DNA of 58,517 nt from Acidimicrobiia bacterium (GTDB lineage Bacteria; Actinomycetota; Acidimicrobiia; Spongiisociales; UBA5794). How positions within the stretch are numbered: the first letter of the stretch is position 1; each line of letters starts with the position of its first letter. The DNA lies in contig JABDJC010000083.1 of assembly GCA_013003395.1 (NCBI GenBank), forward strand, positions 1 to 58,517. The letters are read 5' to 3'. The translations under genes were made by a program, and so were the position numbers. The notes beneath the pieces are model-generated. The model was given only the letters and a program-made list of their open reading frames with translations. It was not told where the DNA came from and ran no database searches. Positions 1-58,517 of the stretch are shown piece by piece.

Positions 1-155
1 GCGGCGACAACCACCCCAACAACCTCACCCTGCTGTGCTGGTTCCACCACCACATCGTCATCCACCGCAACGGCTACACCATCAACCCGAACACACCACC
101 AGGACGACGACGATTCATACGGCCCAAGTCATCACCCCGATCACCACCTGTCTAG
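1..155 (+). CDS. HNH endonuclease, C-terminal fragment (gene runs off the left edge)
   Basis: Frame 3 reads GDNHPNNLTLLCWFHHHIVIHRNGYTINP... to TAG at 153-155. NLxLLCxxHH is the HNH core of actinobacterial DUF222/HNH proteins, and the fragment is paralogous to the C-terminus of the gene at 52464-53632. It is absent from the ORF track because it has no start inside the window. Confidence 0.7.
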   Translation, partial: GDNHPNNLTLLCWFHHHIVIHRNGYTINPNTPPGRRRFIRPKSSPRSPPV

Positions 156-166
156 GCCCTGACGGA

Positions 167-589
167 TCAGACCGCACCCGGAGCGCAACCGGTGGTGACG
201 GTGAGCCCGACCTCGAACTCGACGCCGTCACCGACAGTGAACCGTTGCCAACGCTCCTCGATCCCGCGCGTTCGATCGACGCGCGTTGGTTCTCGGCGAA
301 CTGCGAGGCAGCGACCGCCAGCGGTGTTCCCAAGAGGTACTGCCACAGGAAGTCAGCGGGCGGCGAAACTCGAGCGACAACGACTCGGATCGGACGTCAA
401 TCTTGGAGAACCGGCTCGGTCGAGTAGCCCGCGTAGCTCGGTCGGGTCGTGGAGACTGAACACGGCGTTCACGAAGGATGCAGCGTCGGTTCCGATGCGA
501 GCCGCCAAGACGTCCCGGAGATCGACGATCAGCGGCGGAGTCGGGCCTGGTATGCCGATCGAGATCCTCCCATTGGGTGTCAACACCAC
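167..589 (-). pseudogene. Decayed remnant of a class I SAM-methyltransferase C-terminal half (at least 3 frameshifts, N-terminus missing)
   Basis: Joining minus-strand pieces from three frames gives a continuous protein-like reading: VLTPNGRISIGIPG...FSLHDPTELRGLLDRAG / FSKIDVRSESLSLEF / PADFLWQYLLGTPLAVAASQFAENQRASIERAG / IEERWQRFTVGDGVEFEVGLTVTTG, ending at a stop at 167-169. Apparent frame switches lie near 405-412, 355-362 and 260-268. There is no methyltransferase N-terminal SAM motif upstream, because ridA occupies that space. Confidence 0.35.
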
Positions 590-596
590 AAGATCG

Positions 597-1010
597 TCAG
601 ACGGCAGCCTCCATCTCGATCTCGACGAGCAGACCTGGCACTGCGAGCTCGTTCACGCCGAGCAGGGTTTGCGGCGGCATGACGCCGGCGCCACCGATCC
701 ACTGGGCGTAGACGTCGTAGTGCTCCAGGAATTGCGCAACGCTGGTCGTCAAGAAGCGGAGGCTGACGATGTCGGAGCGTCCCATTCCTGCGCCATCCAA
801 CAATCCGTCGAGGGCTTCCAAAGCAGCACCGATCTGGCCGCGCATGTCGCCTTCGTGGCCAACGGCGACGCCCATCTCACTGTCCGGATCGGCGACAAGA
901 TCAACCTGGCCCGAGCAGCGGAGGTGGCGACTGGCTCCCTCGGTCACCTCTGCCTGATTCATGAGGAATTCCTTGCCCCAATCCACGGGGTTGACGGCTG
1001 TTCGCTCCAC
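597..1010 (-). CDS. RidA/YjgF family reactive-intermediate deaminase
   Basis: 137-aa ORF with a YjgF-like pattern (SGQVDL..., C-terminal VPGLLVEIEMEA). GTG start at 1010 preceded by GAGGAGG 5 nt upstream. Confidence 0.85.
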   Translation of the reverse strand: MERTAVNPVDWGKEFLMNQAEVTEGASRHLRCSGQVDLVADPDSEMGVAVGHEGDMRGQIGAALEALDGLLDGAGMGRSDIVSLRFLTTSVAQFLEHYDVYAQWIGGAGVMPPQTLLGVNELAVPGLLVEIEMEAAV

Positions 1011-1114
1011 AGTTGCCTCCTCAGGTGTCGTTCCGCAACGCTACGCGCGGCGATGTCGACACGATGTCGCAGCGAAGACTCGGGATTTCGAGCAAGTCAG
1101 CCACCCCAGACGCG

Positions 1115-1144
1115 CAGAAACCCCCACTTCCGCAGGGGTTTCTG
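1115..1144 (-). terminator. Stem-loop just 3' of tRNA-Glu (10-bp stem, 10-nt loop)
   Basis: CAGAAACCCC (1115-1124) pairs with GGGGTTTCTG (1135-1144). It lies immediately downstream of the tRNA-Glu 3' end on the minus strand. There is no clear U-tract. Confidence 0.5.
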
Positions 1145-1147
1145 ACT

Positions 1148-1223
1148 TGGTAGCCCCGACCGGATTCGAACCGGCGTTACCGCCTTGAGAGGGCGGCGTC
1201 CTAGGCCACTAGACGACGGGGCC
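1148..1223 (-). tRNA. tRNA-Glu (anticodon CTC), CCA encoded
   Basis: The reverse complement GGCCCCGTCGTCTAGTGGCCTAGGACGCCGCCCTCTCAAGGCGGTAACGCCGGTTCGAATCCGGTCGGGGCTACCA folds as a cloverleaf. The anticodon loop CTCTCAA is flanked by a CCGCC/GGCGG stem, and there is a TTCGAAT T-loop. Confidence 0.93.
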
Positions 1224-1248
1224 AGGACACGGCGTGATAGTACGCCGT

Positions 1249-1323
1249 TGGCTCGGGGGGGAGGACTCGAACCCCCAATGACGGGACCAGAACCCGGCGT
1301 GTTGCCAATTACACCACCCCCGA
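1249..1323 (-). tRNA. tRNA-Gln (anticodon CTG), CCA encoded
   Basis: The reverse complement TCGGGGGTGGTGTAATTGGCAACACGCCGGGTTCTGGTCCCGTCATTGGGGGTTCGAGTCCTCCCCCCCGAGCCA has a U1:A72 pair and G73 discriminator typical of tRNA-Gln. The anticodon loop is TTCTGGT and the T-loop is TTCGAGT. Confidence 0.9.
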
Positions 1324-1338
1324 ATGAGGCAGAACGGG

Positions 1339-1367
1339 AGAATACGAAAGACGGCCGAGAAAGGCAA
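1339..1367 (-). promoter_or_regulatory. Candidate promoter for the tRNA-Gln/tRNA-Glu pair
   Basis: On the minus strand, TTGCCT (1362-1367), a 17-nt spacer and TATTCT (1339-1344), ending 15 nt upstream of the tRNA-Gln 5' end. The region is locally AT-enriched. Confidence 0.35.
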
Positions 1368-1389
1368 TCTCACCGGTATCGTCTCGCCA

Positions 1390-2688
1390 ATGCGCTTCGC
1401 TGCCGTCCTCCTCCTCATCGCCGCCGCGTGCTCCGCAACGCCAACTCCGGATAGCGATGAACCCCCTGACACCACCCTCCCACCGACTACCACACCGCCC
1501 GTTTCCCAAACTGAGGTGACCCCCGACGCCTCATCACCGCTCGGAGCTGACGGGAATCACCGTGCCACCGTGACCGCCACCGCCAGCACGTGGGACGTCA
1601 CGTCACTCGAACTCAGCGACTCTCCCATCAGCCGCATCGCTTCGATCGACGTCGACGGCGAGGTGATCGTCGCGGTTAGAGACACCGCCGGTCGCACCCA
1701 GCTCGTTCCCCTCGACGATCCAGCGACGGCAACCGACCTCGGTGTGACCTCAGGGCCGCTCCGGCTAGGCACCGGCACCGACGGGCCGGCGGTGATCGCC
1801 TTCCCGGCCGATCTCAGCCAACTGTCCGAGCCAGCATTGCTGAGCGACGGTTCGTGGGTGTACATCGCGGCCAACGGCGCCGTCGTGTTGTGGAACGGAT
1901 CACAAGTCGCCAGAACCGAATCGAACGCGTTGCCAGATGGTCGAGTCCTCGTCGACGAACAAGACCGGATCCTCGTGCTCGTCGACCCGTCCGAACGTTA
2001 CGCCCACGGCATCCTGGGCGACGATGCTGAAGCCATCGGCTGGATGATCCTCGACACGCCAAGCCTCACCGAGATTGGCTCTGGCCAAGCGATCGAACCG
2101 GCGGTCTTCGAGCTTCGCTATCCGATGTGGGTGGACCTCGACGGCGACGGCACCCGTGAGATCTTGCTCACAGAAAGCGGCCCTGGCGTTGGAGCTCGCT
2201 TGGTCGTCCATGACGAGTCCGGCCGCGAGATCGCCGCCAGTCCACCGATCGGCACCGGGAACCGCTGGCGCCACGCCTTCGCCGCCGGACCTGCGGGCCC
2301 TGACGGAACAGCGGAGATCATCGAAGTCGTGACACCCCATCTCTCCGGACTCCTGACGGCCTGGACGTTCGACCCCAACAATCCAGAACTGACTCAGAGA
2401 GCGGTCACACCCGGGTTCACGTCGCACGCGATCGGTTCCCGGGTTCTCGACGGTGCAGCCGCGGTCGACCTCGACGGGAACGGGTCCGACGATGTTGCCC
2501 TGCTGCGAGTGTCACGGACGGAGTTGGTGACTCTCACACGCGAGGCGGAAGGCTTCGTGGTCAACCAAGAGTTCGCACTCCCGTCGGCGGCAACTTCGAA
2601 CCTGCTGGTGCTGTCCACGACGGGTGGTCCGCTGCTGCTGATCGGAACGAGGAACGGAGAACTGGCGCTGATTCAAGGCAGCCGGTGA
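1390..2688 (+). CDS. Putative lipoprotein with FG-GAP/VCBS-like repeats
   Basis: MRFAAVLLLIAAAC signal/lipobox-like N-terminus followed by a Pro/Thr-rich linker. Two DLDGDGxxE / DLDGNGSDD calcium-binding-type FG-GAP motifs. Start chosen at the internal ATG to avoid the tRNA overlap. Confidence 0.6.
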   Translation: MRFAAVLLLIAAACSATPTPDSDEPPDTTLPPTTTPPVSQTEVTPDASSPLGADGNHRATVTATASTWDVTSLELSDSPISRIASIDVDGEVIVAVRDTAGRTQLVPLDDPATATDLGVTSGPLRLGTGTDGPAVIAFPADLSQLSEPALLSDGSWVYIAANGAVVLWNGSQVARTESNALPDGRVLVDEQDRILVLVDPSERYAHGILGDDAEAIGWMILDTPSLTEIGSGQAIEPAVFELRYPMWVDLDGDGTREILLTESGPGVGARLVVHDESGREIAASPPIGTGNRWRHAFAAGPAGPDGTAEIIEVVTPHLSGLLTAWTFDPNNPELTQRAVTPGFTSHAIGSRVLDGAAAVDLDGNGSDDVALLRVSRTELVTLTREAEGFVVNQEFALPSAATSNLLVLSTTGGPLLLIGTRNGELALIQGSR

Positions 2689-2692
2689 GGCT

Positions 2693-4150
2693 TCAGAGTC
2701 TGGCGAACACGTCCCGGAGACGAGCCAAGGTGCGTGGCTGACCGAGAGCCTCCATCGACTCGAACAGTGGCGGACTCACCGAAGACCCTGACACTGCCAC
2801 CCGCAGCGGCTGCAGACCCTTGCGGGCATTCAGACCATGTTCGTCGAGCATCGCTCGCAACGTCTCTTCGATCGCGACGGTGGTCCACTCCCCCAGTTCG
2901 GCCAACCGGCTCGCTGCTGCGTCGACCGCAACCCGCGCCTCAGGCTTGGTCATGACCTTGGACCACGAACCCTCGTCGTAGGAGAGATCGTGGACGAACA
3001 GGAATCGAACCTGGTCGGCCACCTCGGTCAGCAGCTTTGCGCGCTCTTGCACCAGCGGCGCGACCGCAGCAAACATGTCACGCTCATCGCGAGAGAGATC
3101 CCGACCCAGGTCGGCCTCGACGAGCGGCGCGGTCATGCCAACGAAGTCCGCGGCGGACAACTCCCGGATGTACACGCCATTGAGCCATTGCAGCTTGTCG
3201 ACATCGAAGATCGCCGGGTTCTTCTGCACATCTGCGAGATCGAACCGACGCACCATCTCGTCGAGCGAAACCACGGTCTCGTCTTCGCCGGGCGACCATC
3301 CGAGCAGCGCCAGATAGTTGACCAGTGCCTCCGGAAGGTACCCGGACTCTCGGTAATGCTTCAGCGAGGTGTCGCCGTGTCGTTTGGACAGCTTCTTGCC
3401 ATCTGGACCCAGGAGCAGCGAGAGGTGGGCGTACTCGATGTCGAAATCCTTGCCCTCGAGAGCTGCCACCGCCCGACCCAACAGGATGTGCTTCGGCGTC
3501 GACGACAAGATGTCTTCTCCTCGCACCACGTGCGTGATCTCGAAGTCGACATCGTCCACCGAACTCGCCAGGTGGTAGGTGGGAAAGCCGTTCGACCGTG
3601 CAATCACGAAGTCGTCGACGTGGTCGTGCCCGAATCGCACCTCGCCACGCACGATGTCTTCGAAGACGGTCTCGCCGGGACGAGGAATCGCCAATCGAAT
3701 CGAATGCTTTTCTCCGTCAGCGATCCGAGCCGCCACTTCGGCGGTATCGAGCGTCCGGCATCGGCCGTCATAGCCAGGAGGCTTGCCTGCGGCCGTCGCG
3801 GCTTTGCGGCGCTCGTCCAACTCCTCGGCCGTGCAGAAACACGGGTAGGCGTCGCCGGCCGCGACCAACGCCTCGGACACTTCGCGATACCGATCGAGTC
3901 GCAGGCTCTGACGGTACGGCCCGTGTGGGCCACCGACCTCGATGCCTTCATCCCAATCCAGCCCCATCCAGCGGAGTCCTTCGATGATGTCGTCGTAGAA
4001 CTCGTGGCTGCCACGCGCCTGGTCGGTGTCGTCCGAGCGCAGAATCATCTCACCGCCGGCGTTGCGCACGGCCAGCCAGTTGTAGAGGCCTGTGCGGATG
4101 TTGCCGATGTGCAGGTAGCCCGTTGGCGACGGAGCGAAACGAACCCTCAC
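2693..4150 (-). CDS. gltX: Glutamate--tRNA ligase
   Basis: VRVRFAPSPTGYLHIGN (HIGH motif), a KLSKR (KMSKS-type) motif and full-length class I GluRS similarity. GTG start at 4150 overlaps the upstream FAH stop (GTGA). The longer ORF-track N-terminus lies inside the FAH gene. Confidence 0.93.
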   Translation of the reverse strand: MRVRFAPSPTGYLHIGNIRTGLYNWLAVRNAGGEMILRSDDTDQARGSHEFYDDIIEGLRWMGLDWDEGIEVGGPHGPYRQSLRLDRYREVSEALVAAGDAYPCFCTAEELDERRKAATAAGKPPGYDGRCRTLDTAEVAARIADGEKHSIRLAIPRPGETVFEDIVRGEVRFGHDHVDDFVIARSNGFPTYHLASSVDDVDFEITHVVRGEDILSSTPKHILLGRAVAALEGKDFDIEYAHLSLLLGPDGKKLSKRHGDTSLKHYRESGYLPEALVNYLALLGWSPGEDETVVSLDEMVRRFDLADVQKNPAIFDVDKLQWLNGVYIRELSAADFVGMTAPLVEADLGRDLSRDERDMFAAVAPLVQERAKLLTEVADQVRFLFVHDLSYDEGSWSKVMTKPEARVAVDAAASRLAELGEWTTVAIEETLRAMLDEHGLNARKGLQPLRVAVSGSSVSPPLFESMEALGQPRTLARLRDVFARL

Positions 4151-4908
4151 CCGATCACCGGGTTCACGAGGATCCCAACGCCTTCGACCTCTACCTCGAC
4201 ACGATCGCCGGCTTCGATCGGACCGATGCCAGAAGGCGTCCCAGTGAGAATCACGTCTCCGGGGAGCAGCGTCATGATCGAGCTGATGAACGACACGAGC
4301 GTTCCGATGCCGAAGACCATGTCGTTGGTGGACCCGGTCTGACGAATCTCGCCGTTGACGCGGCAGATGATCGAAAGACCTTCGTTCGGGTCGAGATCGG
4401 TGTCGATCGCCGGACCGAGCGGACAAAACGTGTCGAAGGTCTTGGCTCGACCAAATCGATCACCCGGTACTTGCAGGTCGCGTGCCGTGACGTCGTTGGC
4501 CGCGGTATATCCGAGAATGTATGGACCGACGTCCTCGATGTCGACGTTGCGGGTCACCTTGCCGATTACTACCGCGAGCTCAGCTTCGTGATCGACCCGA
4601 TTCGACTCAGCGGGCAGCCGGATCGCTTGTAGCGGTCCGATCACCGTCGTCGGCGGTTTCACAAAGATCACGGGTTGGTCGGGAACGGTGCCGCCAACCT
4701 CTGCGGCGTGCTCGACGTAATTCTTGGCCACCGCAACGATCTTGGTCGGGATGACGGGTGCCAGCAGGCGAGCTTCAGTCCAGTCGACCACCGTTTCCGT
4801 CGGCTCCCACGCAACAAACGGGGTGCCACGATACAAACGGATTCCTTCTGGCTCGACCACCCCGTAGGTGATGTCATCGACCTCAGAGTCGACGCGAACG
4901 ATCTTCAT
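4147..4908 (-). CDS. Fumarylacetoacetate hydrolase (FAH) family protein
   Basis: 253 aa, with a C-terminal FAH-fold pattern (HEAELAVVIGK..., GDxxxTGTPSGIG). FAH-gltX adjacency is as I recall it in mycobacteria. Confidence 0.85.
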   Translation of the reverse strand: MKIVRVDSEVDDITYGVVEPEGIRLYRGTPFVAWEPTETVVDWTEARLLAPVIPTKIVAVAKNYVEHAAEVGGTVPDQPVIFVKPPTTVIGPLQAIRLPAESNRVDHEAELAVVIGKVTRNVDIEDVGPYILGYTAANDVTARDLQVPGDRFGRAKTFDTFCPLGPAIDTDLDPNEGLSIICRVNGEIRQTGSTNDMVFGIGTLVSFISSIMTLLPGDVILTGTPSGIGPIEAGDRVEVEVEGVGILVNPVIG

Positions 4909-4918
4909 GACCGAATCC

Positions 4919-5437
4919 TCACAGTGCGATCAGGTTGTCGCCGCCGGCCATCATGGCGGCAACCTCTTGCGGCGAGGTGCGCAGCACTGCCACGTCGACG
5001 GCACCGACGAGCTCGTACAACTTCTTCGAGTCGTGAGCGACGTTGGCCACCCAATGCGGCCTCCGTTCGGCGAGTCCCTCTCGGATGTGTGAAGCCATGG
5101 AATCATCAAAACCGAGCAGCGTCATGGCCACTCGAACATCCTCACCCGTCGGCGCTCTACCTACGGCAGACGCCCGAGCACCCGCCAAAGAAGCAAGTGC
5201 CATGACTGCGTCTGCCCGGCTTTCGCCAGGTGCCAGCTCCAACTCCTCCTCCCGGAGAAGCTTCAGCACGTAACCGGTGTCAGGGCCTGGGGTGCCGAAC
5301 ATGCCTCCCCAAGGGACCTCCTCGGGGGAACCGAGCTCCCCGGGACGTCTCGGAGACCACCGTCGGGCCGCCGCGGGTGCTGCAACTGGCCGAGGCAAGT
5401 CGCCCATCTCCAACTGAATGTTCGGTTCCTGGCCCAT
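4919..5437 (-). CDS. Hypothetical protein
   Basis: ORF in a GC3-rich frame. ATG at 5437 with GGAGAG 5 nt upstream, 13 nt after the ilvE stop. No family recognised. Confidence 0.55.
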   Translation of the reverse strand: MGQEPNIQLEMGDLPRPVAAPAAARRWSPRRPGELGSPEEVPWGGMFGTPGPDTGYVLKLLREEELELAPGESRADAVMALASLAGARASAVGRAPTGEDVRVAMTLLGFDDSMASHIREGLAERRPHWVANVAHDSKKLYELVGAVDVAVLRTSPQEVAAMMAGGDNLIAL

Positions 5438-5450
5438 TACGTCTCTCCGC

Positions 5451-6362
5451 TCAGATGTGATCGAGCCACTCGGGGTGCAACCCGAGCGAACCGTCGACGG
5501 TGCCATGGAACAATTCTTGGGCCCGCTTTGTCACGGGGCCAGGCCTACCGATCCCGACCATCCGATCGTCGACTTCCCGCACCGGGGTCACCTCGGCCGC
5601 GGTTCCCGTGAGGAACAACTCGTCGCAGTAGTAGAGATCAGAGCGAGACAACGTCTTCTCCGTAACCGAATAGCCATCCTCTTGCAGGAGACGCATCACC
5701 GAGTCGCGAGTGATGCCGTCGAGGCAACCGGCGGAAATCGGCGGTGTGTAGACCTTGTTGTCACGCACGAGGAAGATGTTCTCTCCGCTGCCTTCTGAGA
5801 TCCGGCCATCCTGGTTGAGCATGATCGCTTCGTCGTAGCCGTTCTTCACGGCTTCCATCTTGGCGAGGATGCTGTTGATGTAGGTCCCAGTCGCCTTGGC
5901 ATTGGGGAAGGCGTCTGTGCTGAACCTGCGCCAGGACGACACCTTCGTCCGTATGCCGTTGGCAACGCCGTCCTCGCCGAGATACGCACCCCAGTACCAC
6001 GAGATGATCGCGACGCGAGTGCGGGCATTCGTCGGATTCAGGCCGATGGCTCCCAGCTCGAGAAACGCAATCGGTCGGACGTAGCCGGACTTCAACTCGT
6101 TGGCGGAGAGCAGCTCCTTGGTCGCCTTCGACATGTCGGCGGCCGAATAGGCCATGTCCATGTCATACGCACGAGCCGACCGTACGAGACGGTCCATGTG
6201 CTCGTCGAGGCGGAATACCGCAGTGCCTTGGTTCGTCTCATAGGCACGAATGCCCTCGAATACGCCGGTGCCGTAGTGAAGAGCGTGACTGAGGACGTGG
6301 ACGTTCGCGTCCTCCCAGGGCACCATTTCGCCGTCCAACCAGATGTATTTTGTCGGATCCAT
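5451..6362 (-). CDS. ilvE: Branched-chain amino acid aminotransferase (class IV)
   Basis: 303 aa. The N-terminus IWLDGEMVPWEDANVHVLSHALHYGTGVFEGIRAY is typical of IlvE. Confidence 0.92.
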   Translation of the reverse strand: MDPTKYIWLDGEMVPWEDANVHVLSHALHYGTGVFEGIRAYETNQGTAVFRLDEHMDRLVRSARAYDMDMAYSAADMSKATKELLSANELKSGYVRPIAFLELGAIGLNPTNARTRVAIISWYWGAYLGEDGVANGIRTKVSSWRRFSTDAFPNAKATGTYINSILAKMEAVKNGYDEAIMLNQDGRISEGSGENIFLVRDNKVYTPPISAGCLDGITRDSVMRLLQEDGYSVTEKTLSRSDLYYCDELFLTGTAAEVTPVREVDDRMVGIGRPGPVTKRAQELFHGTVDGSLGLHPEWLDHI

Positions 6363-6428
6363 GGCGCCTATCTTCGCATGATTTCTAGTCCCCTGGGCCG
6401 CGCCGATCCGTCGGTCGAGCTCACCGCG

Positions 6429-8348
6429 TCAGAGATGACGTCCGTGCCACTCGAGGATCGCCTTGAACCGCTCCCGTCGATGCTTCGGAGAGCCGCCACG
6501 CGACATCTCGTGACCTTCGCCGGGGAACCGGAGGAACTCCGTCGTCACCCCATTGGCCATGAGTACGCCAAACAGCTGTTCCCCCTGCTCGATCGGGGTC
6601 CGGTAATCATTCTCTGAGTGAATGATCAACGTGGGCGTGTTGATCCGCGTCGCTTCAGCCAACGGACTCGCCTTCCACACCGCTTCTGCGTCTTCGATGA
6701 GCGACGTTTCGAGATAGCCGTTGGGGAACCACTGCCCGATGTCTGACGATCCCGTGAACGAGGTCCACGAGTACACGCCCCGCTCGGCAACTGCTGATCG
6801 GAACCGTTCGTCGCGGGCCGTCATCCGTGCGGTCATGAAGCCCCCGTACGAGCCCCCCATGATGCCGATGCGATCTCGATCGAGACGGGGAAAGCGCTCG
6901 AGGGCACCATCGAGAGCTGCGGTGACGTCGATCACGTCGGGTGGATCATCGCTCTGCCAGGTTCCGACAACACCCCGCAGATGATCACGACCTGCACCGC
7001 TCGATCCTCGCGGGTTGCAGGCCACCACTCCGTAACCGGCTTCCGTGTACACCTGGAACTCGTCGAAGAAGCCCCAGCCGTATTGAGCCGCTGGTCCGCC
7101 GTGGATGTTCAGCAACGTGGGCACGGGATCCTCACCGTCTGGCAGATACACCCACACGTCGACGTGCCCCCCATCGAACGGGACGGTGAAGTGCTCGGGT
7201 GTGACGAGCGACACCGAGTCGCTGAAGCCGCTGTTCAAATCGGTGATCGCGGTCGATTGGCCGTCTTCGTACCAGTAGACCTCGCCGGGGTTGTCGGTTG
7301 TCGATGCGGCGTACACCATTGCAGACCCGTCCGGACGACTCGTCACTCCGGAGACTGCCTGCTTGGCATCGATCAAGTCTTCGACGGTCCCATCTGGCAA
7401 AAAGCGCGACACGCGAACCGAGCCACGGTCTTCGACGACGCTCACGAACGAGCCGTCTGCCAGCCACTGCGGTCCCGCCGGCGTGATCTTCGGAGCGATG
7501 GGAAACAGGCTGAGGTCGTATGACGGCGTCACGTCTTCCCACTCACCGGACGATCCTCTTCGTTTGAGTGGAGCGAGGTCGGGCCACCCGTCCACCGCGG
7601 GGACCATGGCCACGTGCAAGGTTCCGTCGGGGCTGTATGACGGAGTGGGACCGAAGCACACCTCCGTCATCGCCGTCGGCTCGCCGCCGCTGACGTCGAT
7701 CTCCCAGACTTGGGCCCCCGGATCGAGGCTCTTCGTCGCGTGTTGCGAGCTCACGAACGCGATCGCGTTGCCATCCGGTCGCCACTCGATCTCGCCGACG
7801 TCATACGTGTCGGCGGTGAGCCGTTCGACGGCCTTGGATTCCACATCGAAGAGAAACAAACCGGAGCGCTTGTCATAGAGGTCGCCGAGGCCGTCGAATC
7901 GGGATGGCAGCTCGGTGATGCGCTTTGGCACCCTCGCCCTCTCGTCGTCGTCGAGATCGGCGTATTCAGACCGGTATTCGACTCCGACGACAGCCACTGA
8001 ACGCCCGTCTGGTGCCCACGAGATCTCGGTGACGCCCAACGCGAGTTCGGTGACCACTTCTGCCTCGCCACCGTCGAAGGGCATCAGAGCCAGCTGCGTG
8101 ACGGCACCGTCCTTGTCGTCCTTTCGGACGAACGCCAGGGTCGACCCGTCGGGAGACCAGCGAGGAGAGCCGTCGAAAGGCCCTGTGGTGAAAACGCGCG
8201 AAATCGTGCCGTCCCAGAGGTGTATCTGACGGACGTAGCGATCGCCTTCGAAGTCCATTCGTGTCACCACAAAGGCGACAGCCGTCCCATTCGGATGAAT
8301 CTGCGGGTCGCTCGGAACGGCGTACGAGTCGAGTTCTTCCGGTTTCAT
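6429..8348 (-). CDS. S9 family serine peptidase (prolyl oligopeptidase/acylaminoacyl-peptidase type)
   Basis: N-terminal beta-propeller-like region followed by a C-terminal alpha/beta hydrolase with a GGSYGG nucleophile elbow. ATG at 8348 preceded by AAAGGAG. Confidence 0.88.
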   Translation of the reverse strand: MKPEELDSYAVPSDPQIHPNGTAVAFVVTRMDFEGDRYVRQIHLWDGTISRVFTTGPFDGSPRWSPDGSTLAFVRKDDKDGAVTQLALMPFDGGEAEVVTELALGVTEISWAPDGRSVAVVGVEYRSEYADLDDDERARVPKRITELPSRFDGLGDLYDKRSGLFLFDVESKAVERLTADTYDVGEIEWRPDGNAIAFVSSQHATKSLDPGAQVWEIDVSGGEPTAMTEVCFGPTPSYSPDGTLHVAMVPAVDGWPDLAPLKRRGSSGEWEDVTPSYDLSLFPIAPKITPAGPQWLADGSFVSVVEDRGSVRVSRFLPDGTVEDLIDAKQAVSGVTSRPDGSAMVYAASTTDNPGEVYWYEDGQSTAITDLNSGFSDSVSLVTPEHFTVPFDGGHVDVWVYLPDGEDPVPTLLNIHGGPAAQYGWGFFDEFQVYTEAGYGVVACNPRGSSGAGRDHLRGVVGTWQSDDPPDVIDVTAALDGALERFPRLDRDRIGIMGGSYGGFMTARMTARDERFRSAVAERGVYSWTSFTGSSDIGQWFPNGYLETSLIEDAEAVWKASPLAEATRINTPTLIIHSENDYRTPIEQGEQLFGVLMANGVTTEFLRFPGEGHEMSRGGSPKHRRERFKAILEWHGRHL

Positions 8349-8440
8349 TGGTGGTCTCCTTTGGCGCATCGGAAACGTAGCAGCACATGGCGGTCAACTA
8401 GCCTCCACACCGCATCCATTCGACCCAGGAGAGACCGACC

Positions 8441-8881
8441 ATGCGCCGCTTCATCGCCTCCGGGTTCGGTCTTGGATTGCTTCCTCGACGGCTGCGCGCC
8501 AGCGACGCGGGGGCTGGCACCGTCGGTGCCTTCGGGGCAGCCGGTCTTTCAGCCGTGTTGTGGGCAGCGCCGGTCTGGTTTGAGATCCTGATTGCGGCGG
8601 TGTTCGTGGCGGGATCGGTTTGGGCAACGGCACCGTTCGCGGACGACCCCGGGTGGGTGACGATCGACGAGCAGGCAGGCGTGCTCATCGCCTTCGTGGG
8701 TCTCAGCGGGGTCCCTTGGGTTGTCGCGTTCGTCGTGTTCCGCCTGGCAGACATCTTCAAACAAACACCGGGCGTAGGCGCCGCAGAGCGGCTCCCTGGC
8801 GGGTGGGGAATCACTGGTGACGACGTCGTCGCAGGCTTCTACGGGCTCGCCGCCGGTTGGGCCGTCACGCTCCTGATGTGA
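8441..8881 (+). CDS. pgpA: Phosphatidylglycerophosphatase A
   Basis: 146 aa with FGLGLLPxxxGTxGA... and DExxG / DIxKP-like PgpA motifs. CAGGAGAG RBS upstream. Confidence 0.85.
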   Translation: MRRFIASGFGLGLLPRRLRASDAGAGTVGAFGAAGLSAVLWAAPVWFEILIAAVFVAGSVWATAPFADDPGWVTIDEQAGVLIAFVGLSGVPWVVAFVVFRLADIFKQTPGVGAAERLPGGWGITGDDVVAGFYGLAAGWAVTLLM

Positions 8882-8899
8882 TGGCGCTGCGCGCCAGGC

Positions 8900-11800
8900 T
8901 CAGCGCACTTCCCGCAGTCTGTCCATCTCGTAGATAGCCCCGATCTGCTCGAAGCACTCTCTGGCACGGTCAACGTGACCCCGTTGCTCGATGGAGCCAT
9001 GCCGCGCGGAACGCGCAAGCCGATCGTTGAGCATGCCTTCGTCCCATATGAGACCCGCCGCTGCAGCCCGCCTGAGCCCTCGACTCCAGACTCGGCGCGC
9101 CGACCGAGTCCGTCCCCTGCCGTCGAGGGCAATGCCCTTGAACAAGGCGAAACGCGGTCGAGCGAACGGCAACACTCTGGCGAACATGCGCAGAACCCTC
9201 AGGCCTCGTCGCGTTTGACCCCGCAGTGCCTTGCGTTCTCGGGGGTCGGAGGTCTCGCGCTCCAACGTCGTGAAGGTCTCGAGCATGCCTGTGAGTCCCG
9301 CCAGGTAGATGAAGATCGGGGTCGAGTCGAATGCAGCCAGCGCGAGATCCGCACTTGCTCGGGCCTGCCGGAGGTCGCCAACACGAAGGCGGTATTGAGC
9401 TTGGGTCCCGTAGATGATCGGAATCGTCAAGGGATCAGCACCTTCGATGAGGTTCTCGGCGTCGAACACGAGCGAAGCTGCGTCCTGTGTTCGTCCCATC
9501 GAGAGCAGTACAGGGATACCCAGCGCAACCGCCCATCCTTCGTGTTCACGGCTGTCCCTCGCACGGGACGACTCGAGGAGCTGGGCATAGTCCTTCCAGG
9601 CCATGTCCATTGCGGTGGTGCAGTGACTCGCGAAGCCGCGGATGGCAAGACCGATCTCAGCCGAGTAGTGATCGCCAAGGCGTGCGCAACGATCGATCCC
9701 GTCGGTGACGAGCGGTTCCCCTTCGCTCCAACGGTTGAACGTGAGCAGGTAGGTGCTTTCGGACAGTGCCACGGCGATCAAATGCCCCGGTCCGAGGTCC
9801 GCGAGGCTGCGCGAGCCGACTCGCTCGGTGACTTCTCGCTCGGCCTCGAAGCGCTCTGCGGCGCGGGCCATCCTGAAGTAACGACGGGCAAGACGTTTCA
9901 GCCGCAGCGTTCCGACGAGATACCCCAGCGAGCTGTAGGCAACGCCCGCCGCAACAGGGTGGCCGGACTTTTCACCCAGATTGATGGCGCGCAGGTTGTA
10001 GAGCGGGAACCCGATGAGGTCGACGGTGAAGTACGAAAGCTCGCCGAGCAACGCGAAGACTCTGGCCGCCCGGGCCAGGCGTGCCGCCTCCTCGTCGGTC
10101 TTCGGGTTCCTCACGACGATCGGGATGAGGATGTGAACAATCTGCACGAGAAGACCCCACAGGACACCGGCAACTCTCCGAACGGTCCCGTTCAATGGCT
10201 CGAATCCGAGATAGTGCAACGCAGCCCTCAACTGCGTGTCAGCCTCGGTCAAGTCGCCAAGCGCCTCATGGGCTTGCCCGAGCTGCGTGTACCAGTCGGC
10301 ACGCTGCCTGTCGGTCACGAACCTGCCGTTGGCAGCGTCAAGGCTCAACGACTTGCGATGGAACGAAATCGCCTCCTTGTTCGAGCCCTTCGAGAATGCC
10401 GTGCCGCCTGCCCTCTCGAGGTATGAGACGGCTCGCGCTGGGTCATCGGCGCGCTCCCAGTGGTGCGCCAGAAGCGCATATCGTTCGTTCAACGGCTCGT
10501 GACCCTCCAGATACTCAGCCACCGCCTTGTGGAGGTTGCGTCGCTGCTCGTACGCCAGGAGCTCGTACGCCGCCTCCTGAATGATCACGTGCTTGAACTC
10601 GTGCGTGGTCTCCGTACCCCGATCGACGAGGCCCATCGTCTCCAAGTCGTCGAGCTCCGCCTCGAGTTCGTCGATCGTCATGGACACCGGGTGCACCGTC
10701 CGGACGATCTCATCATCGAAATTCCTGCCAACGACACTTGCGACCTTCACCGTGAGTTGTTGGCGCGATGACAGTTGATCGAGGCGACTCGTCACGATGT
10801 CCTGCAGCGTGTTGGGGAGATCGAGGCCGGCGAGCGCCGATTCGTTCATCAACAACCTCGCACGCCCATCCCTCACGCTCAGTGCGCCTCGATCCCGCAG
10901 AGCAAAGGCCAACTCTTCTGCATATAGGGGGTGGCCTTCGGACTTGCGGGCTATGACTCGGGCGATTTCGGGAGGGATGTCGTCGACCCCCAGCCGATCT
11001 GCAGCAAGAGCAACAACGTGATTTTCATCAAGCGGCTCGAGGGTCATTTCAGCCGTGGCCGCATCGGCGAGGAGGTCCGTCATGGTTTCTTCGGCGAGAC
11101 CCTCCGGACGTGAGGTCAGCACCAGCAAGAGGGGTTGAACTTCGCGCTTGACTGCCCCCAGCAACGCCCACGACGACGAGTCCGCCCACTGCACGTCCTC
11201 GAGGATCGCCACGATCGGTTGATCGGCGGCCAAGTTCTGGAGTAGGTGTACGACCATCTCGATGGTGGAACTCCTGCGGCTCGTGCCACTCATCGCCCTC
11301 GTGGTGGCATTCTCCGCGAGCCGAGTTCCCAAGACCGCGTTGAGGAGAGGCAGCCACTCCGTCAAGTCCGGACGACTCTCGAATCGACCGGCGATCGCCA
11401 CAGCTCTGGCGTCGGCGTCGAGCTCAGGTCCGAATCCCAAGAGTCCGTCCAACAGGTCACGCCACGCGTGATAGGGAGACGCTGACTCGAGTTCCGACGC
11501 TCCGCCGGTGCCTACCCGGACGCGGAAGGCCGCTGCGTCGTCCACCAACTCGTGCACCAATGCGGACTTCCCGATCCCCGGCTCGCCGTCGATGACGACC
11601 ACGCTCGACGTCCTCCCGTGGGCGAGTGCTCCCAGCCATGCGGTCAACTGCCGAAGCTCGCGCTCGCGGCCTATCACACGACGCTTGATCGAACTCGGTT
11701 GAGCGGCGCCGGCGTGGTCGGTCCAGAGCGCTCGATAGACGTCGACCGGGTGAGCGAATCCGTGTAGATCGACACGCCGCGGCTCGCCCAGCATGATTGC

Positions 11801-12982
11801 GGGACGACTCGCCGCAGCTGAGTTCTGATCGCAGATCACTTCGTTGTGCGACACCTTCATGAGTCGCGCCGCCATGTTCACCACTGGCCCGATCATCGTG
11901 TAGTCACGGCGACCGACTCCGCCGTAGGCGCCGCAGAAGGCCCGTCCGGTCGCCACGCCGATGCCGTGTTCGATGCGAGCCTCGACGAGTTGGCGGTTGA
12001 GACCGAGCGACGCTTCGAGTGCTCGAACCGCATCTCCGACGTGCGCCCTCGGGGGCAGGCCGAAGGCACAGACGAAGGTCGTGCCTTTCTCGTCGACCAG
12101 CACTTTGTTGAGCGTTCCTTCGTACTGATGGATGACGGTCTGGACGATGTGCGCCGCTCGCTCGACTTGAGCACGGTCGTTCTGGTCGACGCAGAAGAGC
12201 TTGGGCAAGTTGACCATTACGGCCGAGATGGAGCGCAGTTCAGCCAGCCAAGAGCCGCCGCCGACCTCCAGCCGGAGCCTGACGGTCTCAGCCACGTGAT
12301 TGCGCAGATCGATGACAATCCGATCGGGCACCGAGACAGCTCGGTGGCCAGGTAGGTGGTCGACGTCGACTCCCGAGACGCGGAGGCTCCCGCCACGGGA
12401 CGTGCCTCGCAGACGAGGACCTGCCGCGTCCCAAGCATCGCTCGACACCACGACCTCGCCAGGTTTGGCTATCTCTTGAGCCTCGCCCATCTGGACAAAG
12501 GGGACACCTCCAGCAACGAAGTGCCACTCGTTTCGGTCACCGCCGACATCCATGAGATACCCGGTACCGGCTCCGACTCCGACGCGAAGGGAAAGGTCTC
12601 GACCCTGCGACTCACCGAATCGTCGGACGGTGCCGACCGCTTCGAGTCCGCAATGCGCTGCCAACCGAACCGCCCCGCCGAGTTCCTCGCCTTCGGCTGC
12701 GGTCCAACCAGCAAGAATCGAGTCGCCGGCAAACCCCAGGATGTCGCCGCCGTGCCTCCGGATGCTGTCGATGACCTCCGCAAAGCAACTGTTGAGCAGG
12801 TCCGTCACCTGCTCGGGGCCGGCACGACTCGTTGCGAGTTCCTCCGTGAGTGCCGTGAAGCCAGAGAGGTCTCCAAACCACGCAACAAGGGGAACTGCGC
12901 CGCTGACCGGAGACGCGCCGGCAAGGCGCGCCAACAGAATGTCTGGCACGAAGTCCGCCAAAGCTTCCGATTCGGTCACCAT
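8900..12982 (-). CDS. Tandem class III nucleotidyl-cyclase domains + P-loop STAND/AAA ATPase + TPR-like repeat protein
   Basis: 1360 aa. CHD1 is about res 30-200 (FGDLSGFT, GFAGDSILA). CHD2 is about res 255-420 (GRAFCGAYGG..., GPVVNMAARL). Walker A GEPGIGKS is at 11564-11587 (res 466-473). The long helical repeat C-terminus has no recognisable HTH. Confidence 0.85.
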   Translation of the reverse strand: MVTESEALADFVPDILLARLAGASPVSGAVPLVAWFGDLSGFTALTEELATSRAGPEQVTDLLNSCFAEVIDSIRRHGGDILGFAGDSILAGWTAAEGEELGGAVRLAAHCGLEAVGTVRRFGESQGRDLSLRVGVGAGTGYLMDVGGDRNEWHFVAGGVPFVQMGEAQEIAKPGEVVVSSDAWDAAGPRLRGTSRGGSLRVSGVDVDHLPGHRAVSVPDRIVIDLRNHVAETVRLRLEVGGGSWLAELRSISAVMVNLPKLFCVDQNDRAQVERAAHIVQTVIHQYEGTLNKVLVDEKGTTFVCAFGLPPRAHVGDAVRALEASLGLNRQLVEARIEHGIGVATGRAFCGAYGGVGRRDYTMIGPVVNMAARLMKVSHNEVICDQNSAAASRPAIMLGEPRRVDLHGFAHPVDVYRALWTDHAGAAQPSSIKRRVIGRERELRQLTAWLGALAHGRTSSVVVIDGEPGIGKSALVHELVDDAAAFRVRVGTGGASELESASPYHAWRDLLDGLLGFGPELDADARAVAIAGRFESRPDLTEWLPLLNAVLGTRLAENATTRAMSGTSRRSSTIEMVVHLLQNLAADQPIVAILEDVQWADSSSWALLGAVKREVQPLLLVLTSRPEGLAEETMTDLLADAATAEMTLEPLDENHVVALAADRLGVDDIPPEIARVIARKSEGHPLYAEELAFALRDRGALSVRDGRARLLMNESALAGLDLPNTLQDIVTSRLDQLSSRQQLTVKVASVVGRNFDDEIVRTVHPVSMTIDELEAELDDLETMGLVDRGTETTHEFKHVIIQEAAYELLAYEQRRNLHKAVAEYLEGHEPLNERYALLAHHWERADDPARAVSYLERAGGTAFSKGSNKEAISFHRKSLSLDAANGRFVTDRQRADWYTQLGQAHEALGDLTEADTQLRAALHYLGFEPLNGTVRRVAGVLWGLLVQIVHILIPIVVRNPKTDEEAARLARAARVFALLGELSYFTVDLIGFPLYNLRAINLGEKSGHPVAAGVAYSSLGYLVGTLRLKRLARRYFRMARAAERFEAEREVTERVGSRSLADLGPGHLIAVALSESTYLLTFNRWSEGEPLVTDGIDRCARLGDHYSAEIGLAIRGFASHCTTAMDMAWKDYAQLLESSRARDSREHEGWAVALGIPVLLSMGRTQDAASLVFDAENLIEGADPLTIPIIYGTQAQYRLRVGDLRQARASADLALAAFDSTPIFIYLAGLTGMLETFTTLERETSDPRERKALRGQTRRGLRVLRMFARVLPFARPRFALFKGIALDGRGRTRSARRVWSRGLRRAAAAGLIWDEGMLNDRLARSARHGSIEQRGHVDRARECFEQIGAIYEMDRLREVR

Positions 12983-13063
12983 CGACAGGCCCCCTACGCC
13001 GAGCCCCCCTCACGGAAATGTATCACTCGCGTGGGATTCCAGTGGGTCTGTAGCCTCTCGCCC

Positions 13064-13972
13064 ATGGCAACCGAACAAGAAGAGATACGCGAGACCATGA
13101 CGGCGCGTCTCGGCTCTTTCACCGATCGTCTCGGCAGCCTGCAGCAGAGCCATCTGAATTCCCTACTCGAGCGGCGCAGGTATCTGGCGTCCGACACCGC
13201 GCTGTTCGACCCGCTCGGCCATCCGGTCGTGGTGATCGGATCGTGGATTTCACGCACCGACGATCCCCTTTCCGATACTCAACTCGACATCGCCGAGTCC
13301 AGCCTCCTCGGCTATCTCCATGTTCGATTGCAGGACGACCACCTGGACGACGGAACCGACCGTCCAGATGCGGTGATGATGCTCGGCGATGCGCTGATTG
13401 CCCGTCACAGCGCATTGCTGGCCAGGCACGTGTCATCAACCGTCTTCTGGAATGCGTTCGAAGAACTCTGGACCAATTACGGAGAAGCGATGCTCTACGA
13501 GCGGTCGCTCATCGAATCAAACGCAGTACGAACCGCCGAGGACTTCGATCGGCTCCTCCACCGATCTCGCCCCCTGTCCATTCCCGGCCTTGCGGCACTC
13601 GCGGTCGAGGACCGACTGGCGGAGGCCCCACATGTCATGGACCTCGTGACGGGAATCATCCGGTCCGGCCAACTTGTCACCGACCTGATGGACGCACCTG
13701 CAGACCTGGAGTCCGGCCGGCACACGTGGATCGTGGAGCGCCTCGATGGACGGCAAGGAGCATCAGCGTTGAAACGTGCGATGGTCCGCGAGTTCGACGG
13801 GATCCTTGCTGAAGCGGCGGCCGCACTCGATTCCGCAGCGAACGCCGCCGACGAGCTCGCCGCATCTAGGGCAACTCACTGGATTGATCAACGGCGTGAA
13901 CGCCTCGCCGATCTGCAGGCAACGTTTTTCGAGGGCCTCTTTTCCCCGCTACTCAGCCGACATGAGGAGTAG
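13064..13972 (+). CDS. Class I isoprenoid-synthase-fold protein, phytoene/squalene-synthase-like
   Basis: 302 aa. LLGYLHVRLQDDHLDDG (res 81-97) and QLVTDLMDAPADLESGRHTW (res 203-222) resemble the two Asp-rich motifs of SQS/PSY enzymes. Start taken at the first ATG outside the antisense overlap with the STAND gene. Confidence 0.6.
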   Translation: MATEQEEIRETMTARLGSFTDRLGSLQQSHLNSLLERRRYLASDTALFDPLGHPVVVIGSWISRTDDPLSDTQLDIAESSLLGYLHVRLQDDHLDDGTDRPDAVMMLGDALIARHSALLARHVSSTVFWNAFEELWTNYGEAMLYERSLIESNAVRTAEDFDRLLHRSRPLSIPGLAALAVEDRLAEAPHVMDLVTGIIRSGQLVTDLMDAPADLESGRHTWIVERLDGRQGASALKRAMVREFDGILAEAAAALDSAANAADELAASRATHWIDQRRERLADLQATFFEGLFSPLLSRHEE

Positions 13973-14012
13973 CGTTGTGTAAGCGTTCTCCCGACGCCAG
14001 AAGGGGCAGACA

Positions 14013-14237
14013 ATGAACGACGAACCAGCCATCCCCAATGAACTCATTGGACGAGCGATCACCGACCACGAATTCCGCGAGCGCTTCCTCGCCGACCCTC
14101 AGAAGACCCTGGACGATGAGGGCTACTCGCTGAAACTCAGTTCCAGCCAGCTCGAAGCGGTACAGGACTTGGATGACGGGGTCATCGACTTTGCCATCCA
14201 CGGAATCAGCAAGGGACGCCCTGAAACCATGGCGTGA
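14013..14237 (+). CDS. Small protein with nitrile-hydratase-leader-like (NHLP clan / Franean1_4349-like) N-terminus; candidate RiPP precursor or small partner protein
   Basis: 74 aa. ELIGRAITDHEFRERFLADPQKTLDDEGY resembles NHLP-type leaders. GAAGGGG lies 6 nt upstream of the ATG, and the ORF is in operon position between two enzymes. Confidence 0.55.
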   Translation: MNDEPAIPNELIGRAITDHEFRERFLADPQKTLDDEGYSLKLSSSQLEAVQDLDDGVIDFAIHGISKGRPETMA

Positions 14238-14247
14238 CCGCGCCGCG

Positions 14248-15027
14248 GTGACCACGTCGGGCGAACCACGGCGCATAGCCGAGTACTACGACCGATGGTC
14301 TCCGCTGTTTCTCCAGTCTTTCGGGTCGGTGTTTCAAGCGGGTCTTGTCGACCGGATGAGTCCGGCCGACTCGGTCGTCGAGATGACGAGCGATGTTCCG
14401 TTCGCAGCGGGAGACCTGATTCTCGACGCGGGGTGCGGGATCGGCGGACCGGCGATCGCGCTCGCGCAGGCGCATGCGGGAATCGAGATAGAAGCCATCA
14501 CGATCTCTCCCGTGCAGGCGACGATGGCCCGCGACCTCATCGCGGACGCTCACCTGGAGAATCGGGTACGGGTCGCCGTCGGCGACTATCACGCCCTCCC
14601 CTACGCAGACGCTGCGTTCGATCACGTGATCTTGTTTGAAGCGATCGGATACAGCCACGATCCGCAGCAGTTGCTCTCAGAGTTGCACCGGGTACTCAAA
14701 CCGAACGGCACGGTCTTCGTGAAGGACGTCTTTCGTCGCTCGGCTCCACTCACCGCCGATGAGCTTGCGGCGATGCAGGAATTCGATGAGTTGTGGGCAT
14801 GCGTCCGCTCCCCGAAGCTCTCCGAGATCGAGGCCACCGCATTGGCTGTCGGGTTCGTCGATGTGGTGGCCGCTCCGGTGGAGTTCTCAACTGAACGATT
14901 GCTCGGCGCGATGTTCAGGTTCTCGAGCAAAGGCATCGAATACTCGCAACTCGGCGAACAGTTCTATCGGCCAGATCTCAGGCCTCCGGTGGTCTTCGGT
15001 CGAGTCGTCGGCCGCAGACCCGCCTGA
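14248..15027 (+). CDS. Class I SAM-dependent methyltransferase (tocopherol/sterol/GPP-MT-like N-terminus)
   Basis: IAEYYDRWSPLF... followed by ILDAGCGIGGPA (motif I) and LKPNGTVFV. GTG at 14248 chosen to avoid a 65-nt overlap with the small ORF; the ORF-track start at 14173 is also possible. Confidence 0.8.
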   Translation: MTTSGEPRRIAEYYDRWSPLFLQSFGSVFQAGLVDRMSPADSVVEMTSDVPFAAGDLILDAGCGIGGPAIALAQAHAGIEIEAITISPVQATMARDLIADAHLENRVRVAVGDYHALPYADAAFDHVILFEAIGYSHDPQQLLSELHRVLKPNGTVFVKDVFRRSAPLTADELAAMQEFDELWACVRSPKLSEIEATALAVGFVDVVAAPVEFSTERLLGAMFRFSSKGIEYSQLGEQFYRPDLRPPVVFGRVVGRRPA

Positions 15028-15085
15028 CTCTCCGATCCTCCCATGCCGGGTCTCGTGCGGCTAGCTTGAGAGAGGAGGTCGTCTC

Positions 15086-15529
15086 ATGGAATCGTGGAAA
15101 GCGAAGCTCATCATCGTCGGAGTCGACGGGTCAGACGCGAGCGTCGATGCTGCCTCGGTTGCCGCCAGCCTGGCGAGAAGCGCAGGAGCCAGGCTCCACA
15201 TCGTGACCGTCGTCAAACCGCCAGAAGGATGGTGGGGAATCATCGAGTCCCCACCGACCGCTTCGGCCCTGGGCAACGCACTCGAGGAAGCGCAGCGCAA
15301 AGTGCTGGACCTGACAACCTCTCGCGTCGATCTCGACGGCATCGAATACGAGACGGTGGAGGAGATCGGCGATCCCGGCCGAGCTCTGGCGGGCTACTGC
15401 GAACAGCACGAAGCCGACCTCCTCGTGATTGGACGACACGGAGCCGGGTTGTTCGACCGACTCACAATCGGCTCCGTCACTCATCGACTACTGCATGACG
15501 CACCGTGTCCCGTGATGGTCGTGCCTTGA
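15086..15529 (+). CDS. Universal stress protein (UspA family)
   Basis: 147 aa. IIVGVDGSDAS... and a C-terminal GRHGAGLFDRLTIGSVTHRLLHDAPCPVMVV Usp ATP-binding pattern. GAGAGGAGG RBS. Confidence 0.88.
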   Translation: MESWKAKLIIVGVDGSDASVDAASVAASLARSAGARLHIVTVVKPPEGWWGIIESPPTASALGNALEEAQRKVLDLTTSRVDLDGIEYETVEEIGDPGRALAGYCEQHEADLLVIGRHGAGLFDRLTIGSVTHRLLHDAPCPVMVVP

Positions 15530-15535
15530 GCGGGA

Positions 15536-15892
15536 CTACTGCTGGAAGAACAGGTACCAGGCGCCGGCAGCGGTGATGCCTGAGGTGATGGCGACCTTCA
15601 CCGCGCTCTTGATGACGCCGTAGAACAGACCGATGACCGCCAGCACACCGATGATCAACAGGATTCCCGTGAAGAGCGGGTTCGCTGAAGCGAAGTCGAT
15701 GAGGCTTGTGGGAACCTTGTCGACGAGGTCGGCGGGCAGGTTGTTGATCACGTCTTCTGGAATCTTGTCGAGCGTGCCATCCTCCAGCTTCTGGCGAACG
15801 TCAGTCGGCAGCTGCTCGACGACATCCTGTGGTAGCTGATCGAGTACGTCAGAAGCGAAGAGCATGAGTTTGTCCATATAGGCCAAGAGCAT
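15536..15892 (-). CDS. Small tail-anchored membrane protein with octad D-V/L-x-x-x-L/V-P-x repeats
   Basis: DVLDQLPQ DVVEQLPT DV... IPE DVINNLPA DLVDKVPT, followed by two C-terminal hydrophobic segments. The start is uncertain (15892, 15877 or 15865). Confidence 0.55.
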   Translation of the reverse strand: MLLAYMDKLMLFASDVLDQLPQDVVEQLPTDVRQKLEDGTLDKIPEDVINNLPADLVDKVPTSLIDFASANPLFTGILLIIGVLAVIGLFYGVIKSAVKVAITSGITAAGAWYLFFQQ

Positions 15893-15956
15893 ACCGAAGG
15901 GTGAGTTTTTCACGGTGGAACCATGGGACGTGCCGTTTCCTGAGCGCAACATTCCG

Positions 15957-16316
15957 ATGTGGCGCCTCATCGCACGAGGCGCTGTTCGCCGCTGTGCTCG
16001 TTGTGGCCAAGGCCGTCTCTTCACGCGATGGTTCACGATGCGCCCTGACTGCCCGAGATGCGGTCTCCACTTCGAGCGAGAGCAGGGTTACTGGCTAGGC
16101 GCGATGACCCTCAACTTCGCCGTAACCGAGGCTATGTTCGTTGTGGTGCTCGTCGCAACGATGGCGATCACCTGGCCGGATGTGCCGTGGGGAACGCTGC
16201 TCATTGCGGTGCTCGCGACAAACGTCATCGTCCCGTTGGTGTTCTATCCGATATCGAAGACGATTTGGGTCGGACTCGAGCGCGGAGTGCGCAGTCGACT
16301 CGATTTCGCCGGTTGA
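15957..16316 (+). CDS. DUF983-like zinc-ribbon membrane protein
   Basis: CARCGQG...CPRCG Cys4 ribbon followed by two TM helices. Start at the internal ATG; 15915 is also possible. Confidence 0.65.
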   Translation: MWRLIARGAVRRCARCGQGRLFTRWFTMRPDCPRCGLHFEREQGYWLGAMTLNFAVTEAMFVVVLVATMAITWPDVPWGTLLIAVLATNVIVPLVFYPISKTIWVGLERGVRSRLDFAG

Positions 16317-16338
16317 CGCCACAACTACCCTCGATGCG

Positions 16339-19092
16339 ATGAGAACCATCGACGACGAACTACCTGAGGCCGCCGACGCGGCTCTCCGCCTCGACATCCG
16401 GCTCCTGGGCAACCTGCTGGGCGAAACCCTCGTCCGCCAGGAGGGTCCGGAACTTCTCGATCTGGTCGAGCGAGTGAGAGCGCTCACCAAGAAGCTGCGG
16501 TCGACCGAAGACCATCCGGAAGCCGGCGCCGCTCTGGCCGCCCTGCTCGACGGGTTGGATCTCGACGACACGATCAAGCTCGTGCGTGCGTTCTCGGCGT
16601 TCTTCTACCTTGCGAATGTCGCAGAACAGACGCACCGACTCGACGAGCAATCGGCACGAGGACGCCGCCGTGGACAGCTCCAGTCCACCGTCGACCGCAT
16701 CCTGGAAGCCGACCTCTCGACCGACCTGGTGAACCACGTCGTCGATCGACTCGACGTCTGGCCGGTGTTCACGGCGCACCCGACCGAAGCCGCTCGGCGC
16801 TCGATCCTCTCGAAAGTACGCAAGGTGGCCGAGTTGCTCGAACTTCGCTCCGACCCTCGGAACACCGAGGCCGATCTCGACAGGACCGAGCGCAGGCTTG
16901 CCGAGGTGATCGATCTGATCTGGCAGACCGACGAATTGCGCGGCACTCGACCGACACCCGATGACGAGGCCAACTCGGTCGTGTATTACCTCGAAGAGAT
17001 CTACAACGAGGTGATCCCGGACCTACTGGACGAACTCGACCACCAGTTGTCTCGACTCGGTGTGAGTCTGCCTACAACTCGCACCGTTCTTCGACTGGGG
17101 AGCTGGGTGGGCGGAGATCGCGACGGCAATCCGAACATCACACCCGAGGTCACGATGCGGGTGCTCCAGGACCAGCACGACCACGCGTTGCGATCGCTGA
17201 TCGGGGCGGTCGAGCAATTGTCAGCCGAATTGAGTTCCTCAGTTCGAGTGGTCGGCATCTCCAGCGACTTGGGGCGCTCTCTCGATGTCGACAAGGAACA
17301 CCTTCCCGGTGTCTATGAGCGCTTTCGTCACCTGTCTGCCGGCGAACCGTATCGAATGAAGTGCGCATACGTCCACGCCAAGCTGCGCAACACCTTGCGC
17401 CGCATTCAAGAAGGGTTGCCGCATGACCCGGGTCGCGACTACCTCGAGGTCAATGGCTTCATTCAGGATCTAGCGCTCATTCACGGCTCGCTGAGGTCGA
17501 ACCAGGGCGAGCTCATTGCGAATGGCACCGTCGCTCGCCTCATGAGAAGAGCTGCCGCGAGTGGATTCCATCTCGCAACCATGGACATCCGCCAGCACGC
17601 GCTGAAGCACCACGCTGCCGCTGCCGTCCTCTTCGATCGAGTTGGCATCGACTACGAAGCACTGAGTCGTGACGAGCGAATCGCGCTCCTCAGTTCCGAA
17701 CTCGCGGGAAGCCGGCCACTGTCATCACGAGCGACAATCGTCTCCGGCGAGCCGGGCGCGACGCTCGACACGTTTGCGATGATCGGATCGGCGTTTGATC
17801 GGTTCGGGCCGGACATCATCGAGAGCTACATCATCTCGGAGACCGTCGATGTCGATGACGTGCTGGCTCCTGCGGTGCTGGCTCGCGAAGCCGGACTGAT
17901 CGATGTGCCGAGCGGCATCGCCCAAATCGGATTCGTGCCGTTGTTCGAGACAACCGAAGAGGTGCGCGCCGCCGGCGAGACGCTCGACAAGCTTCTGAGC
18001 GACCCGAGCTATCGCGAGATCGTGAGACTCCGCGGCGATGTCCAGGAGGTCATGCTCGGCTACTCCGACTCGAACAAGCATGGCGGCATCACCACGTCTC
18101 AATGGGAGCTGTACAAGGCATCGCGAGCTTTGCGCGACTCGGCCCACAACGAGGGTGTCGAACTCCGGATCTTCCACGGCAGAGGCGGCACGGTCGGCCG
18201 GGGTGGCGGACCGACTGGTGACGCAATCCTCGCGCAACCGTGGGCGACGATCGACGGGCGAATCAAGATCACCGAGCAGGGCGAGGTGATCGCCGACAAG
18301 TACGGCCTGCCGTCGTTGGCGCGGGCGAACCTGGAATTGACCGTTGCGGCAACTCTCGAGGCGTCGTTGCTGCACCGTACGCCACGTCAGCCACCAGAAA
18401 TGCTCGCCAAGTGGGACGAGATCATGGACGTCATCTCGTCCAGCGCGTTCAGCGCGTATCGAGATCTGATAGACGACCCTTCTCTCGTCCCGTACTTCAC
18501 CTCCTCGACACCAGTCAACGAACTCGGGGCGATGAACATCGGTTCGCGTCCAGCGCGCCGCCCAGGTTCGGCTGGATTGTCAGGACTTCGCGCTATCCCC
18601 TGGGTGTTCGGCTGGACGCAGACTCGCCAAATCGTGCCAGGTTGGTACGGGGTTGGCACGGGCTTGGAAGCGGCGGTTGCGGCAGGTCATCGCGAAGACA
18701 TCATCGAGATGTACGAACAGTGGAGCTTCTTCCGAACCTTCATATCCAACGTCGAGATGACCCTCAGCAAGACCGATTTGTCAGTCACGAGCCGCTACGT
18801 CGAGCAGCTCGTCGAACCCGAGCACCGAAGCGTGGCCAAGCGAATTCGCGAAGAGCATGACCGCACACTGGCCGAGCTCCTCACGGTCACGGGCAGCTCT
18901 GCCCCGCTAGACGACATTCCGGTACTGCAACGCACGCTGGCGGTGCGAGATGCGTACATCGACCCGATGAGCTACCTCCAGGTGGCCCTGCTCAAGAGGG
19001 TTCGAGGCCAAGAACGCCCCGATCCAGAACTCCAACGCGCTCTCCTGCTCACGATGAACGGCATTGCAGCTGGACTTCGCAACACGGGCTGA
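16339..19092 (+). CDS. ppc: Phosphoenolpyruvate carboxylase
   Basis: 917 aa from ATG 16339. VFTAHPTEAxRR, GYSDSNKHGG and FHGRGGTVGRGGGP motifs, with a C-terminal ...NG(I/T)AAGLRNTG. Confidence 0.95.
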   Translation: MRTIDDELPEAADAALRLDIRLLGNLLGETLVRQEGPELLDLVERVRALTKKLRSTEDHPEAGAALAALLDGLDLDDTIKLVRAFSAFFYLANVAEQTHRLDEQSARGRRRGQLQSTVDRILEADLSTDLVNHVVDRLDVWPVFTAHPTEAARRSILSKVRKVAELLELRSDPRNTEADLDRTERRLAEVIDLIWQTDELRGTRPTPDDEANSVVYYLEEIYNEVIPDLLDELDHQLSRLGVSLPTTRTVLRLGSWVGGDRDGNPNITPEVTMRVLQDQHDHALRSLIGAVEQLSAELSSSVRVVGISSDLGRSLDVDKEHLPGVYERFRHLSAGEPYRMKCAYVHAKLRNTLRRIQEGLPHDPGRDYLEVNGFIQDLALIHGSLRSNQGELIANGTVARLMRRAAASGFHLATMDIRQHALKHHAAAAVLFDRVGIDYEALSRDERIALLSSELAGSRPLSSRATIVSGEPGATLDTFAMIGSAFDRFGPDIIESYIISETVDVDDVLAPAVLAREAGLIDVPSGIAQIGFVPLFETTEEVRAAGETLDKLLSDPSYREIVRLRGDVQEVMLGYSDSNKHGGITTSQWELYKASRALRDSAHNEGVELRIFHGRGGTVGRGGGPTGDAILAQPWATIDGRIKITEQGEVIADKYGLPSLARANLELTVAATLEASLLHRTPRQPPEMLAKWDEIMDVISSSAFSAYRDLIDDPSLVPYFTSSTPVNELGAMNIGSRPARRPGSAGLSGLRAIPWVFGWTQTRQIVPGWYGVGTGLEAAVAAGHREDIIEMYEQWSFFRTFISNVEMTLSKTDLSVTSRYVEQLVEPEHRSVAKRIREEHDRTLAELLTVTGSSAPLDDIPVLQRTLAVRDAYIDPMSYLQVALLKRVRGQERPDPELQRALLLTMNGIAAGLRNTG

Positions 19093-19097
19093 ACGGG

Positions 19098-19844
19098 TCA
19101 GCCGAGGACAGCTGGTGCCAGCGCAAGAAGCCAACTGACCATCGAGCCGAGCAAGAAGTACTCCGTGACGATGTCGACCTCCGCCGGGGTCCCCGACGCT
19201 TCGCCACTCGGTCGTTCCAATCGGGCGACTTTCGACAGCTCCGGAAAGCGTAGGACGCTCTTGGCCGAAACGATCACGGCGGCCGCCGTCGGTTGTCCTG
19301 CGAGGGCCAGGCCGTAGATGAGCCAGCGCTCGATGATCCCGATGACACGACCACCTCTGAGCGTCTGTTGCGATCGTTCTACCTGTGTGCCTGCCATGGC
19401 AAGCACGACCCGTACCACTGCGTTCGATGTTGCAGACAGATACGCCAGAACGCCCGCTGCGAGCACTGCTTGGGTGGCGTCGCCAGGCAGTGGTAGCTGA
19501 TCTATCCATCCGACCAGGTTTCGCCCTGTCGCGTCCCATCTCCCGGTTGCACCAAGGAGCAGAGCGATGCCTACGACATGGGCGGACAGAGCCATCTGCG
19601 CTCGCCGCTCGGTGAGCGTGCCGACCCGCAGCATCATCCATGCTGCACTTGCGGCGAGGATGACGAGGGCAAGTTCAAAAGCTCGGCTTCCCATGCCAAA
19701 AGCGACACCCGCGACCAACGTCACGAGCGTCGCAATCGCTGTCCCGAGCAAGGCGCGTGCCCGCGTCTCAGGCATTCCGGTGGCACCCCCTGCGATCAAG
19801 TCGGCAACGCCGATGGCGAAGAGTCCAATGCCGATCCCGATCAT
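19098..19844 (-). CDS. DUF3307/SatC-like polytopic membrane protein
   Basis: 248 aa with multiple hydrophobic helices. 4-nt overlap with the upstream SatD-like gene. Confidence 0.6.
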   Translation of the reverse strand: MIGIGIGLFAIGVADLIAGGATGMPETRARALLGTAIATLVTLVAGVAFGMGSRAFELALVILAASAAWMMLRVGTLTERRAQMALSAHVVGIALLLGATGRWDATGRNLVGWIDQLPLPGDATQAVLAAGVLAYLSATSNAVVRVVLAMAGTQVERSQQTLRGGRVIGIIERWLIYGLALAGQPTAAAVIVSAKSVLRFPELSKVARLERPSGEASGTPAEVDIVTEYFLLGSMVSWLLALAPAVLG

Positions 19845-20461
19845 GGTGTCACCATTCTTTGGTGGGCTGCGTACAGCGCAAGGGGACCTCGATGAATCCG
19901 CTGGGACACGGCTGGTTGCGAGACGCCGAGCTGGTCGGCGATGTCGTCTTGACGTTCCCCGGCAAAGAGACCGAGCGTTGCTTTGGCGTCACGTTCGTCG
20001 AAATTGGCCATCAGTTCGTCTCGAATCGTCAGGAAACCATTGATGAGAGCGTCGTCGCTGCCACGGTAGGCGGCTCGAGCGGTACGCGGCCACCCTCTCG
20101 CCTTGTCGTTGAGATCGCTCAGTGCCGCTCTCGCCTCCCACCAAGCCGTTCCGCTCTGGGCGAATGGCGGATCCGCCGCCTCTGTGACGGTGACACTGCC
20201 TCGCGCCATGCCGAAACGCGCTTCGATTCCGACGTACGCAAGGAGCCGAAGCTGCACGAGAAGTGTGGCCAGCAAGGCTGACTCGATCGTGGCGAACACG
20301 CCTTGGAACTCGTCGCCGACGGTCGGAGATAGCTGTTGGGGTGCCGTGACGACCAGATTGACCTCTCCGAATTGGGTTGCAGCTGCTTCGAGCAACGCGG
20401 CTTGATCCCGTCTGCTGCGAGAGGCAACGAGGTCTCCGATGACGGCGATGACTTCTGACAT
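19841..20461 (-). CDS. SatD-like protein (N-terminal cyclase-like fold, C-terminal sigma-70 region-4-type HTH)
   Basis: VIGDLVASR...TVGDEFQGVF... then RQDDIADQLGVSQPAVSQRIHRG. ATG at 20461 preferred over the TTG at 20500, which falls in the putative -35 element. Confidence 0.65.
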   Translation of the reverse strand: MSEVIAVIGDLVASRSRRDQAALLEAAATQFGEVNLVVTAPQQLSPTVGDEFQGVFATIESALLATLLVQLRLLAYVGIEARFGMARGSVTVTEAADPPFAQSGTAWWEARAALSDLNDKARGWPRTARAAYRGSDDALINGFLTIRDELMANFDERDAKATLGLFAGERQDDIADQLGVSQPAVSQRIHRGPLALYAAHQRMVTP

Positions 20462-20471
20462 AACCCCAGGG

Positions 20472-20500
20472 ACTATATCTGCTCGTTGATAAGATTTCAA
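20472..20500 (-). promoter_or_regulatory. Candidate SigA-type promoter of the SatD/SatC-like operon (near-leaderless)
   Basis: On the minus strand, TTGAAA (20495-20500), a 17-nt spacer and TATAGT (20472-20477). The ATG begins 11 nt after the -10 element. This is the only strongly AT-rich intergenic region in the window. Confidence 0.45.
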
Positions 20501-20537
20501 CTTATGTCAATACAGATATAAGCGCTGCAACTATATC
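20472..20537. repeat. Three copies of a (C/T)TATATC(TG) motif plus a nested TTGATAAG/CTTATGTCAA inverted repeat
   Basis: ACTATATCTG at 20472-20481 (+). CAGATATA at 20513-20520 (TATATCTG on the minus strand). ACTATATC at 20530-20537 (+). TTGATAAG at 20486-20493 faces CTTATGTCAA at 20501-20510. Confidence 0.6.
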
Positions 20538-21171
20538 AACCAAGCCACTCCAGAATGAGGGCGGCGTCGACATCGTTGATCGATGGATACCCGCTGGGGC
20601 CGACGCCGTCGCGGGCGATCACCACCACTCGCATACCCGCAGCCTGTGCTGACTGAGCCCCGACCACGGAATCCTCGATGACCAGACACGCCGATGGAGG
20701 CACGCGCATCAGTTCGGCAGTTCGCAGATACACGTCGGGCGCCGGCTTGGTCGCAGCCACCTCGTCTCCGCCGACCACCGCGTCGAAGTAACGCACGAGA
20801 TCGAATCGCCCCAACTTGAGGTCGAGCTCGGCACGCTCGCTGGAGGACGCCACCCCGAGGGGGATGCCCTGAGCCGCCAACTCTCGAACCGTCCGGACCA
20901 CGTCGTCGAATGCCTCGAGTTCTGTCTCATAGCGATCGAGCAGCTCGGTTTGGTACTCGTCAATGACCTTGTCGACGGAAGGCAGTCGATACCGATCGAC
21001 CAGGTACTCGGCGGACGCACGAAGATCGATTCCCACGAGTGCGGGACCATCGGCAGCGTCGGGTTCACCACCAGTGTGACGAACGATCAGCGCAGCCCAG
21101 GCATCCCACGCGATCGGTTCGGAGTCCACGATCACGCCGTCGCAGTCGAAAATCACGGCGTCCATGGACAC
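20536..21171 (-). CDS. HAD-superfamily hydrolase (beta-phosphoglucomutase/phosphatase subfamily IA)
   Basis: AVIFDCDGVIVDSE motif I, a later S/T motif and a C-terminal EDSxxG motif. Confidence 0.85.
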   Translation of the reverse strand: MSMDAVIFDCDGVIVDSEPIAWDAWAALIVRHTGGEPDAADGPALVGIDLRASAEYLVDRYRLPSVDKVIDEYQTELLDRYETELEAFDDVVRTVRELAAQGIPLGVASSSERAELDLKLGRFDLVRYFDAVVGGDEVAATKPAPDVYLRTAELMRVPPSACLVIEDSVVGAQSAQAAGMRVVVIARDGVGPSGYPSINDVDAALILEWLG

Positions 21172-21596
21172 TACGACTCATCCAGTTCGCGGGCAGCTCC
21201 TCGAAGCGCTCTCTTGAACAGCATGCGGATCACACTTGCCCGCAGCCAGCTCGACACCAAGCCGTACTCCCCCGCGAACCGCAACTCCAGACTCGATCTC
21301 GGCCCTCCCGACACCACCGTGGTGTCGACCAGCACCTCGAAATGGCCCGCAGGACGATCGACGACGCATCGGAATCTCCTTCCGGCTTCCCATTCGTCGA
21401 TTTCGAACCGCCGAGCGCCGTCGGTCAACCATGAGATGAAGAACGCTTGACCCACCGCCGGAAGGTTCGTGCCCATCCATCCGACAAAAACCACCGGAGC
21501 CCATTCCGCAATACGCTCTGGGTCTGCGACCAGAGCCCAAACCGCAGCCGGATCGGCATCCAGATCTCGACGCTCGCGAACGGACACACCAGCCAC
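21171..21596 (-). CDS. SRPBCC (START/polyketide cyclase-like) family protein
   Basis: 141 aa. DLDADPAAVWALVADPERIAEW is the typical SRPBCC N-terminus. GTG start 8 nt after the gatB stop. Confidence 0.7.
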   Translation of the reverse strand: MAGVSVRERRDLDADPAAVWALVADPERIAEWAPVVFVGWMGTNLPAVGQAFFISWLTDGARRFEIDEWEAGRRFRCVVDRPAGHFEVLVDTTVVSGGPRSSLELRFAGEYGLVSSWLRASVIRMLFKRALRGAARELDES

Positions 21597-21604
21597 TGGC
21601 GGAG

Positions 21605-23053
21605 CTACTCCTTGACCGAGTTCCGAATGAGTTCTGAGACCATCCGCGGATCGGCTTTGCCGCCGGTCGCCTTCATCACCTGGCCGACCAAGAACCCGAG
21701 GGGTTTCATGTCACCGGAACGCATCTTGTCGACGGCGTCCTCGTTGTCTGCGAGCACCGTATTCACCTCCGTGGTCAACGCACCGGTGTCGGAGATCTGG
21801 AGGAGGTCCCGAGACTGGGCCACCTGTTCCGGCGACCCTTCTCCGTCCATGACTCCCCCGAGCACGTCTTTGGCTGCCGTCGCTGACAGCGACCCTGCGC
21901 TCACCATCTCGTCGAGCTGCGTCAAGTGTTCGGCCGAAAGCGGCAAGTCGGCGAGCTGCCGCTCTGTTCGGCGGAGATTTGCCACCACTTCACCGGTGAT
22001 CCAATTGGCAGCCTGTTTTGGATCCGCCCCACTCGCAACGGCCGCATCGAACAGCTCTCCGAGCCCAGCGTCGGCAACCATCACGCCGGCAGTCACCATG
22101 TCGATGCCGGTTTCCAGATATCGGGAGCGACGAATTGCCGGCAATTCGGGTATGGCGGCGTACACCCGCGCCGACCATGCGGCGTCAATGTGGAGGGGCA
22201 GCAGATCGGGTTCCTGAAAGTAGCGGTAGTCCTCGGAATCCTCTTTGGACCGCATCGACGTGGTGCGCTGGCTGTCCTCGTTCCAGTGCCGAGTTTCCTG
22301 CACGATGGTTCCGCCGCTGTCGAGCACCTCGGTCTGGCGGGCGATCTCGAACTCGATCGCTCGATACATGGACCGAAGCGAGTTCACGTTCTTGACCTCG
22401 GTCCGTGTCCCGAATTCTTCCTGACCTACTGGACGAAGGCTCACGTTGACATCGAAACGCATACTGCCCTCTTCGAGGCGTGCGTCCGACACTCCAAGGG
22501 TGCGGACGATCATTTGGAGCTCGGCACCGTAGACCCGAGCTTGCTCGGCCGTCCGAATGTCGGGTTCGGTGACGATCTCGACCAACGGTACTCCGGCTCG
22601 ATTGAAGTCGAGGAGCGAATGACTGGCTGCACGAATCCGACCGTCGTCACCGATGTGCGTGCTCTTCCCCGTGTCTTCCTCCATGTGCACTCTGGTGATA
22701 CCGATGCGAAACGGCTCACCGTCGGCCACGATGTCGATGTGCCCGTCGGCGCACAGCGGGACGTCGTACTGGCTGATCTGATAGTTCTTCGGCAGGTCCG
22801 GATAGAAGTAGTTCTTGCGGTGAAACAGCGAGTGCTCGACCAGTTCGCATGAGAGCGCTGCACCAATCGACAGTATTCCGTCGATCGCTGACGCGTTCGG
22901 TACCGGCAGTGCACCGGGCAACGCCAGACAGACAGGACACACGACGGTGTTGGCTTCCGCGTTGAAGTCGACCGCACAGCCGCAGAACATCTTCGAGTTC
23001 GTCTGGAGCTCGACGTGCGTTTCGATGCCGATGACGGCTTCATATTCGGTCAT
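21605..23053 (-). CDS. gatB: Asp-tRNA(Asn)/Glu-tRNA(Gln) amidotransferase subunit B
   Basis: MTEYEAVIGIETHVELQTNSKMFCGC... with a C-terminal GatB/YqeY tail. ATG at 23053 overlaps the gatA stop (ATGA). Confidence 0.95.
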   Translation of the reverse strand: MTEYEAVIGIETHVELQTNSKMFCGCAVDFNAEANTVVCPVCLALPGALPVPNASAIDGILSIGAALSCELVEHSLFHRKNYFYPDLPKNYQISQYDVPLCADGHIDIVADGEPFRIGITRVHMEEDTGKSTHIGDDGRIRAASHSLLDFNRAGVPLVEIVTEPDIRTAEQARVYGAELQMIVRTLGVSDARLEEGSMRFDVNVSLRPVGQEEFGTRTEVKNVNSLRSMYRAIEFEIARQTEVLDSGGTIVQETRHWNEDSQRTTSMRSKEDSEDYRYFQEPDLLPLHIDAAWSARVYAAIPELPAIRRSRYLETGIDMVTAGVMVADAGLGELFDAAVASGADPKQAANWITGEVVANLRRTERQLADLPLSAEHLTQLDEMVSAGSLSATAAKDVLGGVMDGEGSPEQVAQSRDLLQISDTGALTTEVNTVLADNEDAVDKMRSGDMKPLGFLVGQVMKATGGKADPRMVSELIRNSVKE

Positions 23054-24522
23054 GTGACCTCCGAAGTGGCGAGTCGGGGGCGAGCGGTGAAGTCTGCAAG
23101 TCTCTCGATCTCGGCTGCCGCCTGGAACAGCACCGGTTCTCCCAGCGAGGGAGCCATGACCTGGAACCCGATCGGCAGACCTGCGTCGTCGAGTCCGATG
23201 GGGACAGAGATTGCGGGGTCCCCGGAGAGGTTGCTGGGAATCGTGCACACGTCTGAGTAGTACATGGCGATGGGGTCGGTCGACTTCTCCCCCACCGAGA
23301 ATGCCGTCGTCGGACTCGTGGGCGAGACCAGCACGTCGACGTTTTCGTACGCCGCGGCGAAGTCTCGGCGCACCAACGTTCTCACTCGTTGGGCTTGGCC
23401 ATAGAAGGCGTCGTAGTAGCCGGCCGACAGCGCGTACGTGCCGAGGAGAATTCGCCTGATCACCTCAGGACCGAAACCCTCGGCTCGAGTCCTTGCCATC
23501 ATCTCTTCCGTGGTTTCTCCGTCAACGCGCAGCCCGTAGCGGACACCGTCGAAGCGAGCGAGGTTGGCTGACGCCTCTGCTGGGGCGATCAGGTAGTACG
23601 CAGACAATGCATACTCGACGCTCGGCAACGACACCTGCCGAACTGCGGCGCCTGCATCTGAGAGCTGGTCGACCATCTTCCGGGTGGCGGCCAGCACTTC
23701 GGGTTGCATGTCGTCGCGCAGCAACTCGGCTGCCACCCCGACGCGCAATCCAGCTACTCCGGCGCTGAGGCCAGCACGAAAGTCAGGGACGGCACCTCGG
23801 TAGCTCGTGGCATCCATCACGTCATGGCCGGCGATGGCCTCCAACACGACTACGGCGTCTTCGACGCTGCGGGTGATCGGACCGATCTGATCGAGCGAAG
23901 AGGCGAAGGCGATGAGTCCGTACCGACTCACGAGACCGTAGGTCGGCTTCAGCCCGACGACGCCACAAAGCGCGGCGGGCTGCCTCACCGATCCGCCGGT
24001 GTCGGAACCAAGCGCAGCAAATGCCGAGCCTGCGGCCACGACCGCAGCCGAACCACCAGAACTGCCTCCCGGCACTCGCTCGGTGTCCCACGGATTGCGG
24101 GTGACGCCGTACGCCGAGTTCTCGGTGGATGACCCCATGGCGAATTCGTCGAGGTTCGTCTTGCCGACCGTGACGGCGTCGACCTCTTTCAACCGTGACA
24201 CCGCCGTGCCGTCATACGGTGGAATCCAGCCAGACAATATCTTCGAGGAGCAGGTCGTCTCGACGCCCTTCGTGACCATGTTGTCCTTGAGGGCGATGGG
24301 AATGCCAGTCATCTGGGCGCCATCACCGGCTGCGATTCGTTCGTCGGCACGAGCTGCGGCTTCGGCGGCACCTGCCTTGTCGATCGTGAGATAGGCGTGG
24401 AGATGTGACTCGGTGATGCCGGCCCGCTTCAAGACTGCATCGAGGAGTTCGGAAGACGACGTCTCGCCTGAATCGAGCAGTTCGTGCGCGCTCGTGATCG
24501 AAAGGTCTGCCAGGTCGCTCAT
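23050..24522 (-). CDS. gatA: Glu-tRNA(Gln) amidotransferase subunit A
   Basis: 490 aa with the amidase signature GGSSGGSAAVVAAG. ATGA overlap with gatC. Confidence 0.95.
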   Translation of the reverse strand: MSDLADLSITSAHELLDSGETSSSELLDAVLKRAGITESHLHAYLTIDKAGAAEAAARADERIAAGDGAQMTGIPIALKDNMVTKGVETTCSSKILSGWIPPYDGTAVSRLKEVDAVTVGKTNLDEFAMGSSTENSAYGVTRNPWDTERVPGGSSGGSAAVVAAGSAFAALGSDTGGSVRQPAALCGVVGLKPTYGLVSRYGLIAFASSLDQIGPITRSVEDAVVVLEAIAGHDVMDATSYRGAVPDFRAGLSAGVAGLRVGVAAELLRDDMQPEVLAATRKMVDQLSDAGAAVRQVSLPSVEYALSAYYLIAPAEASANLARFDGVRYGLRVDGETTEEMMARTRAEGFGPEVIRRILLGTYALSAGYYDAFYGQAQRVRTLVRRDFAAAYENVDVLVSPTSPTTAFSVGEKSTDPIAMYYSDVCTIPSNLSGDPAISVPIGLDDAGLPIGFQVMAPSLGEPVLFQAAAEIERLADFTARPRLATSEVT

Positions 24523-24854
24523 TCGAGAATCCTCGGTACGGCGAACTGACCCTCGACGCTGTCCGGTGCCTGCGAGAGCACCTCGTCTCGGTCGAGTGAA
24601 GGAATCACCACGTCAGCTCGGAACGAATTCGTCATCGCCAACGGATGAGATGTTGGCTCGACATCGTCGGTCGCCATGGCCTGCACACGCTCGGCATGCT
24701 CGAGGATGGCACCCAGCTGCTCCCCGTAGGAGGCGAGTTGCTCATCATTGAGGGCGAGGCGCGCCAACTTGGCAACCTTCGCGATATCGATCTCTACGGG
24801 CACAGCCGACCTCCCCGGTGAGCGCCCGATGCTAGACGGAGCATCAATCGCCAT
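24519..24854 (-). CDS. gatC: Glu-tRNA(Gln) amidotransferase subunit C
   Basis: VAKLARLALNDEQLASYGEQLGAILEH... is typical of GatC. The true start may be the internal GTG near 24797. Confidence 0.85.
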   Translation of the reverse strand: MAIDAPSSIGRSPGRSAVPVEIDIAKVAKLARLALNDEQLASYGEQLGAILEHAERVQAMATDDVEPTSHPLAMTNSFRADVVIPSLDRDEVLSQAPDSVEGQFAVPRILE

Positions 24855-24889
24855 AACCGACCGACTCGCGCCCGTTGTAGCCTCGTCGA

Positions 24890-25402
24890 ATGGGTATCAC
24901 GATGGCGTGGGAACGAATTGTCGGGCTCGTCGAGGCGACCTCGGCTGCAATCCGAGCGGTCGCGCTGGCCTCGATCACGGCGGGGGCGATCGTCTTGTTC
25001 GCCTTGATGCGGTCTGCAGTCGGTCCGGTGGCCTCGCTCATCGTGGGAGCTGTCCCCCTCCTAGGTCCGGGTGCGCTCATCTGGGACTTCTCACGCACCA
25101 TCTCCAAACTCCCTCAGATCCCAGCAGAAGCACTCGACACCACGACCGAGGCTGTCCGATCGACGGGTTCGGTCATCACCAACGTCACCGCTGACAGCAA
25201 CGTCGTCGCGAGAATTGTCGGGTTGCTGCGAGGCCTCCTCTCCGCACGGACGGTGATTGGAAACCTCAAGAGTCTTGGCGTAGCGGCGTGGTGGTTGAAG
25301 CGCCTGGCCAGCCCGCTCTACCTGACAGCGGTTGCGGCGTCGGTTGCCTGGAGCGCCGTCCTCATCGTCATCGCCTTGGTCGTGCTCGTAGTCCTCGTCT
25401 GA
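24890..25402 (+). CDS. Hypothetical membrane protein
   Basis: 170 aa with 3-4 hydrophobic helices. No family recognised. Confidence 0.5.
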   Translation: MGITMAWERIVGLVEATSAAIRAVALASITAGAIVLFALMRSAVGPVASLIVGAVPLLGPGALIWDFSRTISKLPQIPAEALDTTTEAVRSTGSVITNVTADSNVVARIVGLLRGLLSARTVIGNLKSLGVAAWWLKRLASPLYLTAVAASVAWSAVLIVIALVVLVVLV

Positions 25403-25407
25403 GCGCC

Positions 25408-26565
25408 TCAGGCCGTGATCGAGCGTCGGAACCGCCAAGCCGCCAACAGGATCAGCACCGTCGCGAATCCGACGAGAACCGCCAACTCATTCAGAATGTC
25501 ACCGAATCCCGCGTCCTCTCGGATCAGTTCCGAGAACGCGTCGAGTGCCCACGCATGGGGCGTGACGTGTGCCACCTGCCGCATCGTCGGCGAGAAGATC
25601 TCCAGGGGCACCATGCATCCGCCGAGCGCCCCCAGACCGAGACCGAGGAACGTACCGATACCGCCGGCCTGCTCGTCGTTGGAGAACGTCGATCCGATGA
25701 GCATCGCGGCCCCCGTTCCGACGGCGGCGAACGCAACGATGACCGCAAGCGCCGCAGGCAGGTAACCCCAATCCACACCGAAAGCCAAGGCAGCAACGAC
25801 GGCGATGAACAAGCCTTGGGTGAGTGCCACCAGAAAGCGCCCGAGCGTCTCGCCGGCAACGACGGTGGTTGCCGAAGTCGGGGTCGACAGCATCCGCTTC
25901 GAAACGCCGAGTTTGCGGGAAAGGATCAGGGCGGCAGAGGCAGCGAGCGACGTGACGAACATGAACAGGACGAGATTCTGCGCCGCGCCCAAGTCGAAGG
26001 CCCCGACGGTCGCCATGGGGCTGGTGCTGTCGAGCTCGACTTCGACCTCGGCCACTCCCACACTCGCCGCGTCCACTACTGCGAGTGCTGCCGCAAGGTC
26101 GGGGGCCAAGCCTTCTTCGACCAGGAACCGACCGGCTCGAATCCGCGCAGCCTGATCATCGATGATTCCCTGAACGATGGCCTGCACTTCGAACCCGCTG
26201 CCAGAAGGACGCGCCAGATATTCGATCTCTGCTGCAACGCCGGCAGCGATCGTGCCGTCGAACGCCTCAGGAATGACCACCCCCAGCTCCAGTTCGCCAC
26301 GTTCGACCGCTTGCACCACCTCACCTCGATCCGTTAGCAGCGTCGTCTCGAACACGTCGACGGCCATCAACTCCTCGACGATCTCCATTTCGAACTCACC
26401 GTCGCCGACCGACAAGATGCCGAGGCGCGGCGTGATCCCGCTCCCGAACACGACGCCGATCACGACAATCAACATGGTGGGGAGCACGAAGACAAAGAAC
26501 AGGTTCAGGCGGTCTCGCATCAGGCGAACCACGCTGGTCTTGCCGATGGCAAAAACCTTCCTCAT
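25408..26565 (-). CDS. ABC-2 type transporter permease
   Basis: 385 aa. N-terminal TM helix, a large extracytoplasmic loop, then a 5-TM ABC-2 core. 4-nt overlap with the upstream permease. Confidence 0.8.
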   Translation of the reverse strand: MRKVFAIGKTSVVRLMRDRLNLFFVFVLPTMLIVVIGVVFGSGITPRLGILSVGDGEFEMEIVEELMAVDVFETTLLTDRGEVVQAVERGELELGVVIPEAFDGTIAAGVAAEIEYLARPSGSGFEVQAIVQGIIDDQAARIRAGRFLVEEGLAPDLAAALAVVDAASVGVAEVEVELDSTSPMATVGAFDLGAAQNLVLFMFVTSLAASAALILSRKLGVSKRMLSTPTSATTVVAGETLGRFLVALTQGLFIAVVAALAFGVDWGYLPAALAVIVAFAAVGTGAAMLIGSTFSNDEQAGGIGTFLGLGLGALGGCMVPLEIFSPTMRQVAHVTPHAWALDAFSELIREDAGFGDILNELAVLVGFATVLILLAAWRFRRSITA

Positions 26566-27746
26566 TGCAGACGCACCAGACGATTCGAGCGCGCCAACCC
26601 GATCCCACCGGTCACCACCCCGAATGCCAGGACCGCCGCAACTGCCGGCAAGATGTCCAGCAGCCCATCACCAGCAGCCAGATCGAGGAAGCCTCGCATC
26701 ATCCAGCGGTGCGGCGTGATGAGGCTTACTGCGCTCAACGCCCCAGAGGTGTTCGCAATCGGAAAGAACGTCCCACCGAGAAGACCGAGGACCACCGCGA
26801 CGATGCTCGTCCATCCGCCGGCCTGTTCTGAAGTCTTGACGAGGGTTGCAACGAGCGCAGTGACACCCATACCCGAGATCACGCCGGCGATGATCATGAC
26901 GATCACTCCCAATGGGTCGCCCCACTGTGCCCCCATGACTGCGGTCGTCGTGAGCCACAACACCACCATGCTCGCGATACCGAGAACGAGCGCGGCGGCA
27001 ACCTTGCCGGCGATGATCGTCCATCGCTTGATCGGTGCGGCCAGGAGCCGAGAGAGCGTTCCGTTCTTGCGCTCGTCGAGCAGGCTCAAGACGCCGAACT
27101 GAATCGTGAAGTACACGAAGAAGACCGCAATGCCGATGGCGTAGAACGTCTCGAAACCGACCAAGCCGTCGTCTGCGGTTTCGGTGTCGGCAATGACGAT
27201 GGGTGCCGGAATCCCTGCAGCTCTTTCGGCTATGGATACAAGAGCTGCAGCAGACAGCGATGGCTCCGAGGCCGCGACGGCACCAACCGCCAGCTGCACG
27301 GCGTTCACCTCTGCGGCGAACCCACGGGCTATGGCCTCCACCACCTGCGATCCTATGGGGCGGTTCTCGTTCGGAAGAACCCGCAGCGAACCTCCTCGGC
27401 CTTGCGTAACGGATTCGGAGAAGCCCTCATGCAGGACAACGACAGGGCCGATCTCGTCGTCAGCGACCATTTGCTCAGCTCTGTCGACGTTGTCCACGAC
27501 CGAGACGTCCAACAGCCCGGATGCTTCGATGCTCGCCAATACGCCTCGGAACGCCTCACTCAACGTACCTTGGTCGAGATCGACGATGCCCATGTCGATC
27601 TCGAGTTGCTGGTCCGCAACCCCGCCAATCGACGCATTCAGTATGAACGCCAGACCAAACGGCACCAGGACAGCAACGATCCATGCCGACTTGTCACGCA
27701 GACGCTGTTTCAGGTCCTTGGCTGCGATGACCAGCACAGCGCCCAT
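26562..27746 (-). CDS. ABC-2 type transporter permease
   Basis: 394 aa with the same architecture as its neighbour. Its start shares one nt with the stop of the ATPase gene. Confidence 0.8.
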   Translation of the reverse strand: MGAVLVIAAKDLKQRLRDKSAWIVAVLVPFGLAFILNASIGGVADQQLEIDMGIVDLDQGTLSEAFRGVLASIEASGLLDVSVVDNVDRAEQMVADDEIGPVVVLHEGFSESVTQGRGGSLRVLPNENRPIGSQVVEAIARGFAAEVNAVQLAVGAVAASEPSLSAAALVSIAERAAGIPAPIVIADTETADDGLVGFETFYAIGIAVFFVYFTIQFGVLSLLDERKNGTLSRLLAAPIKRWTIIAGKVAAALVLGIASMVVLWLTTTAVMGAQWGDPLGVIVMIIAGVISGMGVTALVATLVKTSEQAGGWTSIVAVVLGLLGGTFFPIANTSGALSAVSLITPHRWMMRGFLDLAAGDGLLDILPAVAAVLAFGVVTGGIGLARSNRLVRLQ

Positions 27747-28705
27747 CAGTCGCGCAGCGCCTTGCCGGTGAGATGAAGGAACACGGCCTCGAGGTCTGGC
27801 TCGTAGATGTCAACCCCGGTGACGGTCGCTCCTGCCGCCACCGCTGCCGCCAACATCTCCGCCAGCCGAGCCGAAGCCGACTCGACCACCACTTGGATCG
27901 AACCGTCTCCTGGAGTTGCATCGTCTACTCCCGCCAGGCCACGCAGCGCCGTCGCCGCCGCGGCGAGATCGCCACTTGCAGCGAGTTCGACTCGATCGCG
28001 CTCACCGACGAGCGCGACGAGTTCTCGACGCGTCCCCTCGGCGACGATACGGCCCTCGTCGATGATGCCGACACGATCGCACAGCCGCTCTGCCTCCTCC
28101 ATGTAGTGCGTCGTGTACAACACCGCCATGCCGTCTGCGCCCAACCGTTCAACGGACGTCAAGATCGCGTTGCGGCTCTGCGGATCAACGCCGACAGTTG
28201 GCTCATCCAGAATCAGCAGCTCAGGCGAGTGCAGGAGTCCGATACCGATGTTGAGCCGGCGTTTCATACCGCCCGAGTACTCATCGGTCCGATCGTCGCG
28301 TCGGTCTATGAGGCCCACGATCTCGAGCACTTCGTCTACCCGTTGCGCCAACGCGTTCGAACCGATGCCGTACAACTTGCCAAAGAACATCAAGTTCTCC
28401 GCAGCCGTCAGATCCGGATAGATCGCCAGCTCTTGTGGAACGAGGCCGACGGCTCGCTTGGCTTCAACCGTCGTCGTCGTGACCGGCTGACCGGAGACAG
28501 AAACCGATCCCGCATCTCGCTCGAGAAGGCCTGCGATGATCGAAATCGACGTGGTCTTGCCTGCGCCGTTCGGACCGAGGAGCCCATACGTCTCGCCGCG
28601 CTCGATGTGAAATCCGACGCCGTCGACGGCAACGCGATCCCCAAAAGTCCGTCGCAGGTCGGCACAAACAAGAACCGGCACGGGCTGACTGTTGTCCCCC
28701 ATCAA
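27746..28705 (-). CDS. ABC transporter ATP-binding protein
   Basis: Walker A GPNGAGKTT, signature YSGGMKRRL, Walker B LLILDEPT. Confidence 0.92.
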   Translation of the reverse strand: MMGDNSQPVPVLVCADLRRTFGDRVAVDGVGFHIERGETYGLLGPNGAGKTTSISIIAGLLERDAGSVSVSGQPVTTTTVEAKRAVGLVPQELAIYPDLTAAENLMFFGKLYGIGSNALAQRVDEVLEIVGLIDRRDDRTDEYSGGMKRRLNIGIGLLHSPELLILDEPTVGVDPQSRNAILTSVERLGADGMAVLYTTHYMEEAERLCDRVGIIDEGRIVAEGTRRELVALVGERDRVELAASGDLAAAATALRGLAGVDDATPGDGSIQVVVESASARLAEMLAAAVAAGATVTGVDIYEPDLEAVFLHLTGKALRD

Positions 28706-28741
28706 CTGGCCTCCTCCATCCCTCGAATGTACCAGAAGCTG

Positions 28742-29797
28742 TCAGTCCTCCACGAGGAACGACCGCATGGTTTCAAAGGCGTCGTGGAGGTGTTGGATCG
28801 GCACGTGCTCACTTGCCTGATGCGCCTGAGCGACGATGCCGGGCCCATAGTTGACCGCACTGACGCCTCTCGAGGTCAGTCGAGCTACATCTGTCCAGCC
28901 TTGTTTGGCGGTCCGTGTCGCTCCGGAAATGCGCTCCAAGCGTGAGTAGTGCTCGTTTTCGACGTCGATTTCGCCGGCCGGCGCCCGGTCCGTGATGGTG
29001 ACGCGGTCGGCTCCCTCCGCCGTGGTCCGGAGACGGCGCTCGGCTTCGTCCATCGAATACAGCGGCGGGAATCGATAGTTCAGATTCAGTTCGAAGTCGG
29101 CAGGAATCACATTGTTGGCGATGCCTCCTGCTGCACGGGTAACGGAGAAGACCTCCCGGAACTCGAGTCCTGCGATGTCGACAGAGCGTGGCTCCAGTTG
29201 ATGGAATCGGTCCAGCCAGCTCCCCGCTTTGGTGATGGCGTTCTCTCCAAGCCACGGGCGGGCGCTGTGCGCCGCACTCCCCTGGAACCCCACAGTCGCA
29301 TTCATCGCGCCGTTGCAGCCGAGTTGGAGTTCCAGATCCGTTGGCTCCATCACGACTGCGAGAGCCGAATCCTCCAACCATGGCGCGGCATCGAGCACGT
29401 CTTCCAGGCCGTTGTCGGCCATCGGACCCTCTTCTTTGTCATAGAAGACGCCAACAACGTCATAAGGACCGGCGGCAATCTCTGACTCCTCGAGGAGGTG
29501 GATCATCACCGCCAGTCCGGCCTTCATGTCGCTGGCGCCGAGCCCGTGGATCATGGCCCCGTCTCTTCGGGGCGTCAGATTGCCGTTCTGCTCCGGCACG
29601 GTGTCGAGATGTCCGTAGAGCGTGATCAGTGGCTTCTCGCTCCGCTTGCCGACGATGAGGCTGTTACCGACCCGATGCACTCCATCGAATCCGTGAACCG
29701 GAAGCAGGCGCTCGGCGATGGCCGTGCACAGGCGACCCTCTTGCCCAGTCACGGAGCTGGTAGCTATCAGGTCGACCAGCGTGTTCGACAGACTCAA
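28742..29797 (-). CDS. dapE: Succinyl-diaminopimelate desuccinylase (M20 peptidase)
   Basis: M20 pattern (GHLDTVP, metal-binding D/E residues, C-terminal GPG...AHxxxE). Start inferred as the TTG at 29797, overlapping the dapD stop. The ORF-track N-terminal extension lies inside dapD. Confidence 0.8.
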   Translation of the reverse strand: MSLSNTLVDLIATSSVTGQEGRLCTAIAERLLPVHGFDGVHRVGNSLIVGKRSEKPLITLYGHLDTVPEQNGNLTPRRDGAMIHGLGASDMKAGLAVMIHLLEESEIAAGPYDVVGVFYDKEEGPMADNGLEDVLDAAPWLEDSALAVVMEPTDLELQLGCNGAMNATVGFQGSAAHSARPWLGENAITKAGSWLDRFHQLEPRSVDIAGLEFREVFSVTRAAGGIANNVIPADFELNLNYRFPPLYSMDEAERRLRTTAEGADRVTITDRAPAGEIDVENEHYSRLERISGATRTAKQGWTDVARLTSRGVSAVNYGPGIVAQAHQASEHVPIQHLHDAFETMRSFLVED

Positions 29798-30603
29798 ACC
29801 ATCACTCCGAACTCTCGAAGCGCCTCGTTCAAAGACGTGCGATCGTCCGTCGAAGCGGATCGCTGACCGATGATGTACGCGCACTGCAGGTTGAAGGTCC
29901 CGGCTGCAAATTCTCTCGGTCGAGTGCCCGGAACCACGATCGATCGCGCCGGCACCCGACCTCGGTACTCGACTGGCTCGTCACCAGTGACGTCGTAGAT
30001 CGGGATCGAGGCCGTGATGGTGACGTTTGCGCCCAGTACTGCGCCTTCCTCGATCAGCGCTCCTTCGGTGATGATGCAACGGCTCCCTATGAACGCACCG
30101 TCTTCGACGATCACCGGCCGGGCGTTGAGCGGTTCCAGCACGCCGCCGATACCGACGCCCCCAGACAGGTGCACATTCCGGCCGATCTGAGCACACGATC
30201 CGACCGTTGCCCACGTGTCCACCATGGTTCCGGAACCAACGTGTGCGCCGAGGTTGACGTAACCCGGCATCACGACGACGCCTGGTTCGCAGAAGGCGCC
30301 GTATCGGACCGTTCCAGGTGGTACGACACGGATACCGGCCTCGGCCAGGTTGCGCTTGGTCGGGATCTTGTCGTGATACTCGAAGGCGCCGAGTTCGATG
30401 GTCTCCAGCTTGGCGATGCGGAAATAGAGGAGGATCGCCTGCTTCACCCACTCGTTGACGATCCACGCGCCATCGACCTTCTCGGCGACTCGAATCTCTC
30501 CTTTGTCCAGCCGAGCCAGGGTTCGCTCGACTGCCTCCGTGGCGTCATCGAGCAACGACAGATCGCCGTACGCCGCGCTTATCAGCTGATCGTCCGTAGA
30601 CAC
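29794..30603 (-). CDS. dapD: 2,3,4,5-tetrahydropyridine-2,6-dicarboxylate N-succinyltransferase
   Basis: 269 aa, collinear with my memory of E. coli DapD (RVAEKVDG.W..N.W.K.A.LL.F; GTMVDTWATVGSCAQIG.NVHLSGGVGIGGVLEP). Confidence 0.92.
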   Translation of the reverse strand: MSTDDQLISAAYGDLSLLDDATEAVERTLARLDKGEIRVAEKVDGAWIVNEWVKQAILLYFRIAKLETIELGAFEYHDKIPTKRNLAEAGIRVVPPGTVRYGAFCEPGVVVMPGYVNLGAHVGSGTMVDTWATVGSCAQIGRNVHLSGGVGIGGVLEPLNARPVIVEDGAFIGSRCIITEGALIEEGAVLGANVTITASIPIYDVTGDEPVEYRGRVPARSIVVPGTRPREFAAGTFNLQCAYIIGQRSASTDDRTSLNEALREFGVMV

Positions 30604-31736
30604 TTCTGAACCACCTCCACCGCTTGTTCACACTGCTCGATGGTCGGCACCAGGGCCAACCTGATGAATCCTTCACCACCTGGCCCGAAGGCCCTGCCGG
30701 GGGAAACGACCACTCCGCCGTCGAGCAACGCGTGGGTCACCGCCAAGTCGTCTTGCACCTGCAGCCAGAGATAGAGTCCGGCACGCGAGGCAACCGTTGG
30801 GATTCCGATCTCTTCGAATGCCGGGCGCAGCACGGCTCGTTTCGCGGCAAATATTTCGCGTCGCTCGGCGGCGTGCTCGTCGTCGGACCAGGCGGCAGCT
30901 GCAGCGAGTTGCACGAACTCGGGCGAGGCCGTGCCCGTGGTTGAACGCAGGCGTCCGAGGGCGGCGATCGCCCTGGCATCGCCGACGATCGCCCCAGAGC
31001 GATAGCCGGTCATCCCCGACCGTTTCGAGCACGAAAAGTAGGCCAACACGCCTTCGAAGTCCGGACCGGCCACTTGAAGTGTGGAGGATGGCGGTTCGTC
31101 CTCGTATACGTCGACGTAACACTCGTCGGCACACAACAACGTGTCCGACTCACGGGATCGGTTGACGAGGTCGACGAGATCCTGCCGAGATGCGATGGCG
31201 CCTGTCGGGTTGTGCGGTGAACAGGTCCAGAGCATCCGTGCCCGGTTCCAAACCTCATCGGGTACGTCGCCGGCGCGAAGAACAAAGTCGCCTGAGAGCA
31301 CGATCGGATCCACGGAGGCACCGGCGAACCGGGATCCGCGCTCGTAGACCGGATACCCAGGCGTCCCGTACGCAACGCTGTCACCAGGCTGTACGAATGC
31401 GAATGGGGTGTTGAAGATCGACTCTTTGGACCCTGACGTCGGGATCACTTGGCTGGCGGGGTCGACGTCGACGTCGAAGCGTCGACCGAGGTAGTCGGCG
31501 ATCGCTCCTCGGAGCTCGGGGAGTCCCACAGCCGTCGGGTATTGCGAAACGGCCGGGATGGCGGCTCTGATCGTGTCCCTGATGAAGAGGGGCGTTTCTT
31601 CTCGAGGATCCCCGATCGAGAAGTCGATGACGTCTACACCATTCGCGGCGAGTGTTCTCGCTCGCGACTTGATCTCTTCGAGTGGGTACGTCCCCAGTTC
31701 ATCGAGGACAGGGTTCAGTCGCATGGGTGTCATCAC
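30582..31736 (-). CDS. dapC: PLP-dependent aminotransferase, probable succinyldiaminopimelate aminotransferase
   Basis: 384-aa class I aminotransferase (SCSKRSGMTGYRSG contains the PLP lysine). Function inferred from its operon position upstream of dapD-dapE. Confidence 0.75.
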   Translation of the reverse strand: MMTPMRLNPVLDELGTYPLEEIKSRARTLAANGVDVIDFSIGDPREETPLFIRDTIRAAIPAVSQYPTAVGLPELRGAIADYLGRRFDVDVDPASQVIPTSGSKESIFNTPFAFVQPGDSVAYGTPGYPVYERGSRFAGASVDPIVLSGDFVLRAGDVPDEVWNRARMLWTCSPHNPTGAIASRQDLVDLVNRSRESDTLLCADECYVDVYEDEPPSSTLQVAGPDFEGVLAYFSCSKRSGMTGYRSGAIVGDARAIAALGRLRSTTGTASPEFVQLAAAAAWSDDEHAAERREIFAAKRAVLRPAFEEIGIPTVASRAGLYLWLQVQDDLAVTHALLDGGVVVSPGRAFGPGGEGFIRLALVPTIEQCEQAVEVVQKCLRTIS

Positions 31737-31788
31737 CGCGCCACGCTAGTGCAGGCGTCGGGCGGCGAGCGCCGTATGATCCCGCCGA

Positions 31789-32184
31789 ATGACCTCGCCG
31801 CTCAACTCTCAGTCGGTCAACCGCCTACGCATCGCCGCAGCGCTGTTCGGCGTGGCATTCGCGTTCGCCGTTGTCGCCGTTGTGGTGTTCCTCCCAGGCG
31901 GTGACCGATCGGGTCCCCCTCCTGCAATCCTGTCAGCCCAACCTGCCGACGGTGCGGTGGTCACCGATGCGGACCCGATCGAGATTCGCCTCGCCGACGG
32001 TGTCGAGGCCGTGATGTTCCTCGACGGAGTCCAGCTGGAGTTGCCTGGAACCTCAGGACTATTGACCTGGCAACCCGGACCGGGACAGCAGTACGAGACG
32101 TGGCCGTCTGGAATCCACACGGTCGAAGTGCGTTTCACTGCTGGAACCGCCGGGGTGTACCGGTTCACGTTCAGCACGCCGTAG
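31789..32184 (+). CDS. Hypothetical membrane-anchored protein
   Basis: 131 aa with one N-terminal TM helix followed by a beta-rich domain. Confidence 0.5.
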   Translation: MTSPLNSQSVNRLRIAAALFGVAFAFAVVAVVVFLPGGDRSGPPPAILSAQPADGAVVTDADPIEIRLADGVEAVMFLDGVQLELPGTSGLLTWQPGPGQQYETWPSGIHTVEVRFTAGTAGVYRFTFSTP

Positions 32185-32204
32185 GCGACGGACATCGACG
32201 ATTC

Positions 32205-34779
<2,575 letters not shown>

Positions 34780-34783
<4 letters not shown>

Positions 34784-35847
34784 TCGCGTATCGAAGCCGT
34801 GATCGTCCCGCCGCCCAAGACTTCATCCCCACGATAGAACACTGCGGCCTGGCCCGGAGCAACCGAGGAGTGCGGTTTGCCGAACGTCACCACCCAATCG
34901 TCCCCATCACGCTCCAACCGAGCTGGGACCGCGGGGCTTCGATAGCGGATCTTCACGTCGACATTCATGTCGTCGGGGGGTCGATCGGCGACGAACGACA
35001 CCTCTTCCACTCTGCATCCGGTGGCGAGCAACCGTTCCTTGCGCCCGATCACGACGGTTGAAGTAGCAGGCTCGATGTCGACGACGTAACGCGGTTCGCC
35101 TACCGCCACGCCAAGTCCCTTGCGTTGTCCGACGGTGAAATCCGCCGTGCCGGCGTGCGTCGTGACGGTGTCCGAATCGAGGTCCCGCATGGTCCCAGGG
35201 TGGGCCGAATCGGGGAAGTGCTCACGCAGAAAGTCCCGGTAATCCCCAGTGCCGACGAAGCACAGGTCTTGGCTGTCGGGCTTCGACGCCGTCCGCAGAC
35301 CCAGGCGTTCGGCGTGGACTCGCACGTCGGCTTTGGTCATCTCTCCGACGGGGAGCACAACCCGTGACAACGCGTCTTGCCCAAGCATGTGCAGCACGTA
35401 GGACTGGTCCTTCGATCCGTCGAAACCCTTGCGGAGATGAAACCCGGTCGCGTCCTGCGTGACCCGAGCGTGATGGCCGGTCACCAGCACGTCACAGTCG
35501 AGTTGCTCCACCCTGTCCAACATGGCCTTGAACCGGACGCGCCTGTTGCACTCGATACACGGATTCGGCGTCAGGCCGGCCCGATACATCTCGCCGAACC
35601 GGTCCACGACAGCGCTCTTGAATTCCTCGACGTAGTCCAACACGTAGTACGGCACATCCAGCTGCGCTGCGACGCGGCGGGCGTCTTCGGCGTCACCAAC
35701 CGTGCAACAGCCGGCCTCCGGCAGCGATCCGTCTGGACCTTCCCACTGTTTGAGCGTGACCCCGACGACGTCGTGGCCCGCTTCGAGCATCAGCGCCGCT
35801 GCCACCGACGAGTCGACTCCGCCAGACATCGCCACCAACGCCCTCAT
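34780..35847 (-). CDS. mnmA: tRNA 2-thiouridine(34) synthase
   Basis: MRALVAMSGGVDSSVAA PP-loop. ATG at 35847 overlaps the cysteine desulfurase stop (ATGA). Confidence 0.92.
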
Positions 35848-36989
35848 GCCACTCGCTCCATGGCGTTGAGCACCGCTGCCACCTCGTGAGCGGCAGCCGC
35901 ACCATCGGAAGCTTCGTCGACCCAACCGAAGGAGAATCGAACACACTCGCCGGCAGCAACGTCGTCGAAGCCCATGGCTTCGAGTACGTGGGAGATGTCG
36001 ATGGCCCCTGACTGGCAGGCAGATCCGGCTGCGGCACAGATCCCTGCCTGGTCGAGACGGATGAGCAACGTCTCGGCCGATATGCCTGGAAAGCGAACGT
36101 GCGAGTGTTGCACCAGACGCTGCGCGGTGTTCCCGTTCACCACGAGACCTGGGACCACTCGGGAGAGCTCGGCTTCGAAGCCGTCACGGGCCTCGCCGAC
36201 TCGCTTGCGGAACGCGTCACGATCGGCGACGGATGCCTCCATTGCAGCCACCATTCCGACGATGCCGGCCACGTTGTGCGTGCCCGATCGGCGACCCATC
36301 TCCTGCCCGCCTCCATGGATCGTCGGCTCCAGTTTGTGTCCGGTACGGACGTAGAGCAGCCCAACACCCTGCGGACCTCCGAACTTGTGCGCCGCTAGTG
36401 AGATGAGATCGGCGCCTGTGCTCTGCACCGTGATGTCTTCGGATACGAACGCCTGCACGGCGTCGGTGTGCACGGCCACTTCCGGGAACTCTGCTCGCAT
36501 CAGCTCGGCGATTTCGCGCACCGGCTGAATCGTTCCGACTTCGTTGTTGGCCGCCATCACCGACACGACAGCGGTCTCCGAGTCCGTCTCCGCCAAGAGA
36601 TCTTCCGCCCGCACCATGCCTGTGCTGTCGACGCCGACAATGGTGCAGCTGCCGCCGAGTTTCGCCACAAATGCTCCGGCCTCGAGCACGGCCTCGTGCT
36701 CGACCGCCGTGGTGATCACTCCGCGAGGGCGGTCGCCTGCGAGCGCCGAGCCCGCTACTGCGAGGTTGTCAGCTTCCGTTCCGCCACCGGTGAAGACTAT
36801 TTCGAGAGGTCGTCTGGCCCCGAGAAGCTCGGCAGCCCGCTCCCGAGCTTCCTCCATCGCGTTCTTGACCGAGCGCGCCGCGGAATGGATTCCAGACGCG
36901 TTTCCGAACCGCTCGGAGAGGAACGGTTCCATCGCCGCTCGAGATTCGGGACGGATGAACGTGGTTGCTGCATGGTCGAGGTATCGCAT
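35844..36989 (-). CDS. Cysteine desulfurase (NifS/IscS class)
   Basis: MRYLDHAATT..., AHKFGGPQGVG (PLP lysine) and the active-site loop SAGSACQSG. Confidence 0.9.
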   Translation of the reverse strand: MRYLDHAATTFIRPESRAAMEPFLSERFGNASGIHSAARSVKNAMEEARERAAELLGARRPLEIVFTGGGTEADNLAVAGSALAGDRPRGVITTAVEHEAVLEAGAFVAKLGGSCTIVGVDSTGMVRAEDLLAETDSETAVVSVMAANNEVGTIQPVREIAELMRAEFPEVAVHTDAVQAFVSEDITVQSTGADLISLAAHKFGGPQGVGLLYVRTGHKLEPTIHGGGQEMGRRSGTHNVAGIVGMVAAMEASVADRDAFRKRVGEARDGFEAELSRVVPGLVVNGNTAQRLVQHSHVRFPGISAETLLIRLDQAGICAAAGSACQSGAIDISHVLEAMGFDDVAAGECVRFSFGWVDEASDGAAAAHEVAAVLNAMERVA

Positions 36990-37079
36990 GACTGCCACAT
37001 TGTCGCAGGATCCCGGAGGCACTCCAGTCGGGAGCCATCGCAGAGCGCCCAGCTCACCTGACCTCGAGGTCTCGATCGA

Positions 37080-38216
37080 TCACGGCACGTCGCCAGTGGT
37101 AGCTGCGAGAAACCGTAGGAGCACTTCCTCGTATCGGACGGGATCACGATTCCACGAGTAGAGATGGCCGGTGTCGGTCTGCTCCAACGTCACCAGATCA
37201 GGAATCGCCGCCGCCATCGCCTCGGACACTTCGATCGGCGCGATCTCGTCCTCGGTGCCGTGGAAGATCAAGATCGGCACGTCGAACTCGGCTGCCCGCT
37301 CGACCTGATCGAGCCTCGCCCAATCGATGTTGAACCGAAGCGAGACGAGGCGTTTGGCAAACGACCGGAACACAGAAGGAACGTTCCGCCGCTCGAAGAT
37401 CTCGTCGGCGACGGTCTCCAGTGACAAGACCGGCGAATCGAACACGACGGAGCGAACGAGACCCACCTTCTCGGATTCATGAAGCAACGTCGAGATGATC
37501 TCGGCCCCACCCGAATGCCCGATCAACACGAAGTCTTCGGCCCCCTGCAACAGCCCGAAGTCCATTGCGGCTTCGATGTCTCGCCATTCGCTGAGTCCCC
37601 AGGATCTGAATCCGGATTCCGATCGAGGCGCGTTGTCGTCATTGCGATACGTGGCGGCGAGGATCGGCATTCCTGTCTCGCGTAGCGCCGGCAAGGACCG
37701 CAACACTTGCCGGCGTTCGTCGACTCCCTTGCCGTGAACAAAGATCACCCACGTCGTACTACGACCCGGAACCAGCCAGGCGGGGAAGAACCCGACATCA
37801 CCGCTCACGACCACGTCCTCGAATGCCACGCCGTGTGCCTCCAGGGGGTCACCTGCAAACGCGTACGCGTCCATCGCCACGCGATCACCGGCGACGAACT
37901 CTCCATCGAATTCACGCAGGATCCGCTCGACTCGATCGTCGGTGACGCTGGCCACTGTCGACACTTGCCCATACGCGGTTGGGCTTGCCAGACCCCAGAT
38001 GCCTTCGGTTTCTGACAGGTCGGTGCGACTCAGCACCACCCGCCCACTGCCCACCGCGAGAACGTCCAAGTCGGGAACGACGGGAGCAGCATGGGGAACG
38101 AGCAATTCGTCGCGCAACACGTTCGACGCCCACCAGCCACCACCGACGGCCACCAACAGACTCAGGACAATGAGCACGACGAGTACCGGCTGACCTACCT
38201 GTCGCAGCTTGCTCAT
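37080..38216 (-). CDS. Membrane-anchored alpha/beta hydrolase
   Basis: N-terminal TM helix and a GHSGG nucleophile elbow. Start is either 38216 or 38252. Confidence 0.75.
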   Translation of the reverse strand: MSKLRQVGQPVLVVLIVLSLLVAVGGGWWASNVLRDELLVPHAAPVVPDLDVLAVGSGRVVLSRTDLSETEGIWGLASPTAYGQVSTVASVTDDRVERILREFDGEFVAGDRVAMDAYAFAGDPLEAHGVAFEDVVVSGDVGFFPAWLVPGRSTTWVIFVHGKGVDERRQVLRSLPALRETGMPILAATYRNDDNAPRSESGFRSWGLSEWRDIEAAMDFGLLQGAEDFVLIGHSGGAEIISTLLHESEKVGLVRSVVFDSPVLSLETVADEIFERRNVPSVFRSFAKRLVSLRFNIDWARLDQVERAAEFDVPILIFHGTEDEIAPIEVSEAMAAAIPDLVTLEQTDTGHLYSWNRDPVRYEEVLLRFLAATTGDVP

Positions 38217-38272
38217 CGGGACCGATGGTACCGACGCGGTTGCAGCTCGCATCGCCGTAAGGTGGCTGCACT

Positions 38273-38704
38273 ATGAGTCGAATCACGGTCAGTATCGACA
38301 TCGACGCCCCGCGTCAGCGGGTTTGGGACGAGATCGCCGTCCTGGAGAGCCATGTGGAATGGATGGCGGACGCCGAGCGCATCGATTTCCTGACCGAGAG
38401 TCGTTCTGGCGTTGGCACTCGAATGGAAGTCCTCACGGTGGTTGGGCCGTTGAAGACGACGGACGTCATGGAGTTCACCGCGTGGGACCCGCCAGAGCGG
38501 ATGGCGATTCGACATCAAGGCATCGTCACCGGTGTCGGCGAATTCAGACTTACGGAGCTCGACGGCGCCAGAACCCGCTTCACCTGGGACGAGGAGCTCA
38601 CGTTTCCATGGCACCTCGGCGGTGCCGTGACTGCAACGTTCGCAGCACCGGTGCTCCGCCGCATCTGGATGAGGAATCTCAAGAAACTTCGAGCTCGCTT
38701 CTAG
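38273..38704 (+). CDS. SRPBCC (START/polyketide cyclase-like) family protein
   Basis: 143 aa. ITVSIDIDAPRQRVWDEIAVLESHVEWM is typical of the family. Confidence 0.75.
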   Translation: MSRITVSIDIDAPRQRVWDEIAVLESHVEWMADAERIDFLTESRSGVGTRMEVLTVVGPLKTTDVMEFTAWDPPERMAIRHQGIVTGVGEFRLTELDGARTRFTWDEELTFPWHLGGAVTATFAAPVLRRIWMRNLKKLRARF

Positions 38705-39468
38705 CGACCCTGGAAGTCGGCTTGTCGCTTGTCGACGAACGCCGCCACTCCCTCTTTGGCATCGTCTGTCGAAAAGACGCCGTTGAACGCTTCTCGCTCC
38801 ACCGTAAGCGCATCCTCGAGGGGGAGCCCGAAACCACCACGAACCGCGTGCTTCACCGCCGCATAGGCACGGGTCGGGCCGGCGGCGAACTCGTGCGCCC
38901 TCGCCAAAGTGGTGTCGAGAAGCTCGTCGCCGGGAACCACCAGGTCGGCAAGGCCGATCGCATGCGCCTCGTGCGCATCTAGGTGCCGTCCGCTCAGACA
39001 GAGCTCGAGCGCCTTTTGGAAGCCGACTATCCGAGCCAGTCGTTGAGTTCCGCCTGCGCCCGGAAGAATCCCGAGGAGGATCTCCGGCTGTCCCACCTTG
39101 GCGTCGTCTGCCATGAAACGGAGATCACACGCCATCGCGAGTTCGAGGCCACCGCCGAGCGCGTAACCCCTGACCGCCGCGATCACGGGCTTCTCGAGCA
39201 ACTCGATCGCACGCGCATACCGGCCGACACGGTTCTGTGGGTCTGGGCCCTCACCGGCGTCCATCGCTGCCTTGAAGGCCTTGATGTCGGCACCAGCGGC
39301 GAAATGCGGACTTCCTGTGACGACCACTGCCCTGACTGCGTGATCCGAGGCACGCTCGGCAGCCTCCATCAGTTCATCTCGAAGCTCCGCCGACAGCGCG
39401 TTGACCGGGGGACGATTCAGGGTGATGACCGCAACTGCGCCATCAAGGGAGTAGTCGACAAGACTCAC
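38701..39468 (-). CDS. Enoyl-CoA hydratase/isomerase (crotonase) family
   Basis: VAVITLNRPPVNAL..., GAGADIKAF, GGGLELAMACD. Confidence 0.9.
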   Translation of the reverse strand: MSLVDYSLDGAVAVITLNRPPVNALSAELRDELMEAAERASDHAVRAVVVTGSPHFAAGADIKAFKAAMDAGEGPDPQNRVGRYARAIELLEKPVIAAVRGYALGGGLELAMACDLRFMADDAKVGQPEILLGILPGAGGTQRLARIVGFQKALELCLSGRHLDAHEAHAIGLADLVVPGDELLDTTLARAHEFAAGPTRAYAAVKHAVRGGFGLPLEDALTVEREAFNGVFSTDDAKEGVAAFVDKRQADFQGR

Positions 39469-39504
39469 TGGCTCTCCTCAGGAAGTGGGAATTGGGAGCG
39501 AAGG

Positions 39505-40437
39505 CTACCCAGACGCGCCAAGGATCTGCAGCGCCGCCGACCAAGGGTCCATCGTGCGGCCGCGAACTGCTTCGAGCGCGAGGAGATATGCCGGATCGTC
39601 GGTGTGGGTCGCGACCTGACTCTCGATCTCGGCGCGGATCGCACTCCGCAACCGCGCTTCGGCTCGCAGGTTGCGCTCGGCGGACAGCCGTCCGGTGGTG
39701 GTCAGGTGATCGCGGTGATCACCGATGGCTTTCCAAAGATCGTCGAGGCCCGATCCATCGAGCGCGACGGTTTCGACTACTGGTACCTCCCATTCGGACG
39801 GCGCTCCCAGCATGAGCATCTGCCGGAGGTCGTTTACTGCCTCCGCGACGTTGGGCCGGTCTGCTTTGTTGACGACGAAGACGTCGCCGATTTCCAGCAA
39901 CCCCGCCTTGGCAGCCTGGACGCTGTCACCCCAACCTGGGTTGACGACGACGACCGAAGTGTCCGCATTCGCCGCGATGTCGACTTCAGCTTGTCCAACT
40001 CCAACGGTCTCGACGATGACCAGGTCGAACCCTGCACCGTCGAGAACGGCAATGACCCTCGGGGTTGCTTCGGAGATACCGCCGAGTTGGCCTCGACTGG
40101 CAAGCGAGCGGATGTAGACGCCATGGTCGTCGATGTGTGACTGCATGCGGACTCGATCGCCGAGGATGGCGCCGCCCGTGAACGGGCTCGTCGGGTCCAC
40201 TGCCAGAACCGCAACCTCGAGACCATCGCCACGCGCTTGGGCGATCAATCCGTCGGTGAGGGTCGACTTCCCAGCACCGGGAGCACCGGTGATGCCAAGG
40301 ATGTGGGCGTGTCCTGTCGCTGGATAGATGTCGCTGAGCGCTTGCCTGCCGGCAGGTGTTGCGTCCTCCACGTGGCTGATGAGACGAGCGAGCGCTCGTC
40401 GATTCCCAGCTCTGGCGTTGCCGACCAAGTCGTCCAT
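39505..40437 (-). CDS. meaB: MeaB/ArgK-type G3E GTPase (methylmalonyl-CoA mutase chaperone family)
   Basis: GAPGAGKSTL P-loop, VETVGVGQ and NKAD motifs. Confidence 0.88.
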   Translation of the reverse strand: MDDLVGNARAGNRRALARLISHVEDATPAGRQALSDIYPATGHAHILGITGAPGAGKSTLTDGLIAQARGDGLEVAVLAVDPTSPFTGGAILGDRVRMQSHIDDHGVYIRSLASRGQLGGISEATPRVIAVLDGAGFDLVIVETVGVGQAEVDIAANADTSVVVVNPGWGDSVQAAKAGLLEIGDVFVVNKADRPNVAEAVNDLRQMLMLGAPSEWEVPVVETVALDGSGLDDLWKAIGDHRDHLTTTGRLSAERNLRAEARLRSAIRAEIESQVATHTDDPAYLLALEAVRGRTMDPWSAALQILGASG

Positions 40438-40458
40438 GGCGGCGAGCTTAGGAGCGCC

Positions 40459-40770
40459 TCAGACTGCGATGACTTCGTTGACCCCTGGAACCCGATCGCG
40501 CAAGATTCGTTCGATGCCGGCCGTCAGCGTCATGGTGGACATCGGACAGCCACCACAGGCACCAACCAGCTGGATCGTGACCTTGCCCTCGTTTGCACCG
40601 AGGAGGACCATGTCTCCACCATCGGACTGGAGCGCCGGACGGATGTATTCGATCGTCTCGTTCAAGGTGTCGAGATCGATCGGCTCGAACGTGACCTCCG
40701 AATCCGACTCGGTGTCGGTGGTCTCGGAAGCGTCGGCGGCGTCAGTGATGGTGAGTGGGTCGTTTGTCAT
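40459..40770 (-). CDS. NifU C-terminal domain (Nfu-type) Fe-S cluster carrier
   Basis: 103 aa with GGDMVL... and GACGGCPMS (CxxC) motifs. Confidence 0.85.
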   Translation of the reverse strand: MTNDPLTITDAADASETTDTESDSEVTFEPIDLDTLNETIEYIRPALQSDGGDMVLLGANEGKVTIQLVGACGGCPMSTMTLTAGIERILRDRVPGVNEVIAV

Positions 40771-40820
40771 GTCGTCCTTTCAACCCGGCATGGCCAGGAG
40801 TATTCCCAGTGTAGGAAGGT

Positions 40821-41303
40821 TCAGCGAGCCATCGATGCGGCTGCCTCGTCGATCTCTCTGGCCGACGTGAAAGGTTTCAGCAGCGACGCCTTGACTGGGT
40901 CATGTGTCCGGTAGAACACGACCCATGGCGCAACGGCGGCCAATTCGACACCGGCTACGACATCGCCACTTCCACGTGTCGGGACGGTGAGTCGTCGCCC
41001 GCCATCGATGAAACAGAAATCGCCGATGACTTCGACATCCATCTCACCGGCGCGGAACGCGAGCCGCCACGCGCTGCAGTAGTTGAGGTCATCTGACGGC
41101 GGCGCGGTCGCCTCCGGTACGCGTTCGAGAACCGAGTGGCGAGCGTCCGCGTCGACCAGCAGATCCAGGTCGCCTACCTCGATCGGGATGCCTCTGCATG
41201 CCATCATCGCCGACCCCCCGAGGACGAACGGTACGCCTGCGATAAGTTGGGCGACCTCTTCGAGAGCTTCGAGAACGGGCTGCCCGGCGGTCATCGTGGC
41301 CAC
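40821..41303 (-). CDS. Nucleotidyltransferase-fold hypothetical protein
   Basis: The VLGGSAMMACRG...VGDLDLLV pattern resembles minimal nucleotidyltransferases (GS...DxD). Confidence 0.5.
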   Translation of the reverse strand: MATMTAGQPVLEALEEVAQLIAGVPFVLGGSAMMACRGIPIEVGDLDLLVDADARHSVLERVPEATAPPSDDLNYCSAWRLAFRAGEMDVEVIGDFCFIDGGRRLTVPTRGSGDVVAGVELAAVAPWVVFYRTHDPVKASLLKPFTSAREIDEAAASMAR

Positions 41304-42622
41304 CGGCGCTGCTCGAATCCGACGATGCCTTCACGTTCCGCCGGTGGAACGATCGTGAGGCCGGATGCGGTACGACGGAATGCCCACTCCCCTGCCGGGA
41401 GGTCGGCGACCGGGACTCCGTTGGCTCGAATCTCAAACACACCGGTGGCGTCGATGGCAATCTCGCCACGTCCCCACGCAAGCCCGACGAGAACAGATTC
41501 GGGTACCAGGTCGTCTCGCACGACTGGCTCGAGGCCTCCGTAGTAGTGGCCAAGGATCTCGACGTACGACGAGCCGGCAGCGCCCATTGCGTTGGCCCCC
41601 CATTGACTCATTCCGATGCCGTGTCCCCAGCCTGTGCCGAAGAACGTCACCGAGCCCGAATCGGGACGGTCAGATGGAGGCAGCAGTCGCTCCAGGCGAG
41701 GTGAGCGTGACGAGGCCGGCTCTTCGTATTCGATCGTGAATGTGTAGGACAAGATCGCCTGCGGCCAGCGGCCCCCGGACGGTCGCGAGGCAGGCAGCAG
41801 TCCCGGATACAACTCCTGACCGGCGCCGTTGAATATCCATCGCACATCAGCATTCGGGATCGACGTCACACCCGACTCGGTGGCGACGTCCATGAACCAG
41901 GGGCCACCATCGTCGGGCGTCGACCGGACCCGGACGAACCGCACATCTGCACCGATGTCGAATCCCGCGGCCCGCAAGATTCTCCCGAACGCTTCGACGG
42001 GGATTTCGACCTGCCAGTCCCAATAGGGCGTAACCCCTTGCTCAGGTGACTCCACCGACTGCAGATACGGCAAGGACGAGCCGCCCCATATGTCTGACGA
42101 CGTGCGCGTACGCGGACCGGAGGACGATGAATACAGCGTCTGGGCAGGGGAACCGTTGTAAACGAGGATCTCACCGGACGTTGCCGCCACTGCCGCCGTC
42201 CAACGATCAACGTCGCTCGACGACGCGATTCCCGCATACACCTGGCAAGCGGTTGACGCACAGATGTCGTATCCGATTCGACTGCCGGAGGCGGTTCGAC
42301 CTCTCGCCAGAGTCCAAGCCAAATAGGTTCTGGCGGCGACGGCTTGCGCGGCCAGCGTTTGCTCTGGCCAGCTGAACGGCACTTCGCGGATTCCGGCGAG
42401 ATACGAGTCGAGCGGAACCTCCTCAACGATCGCCAGTCCGTCCGAGAGCGGCTGGATCGACATCGTCCCGCCATAGCGGCGGCCCTGGAAGACGAACGTC
42501 GTACCGTCGGCCGGATGCAGCGTTATCTGTTCGAGTCCGGTAGGAACCTGGGCTGAGACCGCAGCCGTCGGCAAGCTCATCGCCATGACCAAGCCGATCA
42601 CGAGTACCGACCGACGCAACAT
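41291..42622 (-). CDS. SpoIID/LytB domain-containing secreted protein
   Basis: Signal peptide MLRRSVLVIGLVMAMSLPTAAVSAQV. The SpoIID-like core includes YLAGIREVP..., AQAVAARTY and the C-terminal GHGIGMSQWGA. ATG at 42622 shares one nt with the murA stop. Confidence 0.85.
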   Translation of the reverse strand: MLRRSVLVIGLVMAMSLPTAAVSAQVPTGLEQITLHPADGTTFVFQGRRYGGTMSIQPLSDGLAIVEEVPLDSYLAGIREVPFSWPEQTLAAQAVAARTYLAWTLARGRTASGSRIGYDICASTACQVYAGIASSSDVDRWTAAVAATSGEILVYNGSPAQTLYSSSSGPRTRTSSDIWGGSSLPYLQSVESPEQGVTPYWDWQVEIPVEAFGRILRAAGFDIGADVRFVRVRSTPDDGGPWFMDVATESGVTSIPNADVRWIFNGAGQELYPGLLPASRPSGGRWPQAILSYTFTIEYEEPASSRSPRLERLLPPSDRPDSGSVTFFGTGWGHGIGMSQWGANAMGAAGSSYVEILGHYYGGLEPVVRDDLVPESVLVGLAWGRGEIAIDATGVFEIRANGVPVADLPAGEWAFRRTASGLTIVPPAEREGIVGFEQRRWPR

Positions 42623-43884
42623 CAGTCGCTCTCTTCGATCCTCTCGATGTCCGCGCCGAGCGACGCGAGGTTCTCGACGAAGTCGGTGTAGCCGCGATCG
42701 ATGTGATGCACTTCGGTGACGACGGTCTCGCCCTCTGCACGAAGTGCGGCACACACGAGAGCGGCACCGGCTCGAATGTCAGTGCCGTCGACGGGACAAG
42801 AACTCAGCGTCTCAACGCCACGTACGACGATGTGCTGGCCATCGGTCGTGATGTCTGCACCCATGCGGTTGAGCTCGCCGATGTAGCGGAATCGAGCGGC
42901 ATAGATGTTCTCGGTGACCACTGACACCCCTTCGCACACCGACAGCAGCGCGACCATCTGAGGGTGCATGTCGGTGTGAAATCCCGGATACGGCAGCGTT
43001 GCGAAGTCCACTGGCGACGGCCGAGCCGGGCCCGTCACCTGGAACCAGTCATCGCCGTGCGTGATCTCGCATCCCGTGGCTTCGAGCTTTCGCAACTCCA
43101 TCCGAAGGTGTTCCGGAATGCAATCGACAACTCTCACGGTGCCGCCAGTGATGGCGGCGGCAACGGCGTACGTACCTGCTTCGAGCCGATCGGGGACGAC
43201 TCGATGGTGCGCTGGCTCCAGGTTCGGAACTCCTCGGACGGTGATCGTCGACGTGCCGGCGCCCTCGATTTTCGCGCCCATCTTGTTGAGCAGGCTCGCC
43301 ATGTCAGCGAGTTCTGGTTCACGCGCCGCGTTGCCGATCACTGAGGTTCCCTTGGCGAGCACGGCGGCGAGTATCAGGTTCTCTGTGGCTCCGACGCTCG
43401 GAAACTCCAACATGACCTCTGCACCTTCGAGGCCATCGGGGGCCGTTGCCACCAGCTCGCCGTGAACGAGTTCGAACTGCGCGCCGAACGCTTTCAGTCC
43501 TTCGAGATGCATGTCGATGGGTCGCGAGCCGAAGTCGTCGCCGCCAGGCAGCGCGACGCGAGCCTCGCCACATCGAGCCAGCAGGGCGCCAAGGACGAGG
43601 ATGGAGGCCCGCATCTTGCGAACGAGTTCGATTGGAGCTTCCGGCCGAGGGCTCTCTGGCACATCGACGACGAGCGAACCGTTCTCACGCCGGGTGGTTG
43701 CCCCCACGTGTTCGAGCACTTGTCGCATGATCTCGACATCGATGATGCCTGGGACGTTGTCGAGCCGGTGCTCGCCGGGCGCCAGCAACGTGGCGACCAT
43801 CAACTTCAGGGCAGCGTTCTTGGCCCCCTTGACTGCGACGTCGCCATGCAACGCATTTCCGCCGGAAATGTGGAATCTGCTCAT
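42622..43884 (-). CDS. murA: UDP-N-acetylglucosamine 1-carboxyvinyltransferase
   Basis: MSRFHISGGNALHGDVAVKGAKNAALKLM..., 420 aa from ATG 43884. Confidence 0.95.
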   Translation of the reverse strand: MSRFHISGGNALHGDVAVKGAKNAALKLMVATLLAPGEHRLDNVPGIIDVEIMRQVLEHVGATTRRENGSLVVDVPESPRPEAPIELVRKMRASILVLGALLARCGEARVALPGGDDFGSRPIDMHLEGLKAFGAQFELVHGELVATAPDGLEGAEVMLEFPSVGATENLILAAVLAKGTSVIGNAAREPELADMASLLNKMGAKIEGAGTSTITVRGVPNLEPAHHRVVPDRLEAGTYAVAAAITGGTVRVVDCIPEHLRMELRKLEATGCEITHGDDWFQVTGPARPSPVDFATLPYPGFHTDMHPQMVALLSVCEGVSVVTENIYAARFRYIGELNRMGADITTDGQHIVVRGVETLSSCPVDGTDIRAGAALVCAALRAEGETVVTEVHHIDRGYTDFVENLASLGADIERIEESD

Positions 43885-43915
43885 TGGACCGCAGTGTATT
43901 GCGGGTTTGCCCAAA

Positions 43916-44425
43916 TCATGGTTGCACGACGAGGCCGTTGAGGAACACGTCAGCGTGCGGCTCCCACGACGAGTTCGGTGCTCGCATTTCGACACCGATG
44001 CCCGAACCGTCCGAGTTGACGATCATCCGATGCCAGAGCACACCGCCGTCGAAACCACCTCGGGATCGAACGCTCCCGTCATCGAGGACGACGATCTCGT
44101 CGAGTGAGGCCCCACTGCCTTCGGCAAGCAACTGCCAGAACGCCTCAGAGACTTCGCGGGTCGGAGCAGGCCAGGTCCCGCCGACGGCTTCGACAACCCC
44201 CTGCGGATCGAAGACCGCTGCATTCGCGACGACGTCGACCACCTCCGCATCATCGACTTGGAACCCAATGAAATCTGTTCCAGTGGCGAACGACCAGCCG
44301 TTCGGATGGCTCGCGCAGAAGCTCTCGACGCACACGAGGTCGGTACCGGTGACTGCTGGCGCCTGCGCGCCGCCGGCGCCGCACGCAACCGCAACAAGCA
44401 ACACAAAGGGAAGTAGGCGCCGCAT
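43916..44425 (-). CDS. Hypothetical lipoprotein
   Basis: MRRLLPFVLLVAVACG signal with a lipobox. Confidence 0.6.
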   Translation of the reverse strand: MRRLLPFVLLVAVACGAGGAQAPAVTGTDLVCVESFCASHPNGWSFATGTDFIGFQVDDAEVVDVVANAAVFDPQGVVEAVGGTWPAPTREVSEAFWQLLAEGSGASLDEIVVLDDGSVRSRGGFDGGVLWHRMIVNSDGSGIGVEMRAPNSSWEPHADVFLNGLVVQP

Positions 44426-44509
44426 CAGAAGGACGATACAACCGACCTCGCGCTACTTCCGGCACGGCGTCATCTACGCTTTGTCCTCCACCCAACGCTG
44501 GAGGAGTCA

Positions 44510-44959
44510 GTGAGAGTCGCGCTCGGTTCGGATCACGCCGGCTTTGAACTCAAGGAAGAATTGAAGTTGCGCCTCGCCAAGAGTGGCTACGCCGTGATCG
44601 ACCTCGGCACAGATTCGACGGAACCGGTCGACTATCCCGATTTCGCTGCGGCCGTCGGCAGGGCCGTCGTCGCCAATCGTGCTGACCGAGGGATCGTGGT
44701 CTGCGGCTCCGGCGCCGGTGCGAGCATCGCTGCCAACAAGCTCCAAGGAATTCGCGCGGCGCAGGCCACCGACACCTACACCGCCCATCAGTCCGTGGAA
44801 CATGACGACGTGAATGTCCTCGCCCTCGGCTCGCGAGTCACCGGCAGCGCGGTTGCGCACGAGATCGTCGACTCGTTCCTGGGAGCAAAGTTCAGTGGCG
44901 AGGACCGTCATGTTCGTCGCCTGAACAAGGTGCTCGACCTCGACCAGAATCGAACCTGA
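44510..44959 (+). CDS. rpiB: Ribose-5-phosphate isomerase B
   Basis: VRVALGSDHAGFELKEEL...GIVVCGSGAG.... GGAGGAG RBS before the GTG start. Confidence 0.92.
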   Translation: MRVALGSDHAGFELKEELKLRLAKSGYAVIDLGTDSTEPVDYPDFAAAVGRAVVANRADRGIVVCGSGAGASIAANKLQGIRAAQATDTYTAHQSVEHDDVNVLALGSRVTGSAVAHEIVDSFLGAKFSGEDRHVRRLNKVLDLDQNRT

Positions 44960-44965
44960 CGCCCA

Positions 44966-44988
44966 GTGCGAATCATCTCGATTCGCAC
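44966..44988 (+). terminator. Perfect 9-bp stem / 5-nt loop hairpin after rpiB
   Basis: GTGCGAATC-atctc-GATTCGCAC, 7 nt after the rpiB stop. A GGTTTTG tract lies 10 nt further on. Confidence 0.5.
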
Positions 44989-45013
44989 GACGTGGATGGT
45001 TTTGTAGCATCGA

Positions 45014-47080
45014 ATGATGGATCCATCGCACTACCTGAACCGAGAAATGTCTCTGCTCGATTTTCAAGAGCGAGTTCTCGAACTCGCGGAGCAGCCCGAC
45101 GTACCCCTTCTCGAGCGGCTGAAGTTTCTTGCCATCGTCAGCCAAAACTTGGACGAGTTCTTCCAGGTGCGAGTGGCCGGCCTCAAGGAGCAGGCCAATG
45201 AAGGCATCACCGCAGCAGGGCCCGACGGCGTTGCGCCGCGCAAGTCTCTCGAAGCAATTCGAGTCAGGGCTTTGGATCTGACGGCGCAGATCGACGCCAT
45301 ATTCCACGAACAACTCCATCCTGCGCTCGCAGCGGCCGGGGTCGAGATCTCCGCGTGGTCGGACCTCGACGAAGCCGAACGCAAGGTGGTCACCAGGATC
45401 TTCGAGACGGAGATCTTTCCGGTTCTCACTCCCCTCGCCGTCGATCCCTCTCACCCTTTTCCCTACATCTCGAATCTGTCGGTGAACCTCGGTGTGGTCC
45501 TCAGCCACTGGGAGGCCGGCAGAGTCGAGTTTGCCCGGGTGAAGGTCCCGCCGATCCTGCCGCGATTCATCCAGGTCGGCGAGAACGATCGATTCGTTCC
45601 GATCGAACAAGTCATCGCCGCGAACCTGGGCCAGCTGTTCCCCGGAATGAATGTGCTTTCTCATCACATGTTCCGCGTCACCCGGAACGCCGACCTGGCC
45701 GTGGAAGAGGCCGAGGCGAACGACCTGCTCGAGGCGATGGAAAGCGTGCTGCGTTTCCGTCAACGATTCGCGGCGCCGGTCCGGCTCGAGGTCGCGCCGG
45801 AGACTTCGGACCATGTCCTTGCGCTCCTGCAACACGAACTCGAGCTGGGACCCGACGATGTCTACGTGTCGACGTCGCCGTTGGGTCTCGGTGCCCTCTG
45901 GTCGCTCTACGGCCTCGACCGTCCCGATCTCAAGGACGATCCGTGGAAGCCGACGACGCAGCCCCGGCTCGACGAATCGAGCGGCGACATCGACATGTTC
46001 AAAGTGTTGAGTGAGGGCGATGTCCTGATCCATCATCCGTATGAGTCGTTTGCGACCTCTACCTCTGCGTTTCTCGCACAGGCGGCAGCCGACCCAGATG
46101 TGCTCGCCATCAAGCAGACGCTGTATCGGACCTGGGCGTCTGAGGATCCGGCCATCGGTGGTGAAGAGGAGATCGTGCGGCATCTGATCGAAGCGGCCCT
46201 CTCGGGCAAGCAGGTCGTGGTGTTGGTCGAACTCAAGGCGCGGTTCGACGAAGAGGCCAACATCAACTGGGCCCGCATGCTCGAGGCTTCCGGCGCTCAC
46301 GTCGTCTACGGCGTCAAGGGCCTCAAGACCCACTCGAAGATCTTGCTGGTTGTTCGCCGAGAACCCTCGGGCCTCAAGCGCTACTCCCACATCGGCACAG
46401 GCAACTACAACCCGAAAACTGCGCGGATCTACGAGGACATCGGAATCTTGACCTCTGATCCCGACATTGGCGACGACCTTTCCCGTCTTTTCAACGAACT
46501 CACGGGGTACAGCGGCGCAACCGACTTCCGAAAGATCCTCGTTGCACCGCGAACGCTTCGCCCTCGACTGCTCGAACGCATACGCGAGGAAGCGGCCAAG
46601 GGTTCAGATGGCTCCATCGTTTTCAAGATCAACCACCTGGTCGACCCCGAGATCATCGAGTCGCTCTACGACGCGTCGTCAGCGGGGTGCCAGGTCCAGC
46701 TGGTGGTGCGCGGCGTCTGCAGCTTGATCCCCGGAGTGCCTGGCATGTCAGAGAACATCACCGTACGGTCGATCTTGGGCCGGTTCTTGGAGCACTCTCG
46801 GATCTATCGCTTCGGACAACCGAGCAACGGCGCGGTGTACTACACCGGATCAGCCGATCTCATGCCTCGAAACCTCAATGGTCGTGTTGAAGTGGTCGTG
46901 GCGGTGACCGCACCGTCGATGCAAGCGCGGATCGAAGAGATCCTCTCGATCGCTCTTGCCGAGGACACCACGGCGTGGGTGCTTGGTCCGGACGGCACCT
47001 GGACTCGCTCATGGACACCTGGCGGTACCGACCTCCAGAATGCAATGCAAGAACGCGCTCTCACGCGGTGGACCACCTGA
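45014..47080 (+). CDS. ppk: Polyphosphate kinase 1
   Basis: 688 aa. YLNREMSLLDFQERVL N-terminus and two PLD-like HKD regions (KTHSKILLV...). Confidence 0.95.
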   Translation: MMDPSHYLNREMSLLDFQERVLELAEQPDVPLLERLKFLAIVSQNLDEFFQVRVAGLKEQANEGITAAGPDGVAPRKSLEAIRVRALDLTAQIDAIFHEQLHPALAAAGVEISAWSDLDEAERKVVTRIFETEIFPVLTPLAVDPSHPFPYISNLSVNLGVVLSHWEAGRVEFARVKVPPILPRFIQVGENDRFVPIEQVIAANLGQLFPGMNVLSHHMFRVTRNADLAVEEAEANDLLEAMESVLRFRQRFAAPVRLEVAPETSDHVLALLQHELELGPDDVYVSTSPLGLGALWSLYGLDRPDLKDDPWKPTTQPRLDESSGDIDMFKVLSEGDVLIHHPYESFATSTSAFLAQAAADPDVLAIKQTLYRTWASEDPAIGGEEEIVRHLIEAALSGKQVVVLVELKARFDEEANINWARMLEASGAHVVYGVKGLKTHSKILLVVRREPSGLKRYSHIGTGNYNPKTARIYEDIGILTSDPDIGDDLSRLFNELTGYSGATDFRKILVAPRTLRPRLLERIREEAAKGSDGSIVFKINHLVDPEIIESLYDASSAGCQVQLVVRGVCSLIPGVPGMSENITVRSILGRFLEHSRIYRFGQPSNGAVYYTGSADLMPRNLNGRVEVVVAVTAPSMQARIEEILSIALAEDTTAWVLGPDGTWTRSWTPGGTDLQNAMQERALTRWTT

Positions 47081-47081
47081 G

Positions 47082-47954
47082 ATGGTCCAACCGATTCTGG
47101 CTGCAGGCGGGGTCGTCTACCGGCAGAAAAAGTCCGGTGACGTCGAATTCCTTCTCGTCCATCGACCGAGATACCAAGACTGGACGCTGCCGAAGGGCAA
47201 GCTAGACGATGGCGAAACGTTCAAAGCCGCAGCTGAACGAGAGGTAGCCGAAGAGACCTCGTTCAAGATCGTCACCGAAAAGAAGATCGGCACCATCGGA
47301 TACGTCACGCCCAACGGAAACGACAAGATGGTTCGCTTCTGGTTGATGCGGACGGTGGGCGGCAAATTCAAGGCCAACGACGAAGTCGACCAGATCCGCT
47401 GGCTCCCCTCGCTGGAGGCGTATCGGGCGCTCAGCTATCTGCGAGAGCGGACGGTCCTGGAACGGGCCAATCGGTACCTCGCCGATCCGACGAGCGGGCG
47501 CATCTATTTGGTGCGACACGCGTACGCCGGTAAACGGTCGAACTGGACGAAGGATGATCGAGTGAGGCCATTGTCCAAAGCGGGGCGCAAGCAGGTGTCC
47601 CTGCTCACCGATGTGCTGTCAGAAGAACCGGTCGTCCGCATTCTCTCCAGTGATTACAAGCGCTGCCACAACACGGTGGCGCCACTCGGCAACCTGCTGC
47701 AGATCGATGTCGAACCCGAATCGTCGCTCGCCGAAGGCGCGTCTGCAGACGAGGTGCTCAAAACGATTCGTGAACTTGCTCATCGGCCATCGGTGCTGTG
47801 CAGCCACGGCGACGTCATCGGTGCGACCATTGGTCGATTGCACGCCGAGGGGATTCCATTGAGCGGCGAAATGCGTTGGGACAAGGGCTCGATCTGGCTT
47901 CTTCAGACCTCACGAGGACGGGTCGTCACTGGCCGCTACCTTCCAGCCGTCTGA
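47082..47954 (+). CDS. NUDIX hydrolase fused to a histidine-phosphatase (SixA/PGAM-like) domain, MutT1-like
   Basis: Nudix box GKLDDGETFKAAAEREVAEETS, followed by IYLVRHAYAG (RHG-type motif) and CSHGDVIG. ATG lies 1 nt after the ppk stop. Confidence 0.85.
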   Translation: MVQPILAAGGVVYRQKKSGDVEFLLVHRPRYQDWTLPKGKLDDGETFKAAAEREVAEETSFKIVTEKKIGTIGYVTPNGNDKMVRFWLMRTVGGKFKANDEVDQIRWLPSLEAYRALSYLRERTVLERANRYLADPTSGRIYLVRHAYAGKRSNWTKDDRVRPLSKAGRKQVSLLTDVLSEEPVVRILSSDYKRCHNTVAPLGNLLQIDVEPESSLAEGASADEVLKTIRELAHRPSVLCSHGDVIGATIGRLHAEGIPLSGEMRWDKGSIWLLQTSRGRVVTGRYLPAV

Positions 47955-48622
47955 CGGATCCAGTTGTCGGTGACCTCGATCAGCTCACCCATGACCTCGT
48001 CGTCGGTTCGCCCCGTCCGCTTTGGAACGTGGAACGAGTGATTCGCGTCCGGCACCTCATGCAGGGTGGAGTCCGGGACCTTGGCCACCACTGAGCGCAC
48101 GATCTCGATCGGACCGAGGGCGTCTCTGGTTCCCGCGAGGAACAGCGATCTCGTGCGGGTCTGTTGTAGGTGGGAGGTGTCGCGAGGTTCGGTCTTGCCC
48201 ATCGCCACGAGTGGGTAGCCGAAGTAGACCAGGCCTGCGGTATCGAAACGCTCAACCGTCTTGCCGTTCTGGTCCACGCCGGCAGCGAGATGGGACCCCA
48301 TGCGGCCCCCCATCGACTTGCCGGCGAGAAAGACGTTCTCGACCCGTTCTGCCAGTGTGCGAGCCGCGGCGAGATGGACAGCCAGCAACTTGCCTGGGGC
48401 GTCGGGCCGCTTGCGTTTCGCTTCCGTGTAGGCGTAATTGAAGGTGAGCACGGTGTGCCCCCGTGAGACGAGGCCGTTGCGAGCGGCCACCATGAACGGA
48501 TGGTCTTGACCGGCACCGGCTCCGTGGGCCAAGAGCACGCCCGAGGAAGTCTCGGAAGCTTCGGCGAGCATGCCCGTGACAACTTCCTCCGGGGCCCATT
48601 GGATTTGGATCGTCTTTGCCAT
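47936..48622 (-). CDS. Alpha/beta hydrolase (dienelactone-hydrolase-like)
   Basis: 228 aa from ATG 48622. GKSMGG nucleophile elbow and a C-terminal DxxH. Confidence 0.75.
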   Translation of the reverse strand: MAKTIQIQWAPEEVVTGMLAEASETSSGVLLAHGAGAGQDHPFMVAARNGLVSRGHTVLTFNYAYTEAKRKRPDAPGKLLAVHLAAARTLAERVENVFLAGKSMGGRMGSHLAAGVDQNGKTVERFDTAGLVYFGYPLVAMGKTEPRDTSHLQQTRTRSLFLAGTRDALGPIEIVRSVVAKVPDSTLHEVPDANHSFHVPKRTGRTDDEVMGELIEVTDNWIRQTAGR

Positions 48623-48666
48623 GACACCAACGTTAGGCGCACGAGAATTCGGGCCCGAAAGCGTTA

Positions 48667-49377
48667 GTGTCGCAGCCCATGGCGATTCACGAGTTCGAAA
48701 CCCCAGACGACTTGGCCGCCGGTGCTGCGGAGTTCCTCCGAGATCGGCTGAGGACGTCGACTGATCGCACATCCCTCGGACTGGCCGGAGGAAGCACTCC
48801 GACGCAGACCTATCGACGGCTTCGGGACCTCGACGTCGATTGGCAGTCTGTGGATCTGTGGCTCACTGACGAGCGATTCGTTCCGGTGGATCACCCTGAC
48901 AGCAATGCCCGGATGGCTTGGGACGAGCTGGCATCGCCCGTCGCCGCGCATCTGCATGCACCCGACGTGGCACTCGGTGACCCTGCGACGGTGGCGCTCC
49001 GATACGCCGAAGACCTCGAACGGTTGTTGCGAAGTAGCCATGGCCGGATCGAGCCCGACGTCGTTCTGCTCGGGATGGGTCCAGACGGGCATACGGCGTC
49101 ACTCTTTCCAGGTACGGACGCCCTCCAAGCCACCGACCCGTACGCGGCGGTCTTCGTACCCAAGCTCGACGCCTGGCGACTCACGGCGACGTTGCCGTTG
49201 CTGCGCGCGGCACGCACCGTGGTGTTCCTCGTGGCCGGGCACGGAAAGGCCGCAATGCTTTCGTCGGTGCTCCAAACCGACGAACCACATCCGGTGAGCC
49301 TGGTTGCATCCGGCCATCGTGATGTGCATTGGTTCGTCGATACGGCGGCAGCTTCCGAGCTCGGCGGCGCCGCCTGA
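48667..49377 (+). CDS. pgl: 6-phosphogluconolactonase
   Basis: LGLAGGSTP, DERFVP and LGMGPDGHTASLFPG motifs. Start is GTG 48667 or ATG 48679. Confidence 0.9.
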   Translation: MSQPMAIHEFETPDDLAAGAAEFLRDRLRTSTDRTSLGLAGGSTPTQTYRRLRDLDVDWQSVDLWLTDERFVPVDHPDSNARMAWDELASPVAAHLHAPDVALGDPATVALRYAEDLERLLRSSHGRIEPDVVLLGMGPDGHTASLFPGTDALQATDPYAAVFVPKLDAWRLTATLPLLRAARTVVFLVAGHGKAAMLSSVLQTDEPHPVSLVASGHRDVHWFVDTAAASELGGAA

Positions 49378-49386
49378 AACGGACGC

Positions 49387-49800
49387 TCAGCCGTCCGTCG
49401 ACGTTGCGTCGTCGGTAGGAGGCACGGTTGGAGTCGGCACGGTCGCACCGCCACGCACGATGTCGAGCAGCAACTCTCCCGCAGGGTCGGTGGGGACGAC
49501 GTCGCCGAGGTTGGCCACCACTCCTGCATTGATTTCAGCAGGATCACAGTTCAGTTCCGCAACCCTCCGATCGAAGCCGGTCGACACGGCATCCAGCTCG
49601 ACGATACGTTCGGTCGGCGGAGCCTCGCCCGTGAGGATCTCTAGCGGCTGACCTTGAACGGCGTCGAGATACTGCTCGACCAACTTGGTCGCGGCGCTCA
49701 CCAGGTCATCGCAGGTGTCGACTCGTGCCGGGTCTGGAGGCGCGCTCGAGGTGCATGCCGAGATGACGAGAAGGGCGGCGAATGCAAGACGTAGGGACAC
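49387..49800 (-). CDS. Hypothetical lipoprotein
   Basis: VSLRLAFAALLVISAC lipobox and a Pro/Thr-rich C-terminus. GTG 49800 chosen because the longer ORF overlaps the upstream hydrolase gene. Confidence 0.55.
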   Translation of the reverse strand: MSLRLAFAALLVISACTSSAPPDPARVDTCDDLVSAATKLVEQYLDAVQGQPLEILTGEAPPTERIVELDAVSTGFDRRVAELNCDPAEINAGVVANLGDVVPTDPAGELLLDIVRGGATVPTPTVPPTDDATSTDG

Positions 49801-49817
49801 GGCGCGGAGGTTACCGT

Positions 49818-50615
49818 TCAGCCGGCATCCACAATCGCCAGGTGATCCAACAACGCCTCGGCCCAAACCGTCGGATGGCTCAGCTGTGGCGAGTGGTAGG
49901 CACCAGGGATCACCACCTGGCGAGCATTCGGGATTTGGTCCGTCAGCCGCTGAGAAGGCCCGATGAAGGGATCGTCGAACTCTCCGACGAGAACGGTGGT
50001 TGGTGCCGAGATCCGAGACGCCTCGGCGAGAACAGACGGACCCTCACAGAACACCAGGCGGCCGAGCTGGACACGCGCCCTCGGATCAAGCCGATCAGAG
50101 TTGTGAGCCAGCCGCTGATCGACCCACTCCTCAGACCATTCGTCGACGTGGAGTTCGTGTTCGGGGTTGTGCCCGACGTCGAGCGCTCCGCTCTCCAATG
50201 CGGTGGCGACGGCATCGTCACTCTGAGCGAACAGCGATTCCAGTTCTGCGCTGCGCTCGTCTCGATCGGGGTTATCGCCCCAGGTGTCCATCAACACCAG
50301 CGACCTGACCAGCTGGCCGTGGTGGACGGCGATCGGCAGCACCGTCCTGCCTCCCATCGAATGTCCGAGGATGTCTACTGGCTCGCCGATCTCCGTGAGG
50401 AGAAACTCGATCACGGATCGCGACAGTCCATCGAACGTGTACCTGGCTGCCCGAGGAGAGTCCCCGTGCCCCAGCTGATCGACCAGCACGATTCTCCGCA
50501 CTGATCTGAGTGGTTCGATCACGGAACGAAAGTCTTCGCTCGAACCCGTGTATCCGTGCACGAGTACGAACGTCGGTCCCGAACCCCCCATGTCGTGCCA
50601 CGCCAGTCCACTCAT
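49818..50615 (-). CDS. Alpha/beta hydrolase
   Basis: FVLVHGYTGSSEDF, GHSMGG. ATGA overlap with the upstream methyltransferase. Confidence 0.8.
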   Translation of the reverse strand: MSGLAWHDMGGSGPTFVLVHGYTGSSEDFRSVIEPLRSVRRIVLVDQLGHGDSPRAARYTFDGLSRSVIEFLLTEIGEPVDILGHSMGGRTVLPIAVHHGQLVRSLVLMDTWGDNPDRDERSAELESLFAQSDDAVATALESGALDVGHNPEHELHVDEWSEEWVDQRLAHNSDRLDPRARVQLGRLVFCEGPSVLAEASRISAPTTVLVGEFDDPFIGPSQRLTDQIPNARQVVIPGAYHSPQLSHPTVWAEALLDHLAIVDAG

Positions 50616-51403
50616 GTCGTCGGCTTCGTTGCGCTGAAGCAGAACTGGATGACTGAGAACGAGAACCGACCGGCTGCGTCGAGTTCTTTCTGCTCTTGCG
50701 CCCAGTCGTCCAACATGTCTTGGGTGCATCCGCGACGCCCGGCTGCGTAGCCAGATACGAATCGAAGAAGCCCTTTGCTGTATCCGTCGTCGGAAATATG
50801 GGTATTCACGGTGGCGTGTCCATCAACCGTGATCTCCTCGAATCCGGACATGGCCAAGCTCGCCGGCAGTGTCTGCGGCAACGATGGATCCGCGAGGTGT
50901 TCGTCCCATGCGTGTAGGACCGCAGCCATCCGCTCGGGATTCTCGGAGTACCACGAGACGGTTGCCCAGTCGATGTCCCACAAGACGACCCGACCGCCGG
51001 GACGCAGCACCCGATAGAGCTCGCCGAGAGCTTTCGGCACGTCTTCGACGTACTCGAGGACTTGGACCGACAGTGCGCGATCGAACGAATCCGCCTCTAC
51101 TGGGAGTGCTGTTGCAGCACCTTGCCGCAACTCGACGTTGGCGAGGTCGGCAAGCCGACGGCCACTTGTCTCGAGCATCGCCTCGCTCGGATCTACGCCG
51201 ACCACTGACCCGGATGGTCCGACTTGTCGTGCCAGTGCTTCCACGTAGAAACCGGGACCACTGCCAACGTCGAGGATGCGATCACCTGGCTGTGCGCTGA
51301 GCCGCCTGAGGACCGTGTCGCGCCGTTCGACGATGTCACCTGATTGATAGAAGCGCTCCATGAACGCGGCGGTTTCTTGATCAAATGCGAGATTGTCGGT
51401 CAT
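50612..51403 (-). CDS. Class I SAM-dependent methyltransferase
   Basis: ILDVGSGPG (motif I), LRPGGRVVLWD. Confidence 0.85.
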   Translation of the reverse strand: MTDNLAFDQETAAFMERFYQSGDIVERRDTVLRRLSAQPGDRILDVGSGPGFYVEALARQVGPSGSVVGVDPSEAMLETSGRRLADLANVELRQGAATALPVEADSFDRALSVQVLEYVEDVPKALGELYRVLRPGGRVVLWDIDWATVSWYSENPERMAAVLHAWDEHLADPSLPQTLPASLAMSGFEEITVDGHATVNTHISDDGYSKGLLRFVSGYAAGRRGCTQDMLDDWAQEQKELDAAGRFSFSVIQFCFSATKPTT

Positions 51404-51447
51404 GTGCGGCAATGTAGTTGGTCGACGCCTTCCGAATTCGCTGAGCG

Positions 51448-51957
51448 TCAGCGAGAGACTCCTTCGAGGAGTTCCTCGGCAAGCTCACCCTCGCCGTGCA
51501 GGACGCTTATGTCTCCCGTCGTTTCGAAGACAACTGCCTTGATGTCCTCGACTCGGAGCACGTTGGCCTCCCGTAGCTTTTCGCGGATGTCGCTCTCGGT
51601 GACGTGTGCCTTGCGCAGGTTCGCTTCTACGACGTTTACGCCATCCATGAGCAGCAGCGGCTCGTTGTCGAGAAATCGGCTCACCTGTCGGTTACGGCGC
51701 ATCACGGCGACTGCGGTCTTGAGGGCGATGAGCACTGCTATCGCCAGCAGGCCCTCGACCAGTGGAACCGTGGACAGCGCCGACGAACCGAGAATTGAGC
51801 CGATTGCCAGCGTGATGGCAAAGTCGAAACTCGACATCTTTGCGAACGTCCGCAGCCCGGCGATGCGTACGTAGAGGATCACGCCGCCAACGGCCAGAAC
51901 CGACGCTGCAGCAATGGCGCCGGCCTCGCTCCAGCTGATGGCGAAGAAGTCTGTCAT
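51448..51957 (-). CDS. DUF421/YetF-like membrane protein
   Basis: Three N-terminal TM helices followed by a soluble C-terminal domain (LLMDGVNVVEANLRKAHVTESDIREKLRE). Confidence 0.7.
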   Translation of the reverse strand: MTDFFAISWSEAGAIAAASVLAVGGVILYVRIAGLRTFAKMSSFDFAITLAIGSILGSSALSTVPLVEGLLAIAVLIALKTAVAVMRRNRQVSRFLDNEPLLLMDGVNVVEANLRKAHVTESDIREKLREANVLRVEDIKAVVFETTGDISVLHGEGELAEELLEGVSR

Positions 51958-52064
51958 GGCTTGCCCTTGGTTGCGTGCGGCGGATCCTTCCCGTTTTCAG
52001 GCGGTTGAAACGGCGGTGGCGTTTTCGATGTCTCAATCTGCGCTGAATTGGGTACGTTGGATGA

Positions 52065-52430
52065 ATGCGCACGCAGCTACCGACGCAGACTGACCTCGCA
52101 GCGTTTCTGCACGAGGGCGAGACCGTCAGGCACGTCTTCATGGCGTGTGACTACAACACCACCACGTATGAAGGCGGTTCGACGCGGATCGTCGCGGTCA
52201 CCGATCCATGGATCGTCGTGCTGTTCGGCGGGGTGTGGCATCGCACGGTCCCACAGAAGCTGGCCGAACGCCGCCGACCGACCGAGCTGCGGGATCCAGA
52301 CGCCGTTTGGCCCGGCACCAGCCTGTACGGAGAGGAGTGGGGTCAGGTCATGTCGGGCCTATGGGCTCACGTCAAATACCGCGACGTCGTCGACAAAGCG
52401 CGCAAACGCATCCTGTGGTTGTACTCCTGA
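52065..52430 (+). CDS. Hypothetical protein
   Basis: 121-aa ORF with GC3-rich codon usage. No family recognised. Confidence 0.45.
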   Translation: MRTQLPTQTDLAAFLHEGETVRHVFMACDYNTTTYEGGSTRIVAVTDPWIVVLFGGVWHRTVPQKLAERRRPTELRDPDAVWPGTSLYGEEWGQVMSGLWAHVKYRDVVDKARKRILWLYS

Positions 52431-52463
52431 GCTGATCACTTTGCGGTCGGGCGGCGCGCCCGG

Positions 52464-53632
52464 TCAGGGAGGCCCAGCCCCTGCGGCCACCAGAACCGGT
52501 TCGACGATTCTCGCTCGGACGTCTCCTCGCAATCGACCAGGAGTTGGTCGATAGATCGTGCCATCCGGCCTTCGCCAGACGAAGTCGTCGCCAGTCCATT
52601 CGATGGACCAGCCTCGGTCATGCAGGAATCGATGGTGGAACCCACAGAGCATGATGAGGTTGTCCAGGTCGGTCCTTCCGCCGTCTGCCCAGTGGATGAT
52701 GTGATGGGCTTGGGTCCAACGGATGCGCCCGCATCCGGGGAATCGGCACCCGCGGTCGCGGTGATTGAGCTGGCGCTTAAGCCAGCCCGGCACGACCCGT
52801 GAGCGCCGACCGATGCCAACCGGTTGCCCGTCCGAGCCGTCCATGACGAGCTCCAGTCGGGAGTCGCAGGCAAGGCGGCGCAAGACGGAATGAGCAATGG
52901 TTGGACCGGATTCGATCTCCGCTGGCCCGCTGCCGGTGAGCAGCGTTGCGGCATCCGCATGAACGACAATCGTCGCTCGGTCGACATCGCTGTCAGCCGC
53001 GATGCTGTGTGAAGCGATACGTACCAAAGCGTCGGCACATCGTGCCTGGTAGCGCTCGAACTCGCCGGTTTCTGGGTCGGCTTCCGAGTCAGTGGCTATG
53101 CGATGCAGTGCCTTCCATACCGTTGCACCGTCAGCGCCGGGGATCCGACCCGAGATCATGAGTGACCGATCAGTCTCATGCCACCGGTAGCGGAGGTATC
53201 GCATCTGGTAGTCGCGCACTTCCCGGTCTTCGGTCACGACGCGTGCTCGATTGGCCATTCGCTGGAGTTGACCAGGCGACAAGCCGGGAGCCAGATCGGC
53301 CAGTTCTTCATCACTGTCTGGAGTCGCAAACTTGGTGACGTGCCGAACCTGGTCCCACGAATCCGGCCATCTTCAAATGCAGAGGCGATTTGTGGGAGCT
53401 CAAACAACGACTCGGCTACCCGAACATGCTCGCGTGTGCTCCGGCGGTCGAGACCGAATCGAGTCTGGAGCCAGTCGAACATCGATTGCGCCCCGTCGTC
53501 CTTCCATACTTCCGACAAACCGTGGCGCCGAATCAATCCGAGCAAGGGACGATGGATCGCAGCCATCGCAGCAAACAGCTGCCCGATGGCGTCTTCTCGT
53601 TGTTGTGCGGTATCGCTGTCAACTGCTTCCAT
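52464..53632 (-). pseudogene. DUF222 + HNH endonuclease (13E12-type), interrupted by a single 1-nt frameshift near 53359-53362
   Basis: The DUF222-like N-terminal ORF (53632-53234) and the HNH ORF (53282-52464; CRFPGCG...HHIIHWADGGRTDLDNLIMLCGFHH) overlap in different frames. Reading across GGCCGGATTCGTGGGAC with one extra base restores ...FEDGRISWDQVRHVTKFATPDSDEELADLAPGLSPGQLQRMA. Confidence 0.8.
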
Positions 53633-53710
53633 TCATGCACAATACGACCTAAGTATGACAAGAAATCCAACGACAGTCACTGGTAGGAAGGCGGTAGTAC
53701 CATCAGCTCC

Positions 53711-53956
53711 ATGACGGTGAAGAAGATCTCGATAGCCCTCGATCCCCACGTGGCCTCAGCCGCCTCGGATGCCGCTCAACGCAAAGGGCTGAGTTTGTCT
53801 GCATGGCTGAACGAAGCAGCGAGCCGAGCACTTCAGATCGACGACGGTCTCGCCGCCGTCTCGGCGTACGAAGTCGAATACGGTCAGCTGTCAGACGATT
53901 CGCTGGACGAGGCGGACGCACTCCTCGACCAGACGCTCGGACCGCACGAGACGTGA
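53711..53956 (+). CDS. vapB: Ribbon-helix-helix antitoxin (VapB-like)
   Basis: 81 aa. KKISIALDPHVASAASDAAQRKGLSLSAWLNEAA is an RHH pattern. The stop overlaps the toxin start (GTGA). Confidence 0.75.
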   Translation: MTVKKISIALDPHVASAASDAAQRKGLSLSAWLNEAASRALQIDDGLAAVSAYEVEYGQLSDDSLDEADALLDQTLGPHET

Positions 53957-54333
53957 GCGGGGTCACATACGACACGGGCGCACTGATCGCAGCTGAACGA
54001 AACAACCGCCAGTTGTGGGCACTCCACCGACGCGCTCTCGAACGCGGCATTCTCCCGACCGTGCCGGCAACGGTGCTGGCTCAGGCATGGCGCGGAGGTC
54101 CACAGCCTTTGCTGTCGTTGCTCCTCAAAGGTTGCCGAGTGGACCCGTTCGATGAAGGCAACGCACGCTTGGCCGGCGCCCTTCTCTCGCGTGCTGCAAC
54201 AGGAGACGTTGTAGACGGCTCAGTTGTAGTTGGAGCAGCAGCACGGTCAGACGTCATCGTGACTTCTGATTCAGACGACCTGAGTGCGCTGGCCGAAGCG
54301 GCAGACTCCAACGTACGCATCGTTTCGATCTGA
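53953..54333 (+). CDS. vapC: PIN-domain toxin (VapC-like)
   Basis: 126 aa from GTG 53953. VTYDTGALIAAER (first acidic residue) and a C-terminal VIVTSDSDDL. Confidence 0.75.
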   Translation: MSGVTYDTGALIAAERNNRQLWALHRRALERGILPTVPATVLAQAWRGGPQPLLSLLLKGCRVDPFDEGNARLAGALLSRAATGDVVDGSVVVGAAARSDVIVTSDSDDLSALAEAADSNVRIVSI

Positions 54334-54367
54334 ACTTGCGACGATCGAACGCCAGCTCTCTCCAGAG

Positions 54368-54790
54368 TTAACTCTGCGTCGACATGCCTACTTCGATCAA
54401 GTAGCCGTCGGGATCACGCAGATAACACCGTGCTTCAGGGCCGCGATGCTGGGGCGGCGTCAAGAACTCGGCGCCTGCTGCGCTCCACTTCTCGTACACG
54501 GCGTCGATATCGGCGACACGGATGTTGAGCACGCTGCTTGCCCGATCCGGATCTTCTGGCGGCGCCAGCGTCACAGTGGGTTTGTCGTCGGTCGGGCCGC
54601 CACCGACGTTGATGATGAGCCACGTGTTGGCGAGGCCGAGGATTGCCGGTCCGTCTTCGACACGCATGATCTCGCTTGCACCCATGACGTTGACATAGAA
54701 GTCAGCTGATCGATCGATGTCGTTGACGATGAGCATCGTCGTGACGACGAACCCTTCCTCGGGTGCGGGGAATTCCTGCGGGTTGTCCAT
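54368..54790 (-). CDS. VOC (glyoxalase/bleomycin-resistance/dioxygenase) family protein
   Basis: 140 aa from ATG 54790 (GAGGAG RBS). The C-terminus CYLRDPDGYLIEV is typical of the family. Confidence 0.8.
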   Translation of the reverse strand: MDNPQEFPAPEEGFVVTTMLIVNDIDRSADFYVNVMGASEIMRVEDGPAILGLANTWLIINVGGGPTDDKPTVTLAPPEDPDRASSVLNIRVADIDAVYEKWSAAGAEFLTPPQHRGPEARCYLRDPDGYLIEVGMSTQS

Positions 54791-54919
54791 GGGCGGCTCC
54801 TCGATAGTGGCGGCGTGCCAACCGGTCTCGGGTTCGAGTGTATCGCCGCGCGGTGCCGTAGCTCGGGCGTTGAGATGATGCGGCGACAACCCATGCCGCC
54901 GCGCCTGGCGTTCAGTGCC

Positions 54920-55672
54920 TCAGGTCATGCGAGCAGCAAGGGATCGGGTGTTGCCGTTCACGATGGCGAGGTGCAGGTCGGTGTTGCGCCGCAGCTGTTC
55001 GCGCTGGTCGATCGAGATCGGCTGGCAGACCGAGCTCCAATGCAGTGCAACGATCGTTCCGGGCGCGGCTGGCTGCACCGACGGGTCTACTGACGGGTAT
55101 ACCTCTTCGGCCCGATCCGATCCCAGGAAGAGCTGCGTCCCGTCCCAGCGCAAGGGCTGAGACGTCACGAGGAGCTTCGAGCCGACGGTTCCTTCGACCG
55201 TCCCCCACCTGATGCGACACGAGTCGAGCACCTGCAACGCCGGGCCAAGGTTTCCTGATTTGAGAAGCCCGACCCAGGGGTACGCACAGAACACGTGGAA
55301 GGCGTGATTGGGAACGCCGCCCTGCTGGATCGCTGACTCGATCTCGGACCACGACGACCCCGCCCTCGGTCGGAAGCGTTCTTGTGTGGCGTTCCCCCAC
55401 ATCAGCACATCGATCTCGTCCAACAGCCGATTCCCGATCCAGTACGCCTCGACCACGCTCGTGTCGAGTGGGTCTCGGCCGGTCGAGTGGCCGATCAGTT
55501 CGAGGTAAGGCCAGGCGCCGGCGAACGCCGTTGCGGTCGCTCTCAGCTCCCCCGTGGACGCGTCGCCTGAGGTGATCATCTCCCCCAGAAGTTCGATGTC
55601 CTCTGGTCCGCAATACCCGAGCGTGTTCGGCGGGAGCGCGAATCGGCTGAAGAGGACAGGCCCGGAAGTCAT
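54920..55672 (-). CDS. Conserved hypothetical protein (no family assigned with confidence)
   Basis: 250 aa from ATG 55672, overlapping the EamA stop (ATGA). Begins MTSGPVLFSRFALPPNTLGYCGPED. Confidence 0.6.
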   Translation of the reverse strand: MTSGPVLFSRFALPPNTLGYCGPEDIELLGEMITSGDASTGELRATATAFAGAWPYLELIGHSTGRDPLDTSVVEAYWIGNRLLDEIDVLMWGNATQERFRPRAGSSWSEIESAIQQGGVPNHAFHVFCAYPWVGLLKSGNLGPALQVLDSCRIRWGTVEGTVGSKLLVTSQPLRWDGTQLFLGSDRAEEVYPSVDPSVQPAAPGTIVALHWSSVCQPISIDQREQLRRNTDLHLAIVNGNTRSLAARMT

Positions 55673-56631
55673 GGACTGCTGGCGATCGATGGGCGCAGCA
55701 TGGATGCGAAGAACGCCAGCACGACGCCTGCCGTCACCAGCCCAAGGCCGAGTACCGGAGGTGCCGGTATACCGCGGAGACCGACGTCGAGCACGGCTGT
55801 CACGACCGCGCCGCCGACGAGCACCGCCGTGACGTCCACCGCTCGCGCCCGTGCCAGCGCGGTGTACCAACCCATGACGTACAGAGAGAGGACGGCGCCC
55901 GTGGCGAGAATCCACACGACGTGAGCCAACGACAACGCAGCCAGATCGATGGCCCATCCACGGAACGAGCTGTACACGACAAGAAGCGCAGCTCCGCCTG
56001 CCATTCGCGCCACGCCGAGCATGATGGGTGGGGCCTCAACCAGAAGACGCTTCGCAACGACCACCTCAATCGACCAAAGGAGCGTCGCAGCCAGTAGCAG
56101 CCATTCACCGCGACCGAACGCCAGAGGGCCGTTGCCTCCACCAAGAACCGCTTGACCTCCCACGAGAAGTGCAATTGCCGCCAAGTGGGGCCATCCGATG
56201 CGCTCCCGCAGCACCACGGTGGCGAGCACCGCAACCCACACGATGAGCGTCTTGTGAATGATGCCCGCTTGACTCGATGACACGGCGGCCAGGCCTTCAA
56301 AGAACAACACAAACGGCACGCTCCCGCCAACCACCGCCACGGCGAAAAGGCCGATCCTGGACTTGAGACCGACGGGCACGCGCGGAGCTTCAGATCCCCT
56401 TTGAACCGTCAACGCGACGCCGACGATGATCGAAGCCGCGACGATGTTCTTGAGGGTGGTGTAGGTGGTGGCGTCGGCGACACCCTGCCAAGCCCTGACA
56501 CCAAATCCGTTGATGAAGACGGCCACGCCACTGACCACAGCGGTAGCGGCCGCGATCGTGAGCCCGTGCGGGCGCGTGTGCGTTGCTGGACTCGAACCCA
56601 AGGTCGATTGCAGGGTCGACGTACGTGACAC
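55669..56631 (-). CDS. EamA/DMT-superfamily transporter
   Basis: About 10 TM helices in two EamA-like halves. GTG 56631 preceded by GGAGGAG. The ORF-track N-terminal extension overlaps the divergent gene. Confidence 0.75.
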   Translation of the reverse strand: MSRTSTLQSTLGSSPATHTRPHGLTIAAATAVVSGVAVFINGFGVRAWQGVADATTYTTLKNIVAASIIVGVALTVQRGSEAPRVPVGLKSRIGLFAVAVVGGSVPFVLFFEGLAAVSSSQAGIIHKTLIVWVAVLATVVLRERIGWPHLAAIALLVGGQAVLGGGNGPLAFGRGEWLLLAATLLWSIEVVVAKRLLVEAPPIMLGVARMAGGAALLVVYSSFRGWAIDLAALSLAHVVWILATGAVLSLYVMGWYTALARARAVDVTAVLVGGAVVTAVLDVGLRGIPAPPVLGLGLVTAGVVLAFFASMLRPSIASSP

Positions 56632-56648
56632 GGCTCCTCCTCGTCCCG

Positions 56649-56664
56649 ATGTCAACAGATATAG
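56649..56664. repeat. Fourth copy of the ATGTCAA...CAGATATAG element seen at the SatD-like promoter
   Basis: ATGTCAACAGATATAG at 56649-56664, versus ATGTCAATACAGATATAAG at 20504-20522. CTATATCTG (minus strand) is identical to the 9-mer at 20473-20481. Confidence 0.55.
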
Positions 56665-56752
56665 ACGTCGATCGCCCTCCGCTGAAGGGTCCAATGGCCC
56701 TCCACGGACTGTCGTTGGACTGATGAGATGGCTGTACGGACCGGAAGGGCTC

Positions 56753-57871
56753 ATGGCTACCAAGGTTGTTGATCGTGCTGACCTCGGGAATCTGCTCGAC
56801 GCGTTGAGGGCAGAGGGGTTCTCTGTCCTGGGTCCCACCGTTCGCGACAAGACCATCACGTACGGTCCACTCACCTCGATCGAGGACCTCCCGATCGGGT
56901 GGACAGATGAACAAGAAGCCGGCACGTATCGACTTGTGCGAAGGGATGACGACGCGCTTTTCGGATATGTCGTCGGGCCGAACTCATGGAAACGTTTTCT
57001 CTTTCCACCCAGATCGACGCTTCTGAACATCGAACGACGGGACGGCTCTCTGGTGGCGACAGCGCCAGACGCGCCATCACAGGCATATGCCTTCATTGGC
57101 GTGCGTCCCTGCGAGATGGCTGCAATCGGCATCCAAGATGTCGTGTTCTTGCGGTCGGGTCACACCGACCGGACATATGCCGATCGGCGGCGTGGCCTGT
57201 TCACCGTAGGGGTCAATTGCGCCGTGGCAGGCGGAACCTGCTTCTGCGTTTCGATGGAGACGGGTCCGAGATGTGGTGCAGGTTTCGACTTGTCCTTGAC
57301 GGAAGTCATCGACGGCGACGATCATCACTTCGTATTCGAGTCAGGCAGCGAGCATGGCGCCGAGATCCTGGCTCAGCTCCCTGGTCGCGATGCGACGGTT
57401 GCGGACCTCGAGCAGGTGGACGCGATCGTCGCAAACACTGCAGCGCACATGGGGCGCCAACTCGACACGACAGGCCTGAGAGAGGCCCTTGCGGCGTCTC
57501 ACGACAGTCCCCATTGGGACGTAGTAGCCGACCGGTGCCTCACCTGTACCAACTGCACGCTGGTGTGCCCCACCTGCTTCTGCTCGACCGTCGAGGACGA
57601 TTCGAGCCTCGACGGTTCGGTGGCGAGCCGCAACCGTCGGTGGGACTCCTGTTTCACTCTCGATTTCTCAGCGCTCCACGGATCCCCGGTGCGCAGCTCG
57701 ACGAAGTCGAGATACCGCCAATGGATGACGCACAAGTTGTCGTCATGGTTCGACCAGTTCGAATCGTCCGGTTGTGTGGGTTGTGGCCGGTGCATCACAT
57801 GGTGCCCCGTGGCGATCGATCTCACCAAGGAAGCGGATGCGGTCCGCAGCCCCGAGAAAGCGAGCGCATGA
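56753..57871 (+). CDS. 4Fe-4S dicluster protein, AsrA / hydrogenase beta-subunit-like
   Basis: CLTCTNCTLVCPTCFC and CVGCGRCITWCP ferredoxin motifs plus an additional CAVAGGTCFC. ATG 56753 preceded by GGAAGGG. Confidence 0.8.
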   Translation: MATKVVDRADLGNLLDALRAEGFSVLGPTVRDKTITYGPLTSIEDLPIGWTDEQEAGTYRLVRRDDDALFGYVVGPNSWKRFLFPPRSTLLNIERRDGSLVATAPDAPSQAYAFIGVRPCEMAAIGIQDVVFLRSGHTDRTYADRRRGLFTVGVNCAVAGGTCFCVSMETGPRCGAGFDLSLTEVIDGDDHHFVFESGSEHGAEILAQLPGRDATVADLEQVDAIVANTAAHMGRQLDTTGLREALAASHDSPHWDVVADRCLTCTNCTLVCPTCFCSTVEDDSSLDGSVASRNRRWDSCFTLDFSALHGSPVRSSTKSRYRQWMTHKLSSWFDQFESSGCVGCGRCITWCPVAIDLTKEADAVRSPEKASA

Positions 57872-58326
57872 TGCCCATGGCCCACATCGAAGGCTCGGAG
57901 CTTGTAGCCCGCCTCTCAGCCGACCAGCTTGCCTATCTCGAGTCCGTTGGCGAGGAGCGACACTTCGAAGAGAACGAGATCCTGTTTTCCGAAGACGGTT
58001 CTGCAGACGAGTTCCACGTCATCGTGAGCGGACGCGTCGGCCTCGAACTGTCGGGTCCCAGGATGGGTCCCCTGGTCATCCAGACACTCGGCCGAGGTGA
58101 CCTTGTCGGTCTGAGTTGGCTGTTTCCACCGTATCGCTGGGCGTGGCGCGCACGAGCCAGGGTCGCGACGACAACGATCGCGTTTGATGCAGCACAGGTC
58201 AGGGAGCAGTGCGATCGCGACGTGTCGTTCGATCGGGCCTTCACGTCGATCGTCGCTCGGGAAGCGCTCCGACGGCTCCAAGCGACGCGCACCCAGATCC
58301 TCGATCTGTACGAGGTGCCGAAGTGA
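57868..58326 (+). CDS. Cyclic-nucleotide-binding domain protein
   Basis: 152 aa. FEENEILFSEDGSADEFHVIVSGRVGLE...LGRGDLVGLSWLF is a cNMP-binding beta-roll pattern. ATGA overlap upstream and GTGA overlap downstream. Confidence 0.8.
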   Translation: MMPMAHIEGSELVARLSADQLAYLESVGEERHFEENEILFSEDGSADEFHVIVSGRVGLELSGPRMGPLVIQTLGRGDLVGLSWLFPPYRWAWRARARVATTTIAFDAAQVREQCDRDVSFDRAFTSIVAREALRRLQATRTQILDLYEVPK

Positions 58327-58517
58327 TCGGGACCAACGACCCCACACTGCGTCCCGTCGAGCCGACGTTGCTTCGGCCCTTCACAGTGCATTCAGTTCGT
58401 CGTGAGACGATCGACACCGTGACTCTCGGGTTCGTCTCCGCAGACGGGCAACCGTTGCCTTTCGAGCCCGGACAGTTCGTGATGATCTACGTCATGGGGG
58501 TTGGCGAGGTTCCGATC
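58323..58517 (+). CDS. FAD/NAD(P)-binding oxidoreductase, AsrB / hydrogenase gamma-subunit-like (partial, runs off the right edge)
   Basis: FTVHSVRRETIDTVTLGF...FEPGQFVMIYVMGVGEVPI matches the N-terminal FAD-binding barrel of this family. Confidence 0.7.
   Translation, partial: MIGTNDPTLRPVEPTLLRPFTVHSVRRETIDTVTLGFVSADGQPLPFEPGQFVMIYVMGVGEVPI

Follow-up and report, generated by a model that had tools for sequence, protein, structure and literature searches.

A candidate peptide lipidation module, distantly related to PalQ/PalX, in an Acidimicrobiia genome

What is made by a compact module in which an enzyme resembling isoprenoid synthases, a small leader-like protein and a SAM-dependent methyltransferase are encoded one after another, divergently from a giant gene for a signalling protein? 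Such a module is found in the window (the whole stretch of 58,517 nucleotides of Acidimicrobiia contig JABDJC010000083.1 that was analysed), and the initial annotation left two readings of it: a methylated-isoprenoid pathway with a small protein partner, or a RiPP-like system in which the isoprenoid-fold enzyme and the methyltransferase act on a peptide. The evidence favours the second of these. With a probability of roughly 0.55, we read the locus as a RiPP-like module for peptide lipidation and a distant homologue of the PalQ/PalX system in Paenibacillus alvei, the chemistry of which was published by Miyata, Ito & Fujinami in 2023 (PMC10853753).

The locus and its genes

The features of the locus are as follows.

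8900-12982, minus strand: cyclase-STAND gene (1360 aa), encoding a putative sensor or regulator of the module
12983-13063, no strand: intergenic region of 81 nt between gene 1 and the cyclase-STAND gene, presumed promoter region
13064-13972, plus strand: gene 1 (302 aa, ATG at 13064), putative peptide prenyltransferase, distant homologue of PalQ
14013-14237, plus strand: gene 2 (74 aa, ATG at 14013), Os1348-family protein of the NHLP clan, putative precursor or substrate
14248-15027, plus strand: gene 3 (259 aa, GTG at 14248), class I SAM methyltransferase of the MitM/RebM type, putative tailoring enzyme

The coordinates, strands, intergenic gaps (40 nt between genes 1 and 2, 10 nt between genes 2 and 3) and 81-nt divergent region given in the initial annotation all agree with an ORF check, and the motifs reported there are present where they were placed: LLGYLHVRLQDDHLDDG at residues 81-97 and QLVTDLMDAPADLESGRHTW at residues 203-222 of gene 1, and IAEYYDRWSPLFLQSFG and DAGCGIGGP in gene 3. 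A Shine-Dalgarno-like site, GAAGGGG, is found just 5' of the start of gene 2. For gene 3 there is an alternative in-frame ATG at 14173, which would run into gene 2; since its orthologues start 4-10 codons 5' of the conserved SGEPRR, the shorter frame from the GTG at 14248 is favoured. When the genes are compared with those of two orthologous contigs, dN/dS comes to 0.19-0.28 (gene 1), 0.07-0.09 (gene 2) and 0.12-0.16 (gene 3), and each of the three has homologues in dozens of other genomes; the three ORFs are therefore real genes under purifying selection and not chance ORFs.

The 81-nt intergenic region matches neither the sigma-70 consensus nor Rfam, and scanning the region for promoters, terminators and Rfam families gave nothing informative. 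The locus contains no gene for a protease or an exporter, so that a secreted product is not supported. A reading as an anti-phage defence system was rejected, as PADLOC detects generic cyclase and methyltransferase similarity only.

The 1360-aa protein is made of two class III nucleotidyl-cyclase domains (Guanylate_cyc in two stretches), a STAND ATPase (AAA_16, 78.6 bits) and TPR repeats, bearing out both the domains and the orientation first ascribed to this divergent neighbour. In 16 loci, from Actinomycetota and Acidobacteriota, the enzyme gene has a full-length orthologue of this protein as its divergent neighbour. The divergent layout, with 82-243 nt between the two starts, recurs in 15 other loci; it is seen also in locus L045, where the STAND gene is disrupted.

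The enzyme, the small protein and the methyltransferase

Searched as a single sequence, gene 1 has no match in Pfam, NCBIfam or PDB (phmmer), and a protein search with it retrieves two orthologues, to which a 66-sequence profile adds one protein more. The family to which it belongs has 305 representative proteins and is in neither Pfam nor NCBIfam. An AF2 model built on the 66-sequence alignment (pLDDT 96.6, pTM 0.93) is all-helical, with a fold of the class I isoprenoid-synthase type, as the initial annotation had expected; its top 50 Foldseek matches in PDB are almost all trans-isoprenyl diphosphate synthases, or trans-IDS (TM 0.52-0.67). The best of them is 3aqb, the large subunit of M. luteus hexaprenyl diphosphate synthase, a heterodimer (E 2.3e-4), and the tryptophan farnesyltransferase Ord1 is also among the top matches. 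The predicted fold is thus that of trans-IDS, not of squalene/phytoene synthases, and the earlier label 'phytoene/squalene-synthase-like' holds at the level of the superfamily but no further: SQS_PSY (PF00494) has no match to gene 1 at E <= 1 and matches one of the 66 family members at 0.022, and the family profile gives E 1.9 against CrtM versus 3e-4 against the polyprenyl synthetase 4lob. In the latter alignment FARM and SARM are superimposed, and a gap of 11 residues stands opposite GLRRGRPT of the synthase, the RRG segment that follows FARM; this segment is missing from the gene 1 family and from PalQ alike.

The FARM of gene 1 is Q90-D91-D92-H-L-D95, and its Gln/SARM region is Q203-L-V-T206-D207-L-M-D210-A-P-A-D214. 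The two Asp-rich motifs noticed initially are genuine and hold the best-conserved positions of the 66 family sequences, with D91, D95 and Q203 invariant and D207 and D214 nearly so. Such invariance of DDxxD and Gln across 66 divergent sequences argues for retained diphosphate chemistry. Remote members of the family occur as fusions with a geranylgeranyl-reductase-like or a squalene-hopene-cyclase-like domain; these fusions link the family to isoprenoid chemistry and argue for an isoprenoid substrate.

By profile comparison, the closest characterised relative of gene 1 is PalQ, a peptide tryptophan prenyltransferase strictly specific for terminal Trp (PMC10853753). We took the PalQ sequence from the P. 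alvei locus reached via a PalX search; PalQ itself has no PDB sequence match. The gene 1 family profile aligns with it over 167 central columns (hhalign, 95.3%, E 2e-8), and the two share LPxW, QDDxxD, FW and Q..D..D...DL..G. Direct BLASTP comparison gives E 5e-6 at about 20% identity, too little for membership of the PalQ sequence cluster, which in the network of PMC13290415 takes in sequences from about 32% identity upwards; the homology shows only when profiles are compared. D91 and D95 align with D89 and D93 of QDDVMD in PalQ, Q203 with Q197, and D207 and D210 with D201 and D204; the position of D200, the first SARM Asp, is taken by T206. Both Q197 and D200 of PalQ are implicated in indole recognition.

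The likeness extends to the small protein. The order of genes, enzyme followed by peptide, is the same in the window and in PalQ/PalX, and a profile of the peptides aligns with the leader region of PalX (hhalign, 93%, E 3.5e-7). Gene 2, 40 nt downstream of the enzyme gene, scores 49.7 bits with NF038399 (Os1348 family; cut-off 40), and small proteins beside the enzyme at other loci score 48-71 bits; the NHLP leader model TIGR03793 (23.6 bits, cut-off 50.9) and Frankia_peptide PF14407 (44.9 bits, cut-off 48) stay under their cut-offs. The initial description of this ORF as NHLP-like is thus right as to the clan, through NF038399, but the ORF does not pass the NHLP leader or Frankia_peptide models. 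The N-terminal domain of the protein is conserved, helical and leader-like, its C-terminal tail (...HGISKGRPETMA) is specific to the clade, and neither Trp nor Cys is among its 74 residues. Across loci the leader region is likewise conserved and the tails are clade-specific: the peptides of sister clades end in ...KWG/KWA, and comparison of the tails finds no one nucleophilic residue common to all types. A metagenome scan with the three close orthologues gave one fragment, 39% identical, so that the Trp-less ...TMA clade is known from three contigs only.

We compared 48 loci from several phyla, found by a genome scan with a 15-sequence alignment. The initial annotation had let its case depend on the three genes staying together elsewhere and on the small ORF persisting beside the enzymes. 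Leaving aside the two close orthologues, 17 loci keep the trio, and a small NF038399 gene is found directly 3' of the enzyme gene in 46 of the 48, in Acidimicrobiia, Acidobacteriota, Sorangium and other lineages; two loci have tandem peptide genes with different tails. A methyltransferase gene follows the small gene in 20/48 loci, and its lack in the other 28 marks it as accessory. A cyclase and/or STAND protein is encoded within 5 kb in 40/48. The PalQ-like Q-x-x-D-D is found in all 13 loci with a Trp-containing peptide and in 2 of 33 Trp-less loci, a correlation that phylogeny confounds (Fisher p at the level of clades only 0.02). T206 occurs in the window enzyme and its two orthologues; Trp-bearing sister clades, like PalQ, have the first SARM Asp at this position. 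In Sorangium, the peptide gene is followed by a gene for a 665-aa protein, which has no Pfam, NCBIfam or PDB sequence match and bears only a weak, repeat-level resemblance to a cyclase-like fusion protein.

Gene 3 encodes a class I Rossmann-type methyltransferase (Methyltransf_11, 73.8 bits; Methyltransf_25, 67.1 bits) with DAGCGIGGP as the SAM-binding loop. Its best solved relatives are MitM (4e-21) and 3bus (9e-19), which we take to be RebM; these are followed by the prenyl C-methyltransferases 5gm1 (1.5e-12; presumably TleD), BezA (2e-11) and C6-FPP methyltransferase (2.8e-6), and by the sterol 24-C-methyltransferase (2.5e-9) and GPP 2-C-methyltransferase (6e-6). As the sterol and GPP enzymes match much more weakly than MitM and RebM, the first designation, 'tocopherol/sterol-type', was sound as to class I SAM methyltransferase but too specific as to type.

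What the module may do

If the module is a peptide lipidation system, gene 1, probably as a dimer, would bind a prenyl diphosphate via Mg2+ at the invariant DDxxD (D91/D95). The 74-aa protein would dock by its N-terminal helical domain and insert its C-terminal tail into the active site, and the isoprenoid would be transferred onto a residue of this tail; the MitM/RebM-type methyltransferase may then methylate the peptide or the isoprenoid. The cyclase-STAND-TPR protein would act as the sensor or regulator, as do the histidine kinases ComP in ComQXPA and PalP in PalQXP, and its output would be a cyclic nucleotide. All characterised peptide prenyltransferases of the trans-IDS-like kind require Trp (class review, PMC13290415). 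Since gene 2 has no Trp, and T206 stands in place of the first SARM Asp, the acceptor in such a reaction must differ from those of all these enzymes; besides the acceptor residue, the chemistry of the window enzyme is possibly also different from that of PalQ.

The alternative that survives best, though we consider it unlikely, is that gene 2 encodes a partner protein with a fold of its own or a regulatory subunit, which might for instance serve the cyclase-STAND protein as ligand or adaptor, and that gene 1 does not prenylate, but binds a lipid diphosphate or performs other chemistry on the tail, its resemblance to PalQ reflecting ancestry only. Gene 2 is strongly conserved among the three orthologues over its whole length, tail included (dN/dS 0.07-0.09), which would also be in keeping with a protein that folds and acts as a partner instead of a precursor; its lack of Trp and the T206 substitution point the same way, as does the cyclase and/or STAND protein near 40 of the 48 loci. 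In crystals the prototype of the family, Os1348, is a folded dimer, and the enzymes with which it associates are of quite another kind: GNAT, HEXXH and SagB (PMC7726476). Against this stand the metal-binding DDxxD and the Gln, whose invariance in 66 divergent sequences speaks for diphosphate chemistry having been retained, the fusions to geranylgeranyl-reductase-like and squalene-hopene-cyclase-like domains, and the variable tail on a constant leader, which is the usual pattern of RiPP precursors.

Less probable still is a small-molecule pathway to a methylated isoprenoid, in which gene 1 is a divergent terpene synthase or prenyltransferase acting on free prenyl diphosphate, the small protein is a regulator or chaperone and not a substrate, and gene 3 puts a methyl group on either the diphosphate or the product, in the manner of the GPP methyltransferase beside 2-methylisoborneol synthase. 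The 2-methylisoborneol operon also holds a cyclic-nucleotide-binding protein, a parallel to the cyclase link seen here. The isoprenoid-synthase fold and DDxxD of gene 1 agree with such a pathway, as do the weak Terpene_syn_C_2 matches (0.016) of three of the 66 family members and the prenyl C-methyltransferases among the solved relatives of gene 3 (5gm1, BezA, C6-FPP and GPP 2-C). However, the constant partner of gene 1 is the small protein (46/48 loci), not the methyltransferase (20/48), and PalQ and PalX are homologues of the enzyme and of the small protein, respectively; the structural neighbours of gene 1 are trans-IDS, not terpene cyclases, and its second motif, as read from the sequence, is Q..D..D, not the NSE/DTE triad; and gene 3 is matched best by MitM and RebM, which are heteroatom methyltransferases.

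The Bacillus gerC operon combines genes for a prenyl diphosphate synthase subunit and a quinone-type methyltransferase. A heteromeric chain-elongating synthase on this hepS-menH-hepT pattern, with gene 1 as the catalytic subunit, gene 2 as a small accessory subunit and gene 3 as a UbiE/MenG-like enzyme, would accommodate the top Foldseek match to the large subunit of a heterodimeric synthase and the sub-threshold UbiE/MenG matches of gene 3 (36-41 bits), but is very improbable, given that gene 1 has no match to polyprenyl_synt (PF00348) in Pfam and its family no RRG segment after FARM, that gene 2 is an NHLP-clan protein above a curated cut-off and not a HepS/HexA-type subunit, and that the UbiE/MenG scores are far under the cut-offs (41 versus 158).

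Returning to peptide lipidation, most precursors of the gene 1 family are without Trp, so that the acceptor scope or the chemistry of such enzymes would be wider than is known; this bears on tools for enzymatic lipidation of peptides. A broader proposal, which we regard as tentative and more doubtful than the module reading itself, is that the family is a widespread, uncharacterised branch of trans-IDS-like peptide-modifying enzymes in Acidimicrobiia, Acidobacteriota and Myxococcota, most of which, the window enzyme among them, lipidate a non-Trp site (side chain or C-terminus) of a 70-75-aa NHLP-clan protein, the product being a signal or ligand of a cytoplasmic cyclase-STAND sensor. If this were true, the result would be a lipopeptide signalling circuit of the ComQXPA kind with a cyclic nucleotide output.

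Comparison with known systems

Exactly this trio is not known from any characterised system, as was initially stated, although the pair of enzyme and precursor has precedents in PalQ/PalX and ComQ/ComX. As in PalQ/PalX, a trans-IDS-fold enzyme of about 300 aa without a Pfam match is followed on the same strand by a small NHLP-clan precursor, and in both PalQ/PalX/PalP and the window a sensor or signalling gene adjoins. The differences are that the window precursor belongs to the Os1348 family and not to the NHLP leader family and lacks the Trp that is C-terminal in PalX, that a methyltransferase is added, and that the histidine kinase is replaced by the cyclase-STAND protein. PalQ/PalX hosts are Firmicutes; the hosts of window-type modules extend the pairing of enzyme and NHLP-clan precursor to at least Actinomycetota, Acidobacteriota and Myxococcota. 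The characterised enzymes ComQ, PalQ and ChrPC all have Trp specificity, and their sources are Firmicutes or a small number of other lineages (PMC13290415).

In ComQ/ComX/ComP/ComA of Bacillus quorum sensing, compared here by description, a polyprenyl-synthase-like enzyme likewise prenylates a small ribosomal peptide, and the genes are coupled to one for signal transduction; the ComX leader is of the LigA-like three-helix fold class that is common to Frankia_peptide and NHLP (PMC12353581). ComQ, however, acts on an internal Trp and is without a true SARM, and the receptor ComP is a membrane histidine kinase. The ChrPC/NctPC prenyltransferase-cyclase fusions (Hubrich et al. 2024, as cited in PMC13290415), also compared by description, combine RiPP prenylation with subsequent processing of the isoprenoid, which recalls the squalene-hopene-cyclase-like fusion in remote members of the gene 1 family and the 665-aa gene next to the peptide gene in Sorangium; these enzymes are described there as acting on Trp, whereas the window has a methyltransferase only and no cyclase-like tailoring gene.

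Two further systems resemble the locus in part. The Os1348 cluster of Pseudomonas sp. Os17 has a small protein that also belongs to NF038399, but the partners are a GNAT protein, a HEXXH protein and a SagB-type dehydrogenase, with no isoprenoid-fold enzyme (PMC7726476). The TOMM kinase/cyclase fusions (TIGR03903) are, like the window protein, cyclase-containing proteins of about 1350 aa beside an NHLP-clan precursor; the window protein matches this model partially, over residues 285-877 (192.1 bits against a cut-off of 705.75), and differs in having no kinase domain, as the locus does in having no cyclodehydratase. Class III cyclases and STAND ATPases are linked to the gene 1 family again and again, in five apparently independent gene arrangements. 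This suggests a connection between a modified small protein and cyclic-nucleotide signalling, and may also account for the cyclase fusion proteins that have long been noted beside NHLP-type precursors.

The three genes and their neighbours

The three same-strand open reading frames proposed in the initial annotation are present where it placed them, and the motifs it quoted lie at the residues it gave. Gaps of 40 nt (genes 1 and 2) and 10 nt (genes 2 and 3) separate them, and 81 nt lie between gene 1 and the divergent 1360-aa cyclase-STAND gene.

Features of the locus
1148-1323: tRNA-Glu and tRNA-Gln
6429-8369: S9 peptidase, flanking gene
8441-8881: PgpA-like protein, flanking gene
8900-12982, minus strand: cyclase-STAND gene
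13064-13972, plus strand: gene 1, putative PalQ-like enzyme, 302 aa
14013-14237, plus strand: gene 2, small protein, 74 aa
14248-15027, plus strand: gene 3, methyltransferase, 259 aa, GTG start
15086-15529: universal stress protein, flanking gene
15915-16316: DUF983 protein, flanking gene
ending at 19092: PEP carboxylase, flanking gene

Two orthologous metagenomic contigs, L001 and L002 (gene 1 70% and 59% identical to that of the window), contain these genes in full synteny. Comparison of the window with these contigs gives dN/dS of 0.19-0.28 for gene 1, 0.07-0.09 for gene 2 and 0.12-0.16 for gene 3; all three are thus real genes under constraint. GC content is about 62% and even throughout. 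The flanking genes are likewise syntenic in both contigs and seem to have no connection with the module.

Family and fold of gene 1

Gene 1 has no match in Pfam, NCBIfam, or, by sequence search, PDB. An exhaustive profile search places it in a family with 305 representatives at E ≤ 1e-3 (66 of them at ≤ 1e-30), mostly proteins of about 300 aa. The 66-sequence alignment contains the motifs GYLxVRxQDDxxDEG and QLxxDLxDAxxDLxxGNxTWV; P54, G83, D91, D95 and Q203 are invariant, and W61, Y84, R88, E146, R167, P170, P174, D207 and D214 nearly so. The family profile matches polyprenyl synthetase 4lob (E 3e-4), with both motifs lining up with the first and second Asp-rich motifs (FARM and SARM) and the RRG segment of the synthase falling opposite an 11-residue gap in the family; the match to CrtM reaches only E 1.9. 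The AF2 model, built on a deep alignment, is all-helical (pLDDT 96.6, pTM 0.93), and in Foldseek it is most similar to trans-isoprenyl diphosphate synthases (TM 0.52-0.67), with Trp farnesyltransferase Ord1 also among the top matches. On the strength of the motif alignment, the model and the structural matches, gene 1 has a class I isoprenoid-synthase fold of the trans-IDS type; the initial annotation was right about the class I fold, and its squalene/phytoene synthase assignment gives way to trans-IDS.

Among remote family members, a gene 1-like domain is fused with a FAD/geranylgeranyl-reductase-like domain in P0130 and P0148, and with a squalene-hopene-cyclase-like domain in the 1081-aa P0140; these fusions further support isoprenoid chemistry. 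In P0006 a gene 1-like domain is joined to an N-terminal region that scores 33.8 bits against the AEP-TOTE primase model.

The small proteins, the methyltransferase and their linkage

Gene 2 passes NF038399, the curated model of the Os1348 family in the NHLP clan (49.7 bits, cut-off 40), and stays under the cut-offs of the NHLP leader and Frankia_peptide models. The Os1348 prototype, of 85 aa, is linked to antibiotic activity and has different neighbour enzymes (PMC7726476); in ECOD a single LigA-like three-helix group comprises Frankia_peptide, Nif11, ComX and nitrile hydratase alpha (PMC12353581). Across loci the small proteins have 70-85 aa. Their helical region at the N-terminus is conserved (ELIGRAV.D..FR.RLL.DP), and the tail at the C-terminus, some 10 residues long, differs by clade (...KWG/KWA, ...TMA in the window, ...RKAAG/S, ...KRAAT, ...DPSGY, ...GGVGM in Sorangium, and others), as is usual for RiPP precursors. 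At L045 the peptide ORF is split over two frames and the cyclase-STAND gene is likewise in pieces; a frameshift or a misassembly might explain this.

Gene 3 encodes a class I SAM methyltransferase (Methyltransf_11, 73.8 bits). Among solved proteins it is nearest to MitM (4e-21) and to 3bus (9e-19), which we take to be RebM; weaker matches include 5gm1 (presumably TleD), BezA, sterol 24-C-methyltransferase and GPP/FPP C-methyltransferases.

Scanning one genome per species gave 45 further loci (48 with the window and its two orthologues). They belong to Acidimicrobiia, other Actinomycetota, Acidobacteriota, 16 Sorangium genomes and further Myxococcota-like contigs. In 46 of the 48, the gene immediately after the enzyme gene is an NHLP-clan small ORF, and those tested at other loci pass NF038399. 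Two of the 48 loci (L017:8901-9605 and L018:8591-9430) have a tandem pair of peptide genes, unlike each other in the C-terminal tail, between the enzyme gene and the methyltransferase gene. The methyltransferase comes next after the peptide gene in 20/48 loci, all from Actinomycetota or Acidobacteriota and with a gene 1 that shares 30-42% identity with that of the window; the trio is therefore kept well past close relatives, but the methyltransferase is accessory. Seven contigs of 65-72% GC with the module (L010, L015, L022, L032, L037, L043, L046) are labelled as Rickettsiales, Enterobacterales or Klebsiella pneumoniae MAGs, probably through binning errors.

A full-length cyclase-STAND orthologue is divergent from the enzyme gene at 16 loci, and a class III cyclase and/or AAA_16-TPR STAND protein is found within 5 kb at 24 more, so that the link extends to 40/48 loci in about five arrangements; the nearby cyclase of Sorangium loci is membrane-anchored (Guanylate_cyc, 101 bits). 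In seven loci (L003, L004, L006, L007, L008, L039, L045) the gene just past the cyclase-STAND gene, some 4.7 kb upstream of that for the enzyme, is SnoaL_3-like and encodes about 133 aa; the window has its PgpA-like gene in this place. In Sorangium loci (within L019-L040, e.g. L026:9342-11336) and the Egibacteraceae MAG L020, the methyltransferase gives way to a conserved protein some 665 aa long. It has no match in Pfam, NCBIfam or PDB sequences; its C-terminal '...LxxxQxxDGSWP' repeat weakly resembles the squalene-hopene-cyclase-like domain of P0140 (E 0.008), and the protein may cyclise the lipid.

Relation to PalQ/PalX

The trans-IDS-like peptide prenyltransferases in the literature are ComQ, the ChrPC P domain and PalQ (PMC13290415). 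PalQ of Paenibacillus alvei, a 312-aa enzyme without family assignment, attaches a prenyl group to the Trp at the C-terminus of PalX. This NHLP-type precursor is encoded next to palQ, and a histidine kinase gene adjoins the pair (PMC10853753). We recovered this locus as L048; a class I methyltransferase gene is present there too, some 2.8 kb upstream of palQ and on the other strand (L048:530-1234, minus strand). The gene 1 family profile matches PalQ with 95.3% probability (E 2e-8, 167 columns), sharing the LPxW, QDDxxD, FW and Q..D..D...DL..G regions, and the small-protein profile matches the PalX leader (93%, E 3.5e-7); the order, enzyme then peptide, is that of the window. PalQ alone has no detectable relative in PDB, so the gene 1 family is nearer to PalQ than any solved protein is.

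The review (PMC13290415) ascribes indole recognition to the conserved Gln before the SARM and to the first Asp of that motif. All 13 loci with Trp in the peptide have the PalQ-like Q-x-x-D-D in the enzyme, as do only 2 of 33 Trp-less loci (Fisher's test, 1e-9 by locus, the loci not being independent, and 0.02 by clade). In the window clade these positions read Q-L-V-T-D, T206 taking the place of PalQ D200. The window's system has lost Trp as well as the first SARM Asp; it retains the metal-binding DDxxD and is still under purifying selection.

The analysis establishes fold, homology, motifs, linkage and selection. The best-supported reading, with a probability of about 0.55, is a PalQ/PalX-like module, in which prenyl transfer and the peptide as its substrate are inferred. 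Here gene 1 would lipidate the small protein on its C-terminal tail, the methyltransferase would tailor the product as putative methyl acceptor, and the cyclase-STAND protein would be an associated sensor or regulator with a signalling role. The weightiest alternative, that the small protein is a folded partner in non-prenylating chemistry, is unlikely; a small-molecule methyl-isoprenoid pathway is somewhat less probable again. A module that pairs a heteromeric chain-elongating synthase and a quinone methyltransferase is very improbable.

The trio is real, as first proposed, and of more interest than a generic pairing of an isoprenoid enzyme and a methyltransferase. The system departs from the PalQ family proper on three counts: it lacks a Trp acceptor, it lacks the first SARM Asp, and identity is 20% (pairwise BLASTP, E 5e-6). 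It seems to work like PalQ at the level tested, from outside the PalQ cluster. It is not categorically new, the pairing of enzyme and peptide having a characterised precedent in PalQ/PalX.

Follow-up and report, generated by a model that had tools for sequence, protein, structure and literature searches.

The window analysed here, the whole stretch of 58,517 nt, carries on its forward strand a 74-codon gene (14013..14237) for a small protein of the NHLP clan, a putative precursor ("X" gene). The gene lies between those for a 302-aa protein with a predicted trans-isoprenyl diphosphate synthase (IPPS) fold and for a SAM-dependent methyltransferase. A large signalling NTPase is encoded on the opposite strand. 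The first-pass annotation had given a translation of 14013..14237, which is exact. It had also read GAAGGGG 6 nt before the start codon; this Shine-Dalgarno-like element is found at 14000..14006 (+ strand), followed by the spacer cagaca and the ATG at 14013. Third codon positions had been described as GC-rich like those of the neighbours, and the GC content at the three codon positions is 0.64, 0.37 and 0.72, with a GC3 of 0.72-0.79 in the neighbouring genes.

The small gene was compared with its homologues at two related loci (L001 and L002). Synonymous differences are near saturation (pS 0.67-0.85), pN is 0.19-0.26, and dN/dS is approximately 0.1-0.2 where it is computable. The last 18 codons are constrained at least as strongly as the rest of the gene (pN 0.13-0.18 in the same comparisons). 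These substitution patterns mark the 74-codon ORF as a genuine gene that is conserved and under purifying selection.

A likeness to leaders of the NHLP and Franean1_4349 type had been noted, and comparison with profile HMMs of leader families bears it out. The protein matches NF038399 ("Os1348 family NHLP clan protein") over residues 9-56 with 49.7 bits (E 2.9e-13), above the cutoff of 40. The same profile is matched by 14 of the 14 peptides in alignment A6 (best E 1e-19), which holds 13 peptides that adjoin an enzyme gene and one, from locus L018, without an enzyme. PF14407 (Frankia_peptide) is matched with 44.9 bits (E 1.4e-11), 3 bits short of the gathering score of 48, and this family is assigned to the protein and its relatives in the precomputed annotation of the sequence collection. 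The TIGR03793 NHLP leader profile matches residues 8-40 only, at 23.6 bits, far below its cutoff of 50.9. Weak matches to TIGR04351 (putative TOMM peptide) and to cinnamycin-type leaders are likewise far below the cutoffs. Nitrile hydratase alpha is also among the matches. In ECOD, the curators assign ComX, Frankia_peptide, Nif11 and NHase_alpha to a single LigA-like homology group (PMC12353581).

The protein has a conserved leader core (residues 8-38, 14034..14126, + strand) and a clade-specific tail. The tail spans residues 63-74 (14199..14234, + strand), reads HGISKGRPETMA and falls inside the motif FAIHGIxKGRxxxMA; the C-terminal tail peptide is FAIHGISKGRPETMA. There are no Cys, no Gly-Gly and no Trp in the protein. 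The C-terminus had been called non-canonical, and it indeed lacks a GG motif and a Cys-rich core.

An alignment of homologues had been proposed to distinguish a precursor from a uniformly conserved partner. Identity between clades falls from 45% in the leader to 28% in the middle and 11% in the tail (the last ~12 residues). This pattern is precursor-like, because the leader is conserved and the tail varies between clades. Within the clade of the window the whole length is conserved, with 72% identity in both the leader and the tail. No tail residue is common to all clades. The 74-aa protein and three close relatives have no Trp, and the second residue from the end is an invariant Met in the window clade. 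The penultimate residue is Trp in the sister peptides L015, P0011 and P0015, which finish in AKW[AG]; in those of L008 and L012, which finish in KSGW, Trp is the C-terminal residue.

The gene upstream (13064..13972, + strand) encodes the 302-aa all-helical enzyme, a ComQ/PalQ/StheQ-like "Q" gene by its predicted fold and motifs, and ends 40 nt before the peptide gene. Its start at ATG 13064 is backed by homologues; read as the mechanical ORF 12356..13972, it would run into the gene on the minus strand. The enzyme has no Pfam or NCBIfam match, even at E values up to 10, and no PDB sequence match with either the single sequence or a profile. An AlphaFold2 model from 3 sequences was unusable (pLDDT 46), and a confident model needed an alignment of 12 homologues (pLDDT 90.4, pTM 0.88). 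When this model was compared with the PDB by Foldseek, the best 50 matches were all trans-isoprenyl diphosphate synthases or the indole prenyltransferase Ord1 (TM 0.44-0.65, best E 4.6e-4). The top match is 3aqb_B, the large subunit of a heterodimeric hexaprenyl diphosphate synthase. A profile alignment (hhalign) with E. coli IspB aligned the region of the second motif with a probability of only 12%, which is consistency and not proof.

The motifs agree with the fold. The first Asp-rich (FARM-like) motif, D91-D92-H-L-D95, lies at the C-terminus of helix 71-94 and is unchanged in all 14 homologues. Further motif residues are E146, R167, Q203-x-x-T206-D207-x-x-D210, D214 and G218. Invariant across the 14 homologues are GY[LF]xxRxxDDxxD, E146, R167 and Q203-x-x-X-D207-x-x-D210. 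Residue 206 is Thr in the window clade and His, Glu or Thr in other clades; Asn is found only in L015 and L017, which carry the true "ND" form (QLFND). Q203, D207 and D210 have the spacing of Q212, D216 and D219 in StheQ. With its first Asp replaced, the second motif resembles the "pseudo-SARM" of peptide prenyltransferases and not the DDxxD of chain-elongating synthases. From the model and these residues, the 302-aa protein is confidently predicted to have a trans-IPPS-type fold with DDxxD and Q-x-x-[T/H/N]-D-x-x-D motifs, a combination that has been described for the peptide prenyltransferases ComQ and StheQ. D91, D92, D95, E146, R167, Q203, D207 and D210 are kept across 32-70% identity, all Trp-less clades included, and this invariance argues for retained diphosphate/Mg2+ chemistry.

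Downstream of the peptide gene lies a gene for a class I SAM-dependent methyltransferase of 259 aa (14248..15027, + strand; Pfam Methyltransf_11, _25 and _31), read from GTG 14248. Starting instead at the in-frame ATG 14173 would make the gene overlap that of the peptide. The N-terminus from the GTG aligns with that of the L002 homologue, whose start forms a GTGA overlap with the peptide stop. The methyltransferase is 40-46% identical to those 3' of the peptide in L010, L015 and L017, and its nearest solved structures are MitM, RebM, TleD and BezA. The first-pass annotation had guessed at methylation or prenylation of the peptide, and this putative chemistry fits the types of the flanking genes, a SAM methyltransferase downstream and an IPPS-fold protein upstream.

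Divergent from the enzyme gene and 81 nt apart from it is the gene for a signalling NTPase of 1360 aa (8900..12982, - strand) with one or more cyclase-homology domains, AAA_16 and TPR (Pfam Guanylate_cyc, AAA_16 and TPR). It partially matches TIGR03903 ("TOMM system kinase/cyclase fusion protein") with 192 bits, the cutoff being 706. Full-length homologues are found in L015 (42% identity, divergent) and L010 (37%, co-directional), and in the sister clade a Pkinase-AAA_16-TPR protein takes the place of the cyclase-AAA_16-TPR protein. We regard the 1360-aa protein as a candidate regulator or sensor of the cassette. This conserved gene and the 302-aa gene upstream of the peptide are absent from the first-pass annotation.

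The cassette contains no histidine kinase of the ComP or PalP type, the conserved signalling neighbour being the cyclase-AAA_16-TPR or Pkinase-AAA_16-TPR protein, and no protease or exporter gene. GNAT, HEXXH and SagB-type dehydrogenase genes are found neither in the cassette nor among the larger ORFs scanned (~1.3-27.7 kb of the window). Genes for YcaO, radical-SAM, LanM/LanB or ATP-grasp enzymes or for a C39 transporter did not turn up in the same scan of larger ORFs, and an ATP-grasp domain was found neither in the window neighbourhood nor at any related locus. A role in cleaving the tail or leader was considered for the S9 peptidase (6429..8369) and rejected, the Pro of the tail not being conserved. 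The downstream Usp, DUF983 and PEP carboxylase genes were dropped from the cassette because they are syntenic only in the closest relatives and not in L010, L015 and L017.

The window and 10 independent metagenomic lineages (as listed: L001, the contig of P0002, L002, L003, L004-6, L007, L008-9, L010-11, L012-13, L015-16 and L017) share an enzyme gene with, directly after it, a gene for a 70-76-aa peptide of the NHLP-clan family. Enzyme identity across the lineages is 32-70%, and the flanking genes differ between them. A homologous SAM methyltransferase lies 3' of the peptide in five lineages and a homologous cyclase-AAA-TPR protein of 1320-1370 aa occurs in three; the sister clade has the enzyme and the peptide and no methyltransferase. 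Whether homologues occur next to enzyme genes had been raised as a check, and the peptide adjoins them in the window and the related loci, the exception without a 302-aa-type enzyme being L018. A word-index search returned two close relatives with the peptide alone and two with the enzyme alone. Neither the peptide alignment A1 nor the enzyme alignment A2 gave a match when scanned against 185,579 representative genomes. At the level of motif applied in these scans, the enzyme-peptide family appears to be missing from species-representative genomes. A tblastn search of plasmids also found nothing. The locus is carried only by low-coverage metagenome contigs, the lineage being uncultured bacteria of beach sand and marine sediment, and in the source annotation all members found are unnamed or hypothetical proteins.

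A close parallel is found in Sphaerobacter thermophilus (Chloroflexi), where StheQ is a peptide prenyltransferase of the ComQ family and the 69-aa StheX its substrate (10.64898/2026.08.29.745113). The motifs of StheQ are the FARM D85/E86/D89, D153, K174, Q212 and N215/D216/D219; N215 is proposed to position Trp, and the acceptor in StheX is W68 (10.64898/2026.08.29.745113). StheX has an ordered region (residues 1-59) and a flexible tail of ~10 residues, and binds StheQ tightly and independently of the catalytic residues of StheQ (10.64898/2026.08.29.745113). The window shares with this system the all-helical IPPS fold, an ORF of ~70 aa directly 3' of the enzyme gene, and a peptide with an ordered helical body and a flexible tail. 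It also shares a FARM of the form D-[D/E]-x-x-D, a Gln three residues before an X-D-x-x-D pseudo-SARM, and a spacing of 21 residues between the acidic and basic residues (D153-K174 in StheQ, E146-R167 in the window enzyme). The sister cassette L015 has an ND pseudo-SARM and a Trp second from the C-terminus like W68. The window differs in that its peptide has no Trp and an invariant Met at -2, Thr stands at the equivalent of N215, and the distance from the FARM to the Gln is ~14 residues shorter. It also has a methyltransferase and a cyclase-AAA-TPR protein in the cassette, neither of which is mentioned in the preprint.

PalQ/PalX/PalP of Paenibacillus alvei has an NHLP-type precursor whose leader enhances enzyme binding, and PalQ is strictly specific for C-terminal Trp, all other electron-rich residues tested having been rejected (PMC10853753). 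As with PalQ, an enzyme of the isoprene synthase superfamily (in the window by its predicted fold) that had been misannotated or left unannotated is paired with an NHLP-type precursor, a putative one in the window. The Asp motifs are similarly placed (D89/D93 and D200/D204 in PalQ, the second preceded by a conserved Gln), the locus also encodes a signalling protein, and the peptides of the sister loci L008 and L012 end in Trp like PalX. The window tail ends in TMA whereas that of PalX has a C-terminal Trp. PalX matches classical NHLP sequences (IIQKAWEDP...), and the window peptide matches the Os1348/Frankia_peptide branch. The PalQ cluster has a histidine kinase partner where the window has the cyclase-AAA-TPR NTPase, and no methyltransferase. 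ComQ/ComX/ComP/ComA quorum sensing of Bacillus has the logic proposed for the window, in which an IPPS-fold enzyme acts on the tail of an adjoining small precursor and a sensor is encoded beside them. ComX has a Trp acceptor, which the window tail does not, and its precursors are shorter. ComP is a membrane histidine kinase, and the lineage considered here is one of uncultured sand and sediment bacteria.

We put at about an even chance the reading that the 74-aa protein is the precursor ("X") of a peptide-modification cassette of the ComQ/ComX, PalQ/PalX or StheQ/StheX type. The substrate role is the most likely one given the place of the gene just 3' of a prenyltransferase-fold enzyme and usually 5' of a methyltransferase. 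As a Trp acceptor is missing from the window tail FAIHGIxKGRxxxMA, the cassette would be a new variant of the PalX/StheX/ComX type. That the enzyme is homologous to ComQ, PalQ and StheQ is argued from fold, motif pattern and gene order, its sequence similarity to canonical IPPS being weak. In the proposed mechanism, the helical NHLP-like leader (about residues 8-62) would dock on the 302-aa enzyme. The enzyme would bind a prenyl diphosphate via Mg2+ at DDxxD and move the prenyl group onto the flexible C-terminal tail. The downstream methyltransferase would then methylate the peptide or its prenyl chain. The product would probably be a signal, read or controlled by the neighbouring cyclase-AAA-TPR protein, which would hold the place of the histidine kinases ComP and PalP of the Firmicute systems. 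We infer the peptide as substrate, prenylation as the reaction, the acceptor residue and the signalling role.

Several observations count against lipidation. Trp, the sole acceptor demonstrated for ComQ, PalQ and StheQ, is missing from the window tail, and the window clade has Thr206 where StheQ has N215. In addition, the cassette is without a protease or exporter, no tail residue is universal, and the L018 peptide has no enzyme. A lipidation independent of Trp is a more specific proposal and, in our estimate, an unlikely one. The IPPS-fold enzyme would prenylate His63, Arg69, Met73 or the C-terminal carboxylate, methylation would follow, and the TPR of a STAND-type nucleotide cyclase would sense the product inside the cell. 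Met73 of the window peptide sits where sister peptides have Trp.

To our knowledge, peptide prenylation by isoprenoid-synthase-fold enzymes was long held peculiar to Bacillus ComQ/ComX, and only PalQ (2023) and StheQ (a 2026 preprint), both of which modify Trp, extend it. The window represents a metagenome-only, unannotated family of enzyme-peptide pairs with diverse tails, several without Trp; a methyltransferase and large cyclase or kinase NTPases are recurrent companions of these pairs. They offer a concrete functional context for part of the Os1348/Frankia_peptide family. If Trp-less members are modified, the acceptor chemistry of this enzyme class would be wider, which would be useful for enzymatic peptide lipidation, and a lipidated-peptide signalling system wired to a cyclic-nucleotide output would be indicated. 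Trp-independent lipidation would define a new class of lipidated signal peptides and a ComQXP-like circuit with such an output in uncultured sediment bacteria.

The alternative that ranks next, though we hold it to be unlikely, is that the 74-aa protein folds and partners the enzyme without being its substrate, as a small subunit, specificity factor or regulator. The product of the enzyme and the methyltransferase would then be a methylated small-molecule isoprenoid. Precedents would be the small subunits of heteromeric prenyl diphosphate synthases and LigA in LigAB, and the top structural match 3aqb_B is the large subunit of such a heterodimer. Os1348, on which the family was founded, folds stably into a six-helix dimer (PMC7726476), and the NHLP/LigA-like module is also a structural part of enzymes, as the nitrile hydratase alpha matches illustrate. 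The window tail has no known prenyl acceptor motif, the protein is conserved over its whole length within the clade, and the prenyl-chain C-methyltransferases TleD and BezA are among the nearest solved relatives of the methyltransferase. The last ~12 residues, however, are hypervariable between clades next to a conserved leader, which is unusual for a structural subunit. The Trp residues of the sister cassettes occupy the exact positions that StheQ and PalQ modify, the second motif resembles the pseudo-SARM rather than the chain-elongating DDxxD, and StheX, which is also ordered over residues 1-59, is nevertheless a substrate.

It is quite improbable that the peptide is a precursor modified by the methyltransferase only, with the IPPS-fold protein serving as a leader-binding scaffold that has lost catalysis. 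The window clade lacks both the acceptor Trp and the pseudo-SARM Asn, and the tight binding of StheX by StheQ without need of catalytic residues sets a precedent. The eight motif residues D91 to D210 named above are nonetheless invariant in the Trp-less clades as well, and the sister clade keeps the enzyme and the peptide with no methyltransferase.

Very improbable is a classical NHLP, proteusin, TOMM or lanthipeptide precursor whose YcaO, radical-SAM or lanthionine processing enzymes would lie at another locus. The window peptide and classical NHLP/Nif11 precursors have in common the three-helix leader motif LIxRAxxDxxFRxxLLxDP, which derives from the nitrile hydratase alpha subunit. In favour of this reading are the weak TIGR03793, TIGR04351 and cinnamycin-type matches and the partial TIGR03903 match of the 1360-aa neighbour. 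These scores are, however, far below the cutoffs, including that of TIGR03793, the profile of proteusins, TOMMs and class II lanthipeptides. The window peptide also differs in having no GG site, no Cys and no Cys/Ser/Thr-rich core, and YcaO, radical-SAM, LanM/LanB, ATP-grasp and C39 transporter genes did not appear in the scanned set of larger ORFs. Its companions from locus to locus are the genes for the IPPS-fold enzyme and the methyltransferase. Franean1_4349-type peptides were associated with ATP-grasp peptide ligases in the original 2009 description (cited in PMC8939145). The founder of NF038399, Os1348 from cluster OS3 of Pseudomonas sp. Os17 (PDB 6lk7), has a GNAT acetyltransferase, a HEXXH protein and a SagB-type dehydrogenase as neighbours (PMC7726476). 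Both Os1348 and the window peptide are small Cys-poor NHLP-clan proteins of this one NCBIfam family, without a GG motif and presumed to be modified by adjacent genes. They differ in that the window peptide is flanked by genes for an IPPS-fold enzyme and a SAM methyltransferase, its HMM match is confined to residues 9-56, and the pairwise similarity to 6lk7 is weak (E 0.0077).

A chance, untranslated ORF in GC-rich DNA, of the kind that 145 mechanical ORFs of at least 50 aa in 18 kb of the window might suggest, is effectively refuted by the profile matches (E 1e-11 to 1e-13), the low dN/dS, the Shine-Dalgarno-like element, the gene-like GC3 and a position that is kept in 10 lineages.

The 74-residue ORF at 14013..14237 (forward strand) is a real gene under purifying selection, and a chance ORF is excluded. 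Codon comparisons with two relatives (70% and 58% identical) give a near-saturated pS of 0.67-0.85 and a pN of 0.19-0.26, with constraint on the last 18 codons at least as strong (pN 0.13-0.18). The translation is exactly that reported in the first-pass annotation, and the other features described there are present: a Shine-Dalgarno-like GAAGGGG at 14000..14006, 6 bases 5' of the ATG, GC-rich third positions (0.64/0.37/0.72 by codon position, resembling the confident genes of the 62.6% GC window), and a peptide with neither Cys nor Gly-Gly.

The resemblance to NHLP-type leaders is borne out by a profile match. NCBIfam NF038399, "Os1348 family NHLP clan protein", matches the peptide with 49.7 bits (E 2.9e-13, cutoff 40), and Pfam PF14407 Frankia_peptide reaches 44.9 bits against a gathering score of 48. 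A profile built from the close relatives recovers nitrile hydratase alpha subunits as well, and the crystal structure of Os1348 (6lk7) as a weak match. In ECOD, curators have independently assigned ComX, Frankia_peptide, Nif11 and NHase_alpha to a single LigA-like homology group (PMC12353581). NF038399 was founded on Os1348, an 85-aa protein of Pseudomonas sp. Os17 that forms a six-helix dimer and has GNAT, HEXXH and SagB-type neighbours (PMC7726476); it shares the family of the window peptide but differs in its neighbours.

The gene directly upstream encodes a 302-aa enzyme (13064..13972, forward strand) that ends 40 nt 5' of the peptide gene. Its ATG was set by homologues. The mechanical ORF is 538 aa (12356..13972) and overlaps the minus-strand gene 8900..12982 by more than 600 nt, and its conservation in homologues is confined to the final 302 codons, which begin at 13064. 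Such a gene could be mis-started or dropped by an automatic annotator. Searches of Pfam, NCBIfam and PDB sequences returned no match to the protein up to E = 10. An AlphaFold2 model from a 3-sequence alignment had a pLDDT of 46, while a 12-sequence alignment that included more distant homologues gave an all-helical model with pLDDT 90.4 and pTM 0.88. All of the top 50 Foldseek PDB matches to this model are trans-isoprenyl diphosphate synthases (hexaprenyl, octaprenyl, decaprenyl, GGPP and FPP types) or the all-helical indole prenyltransferase Ord1 (TM-scores 0.44-0.65, best E-value 4.6e-4). Judged from the predicted structure, the 302-aa protein is an isoprenoid-synthase-fold enzyme.

Its motifs were compared across 14 homologues, which are 32-70% identical to the window enzyme. 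Invariant are GY[LF]xxRxxDDxxD, whose D91, D92 and D95 lie where helix 71-94 ends; E146 together with R167, which is part of an RSxPL motif; and Q203-x-x-X-D207-x-x-D210 followed by D214, G218 and T221, located at the end of helix 185-216. In a weak hhalign alignment to E. coli IspB (probability 12%), RSRPL falls opposite the "KT" region of IspB, and the second motif opposite FQLIDDLLD...DDLNEGKPT.

Two known systems have a comparable arrangement. In Paenibacillus alvei, PalQ is an isoprene-synthase-superfamily enzyme with an NHLP-type precursor, PalX, of which only the C-terminal Trp is prenylated, and a histidine kinase is encoded alongside (PMC10853753). In the Chloroflexi bacterium Sphaerobacter thermophilus, the ComQ-family IPPS-fold enzyme StheQ is followed just downstream by the 69-aa peptide StheX. 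StheX is ordered over residues 1-59 and has a flexible tail at 60-69, in which W68 is farnesylated by StheQ (bioRxiv 10.64898/2026.08.29.745113). Key StheQ residues are D85/E86/D89 of the first aspartate-rich motif, D153, K174, Q212, and N215/D216/D219 of the altered second motif, or pseudo-SARM (bioRxiv 10.64898/2026.08.29.745113). The window enzyme follows this pattern with DDxxD, then E146...R167, then Q-x-x-X-D-x-x-D, where X, Asn in StheQ, is Thr in the window clade; the spacing of E146...R167 is the same 21 residues as that of D153...K174. The exact StheQ "ND" form is found in the homologues of metagenome loci L015 and L017.

A peptide gene of the same family lies directly 3' of the enzyme gene in 10/10 further lineages with readable context (L001, P0002's contig, L002, L003, L004-6, L007, L008-9, L010-11, L012-13, L015-16 and L017); L001, P0002's contig and L002 form a clade with the window. 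The exception is L018, where the peptide follows a ~370-aa protein with no IPPS-fold enzyme between. In L004-6 and L007 the peptide gene is present though uncalled by the source. Such small genes are easily missed, as with the 72-aa peptide gene at L007 8979..9197, which follows the enzyme gene and has the tail VGDRRAAT. The L003 peptide ORF is cut after 41 codons, where the last ~45 nt of the contig (1900..1946) are at 35% GC; the probable cause is an artefact of assembly or adapters, not a genuinely short peptide.

Two types of cassette can be distinguished. Type A (enzyme, peptide, methyltransferase) is found in the window clade, L010, L015 and L017, and its flanks otherwise vary, with CotH and LOG-family genes in L011, for example. 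Type B (L003-L009, L012-13) has no methyltransferase. Instead, a ~370-aa unknown protein is translationally coupled 5' of the enzyme, its gene overlapping that of the enzyme by 4 nt, and a Pkinase-AAA_16-TPR protein or a stand-alone cyclase is encoded nearby. The ~370-aa family (L004 6898..8004; L008 3629..4747; L012 1589..2695; L018 2..1114; L003 41..811) lacks both a Pfam match and a window homologue. In some cassettes, large unknown proteins (619 aa, 685 aa) are encoded after the peptide or methyltransferase (L008 6000..7859; L012 3935..4525; L010 2254..4311), the gene of the 619-aa protein overlapping the peptide stop codon; these have no significant Pfam match and no window homologue by tblastn.

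The class I SAM methyltransferase of the window starts at GTG 14248 (forward strand), 10 nt 3' of the peptide stop, with an alternative ATG at 14173. Its nearest solved relatives are natural-product enzymes: MitM, RebM, the prenyl C-methyltransferases TleD and BezA, and a sterol C-methyltransferase. Methyltransferases of the other type A cassettes are 40-46% identical to it. In P0065, a 112-aa peptide relative from the exhaustive search, the leader continues into the N-terminal motif of the methyltransferase (...YDRWTELFLRGFGPVFQAG). By its sequence this looks like a frameshift or read-through call, and the fusion adds evidence for abutting peptide and methyltransferase genes, a type A order, in another lineage.

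Divergent to the enzyme, a minus-strand gene (8900..12982) encodes a protein of 1360 aa in which AAA_16 and TPR accompany two cyclase-homology stretches (residues ~35-147 and ~296-381). Its match to TIGR03903, "TOMM system kinase/cyclase fusion protein", is no more than partial (192 bits, cutoff 706). Full-length homologues accompany the L015 (42% identity) and L010 (37%) cassettes, and a sister clade has similar-sized Pkinase-AAA_16-TPR proteins instead.

The exhaustive profile search found 70 peptide relatives, mostly 60-90 aa, with a common N-terminus and short, varied tails. By the yardstick set in the first-pass annotation, the homologue alignment is precursor-like. With one representative per clade (six enzyme-linked clades and L018), identity between clades is 45% in the leader (residues 8-38), 28% in the middle (39-62) and 11% in the tail (63 to end); within the window clade the values are 72%, 49% and 72%. 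The tails are FAIHGIx[KR]GRxxxMA in the window clade, ...AKW[AG] in L015, P0011 and P0015, ...GRGPE in L017 and P0019, ...GDGTTG in L010, ...VGD[KR]RAAT in L004 and L007, and ...KSGW in L008 and L012. The L015 peptide, with Trp second from the end, is StheX-like, and those of L008 and L012, ending in Trp, are PalX-like. Invariant within the window clade are His63, Arg69, Met73 (the position of Trp in L015) and the C-terminal Ala74. The combination of a conserved leader and a tail that is clade-specific but locally constrained is the signature of a recognition domain plus core.

The most fitting description of the cassette is a new variant, lacking Trp, of the recently recognised peptide-prenylation cassettes of the ComQ/PalQ/StheQ type. 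It is coupled to a methyltransferase and a STAND-type cyclase, and its family is unannotated and known only from metagenomes. Assignment to this type is based on fold, motif pattern, gene order and the Trp tails that sister cassettes have, rather than on direct alignment. Most likely, the helical leader would dock the peptide on the 302-aa enzyme, DDxxD-bound Mg2+ and a prenyl diphosphate would alkylate a tail residue, the methyltransferase would add a methyl group, and the cyclase-AAA-TPR protein would sense or regulate the product, in place of ComP or PalP. The first-pass interpretation is supported, including its suggestion of methylation or prenylation.

The main difficulty for prenylation is that the window-clade tail, unlike the ComQ/PalQ/StheQ substrates, has no Trp and that the equivalent of StheQ N215 is Thr. 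The catalytic-looking Asp, Glu, Arg and Gln of the enzyme are nevertheless invariant in all Trp-less clades, which argues for retained chemistry, possibly on a nucleophile other than Trp. We give the peptide about an even chance of being the precursor of a modification cassette. The chief rival, in which an isoprenoid-forming enzyme has the small protein as a partner and not as a substrate, is less likely. A classical NHLP precursor is rejected: TIGR03793 scores only 23.6 bits (cutoff 50.9), and no YcaO, radical-SAM, lanthionine synthetase, ATP-grasp or C39-transporter genes were found among the larger ORFs scanned in ~1.3-27.7 kb of the window.

An S9 prolyl-oligopeptidase-family protein with a beta-propeller (6429..8369, minus strand), encoded two genes away from the cassette, is a possible processing protease; it matches a lasso-peptide isopeptidase model below threshold (98.8 bits, cutoff 400), and the Pro in the peptide tail is not conserved among close relatives. 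The universal stress protein (15086..15529, forward), small unknown ORF (15536..16036, minus) and PEP carboxylase (16141..19092, forward) are neighbours by descent and outside the system, because their synteny with the cassette is limited to its closest relatives (L001, P0002's contig) and does not extend to L010, L015 or L017. Genes scanned outside the cassette are otherwise housekeeping (PEP carboxylase, GatA/GatB, HAD, PgpA, Usp), and two adjacent minus-strand tRNA genes lie at 1151..1223 and 1252..1323 (Rfam RF00005, 61 and 53 bits). All relatives come from metagenomes, any source name given being "hypothetical protein", and the runs in which the window itself occurs are metagenomes of beach sand and marine sediment.
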